Program-made: the position numbers and the translations under genes | Shown: piece after piece, positions 1-4,719 of the stretch | How positions within the stretch are numbered: the stretch's first letter is position 1 | Layout: the number at the start of each line of letters is the position of its first letter | Notes under the pieces: model-generated | Told to the model about the DNA's origin: nothing | Seen by the model: only the letters and a program-made list of their open reading frames with translations | Databases searched by the model: none | IMG/VR virus record: IMGVR_UViG_2778261151_000015 | From: a virus | Taxonomy: Duplodnaviria; Heunggongvirae; Uroviricota; Caudoviricetes | Length of the DNA stretch: 4,719 nucleotides | Reading direction: 5' to 3' (one strand)

Positions 1-74
1 CCCGTAACGCCTCTGCCACGCGCGTAACGTGACAGGGATTAAAGGTAAACCAATTGATTTTGCAAGTTTTTATT
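1..74. other. Region downstream of int: possible att-proximal arm region (speculative)
   Basis: By the lambdoid convention int is transcribed toward attL, so the attachment site should lie here or just outside the window. Contains a 7-bp direct repeat CGTAACG (3-9 and 23-29) and an 8-bp palindrome ACGCGCGT (18-25). No tRNA-like structure recognised. Confidence 0.2.
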
Positions 75-1361
75 TTACCCCGCTTTCTTATGGGGCATGC
101 ATGGGACACTTTCAGATAGTCTTCTGTTAAGAAGTTCTATCTGTTCGTGATTGTTGTCTTTCATCCATGCTCCGTAAACATTGAATACCATTTGTGCGTT
201 TGTGTGGCCCATCTGGCTTGCGATAAAACTAGGATTAGCTCCTGCGGCAAGTGACCAGCATGCATAGGTATGCCTGGATTGATACGATTTTCTGTGTCTC
301 AGACCTGCGCGTTTTAAGATACTTGTCCATGACTCCCTGATGGAGTCAACCTTATAGTGCGGTCCGGAAAACTGCCGCTGTTTTATTACCTGAGGACTAA
401 AAACAAAAGTGCATTTATGCACAGCAGTTCTCCCATATTCCCTCTGCTTTACCTCTACAGAATGTTGCTTTCCAAGCATAGTCATTTCTGCCTGGCTTTT
501 AAGAGCATCAATAGCTGGTTGAACCAGATGAATTGTCCTTCCGGTGCCAGCATCGGTTTTTGGTGGAGTGAATTCGCCAAGTTTTGTATAATTCCTACGG
601 ATGGTTATAGTCCTTGCTTTAAGGTCGATATCTTCCCATGCCAGCGATACCAACTCCCCGTGACGAATACCCGTGTATACAGCGAGAATCCACAGGTTTT
701 TTGTTTGTTGATGACGGCAAGCCTCAATAAAACGAATAAATTCGTCACGGGTGAGTGGATCTGGTTTTACCTTGGACTTTTTTAAGGGGGCCAGACCGTT
801 AAATGGGTTTCCTGAGGTATAACCATTATCTGTTGCAAATTGAAACATTCCAGCTATGGTTGTCATATAGTAGTTTACCGTGACCACTGAGCGCCCTTTT
901 ATGGAAGAAGTCTTTCCATTAGAAAGCTTTTGGTAACCGGTCAACAAATCTCTCCTTACGAAAAGTAAATCCTCTTTTGTTATGGATGAAACCAGTTTTT
1001 TTTCACCTAACATTGGTAACATGTTTTTAATTACTGACTGGTAACGGTTAAGTGCATTCGCACAAATCTCAATTTTCTTAAGGTCCAACCATTTTTCCGA
1101 AAGTGCCTTAACGGTTATCTCTCTTTTTCCCAGACCAAAGTGTTTCAGGTTAGGGGAATTAGGGAACTGCGCGGCGTAGTCGAAACTCCCCATTCTGATT
1201 GCAAAACAAACGGAAGTGCGAAGTTCACCAGCGATCTTCCGGTTTTTGGCTGTGTCAGGAACACCGAGGTTTTCTCTGACACGTTTGCCGTTATAGTGAA
1301 ACCATATGCGTAGTGATCCGCCATGGTTTTCAACGCCTGTCGGGTATGATGCGTTACTCAT
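75..1361 (-). CDS. int: Phage-type tyrosine recombinase (integrase), Rac/IntR-like family
   Basis: 428-aa ORF with ATG at 1361-1359 and SD GGGAGG 5 nt upstream. N-terminal arm-binding-like region (MSNASYPTGVENHGGSLRIWFHYNGKRVRENLG) and C-terminal catalytic region with conserved Arg (YTGIRHGEL), HxxR-type motif (SRHTYACW) and a tyrosine-containing tail (NAQMVFNVYGAW). Resemblance to Rac-type IntR is from memory. Sits directly downstream of an excisionase-like gene. Confidence 0.9.
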   Translation of the reverse strand: MSNASYPTGVENHGGSLRIWFHYNGKRVRENLGVPDTAKNRKIAGELRTSVCFAIRMGSFDYAAQFPNSPNLKHFGLGKREITVKALSEKWLDLKKIEICANALNRYQSVIKNMLPMLGEKKLVSSITKEDLLFVRRDLLTGYQKLSNGKTSSIKGRSVVTVNYYMTTIAGMFQFATDNGYTSGNPFNGLAPLKKSKVKPDPLTRDEFIRFIEACRHQQTKNLWILAVYTGIRHGELVSLAWEDIDLKARTITIRRNYTKLGEFTPPKTDAGTGRTIHLVQPAIDALKSQAEMTMLGKQHSVEVKQREYGRTAVHKCTFVFSPQVIKQRQFSGPHYKVDSIRESWTSILKRAGLRHRKSYQSRHTYACWSLAAGANPSFIASQMGHTNAQMVFNVYGAWMKDNNHEQIELLNRRLSESVPCMPHKKAG

Positions 1362-1394
1362 TAAACCTCCCAGACGTCCAGGAGCATTAACAGG

Positions 1395-1649
1395 TTAACC
1401 GGAACTTGCATTTTTGGCACCTGGTTGTTTCTGGTTTTCGATCCATCGCATAATTTCTTCGATGTTGTACAGGCATTCACTGTAATGCCCTGGATCACCT
1501 TCTACAGCGTAATGACGGTATTCTTTTCCCTGCATCCATGACTTTCTTCTGGCCCGCTCGATGGTGCCAGGCTTTAGCCCTGTTGATGCAATGAGGACTC
1601 TCTCTGTACACCATTTGCTGGGGGTTATCTGATAGATGATTGTCTGCAT
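1395..1649 (-). CDS. xis: Excisionase-like / recombination directionality factor (putative)
   Basis: 84-aa ORF immediately upstream of int (33-bp gap), basic and small, with a helix-turn-helix-like segment (GLKPGTIERARRKSWMQGKEY). SD GAGG 5 nt before the ATG. Call is based on position and size more than on strong sequence identity. Confidence 0.65.
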   Translation of the reverse strand: MQTIIYQITPSKWCTERVLIASTGLKPGTIERARRKSWMQGKEYRHYAVEGDPGHYSECLYNIEEIMRWIENQKQPGAKNASSG

Positions 1650-1667
1650 GCCAACCTCATAAAACTT

Positions 1668-1802
1668 TCATCCACGGCAGTGGCACCAGACCTCAAACAT
1701 TCGTTTCACAATTTCACGACAGTAGAAACCGTCAACATCTCGCGTCAGGTCGTAGTGGTTGCCGTAACGCTGGTGGACCCATAGCTCAAACGCTTTATTC
1801 AT
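1668..1802 (-). CDS. Small hypothetical protein (44 aa), His/Cys-rich
   Basis: Hand-translated from the minus strand: MNKAFELWVHQRYGNHYDLTRDVDGFYCREIVKRMFEVWCHCRG. Below the ORF-track length cutoff. Strong SD (AAGGAAG, 6-nt spacer) before the ATG at 1802-1800, and it exactly fills the gap between the upstream gene stop (1806-1808) and xis. Confidence 0.5.
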   Translation of the reverse strand: MNKAFELWVHQRYGNHYDLTRDVDGFYCREIVKRMFEVWCHCRG

Positions 1803-1805
1803 TTT

Positions 1806-2048
1806 TTACTTCCTTTGCATTGCGCGTAATTTCTTCAGGTGCTTTTCTTGTTCTGTTTCAGCCAGAATCTTGTGATATTCCAGGTGGTCAATATGCTCGA
1901 ACAGGCTACTGAATTCACCGATGCGTACTCGCCCGGTACGTCCGTCCATCCTCCGAAAGAACACTGAGTGCTCAGTACTGCGAGTAATTTCTACTGGGTA
2001 TCCGGCTCTGTCTGTGTATATCTGCCCGCGTTGAATCAAAGCGAACAT
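1806..2048 (-). CDS. Hypothetical phage protein (80 aa from ATG; track ORF extends to a TTG at 2084)
   Basis: Same frame as track ORF 1806..2084, whose first codon is TTG. First ATG is at 2048-2046, 4 nt after the stop of the upstream micro-ORF, with a GGGGA SD-like sequence upstream. Product MFALIQRGQIYTDRAGYPVEITRSTEHSVFFRRMDGRTGRVRIGEF... has no family I can name confidently. Confidence 0.55.
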   Translation of the reverse strand: MFALIQRGQIYTDRAGYPVEITRSTEHSVFFRRMDGRTGRVRIGEFSSLFEHIDHLEYHKILAETEQEKHLKKLRAMQRK

Positions 2049-2052
2049 GTGG

Positions 2053-2175
2053 TTATCCCCATCGACAAATCGAGTACACAACAAACGCTACTGCGAATAC
2101 CATCCCCAGAGTTACGATTGCATCAGGCCAGCTCATTGATTCACCTCCTGCGGCGTCCTGGTATTCGATTTTCAT
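2053..2175 (-). CDS. Small hydrophobic membrane peptide (40 aa from ATG 2175; alternative 27-aa start at ATG 2136)
   Basis: Hand-translated: MKIEYQDAAGGESMSWPDAIVTLGMVFAVAFVVYSICRWG. ATG at 2175-2173 overlaps the TGA of the clamp-like gene (ATGA). The internal ATG at 2136 has a near-consensus SD (AGGAGGT, 6-nt spacer). One predicted TM helix (AIVTLGMVFAVAFVVYSI). Confidence 0.45.
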   Translation of the reverse strand: MKIEYQDAAGGESMSWPDAIVTLGMVFAVAFVVYSICRWG

Positions 2176-2741
2176 TCCGGATGCTCCTGAGCCACGTTGA
2201 AATCGCCATGATCACGACAAGGCATCACAACAAATTCAGGATTGCCATACATTGAGTTGATGATGGAATCAAACTGAATTCTGACCGCTTGCCCGTCACC
2301 GGAGGGACGTAACTGGACGGGAATAAATTTACGCTCACGACCAAACATCTTCTCTGGATAACTCAGGTAACCCGCCTGGAGCACCGGGTGAGTACAGCGG
2401 TCAAACTTTTTCGGAATGATGCGATCCAAATCCGGAAAACAACCGTCCACCAGTTTAATGCCGGTAATGGACAGTCGTCGCTGAAACTGGTCGCGATGAA
2501 CAGCGATCGGCTCTTTACTAAAAATCAGCTCTGTCGTTTCGGCTTTGGCCGGGACGCCCCCTTCGAACTGGACAATGATGTTTTTCTTCGTCCGGATGCC
2601 GTGAGCCATGCGCAGTGCCACGGAACCATTGGTTGCCTCAATATGTTTCGGCGTGATGTGAAGACCGTTCAGGTAATAACGAACGTCGTTTTTAGCAGCG
2701 CACACCAGAGCGGCGCGAATAAGTTTTGACTGGATGATCAT
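2172..2741 (-). CDS. DnaN-like protein: truncated DNA polymerase III beta sliding-clamp homologue (189 aa)
   Basis: Motifs match E. coli DnaN domains II-III as I recall them: DVRYYLNGLHI (DnaN DVRYYLNGMLF), KLVDGCFPDLDRIIPKK (DnaN KLVDGRFPDYRRVLPKN), C-terminal EFVVMPCR (DnaN AYVVMPMRL). About half the length of DnaN (366 aa). ATG at 2741-2739 overlaps the stop of the upstream gene; SD GGGAGG 7 nt upstream. Confidence 0.75.
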   Translation of the reverse strand: MIIQSKLIRAALVCAAKNDVRYYLNGLHITPKHIEATNGSVALRMAHGIRTKKNIIVQFEGGVPAKAETTELIFSKEPIAVHRDQFQRRLSITGIKLVDGCFPDLDRIIPKKFDRCTHPVLQAGYLSYPEKMFGRERKFIPVQLRPSGDGQAVRIQFDSIINSMYGNPEFVVMPCRDHGDFNVAQEHPE

Positions 2742-3487
2742 GCTTTATCCTCCCATCCGATCACCTGGAAAAGCCCCATCTTCGGGTGATACCAGCGTGT
2801 GCCGCGTGGTTCAGCCTCTGACATCATTTGGTGGAACGCCGCCATAAATGGCTCAAGCTCGACGATAGCCCTGCGAGACAACAGACCGTCCGGAGTCATG
2901 AATTCGTGGGTGTCTGTAGGAATTTGATATGCGTTCACCAGATTCCGACACTTGGCGTCACTCATTCCACTTTTGGCTACCACCTGGCGGTAACCGACAT
3001 ATCCGGCGCGCATTGTGCCGCGTTTGATGTTCTCCACAGCTTTGGTGACCGTTTCGATCTTCTTTTCAACATGACTCAGGCGCTTTTGCTGGCGAACGGC
3101 ATCGGCGGCCATTGCAGCGATCATCTCCATTTCCGTCAGCGGCGCGTGAGTTCGGAAATAGCTGTTAACCAGTTCGCGCTGAACCTGCCAGGCCAGATCG
3201 TCGGTGAAGGATTTCACCAACATCAAATAACCGGATTCGACCAGTACAATTCCTGCTGCTGCAAATTTTGAGAAAGTACCGTCAGGGAGGTGTCGACGAA
3301 TTTCGTCGGAACCTAATTCGAAGTAGTCTTCCCCTTCAATAAGACGAGACTTGTTTTCGCGGAAATTGCGTCCCGCTGTTCCGTCCGGGCGTTGGTGCAC
3401 TTCATCAATCATCGCCAGCGTCACCACGCGCTGACCGCGATATTCGATTACCGGAAACTGTTTGTTGTTGATGGTTACAGTATTCAT
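2738..3487 (-). CDS. ORF6N-domain phage protein (putative antirepressor/regulatory protein), 249 aa from ATG 3487
   Basis: N-terminus MNTVTINNKQFPVIEYRGQRVVTLAMIDEVHQRPDGTAGRNFRENKSRLIEGEDYFEL fits the ORF6N pattern (…IEY.GQ.V.T…NF..NK.RFIEG.HYF.L). Track ORF starts at a GTG (3562) that would overlap the upstream gene by 32 nt; the ATG at 3487 has a GGAG SD and is preferred. C-terminal ~150 aa has no family I recognise. Confidence 0.7.
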   Translation of the reverse strand: MNTVTINNKQFPVIEYRGQRVVTLAMIDEVHQRPDGTAGRNFRENKSRLIEGEDYFELGSDEIRRHLPDGTFSKFAAAGIVLVESGYLMLVKSFTDDLAWQVQRELVNSYFRTHAPLTEMEMIAAMAADAVRQQKRLSHVEKKIETVTKAVENIKRGTMRAGYVGYRQVVAKSGMSDAKCRNLVNAYQIPTDTHEFMTPDGLLSRRAIVELEPFMAAFHQMMSEAEPRGTRWYHPKMGLFQVIGWEDKA

Positions 3488-3502
3488 TTTTATCTCCAGA
3501 CA

Positions 3503-3525
3503 GCCCGGCGTGTAATACCGGGCAT
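3503..3525 (-). other. Intergenic GC-rich stem-loop (GCCCGG / 9-nt loop / CCGGGC) between SPFH gene and ORF6N gene
   Basis: Perfect 6-bp inverted repeat in the 43-bp gap between the stop at 3531 and the preferred start at 3487. No U-tract follows on the mRNA strand, so it is not a canonical intrinsic terminator; possibly a processing or stability element, or a partial attenuator. Confidence 0.35.
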
Positions 3526-3530
3526 ATGTA

Positions 3531-4361
3531 TTACTTAACCTGAATAAATGGTGTGTTGGCACCGCTGGTCATGTACTGCGGCAGTGTGCCGTTCCATTTA
3601 TTGATGGCTTCCAGCTCCATAACACCGGGGTTCTGGCGCAGAGCTTCACCGCGTAAACGAATTGCATCGGCTTCGGCCTGGGCTTTTGTGCGAATCGCAT
3701 CAGCCTGTCCGGCAGCTTCTGCACGCAGCATGTTGGCTTCTGCTTCGCGTTGTTTAACTTCCTGCTCGCGTTGCAGTGTTTTCTGGTTTGCCGTGACTTT
3801 GGCGTTAATGCTGTCGATAACGGTTGGTGGGTACTCTGGCTTACCCACATATGAGAGGCTCATTACCTGAATACCGATGGGTGTCATTTCTTCCTGGATG
3901 TCTTTTAGAGCGGCATCCAGTAATTCAGATTTACCGCCGTCAATAAATTTGTCGGTGGTCATTTTGCTGGCCAGCCGATTGAGTGCGTCGGCGATCTTCT
4001 GGCGCAGGTCTGTATCGGTAATGTCATCCACGCCTTTGCGGTAGGTCTGAAATACCGTGGTAACTTTCGATGGATCAACCTTATAGGCCACGCCGATGTG
4101 ATAACCGATGGTTGTGCCGTCGCTCATCTGGAAGCTGAATGGATCATCGTAGATCTTCATTTGTTTGAAGGTCGGGAAAATGTAAACTTCAGTATTCCAG
4201 CCAGTCCAGTAGCGACCAACACCGACCACCTCACCGACACCTTTGTCGTCGCCCAGTTTGTTGACTTTGATACCCACATTACCTGGTTCAACGCGATCGC
4301 AACCTACAAGTCCGAAGACAGCCAGACTGACCGCGAAAACAAGCGCAATTGTTTTTTTCAT
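3531..4361 (-). CDS. SPFH (band 7 / prohibitin / flotillin-like) domain lipoprotein
   Basis: 276-aa ORF. N-terminal lipoprotein signal with lipobox (MKKTIALVFAVSLAVFGLVG|C). Central SPFH-like region followed by a Glu/Ala-rich coiled-coil (REQEVKQREAEANMLRAEAAGQADAIRTKAQAEADAIRLRGEA) typical of HflK/HflC/flotillin-type proteins. ATG at 4361-4359 overlaps the TGA of the upstream small ORF (ATGA). Confidence 0.8.
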   Translation of the reverse strand: MKKTIALVFAVSLAVFGLVGCDRVEPGNVGIKVNKLGDDKGVGEVVGVGRYWTGWNTEVYIFPTFKQMKIYDDPFSFQMSDGTTIGYHIGVAYKVDPSKVTTVFQTYRKGVDDITDTDLRQKIADALNRLASKMTTDKFIDGGKSELLDAALKDIQEEMTPIGIQVMSLSYVGKPEYPPTVIDSINAKVTANQKTLQREQEVKQREAEANMLRAEAAGQADAIRTKAQAEADAIRLRGEALRQNPGVMELEAINKWNGTLPQYMTSGANTPFIQVK

Positions 4362-4546
4362 TTTTCCCTCCCGGGGAAAGAAAGACCCTTATAAATGGCA
4401 TAAATGCAGGGCGGGGTCAGACACGCCAGAGCAAAGCCAGAAATCACTGCTACCGTATCCTTCATTGATATGAGGGCCGGAACGATTAATCCGTAAATAC
4501 ATGCGATAATTGCCAGTGATATAACTATTCTGAAATAAATGTTCAT
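4358..4546 (-). CDS. Small two-TM membrane protein (62 aa), partner of the SPFH lipoprotein
   Basis: Two hydrophobic helices (FRIVISLAIIACIYGLIVPALIS and VAVISGFALACLTPPCIYAIY) separated by a short polar loop. SD AGGAGG just upstream of the ATG at 4546-4544. Stop overlaps the SPFH start. Confidence 0.6.
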   Translation of the reverse strand: MNIYFRIVISLAIIACIYGLIVPALISMKDTVAVISGFALACLTPPCIYAIYKGLSFPGREK

Positions 4547-4572
4547 GGTCCTCCTGATGTATTCGGCTTGCC

Positions 4573-4595
4573 GGTAATGACTCCAACTTACTGAT
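4573..4595. repeat. IS1 terminal inverted repeat (IRR)
   Basis: GGTAATGACTCCAACTTACTGAT matches the ~23-bp IS1 right inverted repeat with one substitution relative to the K-12 copy as recalled. Confidence 0.8.
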
Positions 4596-4719
4596 AGTGT
4601 TTTATGTTCAGATAATGCCCGATGACCTTGTCATGCAGCTCCACCGATTTTGAGAACGACAGTGACTTCCGTCCCAGCCTTGCCAGATGTTGTCTCAGAT
4701 TCAGATTATGTCGCTCAAT
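4588..4719 (-). CDS. insB: IS1 transposase InsB, C-terminal fragment (partial; 5' end outside window)
   Basis: Minus-strand translation from the window edge gives [43 protein letters not shown], matching the known InsB C-terminus. Stop TAA at 4590-4588, immediately inside the IRR. Confidence 0.8.

Follow-up and report, generated by a model that had tools for sequence, protein, structure and literature searches.

The mini beta-clamp gene at positions 2172 to 2741 on the minus strand of the window (the whole stretch of DNA that was analyzed, 4,719 nucleotides) encodes a compact protein derived from DnaN, the beta sliding clamp of bacteria, that is probably non-toroidal. It keeps three of the six structural units of a beta protomer, and with them the entire clamp-binding-motif (CBM) pocket through which the bacterial clamp holds its partners. 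Our leading explanation, which we hold tentatively although with real weight, is that this mini-clamp is a non-ring docking site whose pocket holds CBM-bearing host proteins on phage DNA.

A sequence-only reading of this DNA had proposed a half-length DnaN homologue at 2172 to 2741 within a prophage, and both parts of that proposal held. An open reading frame of 189 codons plus stop occupies exactly those positions on the minus strand, where RefSeq has WP_000586688.1, a "beta clamp domain-containing protein". Genes for an integrase, an excisionase and DUF4222 lie downstream, and the element adjoins mlrA/yehV in E. coli VL46. The neighborhood is the int/xis end of a prophage, with variable accessory genes, an SPFH lipoprotein and small membrane proteins. 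The mini-clamp gene overlaps both of its neighbors: its ATG (2739 to 2741) shares an ATGA with the stop codon (TGA) of the ORF6N gene upstream, and its TGA (2172 to 2174) runs into the ATG of the following ORF. A strong Shine-Dalgarno sequence, GGGAGGA, precedes the start codon. A search of the minus strand between 1300 and 4719 gave no sigma-70-like promoter, which is consistent with co-transcription of the mini-clamp gene with its neighbors. Of 5426 complete E. coli genomes, 60 carry the gene, and the same neighboring genes occur without it in related prophages; the mini-clamp is dispensable at the population level.

Judged from the single sequence, the likeness of the mini-clamp to DnaN appears weak and lies under the curated cut-offs. 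The Pfam profile PF02767 gave an E value of 0.007 and 17 bits (cut-off 27), and TIGR00663 gave 1e-4 and 21.2 bits (cut-off 137.65), with aa 6-115 aligned to positions 136-254; in the Pfam profile search, no match to PF00712 or PF02768 was found in the mini-clamp. A phmmer search against the PDB matched E. coli beta residues 136-255 with an E value of about 1e-3. The DnaN motifs that had been recognized in the sequence each align to beta: DVRYYLNG to residues 150-157, DGxFPD..R..P to 238-248, and the C-terminal VVMPCR to 360-365 (VVMPMR in beta). The DNA-clamp fold is present in the predicted structure, and every fold match was a clamp. The AF2 monomer model is compact (pTM 0.87), and about 160 residues superpose on beta at 2.8 Å, so the curvature of beta is kept. 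Both profile searches and structure prediction therefore returned the DnaN family and a clamp fold, not a non-clamp fold, and the profile, fold and unit-mapping evidence bears out the earlier view of a true DnaN homologue of about half size without the canonical three-domain protomer.

The mapping of individual units onto beta shows what has been kept and what has been lost. According to HMM alignments, aa 1-116 (2394 to 2741, minus strand, as are all gene features given below) are the equivalent of beta domain II (beta approximately 131-253). The second channel-lining helix of this domain is replaced by a nine-residue loop (aa 60-68) with a conserved P64, and DSSP analysis of the model gave no helix between strands 55-59 and 69-73. 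Profile scores and secondary structure assign aa 117-176 (2214 to 2393) to a single beta-alpha-beta-beta-beta unit, the C-terminal half of beta domain III (approximately 312-365). A contiguous HMM alignment had suggested that this unit is instead the first half of domain III, and this was rejected: a profile of the C-terminal part reached 27.8 bits (E = 7e-11) on beta 308-366, compared with 4.0 bits on beta 248-312. The remaining aa 177-189 (2175 to 2213) form a low-confidence tail that has no beta counterpart in the alignment and is missing from distant family members; the pLDDT drops to 56-80 over the last blocks of the model. The earlier assignment to "domains II and III" is thus right for domain II, apart from the lost channel helix, and wrong for domain III, of which only the C-terminal half is there.

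The three retained units, both of domain II and the C-terminal one of domain III, are spatially contiguous. Domain I and the dimer-interface half of domain III are absent. In beta, the dimer interface is made by I78 and F106 of domain I and by I272 and L273 of the N-terminal half of domain III (PMC11139829), and comparison of the unit mapping with this residue list places both sides of the head-to-tail interface in the parts that the mini-clamp does not have. Compared with E. coli DnaN (PDB 2POL/1MMI), which has 366 aa, six units and a pI of 5.25, the mini-clamp has 189 aa, three units and a pI of 9.2; it is without domain I, the N-terminal half of domain III and one channel helix, and it scores far below the TIGR00663 and PF02767 thresholds.

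The CBM pocket of beta consists of 17 residues in subsites I and II (reviewed in PMC11139829), and all 17 positions sit on the arc that the mini-clamp keeps. Of the 17, 11 are the same in the mini-clamp as in E. coli beta and 14 are the same in the family consensus; in this particular copy three pocket positions carry the substitutions H175S, N320Q and M364C. Five short segments contain these residues, and their conservation is given here as frequencies in a 164-sequence family alignment. R21-Y-Y-L24 (2670 to 2681) corresponds to R152 and L155 of subsite I (R 99%, L 96%). T37-N-G39-S40-V-A42 (2616 to 2633) corresponds to T172, G174, H175, R176 and L177 of subsite I and the bridge (T 94%, G 100%, H 91%); the residue at the position of H175 is a serine, S40, in the mini-clamp. 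P103-D-L-D-R107-I108 (2418 to 2435) matches P242, R246 and V247 of subsite I (P 99%, R/K 91%), and Q122-A-G-Y125 (2367 to 2378), aligned to the beta motif IGFNVSY, matches N320 and Y323 of subsite II (N 70%, Q 13%, Y 90%). Finally, V171-V-M173-P174-C175-R176 (2214 to 2231) is the equivalent of V360-R365, which contribute to both subsites (M 97%, P 93%, R 85%). The residues of the hydrophobic cleft are therefore kept, and it is here that conservation across the family is highest. Pocket residues account for 9 of the 14 most conserved columns of the alignment (hypergeometric p = 6e-8), an enrichment that is inflated by ascertainment, as the profiles used to collect the family reward pocket motifs and the pocket is also the best conserved part of DnaN itself.

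Candidate ligands for the pocket were sought by scanning phage proteins for CBMs. The motifs sought were Q-phi-x-[LM]-[FL] and the six-residue form. A strict pattern had no match in any ORF of Serratia phage Eta, and a loose pattern applied to all ORFs of Eta and of the VL46 and VR50 loci gave scattered, non-conserved matches at chance level, the VL46 locus here being the flanking genes and the left approximately 12.5 kb of the prophage. One segment, KMGLF in the tail of the ORF6N protein (within RW[YF]HPKMGLFQ[AV]IGW), resembles the QLGLF of Pol II. It was rejected as evidence and is kept as a weak lead: Enterobacter prophages that lack a mini-clamp conserve the surrounding segment just as well, a sister subfamily has PEFGGF, and the segment resembles a folded hairpin more than a linear motif.

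The mini-clamp is basic, with a pI of 9.23, and the family median is 8.5; DnaN as a whole has a pI of 5.25, and its corresponding segment one of 5.57. Lysine or arginine is conserved in the family at the equivalents of beta E140, H148, M204 and N329. The elements that in beta are turned toward DNA have gained basic residues, and this charge suggests that the mini-clamp may bind DNA. A high pI has been proposed as a signature of non-ring, loader-independent clamp homologues (PMC3201878).

The protein belongs to a large phage family. It matched PHROG 3007 with an E value of 5.9e-65 (aa 1-179 on profile positions 3-188 of 190), and a family profile collected at least 2771 clusters (50% identity) at E ≤ 1e-10, the best 150 of which are all 87-214 aa long, with a median of 187. 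The mini-clamp has the family hallmarks, namely a length of approximately 170-215 aa, a start in domain II and a beta-type MPxR C-terminal end, and the same fold (TM 0.7-0.8) recurs in many phage proteins in BFVD, which are 163-250 aa long. The habitat is phages and prophages (217 phage records and 327 IMG/VR stretches), with relatives at about 30% identity in Skatevirus, Dhillonvirus, Serratia phage Eta and phages of Vibrio, Burkholderia and Ralstonia; the inspected stretches of Skatevirus, Dhillonvirus and Eta that carry family members have no integrase. The median dN/dS over 917 pairs was 0.08, and the mini-clamp is under strong purifying selection. Two longer members, P0015 (282 aa) and P0035 (255 aa), were considered as fusions to a partner and turned out to be an Ea22-like recombinant and a mis-called start, respectively.

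The mini-clamp appears to be one of the short PolIII-beta homologues of phages that were reported in 2011 by Kazlauskas and Venclovas in NAR (PMC3201878). In that survey the short forms were said to cover the second and third domains and were set aside as probably dispensable acquisitions; in contrast, we find that only half of the third domain is present in the mini-clamp and that conservation points to the binding pocket. In 2016, stand-alone PolIII-beta homologues in viruses that lack a polymerase of their own were pointed out as a question still to be answered (PMC4889955). A literature search for functional or experimental studies of short phage beta-clamp homologues found none, only these 2011 and 2016 computational surveys.

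In the mechanism that we propose, the mini-clamp would be made early after prophage induction, from the leftward operon. A replication or repair protein, of host or phage origin, would dock in the retained pocket by a clamp-binding peptide of the QLxLF type, for which neither a clamp loader nor ring closure would be needed. We prefer the version in which a DNA-associated docking site would keep host proteins with a CBM, Pol III among them, on the phage DNA, because of the basic residues on DNA-facing elements and because Eta lacks an annotated polymerase. In the one complete genome inspected, that of Serratia phage Eta, the phage encodes a helicase and a primase of its own and a mini-clamp, and no DNA polymerase is annotated; nor is a polymerase gene annotated in the approximately 12.5 kb of prophage covered at the E. 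coli VL46 locus. Several points speak against the docking model: lambdoid phages already recruit host Pol III by means of O/P-type replication proteins, this copy departs from beta at the three pocket positions named above, the CBM scans turned up no phage partner, and the gene is dispensable in the E. coli population. The model is analogous in its logic to the herpesvirus non-ring factors UL42, a monomer, and UL44, a C-shaped dimer. It differs in that UL42 and UL44 each work with a cognate viral polymerase, of which the covered part of the prophage has no annotated example, and in that DNA binding by the mini-clamp is putative.

The pocket might also work in solution. It is rather unlikely, in our estimation, that the mini-clamp is a sponge, that is, a host-takeover inhibitor whose soluble pocket titrates host CBMs, for which the proposed targets are the clamp-loader delta subunit, Pol III alpha and epsilon, Hda, MutS and MutL, and Pol II, IV and V. 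Host replication, regulatory inactivation of DnaA, mismatch repair or translesion synthesis would then be inhibited during lytic growth. Conservation of the pocket fits this alternative as well as it fits the docking site, and so does the loss of the ring-forming parts. The early-left accessory position is also in keeping with it, as such genes often target the host and Kil is encoded nearby in Klebsiella prophage loci and in Eta. Phages are known to target the clamp, as with Twort gp168, whose structure (PDB 7evp) was among the fold matches (PMC11139829); together with MuC of phage Mu it illustrates that the beta-clamp interaction network is a phage target (PMC12867686). The inhibitor gp168 and MuC, which uses beta for late transcription, both bind the host clamp, whereas the mini-clamp imitates the binding site of the clamp. 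Against the sponge, a pure decoy would need neither a basic pI nor basic residues facing DNA, stoichiometric titration would require high expression, and a general CBM sponge would hurt Eta-type phages, which appear to depend on the host polymerase.

An improbable alternative is that the mini-clamp is a true processivity clamp of altered stoichiometry, either a C-shaped dimer of six units, like UL44, in which the orphan half-domains would pair around a two-fold axis, or a ring of four protomers and 12 units. The protomer has 3 of the 12 units of the beta2 ring, so that a 4 x 3 arrangement may be geometrically possible; the half-domain exposes a surface that is buried in beta, and the curvature of beta is retained (about 160 residues at 2.8 Å). 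The two-domain clamps PCNA and T4 gp45 show that stoichiometry can change (PMC3201878). These clamps have two full domains and both ring interfaces and are acidic, loader-dependent and trimeric rings, whereas the mini-clamp has 1.5 domains without the interface elements. The compact AF2 monomer (pTM 0.87), the loss of one of three channel helices and a net basic charge unlike that of ring clamps argue against this alternative, and no clamp-loader gene lies near any inspected copy.

Two further alternatives rest on the location of the gene and on its relationship to host DnaN. As a defense bait, the mini-clamp would be a clamp-like decoy in the lysogen for those proteins of a superinfecting phage that target the clamp, and would set off an effector such as one of the neighboring small or membrane proteins. 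The int/xis-end location, the variable accessory genes, and the SPFH lipoprotein and small membrane proteins nearby fit such a role, which we nonetheless regard as very improbable: none of six window proteins scanned, including the mini-clamp, the ORF6N protein and the SPFH protein, matched PADLOC-DB 2.0.0, no promoter-like site for lysogenic expression was found, the neighbors are not conserved across the family, and the family is common in phages without an integrase in the inspected stretches, where baits are not expected. Equally hard to credit, and slightly more so, is a poison subunit that would form a heterodimer with host DnaN and open or block its ring. In its favor, the mini-clamp is homologous to DnaN and of the same host lineage type, but domain I (I78, F106) and the N-terminal unit of domain III (I272, L273, E298-E304) are absent, and heterodimerization, which had been suggested from the sequence, is unlikely with both halves of the interface missing.

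The last candidates, a functionless decaying remnant of a captured dnaN or, separately, a RusA-like Holliday junction resolvase, are effectively refuted, the former, for which the truncated architecture might speak, by a dN/dS of 0.08, thousands of diverged clusters of constant length, an intact ORF and a strong Shine-Dalgarno sequence, and the latter, which is the label of PHROG 3007 and of many GenBank records, by the lack of any RusA match in Pfam or NCBIfam and by fold matches that are all clamps. The "RusA-like" label is an annotation error.

Bacterial polymerases, the clamp loader, Hda and the proteins of mismatch repair are coordinated through the pocket of the beta clamp, a hub that is also an antibiotic target. 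The phage family described here is large and keeps only this pocket, on a scaffold of 19-21 kDa, which implies that phages exploit the hub in a way not yet studied. In its broadest form the proposal, which we offer as possible if somewhat doubtful, is that phages of many lineages carry a minimal basic pocket module, the smallest part of the beta ring in which the CBM pocket still forms, independent of ring closure and of the clamp loader, that plugs into the host beta-clamp interactome. It would do so either by capturing Pol III or enzymes of repair on the DNA of the phage, perhaps in the form of a C-shaped dimer with two-fold symmetry made through the orphan half-domains, or by soaking up CBMs and so shutting down host replication control and mismatch repair. 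If the minimal-pocket reading is true, it would describe a widespread and so far undescribed host-takeover strategy and provide a natural minimal scaffold on which to study or drug the pocket, and it would bear on the question raised in 2016 (PMC4889955) of why some viruses have stand-alone PolIII-beta homologues without a polymerase. If the mini-clamp is instead an ordinary accessory factor of small effect, the value of these results lies mainly in correct annotation, as many records say RusA-like resolvase or DNA polymerase.

The mini-clamp had also been placed in a functional unit with the ORF6N protein encoded upstream and a hydrophobic micro-peptide encoded downstream. The ORF6N gene (2738 to 3487) encodes an ORF6N (KilA-N-like) N-terminal domain (Pfam ORF6N, E = 2.5e-15) and a conserved C-terminal domain of about 134 aa. 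RefSeq starts it at the ATG at 3487 (249 aa), and a 274-aa version with a GTG start is probably too long. A homologous upstream gene was found in 70 of 79 close loci, 32 of which share only aa 116-249. The case for a unit with the mini-clamp is weak: the two genes are translationally coupled here through the ATGA overlap, yet in Enterobacter prophages ORF6N-type genes occur without a mini-clamp beside a 74-aa form of the conserved gene described below, and prophages of Klebsiella and Limnobaculum, as well as lytic phages, have a mini-clamp but no ORF6N. The linkage is not obligatory.

The micro-peptide adds little to the case for such a unit, as the 40-aa ORF that would encode it (2053 to 2175) is, from comparison with E. 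coli VR50, a remnant at a deletion junction. Its first seven codons (MKIEYQD) are the start of a conserved gene of 73-77 aa that normally follows the mini-clamp gene, and the rest is hydrophobic, unrelated sequence. VR50 has the intact gene, of 77 aa, and relative to VR50 about 1.14 kb is missing from the window, the size of the deletion that produced the 40-aa ORF. Among the downstream ORFs of 79 related loci, 62 cluster with the intact MKIEYQD-type gene (59 of them of 73-77 aa), and 12 are the 40-aa form.

The mini-clamp gene, which encodes a 189-aa homologue of the β sliding clamp DnaN, lies at 2172–2741 on the minus strand in the ORF list, within a leftward gene run. Reading of the sequence showed that its ATG (2739–2741) shares the sequence ATGA with the TGA of the gene upstream, that a Shine-Dalgarno sequence, GGGAGGA, is located a few bases 5′ of this ATG, and that the ATG of the next ORF overlaps the mini-clamp TGA at 2172–2174. 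The run includes a tyrosine integrase (75–1361), a DUF1233 excisionase (1395–1649) and then, in that order before the mini-clamp, a 44-aa ORF, a DUF4222 protein and a 40-aa ORF. The mini-clamp is adjoined upstream by an ORF6N-domain protein (2738–3487, minus strand), beyond which are an SPFH/Band 7 lipoprotein (3531–4361, minus strand; Pfam E=6e-31) and a 62-aa membrane protein (4358–4546, minus strand; PHROG 1130). It was found that E. coli VL46 has the same gene arrangement, at 99.7% identity, beside mlrA (yehV), with a RefSeq product (WP_000586688.1) named “beta clamp domain-containing protein”. Therefore, both the gene and the prophage setting described in the sequence-only reading are real. 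In E. coli the gene is rare, being present in 60 of 5426 complete genomes, yet its family in phages is very large.

A promoter search of the minus strand from 1300 to 4719 found no sigma-70-like site, which is consistent with transcription from a distal early-left promoter; the VL46 locus has repressor and Cro-like genes further along. An IS1 end occupies positions 4573–4719, with matches at thousands of places that carry the annotation “IS1 family transposase”. Its insertion site, immediately 5′ of the 62-aa membrane protein gene with respect to transcription, is empty in VL46. The insertion separates the leftward genes from the distal early promoter and so may exert a polar effect on the entire operon, mini-clamp included, in the source strain.

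The similarity to DnaN was marginal when a single sequence was used: Pfam PF02767 gave E=0.007 and 17 bits (gathering score 27 bits), TIGR00663 gave E=1e-4 and 21 bits (cut-off 137.65), and phmmer against the PDB gave E of about 1e-3 to residues 136–255 of E. coli β. By sequence comparison the signal became decisive when relatives were included, as the profile of a 30-sequence alignment of the mini-clamp and its relatives matched E. coli β with E=3e-19. An AlphaFold2 model from the same alignment had a mean pLDDT of 92 and a pTM of 0.87, and its top Foldseek matches in the PDB were all β clamps. Thus, the similarity exceeds chance motif matches, and both a significant profile match and a clamp fold were found. 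The mini-clamp falls outside DnaN proper by score cut-offs, domain count and dimer interface, and is a clear member of a short phage β-clamp family. With clusters defined at 50% identity, an exhaustive profile search retrieved 12,777 of them at E≤1e-3, of which 2,771 reached E≤1e-10; all of the top 150 were 87–214 aa in length, with a median of 187.

Profile alignment placed mini-clamp residues 7–116 on β 136–253, which is domain II, although a DSSP string of the model showed a loop (aa 60–68) in place of the second helix of this domain. The other 60 structured residues can be aligned to either half of domain III, since clamp domains are internal duplications. When the halves were scored separately, the C-terminal profile gave 27.8 bits (E=7e-11) against β 308–366 and 4.0 bits against β 248–312, which rules out the first half, and the family consensus “eigfNaeY...vivMPmR” parallels “EIGFNVSY...YVVMPMR” of β. 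The mini-clamp is therefore β without domain I, the N-terminal half of domain III and one channel helix, retaining three of the six β-α-β-β-β units. The earlier view that it is not a canonical three-domain protomer is borne out, whereas its assignment to domains II and III holds for domain II, less one helix, and for only the C-terminal half of domain III. Among the residues that form the β dimer interface (PMC11139829), I78 and F106 belong to domain I and I272 and L273 to the first half of domain III, and all of these are in deleted parts. In contrast, the pocket that takes clamp-binding motifs (CBMs; QLxLF-type peptides), comprising R152, L155, T172, G174, H175, R176, L177, P242, R246 and V247 plus N320, Y323, V344, V360, M362, P363, M364 and R365 (PMC11139829), is in retained parts at 17 of 17 residues, and so the retained piece is the arc of the ring that bears the CBM pocket.

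In a 164-sequence alignment built from the best family clusters, pocket residues made up 9 of the 14 most conserved columns (hypergeometric p 6e-8), although the same residues are also the best conserved in DnaN itself and the profiles used to collect the family reward them. These columns were G174 (100%), P242 and R152 (99% each), M362 (97%), L155 (96%), T172 (94%), P363 (93%), H175 (91%) and Y323 (90%). The family consensus is identical to E. coli β at 14 of 17 pocket positions and the window protein at 11 of 17 (H175 is replaced by S40, N320 by Q122 and M364 by C175). The hydrophobic cleft singled out for checking is kept. The median dN/dS was 0.08 (917 pairs among 57 distinct close alleles), and therefore the gene is functional, under purifying selection, and not decaying. 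The mini-clamp is basic, with a pI of 9.23 (family median 8.5, with 59% of members above 8) compared to 5.25 for DnaN and 5.57 for the equivalent DnaN segment. Family-conserved K/R residues occur at positions equivalent to β E140, H148, M204 and N329; these positions map to the two helices still present and to the loop standing in for the third. Kazlauskas and Venclovas proposed that a high pI marks clamp homologues able to bind DNA directly, with no need of a loader (PMC3201878).

The retained pocket would be expected to still bind a QLxLF-type peptide, and to do so without canonical ring formation. We favor, tentatively and at somewhat less than an even chance, a DNA-associated pocket module that would dock CBM-bearing host proteins and hold them on phage DNA, because of the charge shift and the co-occurrence in Serratia phage Eta (one complete genome inspected) with phage primase and helicase genes but no annotated DNA polymerase. 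Non-ring factors of the UL42/UL44 type may serve as a working analogy. Scans of phage and prophage ORFs for CBMs gave only chance-level matches and pinpointed no client. The main rival, a soluble sponge for CBMs, is rather unlikely. An oligomeric clamp of another kind, whether a C-shaped dimer formed through the orphan half-domains or a ring of four three-unit subunits, is improbable, and a defense bait very improbable. A poison subunit of host DnaN is marginally less plausible again because both interface halves are missing, which also counts against the proposed heterodimer with host DnaN. A functionless remnant, contradicted by the dN/dS value, or a RusA-like resolvase is scarcely credible.

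The proposal that the mini-clamp forms a functional unit with its neighbors was weakened by comparison of loci. The gene after the mini-clamp in E. coli VR50 encodes 77 aa starting MKIEYQD (VR50 locus 4088–4321, minus strand). Relative to VR50, about 1.14 kb is deleted from the window, joining the first 7 codons of this gene to unrelated sequence, and so the hydrophobic 40-aa ORF (2053–2175, minus strand) is a deletion-junction artefact. Among 79 IMG/VR loci with close relatives, the downstream ORF clustered with the intact gene in 62 (59 of these being 73–77 aa) and had the 40-aa form in 12. The conserved neighbor is thus a 73–77 aa protein (MKIEYQD...SG[FV]F...RAY), for which a Pfam search gave no match; its gene comes after the mini-clamp in most related prophages, or directly after ORF6N where the mini-clamp is absent. 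The upstream gene was homologous in 70 of the 79 loci, but in 32 of the 70 only the C-terminal 134 aa were shared and the N-terminal DNA-binding domain differed. The mini-clamp and ORF6N need not be linked. In Enterobacter prophages a 74-aa gene comes straight after ORF6N and the mini-clamp is missing, and prophages of Klebsiella and Limnobaculum carry a mini-clamp with no ORF6N beside it.

The ORF6N C-terminal 134 aa (PHROG 6610) show about 80% identity behind varied N-terminal domains, with a mosaic joint near aa 116. Within the tail, RW[YF]HPKMGLFQ[AV]IGW, the KMGLF segment is similar to QLGLF, the clamp-binding motif of Pol II. It was set aside as evidence for a mini-clamp ligand, being conserved with or without a mini-clamp after it, and was kept as a weak lead.

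Half-size phage DnaN homologues were already known, because surveys and database records contain them. A 2016 survey by the Kazlauskas/Venclovas authors asked what role stand-alone PolIII-beta homologues have without a viral polymerase (PMC4889955). GenBank names for members include DNA polymerase III beta subunit, DNA polymerase, RusA-like resolvase and hypothetical protein, and the current RefSeq name is that of the VL46 product. PHROG 3007, which contains the family, is wrongly labeled “RusA-like Holliday junction resolvase”; the mislabel also occurs in many GenBank and RefSeq phage records. In the literature searched, we found no experimental study of short phage β-clamp homologues, and no description of the basic, pocket-centered 1.5-domain architecture or its implication. 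The observation made from the sequence is confirmed and its interpretation partly supported. The mini-clamp is a well-defined, testable variant of a central replication protein, in a family noticed before.

DNA-binding or DNA-modifying genes adjoin the mini-clamp in unrelated phages (phage loci L003 4792–5601, L004 5143–5964, L013 5080–5844 and L005 6625–7784): ParB-HTH proteins in Skatevirus Pu29 and phage Eta, an Nmad5 protein in Dhillonvirus EP23, and a Dam methylase and SSB in Vibrio phage PVP-XSN. The SPFH lipoprotein has weak HflK/HflC similarity, and the 62-aa protein upstream of it is a two-helix membrane protein whose gene overlaps translationally with the SPFH gene; neither had a PADLOC match, and they may be a prophage-borne SPFH/small-membrane-partner pair. 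Further along the VL46 leftward operon, beyond the window, is a “ParE family toxin-like protein” gene (12996–13214), accompanied by several small genes without known function. Salmonella phage Fels-1 (NC_010391.1, 2529–2849) matches only mini-clamp aa 80–187, at 70% identity and across two annotated hypothetical proteins, and this copy is probably truncated or disrupted. A BFVD match (A0A6J7W9M3_1; Foldseek E=1.6e-5, TM 0.52) places a clamp-like domain inside a 1394-aa protein from an uncultured phage, of the “large polyvalent protein-associated domain” type; polyvalent proteins may be a further setting in which clamp-pocket modules occur as domains.

Follow-up and report, generated by a model that had tools for sequence, protein, structure and literature searches.

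The integrase-proximal end of an Escherichia coli lambdoid prophage, inserted beside mlrA (yehV), makes up the 4,719-nucleotide stretch of DNA analyzed here (the window; IMG/VR record IMGVR_UViG_2778261151_000015). It raises the question of whether the short interval between a gene for a clamp-like protein and a DUF4222 gene holds a gene of its own, at which of two start codons that gene begins, and what its product might do. The same mlrA-side position is occupied in E. coli RMDEC364 by DNA that is 99.9% identical to the window over the 1151 nt compared. All genes in the window lie on the minus strand and point to int (Table 1). As no minus-strand promoter-like site was found in the whole window, and no terminator-like site near the small ORF, the latter lies inside a polycistronic unit.

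Table 1. Genes, signals and sequence elements of the window, with emphasis on the small ORF
Feature	Position in window	Strand	Remarks
IS1 end	~4555 onwards
62-aa membrane protein gene	4546→4358	minus
SPFH lipoprotein gene	4361→3531	minus
ORF6N protein gene	3487→2738	minus
Clamp-like gene, 189 aa	2741→2172	minus	upstream of small ORF; PGAP "beta clamp domain-containing protein"
AGGAG	2184..2188	minus	SD of the upstream ATG at 2175, 8-nt spacer
Small ORF, 40 codons	2175→2053	minus
ATGA overlap of the 40-aa start with the clamp-like stop	2172..2175	minus	ATG 2175-2173, TGA 2174-2172
13-codon N-terminal extension MKIEYQDAAGGES of the 40-aa form	2137..2175	minus
Leftover 3' end of a DUF551-type gene, TACCAGGA-CGCCGCAGGAGGTGAATCA	2137..2163	minus	includes the SD; one base fewer than the DUF551-type sequence
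Shine-Dalgarno AGGAGGT	2143..2149	minus	6-nt spacer to the internal ATG, 2136-2134
Conserved 27-codon ORF with stop, MSWPDAIVTLGMVFAVAFVVYSICRWG	2053..2136	minus	core gene of the family
Family-wide ATGA at the conserved start	2133..2136	minus
Predicted transmembrane helix AIVTLGMVFAVAFVVYSIC, codons 6-24 of the 27-codon ORF	2065..2121	minus	small residues A6, G11, A13, A15 and A17 conserved
TAA stop of the small ORF	2053..2055	minus	DUF4222 ATG (2048) 4 nt on
DUF4222 gene	2048→1806	minus	downstream of small ORF; Pfam PF13973, E 1.3e-15
44-aa ORF	1802→1668	minus
xis	1649→1395	minus
int	1361→75	minus

The sequence-only reading had described in this interval a short hydrophobic ORF with one predicted transmembrane helix, a start that overlaps the stop of the clamp-like gene as ATGA, and a near-perfect internal Shine-Dalgarno (SD) sequence, AGGAGGT; all of these features are present in the DNA. 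The full frame translates as MKIEYQDAAGGESMSWPDAIVTLGMVFAVAFVVYSICRWG. Its Kyte-Doolittle hydropathy in a 19-residue window reaches a maximum of 2.42 over the segment given in Table 1 as the helix, and AlphaFold2 models the 40-aa form as a single helix spanning residues 16-39, with a pLDDT of 93-97 within it. From the internal ATG the frame comprises 27 codons, or 84 nt with the stop.

Two collections of related loci bear on whether this frame is a gene. The first consisted of 80 IMG/VR loci fetched with the DUF4222 protein as the sole bait. The 27-codon ORF lies upstream of DUF4222 in every one of these and is intact in 79, the remaining copy having an extra G in a G-run; it is preceded by several unrelated upstream sequences. 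The second consisted of 120 further loci, recovered with a degenerate DNA pattern built on the motifs at the two ends of the peptide, N- and C-terminal. All loci collected by then gave 201 hits, with 54 distinct DNA sequences and 33 distinct peptides, all variants being intact, and in 93 of the 95 phage records matched by tblastn the match spans at least 80% of the peptide. Decayed copies are rare, and take the form of frameshifts, internal duplications and one fusion to Hok. The consensus of the family is M-[TSN]-W-P-[ED]-A-F-x-x-V-G-I-A-M-A-V-A-L-V-V-Y-S-I-C-R-W-G.

The initiation signals are conserved along with the peptide. In all 201 hits the start codon is followed by an A, which makes ATGA, and codon 2 is only AGC, ACC or AAT; an SD precedes the start in all 120 pattern-ascertained loci (GGAGG or better in 111). 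In the phages BP-4795, VT2-Sakai, ArgO145 and 613R10 the ATGA at the internal ATG is a stop overlap with the annotated upstream CDS, and the upstream frame of the DUF551 type likewise terminates on the TGA within the ATGA. The start/stop overlap is hence a hallmark of the family, and it is located at the internal ATG, not at the stop of the clamp-like gene. A comparison with BP-4795, where the homolog MMNWPEAFTAVGVAIAVAFILYSLFRWG lies unannotated between the DUF551 and DUF4222 genes, places the boundary in a similar manner: similarity to the window starts about 25 nt before the internal ATG, at ...CGCCGCAGGAGGTGAA, and not at the start of the 40-aa form. The frame persists across 32% nucleotide divergence with its hydrophobic core kept.

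Substitution patterns in the family are those of coding DNA. Entropy among the DNA variants is highest at third codon positions (0.70, against 0.34 at first and 0.24 at second positions). The coding frame has a dN/dS of 0.29, the remaining two sense frames 1.07 and 1.99; these values are optimistic to the extent that a pattern-based collection favors intact in-frame copies. For the helix core, which the pattern leaves unconstrained, the corresponding values are 0.42 in frame against 0.58 and 1.73; this weaker signal is as expected of a helix in which I, V, L, M, F and A can stand in for one another. Pairwise dN/dS ranges from 0.17 to 0.7 and is below 1 in every pair. Between the window and BP-4795, 27 of the 84 nt of the small ORF differ, with a dS of 1.32, a dN of 0.31 and an omega of 0.24; the omega of the DUF4222 gene in the same comparison is 0.11 and that of the 44-aa ORF 0.06. 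We also simulated random substitution at matched density, scoring the joint retention of start, stop, open frame and equal hydrophobicity. The probability of such an outcome was about 0.002-0.01 at 27 differences in 84 nt, 0.002-0.03 for more diverged pairs and, at most, 0.07 for the closest pairs. On these comparisons, which combine the frame, the synonymous excess, the start, the SD and the stop, the ORF is a protein-coding gene under purifying selection. Thus the earlier proposal of a real, translationally coupled gene for a hydrophobic single-helix micro-peptide is borne out by the conserved frame and the synonymous bias among related prophages, and we regard the short ORF as very probably a real gene.

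Two other kinds of element were considered for the same DNA and rejected. A structured RNA is ruled out by folding that is weaker than in shuffled controls (z = +1.87), and the Rfam search matched no relevant family. Some antisense frames are open in most variants; these run opposite to established genes and lack a conserved start or SD, which speaks against a gene on the opposite strand.

The sequence-only reading had further argued that the ORF is real on the grounds that it exactly bridges two larger genes. That argument does not hold, since the same ORF has other neighbors elsewhere and is often the last one before a terminator. Among the 120 pattern-ascertained loci the upstream gene is of the DUF551 type in 53, ends in …SVEDILR in 30 and in …DDRQEVNQ in 11, is a clamp-like gene with a DUF551 remnant, as in the window, in 6, and is of some other kind in 20. 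On the downstream side there is a hok/gef-like locus in 45, DUF4222 in 40, a terminator-like hairpin in 13, a gene starting MGKITFV… in 8 and something else in 14. The 27-codon family is therefore found behind at least four unrelated types of upstream gene, and DUF4222 is not an obligate partner. In VT2-Sakai, ArgO145 and vB_EcoS-613R10 the ORF overlaps the preceding stop and is the last before a hok/gef locus or an intrinsic terminator.

These contexts also bear on the proposal that the SD and the short ORF form a non-functional spacer, whose only role would be translational coupling to DUF4222 or the retention of ribosomes on the mRNA. The stop of the ORF does lie 4 nt before the DUF4222 ATG, and a GGGGA in its last codons could serve as the SD of that gene. 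However, 80 of the 120 pattern-ascertained loci have no DUF4222 downstream, many of them having terminators instead, and they keep the peptide including its C-terminus; the C-terminal RWG is retained even where no gene follows, so that its conservation cannot merely reflect the SD of DUF4222. Moreover, the substitutions preserve amino acids and hydrophobicity, and distant relatives retain a WP(D/E)AF-helix-R/K design on different DNA. With these observations we consider a mere spacer very improbable.

The family also shows signs of exchange between phages. In E. coli A34 the body of the ORF is 25% different from that of the window, with flanks that differ by 0-11% (Fisher p = 1e-6), and such a divergent body inside conserved flanks indicates allele replacement within conserved ends. 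It is conceivable that this island of divergence, together with the many alleles and a moron-like position in which the operon ends before terminators, marks a factor under diversifying selection that mediates superinfection exclusion or anti-defense, either by blocking the entry of DNA from competing phages or by countering a membrane-bound host system. Yet none of the pairs reaches a dN/dS of 1, the island is equally explained by the swapping of alleles between mosaic phages, no promoter for expression in the lysogen was detected and a PADLOC search matched nothing. We accordingly give an exclusion or anti-defense role little credence, and prefer to read the island as allele exchange in a gene under purifying selection.

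The question of which start codon matters can be approached through the way in which the 13-codon extension arose. The most frequent upstream neighbor of the ORF is a DUF551-type gene that ends in ...CTACCAGAACCGCCGCAGGAGGTGAATCAATGA (…PLPEPPQEVNQ and stop). Relative to BP-4795 and the other DUF551-type contexts, the window retains TACCAGGA-CGCCGCAGGAGGTGAATCAATGA, one base shorter and fused to the end of the clamp-like gene, so that the residues YQDAAGGES are encoded by leftover DUF551-type 3' sequence. Read from this alignment, the extension is a by-product of the recombination that joined the clamp-like gene to the leftover 3' end of a DUF551-type gene. It is confined to the lineage with the clamp-like gene and is missing in the other upstream contexts of the family.

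Translation from the first ATG is nonetheless plausible, given the AGGAG 8 nt ahead of it. With its own SD and its own stop-start overlap, the 40-aa isoform may be made in the prophage of the window and could even be the main product there, without any indication of selection for it. A stronger version of this idea holds that the 40-aa protein called by PGAP, coupled through its ATGA to the clamp-like gene, is the functional product and that its N-terminal 13 residues matter. The frame is indeed open throughout, and the extension is identical in all relatives with the clamp context, even where the body of the ORF has been replaced. This identity, however, reflects recent common ancestry and hence is no test of selection, and thirteen open codons are expected by chance about half of the time (an estimate of ~(61/64)^13). 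In addition to being absent from every other context of the family and to deriving from another gene's 3' end, the extension is modeled by AlphaFold2 with a pLDDT of ~57 and no secondary structure. Comparable N-terminal extensions in database entries, for instance METVTLDAATRTAAGGES-MSWPE…, where the frame is open back into the upstream gene, look like products of longest-ORF calling. A functional role for the 13 residues therefore seems improbable; the extension is probably lineage-specific and not selected as protein, and the 40-aa and longer database calls are probably over-extended at their N-termini. The ORF of 27 to 40 codons that had been proposed to start on the stop of the clamp-like gene is thus real, but the form that is conserved has 27 residues and the conserved ATGA is the internal one. 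From these comparisons the 27-aa form is likely to be the selected product.

As to distribution, a 98-nt query had hits in 1025 of the 5426 complete E. coli genomes searched (~19%), at 1-5 places per genome and about 1300 places in all, with 150 plasmid-borne places among them; in most of the rows shown, the sole annotated feature beneath the match is the upstream gene. A scan with the strict pattern in one genome per species recovered the family from E. coli, Shigella flexneri and an Escherichia sp., along with three very short contigs of other taxa, with the appearance of contaminants, and two Vibrio hits due to chance. Profile searches added sporadic entries from E. coli, E. albertii, Shigella and Salmonella; the names given there are "hypothetical" or "bacteriophage protein" and, in error, "DUF551 domain-containing protein, partial". 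The same searches recovered more distant relatives from metagenomes, which keep the design noted above and are found in arrays of tiny co-directional genes, some again with 4-nt overlaps.

The claim that the gene had been missed stands in part. It is unannotated in the phage records BP-4795, VT2-Sakai, ArgO145 and 613R10 and in two of the RefSeq records examined, but recent PGAP annotation includes the 40-aa form as a RefSeq "hypothetical protein" (WP_255625547.1, WP_021501359.1). The minimum gene length of Prodigal is 90 nt, and the 84-nt ORF is shorter than this. Searches of Pfam, NCBIfam, PHROGs and PADLOC with the 40-aa form and 27-aa variants returned nothing significant, the best sub-threshold scores being those of phrog_4612 (E 0.019), KdpF (TIGR02115, E 0.024) and the DUF883_C glycine zipper (E 0.04-0.06). 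A full-text literature search for strings of the peptide found no paper. The supplements of "The Cryptic Bacterial Microproteome" contained no match, nor did those of the Ribo-seq small-gene paper on EHEC Sakai, whose catalogue has a cut-off of at least 30 aa and hence excluded the 27-codon ORF. Among K-12 prophages the search covered Rac and Qin, which carry kilR and dicB, and found no homolog in either, so that the K-12 small-protein literature does not apply here.

The product itself is very likely inserted in the membrane as a single transmembrane helix, as predicted by hydropathy and by the structural model. W3-P4 and A6 are invariant in the family and F7 nearly so; there are aromatic residues near both ends and a ladder of small residues at G11, A13, A15 and A17. 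Position 5 is D/E in 50 of 50 family members and position 25 is R/K in 49 of 50, and the distant relatives preserve this asymmetry, with acidic charge on the N-terminal side of the helix and basic charge on the C-terminal side. By the positive-inside rule the peptide is probably inserted in the inner membrane with its N-terminus out and its C-terminus in. The helix is devoid of charged residues and of polar residues that could line a pore, its conservation shows no clean helical periodicity and no single face, and only the three residues RWG follow it. A lipoprotein or signal peptide was considered and rejected, the N-terminus being acidic (D/E5, with no K/R) and C24 giving way to F, V, M, Y or N in some of the variants. 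In design the peptide recalls the Pf3 coat protein, which has an acidic N-tail, one helix and an R-W motif, and inserts N-out/C-in via YidC. This is an analogy of design only, as the Pf3 coat protein belongs to the virion structure of a filamentous phage, shares no homology with the peptide and comes from another context.

Besides regulators of membrane proteins, the sequence-only reading had suggested type I toxin-like, Kil-like or holin-like molecules, and both context and similarity fail to support these last three classes. A membrane-damaging toxin or a lysis helper (a type I toxin, holin or antiholin) acting upon expression of the early operon would be in keeping with its size and hydrophobicity, which resemble those of TisB, DinQ, ShoB and Ibs. 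Like these and Hok/Gef and Ldr, it is a short hydrophobic peptide predicted for the inner membrane, of a kind often found in prophages. Moreover, its gene is directly followed by a hok/gef-like locus in 45 of the 120 loci, its N-half occurs naturally fused to the C-half of Hok (P0109), and the ladder of small residues could support self-association. On the other hand, with no charged residue in the helix there is nothing obvious to line a pore, and the SD is strong and unmasked, with no RNA fold to gate translation. Neither a promoter of its own nor a match to an antisense RNA family in Rfam was detected. Unlike a type I toxin gene, it is coupled within a polycistronic operon, where it overlaps or abuts co-directional neighbors, and no Hok, holin or toxin family was matched. 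Homology to the Kil, KilR and DicB families was likewise absent in Pfam, NCBIfam and PHROGs. There is no adjacent endolysin and no lysis cassette: the neighbors in the window are int, xis, DUF4222, the clamp-like gene, ORF6N and SPFH, and in other phages they are genes of the early region or the nin region. The short RWG end also differs from the charged C-terminal tail of holins and antiholins. Finally, the gene is carried intact by about a fifth of complete E. coli genomes, including in degraded prophages and on plasmids, at up to five places per genome. A toxin or lysis helper is therefore unlikely.

A different class of small membrane proteins offers another parallel to the 27-residue peptide. 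AcrZ, MgtS, KdpF, PmrR, CydX and SgrT have fewer than 50 residues and one helix, have been overlooked by gene callers and work through helix-helix contacts. The peptide falls within this size range with its 27 residues, and resembles these proteins in having one hydrophobic helix and almost nothing outside the membrane. It differs from them in showing no significant sequence relationship, the class being functional and not a homology family, and in being encoded by a phage-borne gene of an early operon without an adjacent cognate transporter or sensor.

On this basis the following mechanism can be proposed. Ribosomes would load at the AGGAGGT, and in most relatives reinitiation would also be possible after upstream termination, via the start/stop overlap at the ATGA. 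The peptide would insert with D/E5 facing the periplasm and R/K25 the cytoplasm. Its interfacial WP(D/E)AF motif and its small residues (A6, G11, A13, A15, A17) would pack against other membrane helices, the partner most likely being an inner-membrane protein of the host or the phage, with an activity that the peptide would modulate in the manner of AcrZ, MgtS or KdpF; a lethal pore would be less likely. A modulator is favored over a pore by the lack of pore-lining polar residues, by ungated translation, by the operon-internal position and by the persistence of intact, multiple copies in many genomes. As it draws on composition and analogy, we put forward this modulator-type action only tentatively. 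We are moderately confident of the broader explanation, namely that the locus encodes a 27-residue inner-membrane microprotein of the phage early region that would act via helix packing.

[quoted passage not shown] The gene thereby shares with orf60a, orf61, orf63, orf73, ea22 and ea8.5 the region between the recombination genes and xis/int. The link is also seen in the 53 loci in which the gene directly follows one of the DUF551 type, DUF551 being the C-terminal signature of the Ea22_V2 variant (PMC10834534). In contrast to the described exo-xis proteins, which are soluble, the peptide is a predicted membrane helix; a review that modeled the exo-xis proteins never uses the word transmembrane (PMC8614690). 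Genes of the region have a reported role in regulating whether development is lytic or lysogenic (PMC10834534). This raises the possibility that the peptide is an exo-xis member of Stx phages (the 933W family, VT2-Sakai, BP-4795) that would influence lysis-lysogeny or induction, and hence Stx, or exclude other phages, perhaps by binding the FtsH/HflKC protease system or a component of DNA entry or transport. We judge this more specific proposal quite unlikely; were it true, the cassette-like allelic diversity of the gene would be the mark of an arms race.

What is new here is a widespread and mostly unannotated 27-residue microprotein of Stx and other lambdoid phages, of which PGAP already carries the 40-aa form as a hypothetical protein. 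Small hydrophobic phage proteins are a recognized but poorly charted group, and this one is unusually well supported by comparative evidence. Roughly one complete E. coli genome in five has a match to it. It is also present in Stx phages, which are of medical importance and have been studied at the genome level for 25 years, yet the phage records examined leave it unannotated. The annotation of the family can now be corrected, both in the over-extended calls of 40 or more residues and in the fragments mislabeled "DUF551 domain-containing protein, partial". The peptide is also a new candidate for the lytic/lysogenic phenotype that has been attributed to the exo-xis region. Even if it does nothing measurable, the combination of an SD, an ATGA overlap and a micro-ORF would still constitute a portable unit that moves between phage operons.

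In E. coli A34 (locus L227), the body of the 27-codon peptide ORF in the equivalent of window 2053-2136 is 25% divergent from the window, as against 0-11% for the flanks (Fisher p = 1e-6), and the flanks directly adjoining the ORF body are identical to those of the window. This island of divergence looks like the product of allele swapping via the conserved gene ends. A hok/gef-like type I toxin locus lies directly downstream of the peptide gene in 45 of the 120 compared loci (the arrangement typified by L084). The database protein P0109 is an in-frame fusion of the N-terminal half of the peptide to the C-terminal half of Hok, which presumably arose by deletion.

Fragments of the peptide of 25-39 residues (database proteins P0010, P0011, P0017, P0018 and P0031) are entered at NCBI as 'DUF551 domain-containing protein, partial'. 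The peptide ORF is separate from the DUF551 gene and out of frame with it; the DUF551 name on these fragments is an annotation error that is able to propagate. The clamp-like protein spans only about half a clamp protomer and matches the Pfam DNA_pol3_beta_2 model below threshold (E 0.007). It strongly matches PHROG 3007, whose label, 'RusA-like Holliday junction resolvase', looks like a mislabel.

Neighboring features of the window
Feature	Coordinates	Strand	Details
IS1 end	4555-4719		adjoins 62-aa membrane-protein gene
SPFH/Band-7 lipoprotein and 62-aa membrane protein	3531-4546	minus	lipoprotein 276 aa; 62-aa protein two-helix-like
ORF6N gene, mechanical ORF list	2738-3562	minus	start GTG 3562; 274 aa; overlaps SPFH gene end
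ORF6N gene, PGAP	start ATG 3487	minus	249 aa
'Beta clamp domain-containing' protein	2172-2741	minus	189 aa
44-aa Cys/His-rich ORF (…CREIVKRMFEVWCHCRG)	1668-1802	minus	between DUF4222 and xis

The Cys/His-rich ORF is conserved (phrog_3871, E 3e-32), with an omega of 0.06 against the Stx phage BP-4795, and its product may bind zinc. The genes for the SPFH/Band-7 lipoprotein and the 62-aa membrane protein overlap by 4 nt, and their arrangement (phrog_1130, 'membrane protein') resembles that of a moron-borne gene pair of the SPFH-NfeD type; a PADLOC search with the pair returned no match. At the position of the IS1 end, the prophage in strain RMDEC364, which is nearly the same elsewhere, continues with further phage genes, among them one for a ParE-like toxin; the prophage copy in the window is thus interrupted.

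Among the 1312 places matched by the peptide gene in complete E. coli genomes, 150 are plasmid-borne. Several of these matches (H154-H156 and H158) are on E. coli replicons of about 94-98 kb, in which the peptide gene lies 3' of a DUF551 gene. These plasmids of about 95 kb may be phage-plasmids.

What the first reader, a model, noticed from the sequence alone, without database searches (positions are those of the whole stretch)
3531..4546. Two-gene membrane module (2-TM micro-protein plus SPFH/flotillin-like lipoprotein) as prophage cargo: candidate exclusion/defence system
A 62-aa two-TM protein is translationally coupled (ATGA overlap at 4358-4361) to a 276-aa lipoprotein with an SPFH domain and an EA-rich coiled-coil. 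The pair sits in the accessory part of the early-left operon of an integrase-bearing element, a position where lambdoid phages typically carry superinfection-exclusion and abortive-infection cargo. SPFH proteins form membrane scaffolds, often with a small membrane partner (NfeD-type); a lipid-anchored version with a 62-aa partner and no associated protease is not a module I can match to a characterised defence system. Functional role is inference from context.
Basis: partly seen in the sequence, partly recalled or inferred. Interest (0 to 1): 0.75.

Follow-up and report, generated by a model that had tools for sequence, protein, structure and literature searches.

The report
Phage SPFH lipoprotein with two-helix partner
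The two genes are real and are a conserved pair, a lipid-anchored SPFH (flotillin/HflK-like) scaffold protein and a small two-helix membrane partner, but the pair is common in lytic phages and in ordinary bacterial chromosomes, so nothing here marks it as a prophage defence system and its function is still unknown.

Summary
Observation confirmed. A 62-aa two-TM ORF (4358-4546, minus) overlaps by ATGA a 276-aa lipoprotein (3531-4361) with a Band_7/SPFH domain (Pfam 6e-31), a 65-residue helix, and the fold of prohibitin, HflK/C, erlin and stomatin.

The pairing is not chance. The partner lies directly upstream or is fused in about 90% of 56 non-redundant loci. At least 19 of 150 distant representatives are in-frame fusions. 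The small ORF is under purifying selection (pN/pS 0.30 in frame, about 1.0-1.2 off frame).

The defence reading is not supported:
- PADLOC gives no hit.
- The pair matches the N4 gp19/gp20 annotation and sits among early genes of virulent phages.
- It also occurs in non-phage chromosomal loci in Leptospira and Dyella.
- No promoter or terminator of its own was found.

In this window an IS1 end lies 26 nt upstream of the small ORF and cuts the pair off from the early-left operon.

Most likely it is a split SPFH scaffold on the periplasmic face of the inner membrane (Asp at +2), with the 2-TM protein as a 1:1 membrane subunit. Its role in infection is unknown. Superinfection exclusion remains possible but untested. 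I found no functional study.

The parts
4358..4546 (-). 62-aa two-TM partner protein (PHROG 1130 'membrane protein'). Conserved loop motif: P23-x-L-I-S27, then G37 in TM2.
   Evidence: ORF. phrog_1130 E 1.9e-23. No Pfam, NCBIfam or PADLOC hit. pN/pS 0.30 in frame. Homologues upstream of, or fused to, SPFH genes.
4550..4555 (-). AGGAGG ribosome-binding site, 3 nt upstream of the small ORF's ATG.
   Evidence: Read directly from the sequence. Retained between the IS1 end and the ATG, and identical in the uninterrupted relative.
4358..4361 (-). ATGA stop/start overlap (translational coupling).
   Evidence: Sequence. Overlaps or gaps of only a few nt occur in P88, P1-like, phiP27 and Moo19.
3531..4361 (-). 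276-aa SPFH/Band 7 lipoprotein (PHROG 200 'lipoprotein'; annotated as similar to N4 gp20).
   Evidence: Pfam Band_7 6.2e-31. phrog_200 3e-114. AF2 pLDDT 85. Foldseek hits to prohibitin, HflK/C, erlin and stomatin at E 1e-14 to 1e-11.
4299..4361 (-). Lipoprotein signal peptide (MKKTIALVFAVSLAVFGLVGC) with lipobox LVGC21. The next residue is Asp (+2), the inner-membrane retention signal.
   Evidence: Sequence. Cys is invariant in alignments A3 and A4. Asp at +2 in 99 of 103 close homologues.
3735..4295 (-). SPFH domain (residues 23-209).
   Evidence: Pfam envelope. Beta-sheet plus helices in the AF2 model.
3600..3827 (-). Long EA-rich helix (residues 179-243) plus a short helix (245-254). This is the wall-forming coiled-coil element of SPFH cages.
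   Evidence: AF2 secondary structure. Aligned to the HflK coiled-coil region 180-306.
4573..4719 (-). IS1 end (InsB C-terminus, stop codon and terminal inverted repeat GGTAATGACTCCAACTTA). It is not part of the module but cuts it off from its native upstream genes.
   Evidence: Sequence. Homology to the uninterrupted prophage stops at 4572. IS1 family transposase in more than 5000 plasmid records.

Best explanation
The two genes encode a two-component SPFH membrane scaffold.

Shown:
- The 276-aa protein has a lipoprotein signal, an SPFH domain, a 65-residue helix and a short C-terminal tail. This is the layout of cage-forming SPFH proteins such as HflK/C, prohibitin, stomatin, erlin and QmcA.
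- Asp at +2 predicts that it stays in the inner membrane, facing the periplasm.
- The 62-aa protein is a conserved and frequently fused partner.

Inferred:
- The lipoprotein oligomerises through its long helix into a ring or dome on the periplasmic face of the inner membrane.
- The 62-aa hairpin (N-in, C-in, short periplasmic loop P-x-L-I-S) sits 1:1 beside each lipid anchor. It supplies the transmembrane ring that HflK/C provide with their own N-terminal helix. The pair would then be a 'split' transmembrane SPFH protein.
- The assembly fences off a patch of inner membrane and whatever host or phage membrane protein is inside it.

In phages the pair is transcribed with early genes. It therefore most likely acts during lytic development, organising or insulating the inner membrane, and not as a lysogen-expressed immunity gene. 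The enclosed client and the benefit to the phage are unknown. In this window the pair is separated from its operon by IS1 and could only be expressed by read-through from the IS.
For: - SPFH domain and fold. The closest solved sequence is HflK.
- Lipobox and Asp+2.
- Partner directly upstream in lambdoid, P2-like, P1-like, N4-like and rV5-like phages.
- Among 56 non-redundant loci, the partner HMM hits upstream on the same strand, or fused, in 36. Only one hit lies elsewhere among 34,369 ORF fragments.
- 15 of the 19 HMM-negative loci still have a 2-TM ORF directly upstream or an N-terminal multi-TM fusion.
- At least 19 of 150 50%-identity representatives are in-frame fusions: 2-TM module with the same motif, then a basic linker, TM3 and SPFH.
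- The fusion model places TM1 at 2-27, TM2 at 32-54 and TM3 at 59-70 ahead of the SPFH domain. This topology puts SPFH in the periplasm, as the lipoprotein signal predicts.
- Purifying selection on the small ORF.
- Early-gene context in virulent phages.
- No own promoter or terminator.
- Cellular, syntenic copies in Leptospira and Dyella point to a generic membrane function.
Against: - No oligomer was modelled or observed. Cage formation is extrapolated from the fold.
- The +2 residue varies outside Enterobacterales (T, S, G and others), so inner-membrane retention is not universal by that rule.
- Some phages (phiEa21-4) and a few genome loci (L105, L134, L141) lack a recognisable partner.
- Expression timing is inferred from gene position and a weak consensus scan, not from transcript data.
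- No functional study of any member was found.
Confidence: 0.55

Rival explanations
1. Superinfection exclusion or anti-phage defence. The periplasmic SPFH assembly blocks genome entry of incoming phages across the inner membrane, or triggers abortive infection.
For: - It is an early-expressed membrane lipoprotein, as are known exclusion proteins. T5 Llp and T4 Imm/Sp are examples from my own knowledge.
- In Moo19 it lies next to a gene annotated 'superinfection exclusion'.
- It is an accessory, horizontally mobile cassette. It is present in about 10% of complete E. coli genomes and shared at 87-90% DNA identity between lambdoid, P2-like and P1-like phages.
- Virulent phages also encode exclusion genes, so presence in them is compatible.
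Against: - No PADLOC hit at E<=1.
- No literature link between SPFH proteins and defence.
- Syntenic non-phage chromosomal copies occur in Leptospira and Dyella.
- No own promoter or terminator in the intact prophage, so expression in the lysogen is doubtful.
Confidence: 0.2
2. HflK/C mimic. The phage SPFH protein joins or competes with the host HflK/C-FtsH complex, which also faces the periplasm. This would alter FtsH proteolysis, for example of CII/CIII-type regulators or membrane proteins, and so change the lysis-lysogeny decision or host takeover.
For: - HflK is the closest solved relative by sequence, and both expose SPFH to the periplasm.
- Annotators of several phages have proposed this.
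Against: - Scores are far below the HflK and HflC equivalog cut-offs: 22.6 against 159 bits and 25 against 134 bits.
- The pair is common in strictly virulent phages that make no lysogeny decision.
- It has its own dedicated partner instead of a second SPFH paralogue.
Confidence: 0.12
3. Lysogenic-conversion or virulence lipoprotein. The protein acts on the animal host, for example as a TLR2 agonist released in vesicles, as reported for the prophage-encoded HflK/C-like PM0222 of Pasteurella multocida.
For: - PMC9872710 reports such an activity for a prophage SPFH protein.
- Stx phages and a Shigella/EPEC-type prophage carry the pair.
Against: - Homology of PM0222 to this family was not tested here.
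- Any triacylated lipoprotein stimulates TLR1/2.
- The pair occurs in phages of environmental and plant bacteria and in free-living bacteria.
- This reading does not explain the conserved 2-TM partner.
Confidence: 0.05

Closest known systems
Coliphage N4 gp19/gp20 and their N4-like homologues (for example Shigella virus Moo19 gp30/gp31); PHROG 1130 plus PHROG 200
   Same: The same two families in the same order with overlapping genes. Moo19 gp31 is 64-65% identical to the window protein, and gp30 carries the P-x-x-V-S...G motif. The PHROG hits are 3e-114 and 1.9e-23.
   Different: Those are in virulent phages among early/middle genes, whereas this copy is in a lambdoid prophage next to int/xis. 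Neither has a known function. The link to N4 itself rests on the record's annotation note, not on an alignment made here.
E. coli HflK/HflC-FtsH complex
   Same: SPFH domain followed by a long helix. Periplasm-facing and anchored in the inner membrane. Closest solved sequence (E 2e-4) and a top structural match.
   Different: HflK/C are two SPFH paralogues, each with its own N-terminal TM helix. Here there is one SPFH protein, lipid-anchored, plus a separate 2-TM protein. Equivalog scores are far below cut-off. No FtsH link is shown.
SPFH-NfeD operons (QmcA-YbbJ, YqiK-YqiJ, archaeal stomatin-STOPP)
   Same: An SPFH gene is coupled to a small membrane-protein gene. In the QmcA-YbbJ structure (8z5g, listed) the partner belongs to the assembly.
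   Different: The partner here is 62 aa with no room for the NfeD OB-fold domain, and it has no NfeD Pfam hit. QmcA faces the cytoplasm (established knowledge). This protein is predicted to be periplasmic and lipid-anchored.
Early-expressed phage exclusion proteins of the envelope (T5 Llp lipoprotein, T4 Imm/Sp, P22 SieA)
   Same: Small, early, envelope-located phage proteins. This is a resemblance from my own knowledge only.
   Different: No sequence or family relationship was detected: PHROG and PADLOC give no exclusion or defence label. None of those proteins has an SPFH domain.

Membership tests
SPFH / Band 7 superfamily | Band_7 (PF01145) domain above the gathering threshold | tested here: met
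   108.2 bits against a 23.6-bit cut-off, E 6.2e-31, residues 23-209.
SPFH / Band 7 superfamily | Alpha/beta SPFH fold followed by a long coiled-coil helix, as in cage-forming members | tested here: met
   AF2 pLDDT 85 with helix 179-243. Foldseek prob 1.0 to prohibitin, HflK/C, erlin, stomatin, flotillin and QmcA.
SPFH / Band 7 superfamily | Assembly into a large membrane-attached ring or cage | not testable with these tools
   Only monomer models could be made.
Bacterial lipoprotein retained in the inner membrane | Signal peptide with a lipobox [LVI][ASTVI][GAS]C, and Asp at +2 | tested here: met
   MKK-hydrophobic-LVGC21-D22. Cys is invariant. Asp at +2 in 99 of 103 close homologues. Processing and localisation are not tested experimentally.
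HflK / HflC (FtsH modulators) | Score above the NCBIfam equivalog cut-offs | tested here: not met
   TIGR01933 (HflK) 22.6 against 159.4 bits. TIGR01932 (HflC) 25.1 against 134.4 bits.
HflK / HflC (FtsH modulators) | Two adjacent SPFH paralogues, each with an N-terminal TM anchor | tested here: not met
   There is a single SPFH gene with a lipobox. The neighbour is a 62-aa 2-TM protein.
SPFH-NfeD operon | Partner protein with an NfeD-type C-terminal OB-fold domain | tested here: not met
   No Pfam hit for the 62-aa protein or for 14 family members. No PDB relative, including YbbJ. Two TM helices fill the whole length.
Known anti-phage defence systems (PADLOC-DB v2.0.0) | Match to any defence-system protein model | tested here: not met
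   0 families at E<=1 for both proteins and for three neighbouring proteins. DefenseFinder and newer models were not available.
Phage moron (autonomous lysogenic-conversion cassette) | Own promoter upstream and terminator downstream | tested here: inconclusive
   In the intact relative L001 no sigma-70-like site and no minus-strand terminator-like site flank the pair. The scan is a crude consensus search.
PHROG 200 / PHROG 1130 phage gene pair (annotated as N4 gp20/gp19-like) | Both proteins match the PHROG profiles, and the small gene lies immediately upstream on the same strand | tested here: met
   3e-114 and 1.9e-23. Adjacency or fusion in about 90% of 56 non-redundant loci.

The most novel reading that the evidence does not exclude
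Phages of many lineages build their own periplasmic SPFH cage on the host inner membrane, from a lipoprotein plus a dedicated 2-TM subunit. They use it early in infection to seal off a membrane patch. This would either block genome entry by competing phages or hold a host membrane protein (a protease or channel) out of action. It would be the first functional phage-encoded SPFH compartment and a new partner class for SPFH proteins, distinct from NfeD.
Probability: 0.2. Interest if true: 0.75.

Novelty: new variant of a known kind. Interest (0 to 1): 0.42.

Why it matters
SPFH cages (HflK/C, prohibitin, stomatin, flotillin, erlin) are now understood structurally, but bacterial SPFH biology is still thin. 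The only recognised partner classes are a second SPFH paralogue or NfeD.

This family is large. The representative library holds 223 50%-identity clusters at E<1e-30, and 385 phage records carry it. It is lipid-anchored and predicted to be periplasmic. It has a third kind of partner, a 60-80-aa hairpin that is fused to the SPFH protein in some lineages.

Unrelated virulent and temperate phages keep the pair among their early genes. That implies a general, unrecognised membrane step in infection. N4-like phages and E. coli prophages make it directly testable.

For this particular window the practical message is smaller. The module is an already annotated phage gene pair, cut off from its operon by IS1, and it should not be listed as a defence system on present evidence.

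Tried and rejected
- **NfeD-like partner.** Rejected. No Pfam or PDB similarity, and no room for an OB fold.
- **Known defence system.** Rejected for PADLOC v2.
- **HflK/HflC orthology.** Rejected on equivalog cut-offs.
- **'Serine protease' label.** Many phage records use it. No protease domain was found, only Band_7. A weak 'protease' PHROG hit (0.0014) covers only the coiled coil.
- **Autonomous moron.** No promoter or terminator consensus.
- **Small ORF as an artefact of an overlapping frame.** The 65-66-aa alternative-frame ORF was picked up by my first script's longest-ORF rule. It was rejected by pN/pS and by conservation of the 2-TM frame across divergent phages.
- **Purely prophage-associated cargo.** Rejected by the phage tblastn search and by the chromosomal Leptospira and Dyella contexts.
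- **Technical failure.** A locus search with the 27-sequence alignment failed because it was too diverse. It was repeated with 7 sequences.
- **Literature.** They found only annotation-level mentions and one Pasteurella virulence study. No functional work on N4 gp19/gp20 or on phage SPFH proteins turned up.

Full report
**1. What is in the window**

The window is the left arm of a lambdoid prophage, all on the minus strand:
- integrase, 75-1361
- DUF1233 excisionase, 1395-1649
- a DUF4222 protein
- a 189-aa protein
- an ORF6N/antirepressor-like protein
- the two genes of the finding

A 98.7% identical, uninterrupted copy lies in E. coli CFSAN029787 beside mlrA (yehV). There PGAP annotates both genes, as 'SPFH domain-containing protein' and a 62-aa 'hypothetical protein'.

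The 62-aa ORF (4358-4546) and the 276-aa ORF (3531-4361) share ATGA at 4358-4361, and an AGGAGG lies 3 nt before the first ATG.

From 4573 to the end of the window the sequence is an IS1 end: the InsB C-terminus, its stop codon and the terminal repeat GGTAATGACTCCAACTTA. It lies 26 nt upstream of the small ORF. Homology to the intact prophage stops exactly at 4572. The pair is therefore detached from the rest of the leftward operon in this strain. Because IS1 points toward the pair, read-through from the IS is the only obvious source of transcription. This is an inference.

**2. The proteins**

*The 276-aa protein*
- It has a Band_7/SPFH domain at residues 23-209 (E 6.2e-31).
- It gives only weak, sub-threshold similarity to HflC and HflK. 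HflK is the only solved relative by sequence (E 2e-4).
- The AlphaFold model (mean pLDDT 85) shows a signal helix, an alpha/beta SPFH domain, one continuous helix at 179-243, a short helix, and a low-confidence tail.
- Foldseek places it with the cage-forming SPFH proteins: prohibitin, HflK/C, erlin, stomatin, flotillin and QmcA (E 1e-14 to 1e-8).
- The N-terminus is a classical lipoprotein signal (MKK, hydrophobic core, LVGC21). The Cys is invariant in the family alignments.
- Asp follows the Cys in 99 of 103 close homologues. By the established +2 rule for E. coli lipoproteins, Asp retains the protein in the inner membrane, so the SPFH domain should face the periplasm.

*The 62-aa protein*
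- It has two hydrophobic segments, basic termini and a short loop.
- It has no Pfam, NCBIfam, PADLOC or PDB relative.
- It matches PHROG 1130 'membrane protein' (1.9e-23).
- Over 21 natural alleles its frame shows pN/pS 0.30, against 1.04 and 1.24 in the other frames. It is a real, constrained gene.

**3. The pairing is real and old**

The same arrangement occurs across unrelated phage types:
- phiP27 (62 aa)
- the P2-like phage P88 (67 aa, annotated 'membrane protein')
- P1-like phage-plasmids (78 aa)
- the N4-like Shigella phage Moo19 (66 aa)
- the rV5-like phage SSE121, with one small gene inserted between the two

.

The partners are only 16-38% identical. They share a Tyr in TM1, the motif P-x-(L/M)-(I/V)-S at the end of TM1, and a Gly in TM2.

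An exhaustive search of 1.84 billion cluster representatives found 2997 relatives of the SPFH protein, 223 of them at E<1e-30. At least 19 of the best 150 are 320-390-aa in-frame fusions. Their N-terminus is the 2-TM module with the same motif, followed by a basic linker, a third hydrophobic helix ending in the conserved Cys, and then the SPFH domain. A model of one fusion (pLDDT 83) gives TM1 at 2-27, TM2 at 32-54 and TM3 at 59-70. This topology puts the SPFH domain outside the cytoplasm, which agrees with the lipoprotein signal of the split version.

I built an HMM from 25 partner sequences and searched all six-frame ORF fragments of 256 fetched loci (34,369 fragments). Among 56 non-redundant (90%) SPFH loci:
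- The partner was directly upstream on the same strand in 32.
- It was fused in 1.
- It was upstream within 1 kb in 3.
- It was elsewhere in 1.
- It was undetected in 19.

Of those 19, 15 still have a 2-TM small ORF immediately upstream or an N-terminal multi-TM extension with a degenerate form of the motif. Pairing is thus about 90%. Clear exceptions are phiEa21-4 and a few genome loci (L105, L134, L141).

**4. Where the pair lives**

tblastn finds the SPFH protein in 385 phage records.

Many belong to virulent lineages:
- Schitoviridae. Moo19 gp30/gp31 are annotated as similar to N4 gp19/gp20 and lie between the RNA polymerase genes and the replication genes.
- Vequintavirinae.
- Ounavirinae.
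- 45-kb Pseudomonas podophages.
- phiCbK-like, crAss-like and Lak phages. Their lifestyle is from my own knowledge.

Temperate carriers include Stx phages, phiP27, P88, and P1-like and about 110-kb phage-plasmids.

In complete E. coli genomes, 571 of 5426 have a DNA-level match: 418 places on chromosomes and 241 on plasmids.

Outside phages, six Leptospira species carry the pair at one syntenic site beside succinate dehydrogenase genes. Dyella and other Lysobacterales carry it among aldo-keto reductase, TetR, cupin and lipocalin genes. The module is therefore a general bacterial membrane device that many phages also encode.

**5. Interpretation**

The data support a split SPFH scaffold. The lipoprotein would form the periplasmic wall and roof, as its solved relatives do. 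The hairpin, present 1:1 (as the fusions imply), would form the transmembrane rim.

In the intact relative no promoter-like or minus-strand terminator-like site flanks the pair. In virulent phages it sits among early genes. Together these point to action during lytic development and not in the resting lysogen.

What the scaffold encloses is unknown. I could not find any functional study. Papers that mention phage SPFH genes only speculate. One study reports inflammatory activity of a prophage HflK/C-like protein of Pasteurella, whose relation to this family I did not test.

**6. The defence hypothesis**

It is not supported:
- There are no PADLOC hits.
- No literature links SPFH proteins to defence.
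- The distribution is dominated by phage early regions and includes stable chromosomal loci.

It is not refuted either, because exclusion of secondary infection is a plausible early membrane function. I give it about 0.2. An HflK/C-mimic role gets about 0.12, because virulent phages have no lysogeny decision to tune and the similarity to HflK/C is remote.

**7. Verdict**

The 'prophage defence cargo' label is not warranted. The module is a known, annotated but uncharacterised phage and bacterial gene pair. It is best described as a new variant of the SPFH scaffold theme: lipid-anchored, periplasmic, with a non-NfeD hairpin partner. Interest is moderate.

Noticed in passing
window 4573-4719: An IS1 end (InsB C-terminus plus terminal inverted repeat) is inserted 26 nt upstream of the small ORF, pointing toward it. 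It truncates the prophage early-left operon. The 99% protein match named Shigella boydii and the IS1 load suggest a Shigella-type genome.
   Followed up: yes
L089 4213-4990 (Shigella flexneri SFBU1023); a similar spacing is seen in L090: A second, independent IS1 insertion lies between the 2-TM gene and the SPFH gene of the homologous prophage, separating the pair by about 790 nt.
   Followed up: partly
window 2172-2741 (-): The 189-aa early-left protein shows weak similarity to the sliding clamp DnaN (TIGR00663 1.2e-4, Pfam DNA_pol3_beta_2 0.007, phrog_947 2e-4). Its best PHROG (3007) is labelled 'RusA-like resolvase'. It may be a half-size clamp-like protein, and the PHROG label looks doubtful.
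   Followed up: no
window 3531-3562: The apparent 32-nt overlap between the SPFH gene's 3' end and the ORF6N gene comes from the longest-ORF rule (GTG at 3562). PGAP starts the homologue at the ATG giving MNTVTINN... (a 750-nt gene), which leaves a 44-nt gap.
   Followed up: partly
L003 and L004 compared with window 4296-4546: Between lambdoid, P2-like and P1-like phages the mature SPFH region keeps 87-92% identity. The signal peptide and the partner gene diverge beyond DNA alignment (partners 16-21% identical). This suggests either a recombination boundary at the lipobox or faster co-evolution of the membrane-embedded parts.
   Followed up: partly
L093 (Yersinia pestis NCTC5923, 108-kb contig) and about 105-111-kb contigs among the hits: The pair is carried on plasmid-sized contigs of Y. 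pestis, Kluyvera, Klebsiella and E. coli. These look like phage-plasmids (my inference from their size and from matches to P1-like phage records).
   Followed up: no
L117 5832-6302 (+) and the syntenic Leptospira loci: A 156-aa ORF with no Pfam hit directly follows the SPFH gene. It is conserved with the pair in several Leptospira species and may be a third component of the cellular version.
   Followed up: no
phage records: Many GenBank phage records label this protein 'serine protease' or 'putative serine protease'. No protease domain is detectable, so the label appears to be a propagated annotation error.
   Followed up: partly

Follow-up and report, generated by a model that had tools for sequence, protein, structure and literature searches.

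Insertions of IS1 are polar in either orientation, as established by the classical reports on this element. Polymerase modified by lambda N is able to read through IS elements, and the promoter of insA is weak and repressed by InsA. A terminator located within IS1 is mentioned in PMC12095673, where it is attributed to Hubner, Iida and Arber (1987). According to the statements of PMC8764528 and PMC9330008 that cite Prentki et al. (1986), the inverted repeat of IS1 supplies a −35 box that faces outward and forms hybrid promoters provided that a well-spaced −10 box is given. When IS1 was located upstream of three different genes, transcription went up at only one of them, which was the site with a good −10 box (PMC8764528).

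The locus studied here was compared with these systems by analysing a stretch of 4,719 nucleotides, which will be called the window, and its relatives in E. coli genomes. Our preferred reading, with a rough probability of 0.8, is that an intact IS1 of the IS1F type lies in the middle of the early-left operon, that the prophage is decaying and has been hit by several IS elements, of which this is one, and that the insertion would be polar on the genes located downstream. The features on which this reading is based are given in Table 1.

Table 1. Position of the features at and around the IS1 insertion in the window
Feature	Position	Strand	Remarks
IS1 right-hand part (3' part of insB and right inverted repeat)	4573-4719	-	147 of 768 bp; the rest lies beyond the window edge
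IS1 right inverted repeat (IRR), GGTAATGACTCCAACTTACTGAT on the + strand	4573-4595	-	20/23 match to the left repeat
TTGGAG, outward −35-like hexamer in the right inverted repeat	4581-4586	-	3/6 to TTGACA
Target-site duplication, one copy	4564-4572	+: CGGCTTGCC; gene strand: GGCAAGCCG	9 bp
Remnant of the original 60-bp intergenic spacer	4547-4572	-	26 bp, identical to IS1-free relatives
AATACA, candidate −10 hexamer in the target DNA	4558-4563	-	3/6 to TATAAT; last base A, not T
Shine-Dalgarno AGGAGG of the 62-aa gene, strong	4550-4555	-	Read from the sequence
62-aa predicted membrane protein, first intact prophage gene downstream of IS1	4358-4546	-	phrog_1130 'membrane protein', E = 1.9e-23
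SPFH/Band_7 lipoprotein gene	3531-4361	-	Pfam Band_7 (precomputed); phrog_200 'lipoprotein', E = 3e-114
Remaining early-left genes downstream of IS1 (ORF6N, 189-aa clamp-like, small ORFs, excisionase, integrase)	75-3562	-	ORF list, relatives, PHROG

The right end of IS1 occupies positions 4573–4719 of the window, where it is present as the reverse complement on the + strand. These bases were identical (147/147) to annotated IS1, found in thousands of E. coli copies, and 4960 of the 5426 complete E. coli genomes hold a copy spanning at least 80% of the 147-bp piece. The 26 bases at 4547–4572 part the start of the 62-aa ORF (4546, minus strand) from IS1, and the end of the element is placed 27 bp away from the first base of the start codon. 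An earlier reading made from the letters of the window (hereafter, the sequence-only reading) had placed the IS1 end at 4573, the start of the 62-aa gene at 4546 and the element 27 bp upstream of it. All these positions were correct, the first one by the 147/147 match and by the divergence of the relatives exactly at 4572/4573, and the other two by the coordinates of the ORF list. When the whole window was compared by megablast with the complete E. coli genomes, 18 of them spanned at least 80% of it, and the listed alignments of this extent ended at 4572, with the exception of one ending at 4550. The IS1-free relatives VL46 (99.7% identity) and VR50 (93%) matched the window up to 4572 and differed from 4573 on, reading TTATTTAATTGCGTCATGG and onwards beyond 4572, where the window enters IS1.

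The complete element was readable at locus L009 (assembly GCA_900448845.1), which was obtained by a look-up of the 62-aa protein and which equals the window at 4719 of 4719 bases. In L009, IS1 extends over 768 bp (5207–5974) and is flanked by a perfect 9-bp duplication, GGCAAGCCG, at 5198–5206 and 5975–5983. The second of these copies corresponds to 4564–4572 of the window, and the first one is directly outside the left inverted repeat of IS1. In silico excision of IS1 together with one duplicate gave, base for base, the empty site of seven loci (L004, L006, L008 and L010–L013), in which the 9-bp target is present as a single copy. The sequence-only reading had guessed that 4564–4572 was the target duplication, and had proposed as checks that the other IS1 end be located and that the region be compared with IS1-free prophages. 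The guess proved right, since the second copy (CGGCTTGCC on the + strand) was found in L009 at the other end of the element, and the comparison rebuilt exactly the sequence existing before the insertion. IS1 landed 34 bp past the stop of a 130-aa gene and 26 bp ahead of the ATG of the 62-aa gene, and no coding sequence was destroyed. The event is a simple transposition of IS1 into the 60-bp spacer between the 130-aa and the 62-aa genes, and not a rearrangement, because the duplications match and the empty site is restored.

The sequence at the junction between the prophage and IS1 is GTATTCGGCTTGCCGGTAATGACTCC. This junction was absent from the 5426 complete E. coli genomes, none of which spans at least 80% of positions 4300–4719. 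In addition, an exact search with 45 nt of the junction in species-representative genomes and a search with 29 nt of it in metagenome contigs gave no match. The insertion was found in a single assembly, GCA_900448845.1, whose carrying contig is listed under two samples, and it appears to be confined to the lineage of this assembly.

The element is an intact IS1 of the IS1F type. IS1 proper is defined by a length near 768 bp, imperfect terminal repeats of some 23 bp that start GGT(A/G)ATG, a target duplication of 9 bp (rarely 8), insA overlapped by the insB frame with −1 frameshifting between them, and high identity to a named isoform; the element is 768 bp long, its repeats match at 20/23, and the 9-bp duplication, the gene layout and the identity are all present. 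Both insA and insB are open frames with the same orientation as the prophage genes. The A6C frameshift motif TTAAAAAACTC, at which frameshifting is predicted, is present, the stop codon of insB is at 4588–4590 and, according to the precomputed Pfam hits, the 167-aa product carries PF03400 (DDE_Tnp_IS1). Over the 768 bp, identity was 763/768 (99.3%) to IS1F of K-12 and 700/768 (91.1%) to IS1A, and of the 147 bases inside the window 145 were identical to IS1F and 138 to IS1A. At least 12 E. coli genomes are listed with a full-length copy that is 100% identical to this one. The differences from the K-12 copy, which had led the sequence-only reading to propose an IS1 variant, reflect the known gap of about 9% between the IS1A and IS1F types. 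Hence, the proposal was right in that the copy differs from IS1A by about 9%, but the element belongs to the common IS1F type, which K-12 itself carries, and an unusual new variant was rejected on the basis of the 763/768 identity to K-12 IS1F. The isoform present here is common and probably active, and its open frames together with a second 768/768 copy located 4 kb off suggest recent activity.

In the IS1-free relatives, the region of the window corresponds to the left arm of a prophage of the lambdoid type that is integrated beside mlrA. A cI-like S24-peptidase repressor is followed there, on one strand, by a 164–167-aa HTH protein and by products of 68, 119, 71 and 72 aa, the last of them ParE-like. 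Next come the 130-aa gene and, after the 60-bp gap, the gene of the 62-aa membrane protein, followed by the SPFH lipoprotein and the ORF6N anti-repressor-like protein, and the series ends with the 189-aa clamp-like protein, further small genes, xis and int. A cro-like gene is divergent beside the cI-like repressor, 12–15 co-directional genes are found down to xis/int, and the early-left genes end at the attachment site next to mlrA. This co-directional series, from the repressor region to xis/int at the attachment site, is the arrangement of an early-left (pL-type) operon, and all the early-left genes listed matched phage protein families (PHROG). A single good promoter-like site was found, some 2.5 kb upstream and beside the gene of the cI-type repressor. 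In locus L008, which is free of IS1, a terminator-like hairpin is located after cI and then TTGACA-17-TAATAT is found ahead of the HTH gene, and the scan of the same locus gave neither a promoter-like nor a terminator-like site in the 60-bp gap in front of the 62-aa gene.

Judging by this gene order, the 62-aa gene is a mid-operon gene of the early-left operon and not the head of a separate membrane module. The sequence-only reading had taken it as the first gene of an operon; this does not hold, since in the relatives the co-directional 130-aa gene ends 60 bp upstream and no promoter-like or terminator-like site was found in the gap. In contrast, its statement that the insertion had probably severed the genes from what lies upstream was borne out, the 62-aa and SPFH genes being separated by IS1 from the upstream genes and the promoter seen in the IS1-free relatives. 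The 62-aa protein is annotated as hypothetical in the relatives. Its stop codon overlaps the start codon of the SPFH gene as ATGA (4358–4361), and a separate Shine-Dalgarno sequence, GGGAGGG (within 4362–4379), precedes the SPFH gene, whose product starts with a lipoprotein signal that ends LVGC. The 62-aa and SPFH genes are not an invariable pair, because E. coli O103:H2 12009 (L016 2180–3148) conserves the 130-aa and 62-aa genes with the 60-bp spacer between them and has another gene, not SPFH, next.

Some further observations concern the annotation of this region. The mechanical ORF of ORF6N (2738–3562) has a GTG start at 3562, which falls inside the end of the SPFH gene, and codes for 274 aa; in the RefSeq relatives the product has 249 aa and starts further in, and the true start is uncertain. 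The 189-aa protein (2172–2741) is named 'beta clamp domain-containing' in RefSeq. Its best PHROG, phrog_3007, is a 'RusA-like Holliday junction resolvase', in conflict with that name, and hits to processivity factors were weak. A 65-aa ORF (4389–4586), which starts in the inverted repeat and runs out of frame across the 62-aa gene, was regarded as mechanical. Finally, Rfam identified the C4 antisense RNA and isrK at positions 2–188 of L008, beside the Ant/ASH-type genes of this IS1-free relative, and an immunity element of the P1/P7 kind appears to be carried there by a lambdoid prophage.

With IS1 in the spacer, transcripts coming from the early promoter, which is controlled by the repressor, would now have to cross the element from the left to the right inverted repeat. 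Translation of insB would take place only after a rare frameshift, leaving about 440 nt mostly free of ribosomes, and the untranslated insB together with the reported IS1 terminator would give rise to Rho-dependent polarity. From this, we infer that the insertion is polar on the downstream genes. After induction, the 62-aa, SPFH, ORF6N, xis and int genes would be under-expressed and excision could be hindered. Being upstream of xis/int in the same operon, the insertion may help to lock the prophage in place, and locking of prophages by IS elements is a common theme in IS-rich genomes of the Shigella type. In the repressed lysogen, the insertion would probably be near neutral because the operon is already off. 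An antitermination system of the N or put type, if present in the prophage, could suppress the polarity after induction. No PHROG match to an N-like antiterminator was obtained among the early-left proteins, a search in which a divergent system would be missed. In the Rfam scan, the window and L009 gave no RNA family, and L008 gave only C4 and isrK, away from the junction. The intact SPFH gene and the intact genes down to int also fit a retained function.

The insertion is not isolated. In the source genome, 10 kb of the same prophage contain at least four IS elements, namely two IS1 and two members of the IS3 family. The second IS1 (L022 4293–5060), which equals the copy of the window at 768/768 bases and is flanked by a 9-bp duplication of its own, GGGAAATTG, is located about 4 kb beyond the right edge of the window, on the cro side and nested in an IS3-family (IS600-like) element, and a further IS3-family copy is found at L022 1–236. 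In addition, the 130-aa gene located upstream of IS1 (L009 4770–4937) has A8 where the relatives have A7, a frameshift that leaves a 55-aa product; the extra A could be either a real mutation or a sequencing error in the homopolymer. Related prophages of other IS-rich strains have been hit independently at other positions. In L007 (about 4733–6000) and L005, an IS600 is found where the 62-aa gene has its start codon, and in L007 the CAT duplication that it produced rebuilds the ATG and removes the Shine-Dalgarno sequence. An IS600 is also present inside the 130-aa gene in L013 and in strain VL7S7 (L003), the latter having an IS911 inside the SPFH gene as well, and split SPFH genes occur in related prophages. 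Neutral accumulation of IS elements in a prophage under decay accounts for this pattern better than a selected activation does. IS-driven decay of the prophage, with a polar effect on the downstream genes, is the likeliest reading.

Other readings were weighed against the one of a polar insertion, two of them supposing some transcription from the IS1 side, which would be expected to be weak whether it came from a hybrid promoter or by read-through from the insA promoter. Repressor-independent transcription that starts at the insA promoter, or at a chance site inside the element, and leaves IS1 through the right inverted repeat would give a weak expression of the downstream genes, and we consider its occurrence unlikely. 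The orientation is suitable, insA and insB being co-directional with the prophage genes. The scan identified a sequence resembling the insA promoter, CTGCCA-16-TATGAT, at L009 5214–5241, and an outward site with 9/12 matches, GTTACA-17-CATAAT, at L009 5814–5842, and it gave no terminator-like hairpin on that strand from the insB stop to the 62-aa ATG. However, promoter-like sites are at the level of chance, as nine were found versus 7.9 ± 2.5 expected from shuffled sequence. Moreover, the largely untranslated insB and the reported IS1 terminator should stop most of the transcripts, and the insA promoter itself is a weak one under repression by InsA.

A hybrid promoter made up of TTGGAG from IS1 and AATACA from the target was also considered. 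It would drive the 62-aa and SPFH genes constitutively and independently of the repressor, perhaps as far as xis/int, and if true it would mean the domestication of the membrane genes, but we regard it as improbable. On the one hand, the spacer between the hexamers (4586–4581 and 4563–4558) has 17 bp, within the 16–18 bp of IS1 hybrid promoters, the IS1 repeat provides, according to PMC8764528 and PMC9330008, a −35 box facing outward, and all the downstream genes are intact in this copy. On the other hand, each hexamer has only 3/6 matches, AATACA ends without the conserved T and a TG extension is absent. The promoter scan does not report TTGGAG-17-AATACA, and pairs of hexamers with 3/6 matches each are found about 100 times per kb per strand in the window, so that the motif is not above chance. 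In addition, the predicted transcription start, 7 nt after the −10 hexamer at about 4551, would be inside AGGAGG (4550–4555) and would reduce the leader of the 62-aa gene to about 5 nt devoid of Shine-Dalgarno sequence, the SPFH gene keeping its own ribosome-binding site. It must also be considered that, of three IS1 insertions upstream of genes, only the one next to a good −10 box led to more transcription (PMC8764528), and that SPFH genes are often broken in related prophages, which argues against a strong selection for the module. With regard to the TTGGAG/AATACA candidate put forward by the sequence-only reading, the hexamers and their 17-bp spacing are indeed present, but with 3/6 matches each the pair is at chance level and unreported by the scan, and a functional hybrid promoter is unlikely on these sequence grounds.

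Three insertions, namely IS1 at −27, IS600 at the start codon and IS600 in the 130-aa gene, fall near the beginning of the 62-aa gene. Because these hits recur within about 250 bp, a small chance was left to the possibility that the spacer is a recurrent, selected IS target by which the membrane/SPFH/xis-int block is uncoupled from the repressor, with IS1 giving repressor-independent expression and leading to domestication; we take this to be very improbable. Finally, an assembly artefact or an IS1-mediated deletion or inversion with unrelated DNA on the far side of IS1 has a negligible probability, since, although only one IS1 end is visible in the window alone and such events are common in IS1-rich genomes (e.g., the split prophage of strain VL7S7), in L009 the far IS1 end is followed by the second 9-bp copy and then by the exact continuation of the empty site of the relatives, and a rearrangement would leave no matching duplications.

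The insertion of an IS1F-type element in the early-left operon, which we keep as the preferred reading, is an ordinary and already known kind of feature, a common IS1 in an Escherichia/Shigella prophage, with many IS elements per genome, and it has little importance beyond annotation. The work establishes exactly where and in which orientation one IS1 copy was inserted, to which isoform it belongs and which target sequence was duplicated, all of this observed directly together with the element itself and its position in the operon, and it corrects the idea that the operon starts at the 62-aa gene. As the 62-aa and SPFH genes are cut off here from the early promoter of the prophage, the IS1-free VL46 or CFSAN029787 are a better reference for them.

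As an element, the copy shares with IS1F of K-12 (NC_000913.3 4518472–4519239) the 768-bp length, the repeats starting GGTAATG, the insA/insB layout and the A6C motif. It differs from it in that insB7 of K-12 is annotated as a pseudogene with in-frame stops, whereas both frames are open here. Compared with the canonical IS1 (IS1A/IS1R), the length, the organisation, the structure of the inverted repeats and the 9-bp target duplication are the same, and the difference is in the sequence (700/768 overall and 138/147 inside the window). The IS1 hybrid promoters of Prentki et al. (1986) and of afaA in E. coli ST131 (PMC8764528), as they are presented in the latter source, resemble the present junction in having a −35-like box in the repeat, 17 bp to a −10-like hexamer of the target and a gene in the right orientation. 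However, a good −10 box and measured expression were reported there, and what is found here is sequence alone, with a poor −10 hexamer overlapping the translation signals.

By analogy, the insertion would act in the manner of the classical polar IS insertions known from operons. As in the classical IS1 and IS2 polar mutants of gal and lac, the IS element is between co-transcribed genes, and lower distal expression through Rho-dependent termination would be expected. Unlike them, the operon is here an early one of a prophage, repressed in the lysogen, and the polarity, which we infer, would have an effect only after induction. With respect to the IS-driven decay of prophages in Shigella and enteroinvasive E. 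coli, the likeness consists in the presence of IS1, IS600-like and IS911 elements at different sites in each strain within the same prophage family, and there is no difference in kind, except that the present insertion spares all the coding sequences.
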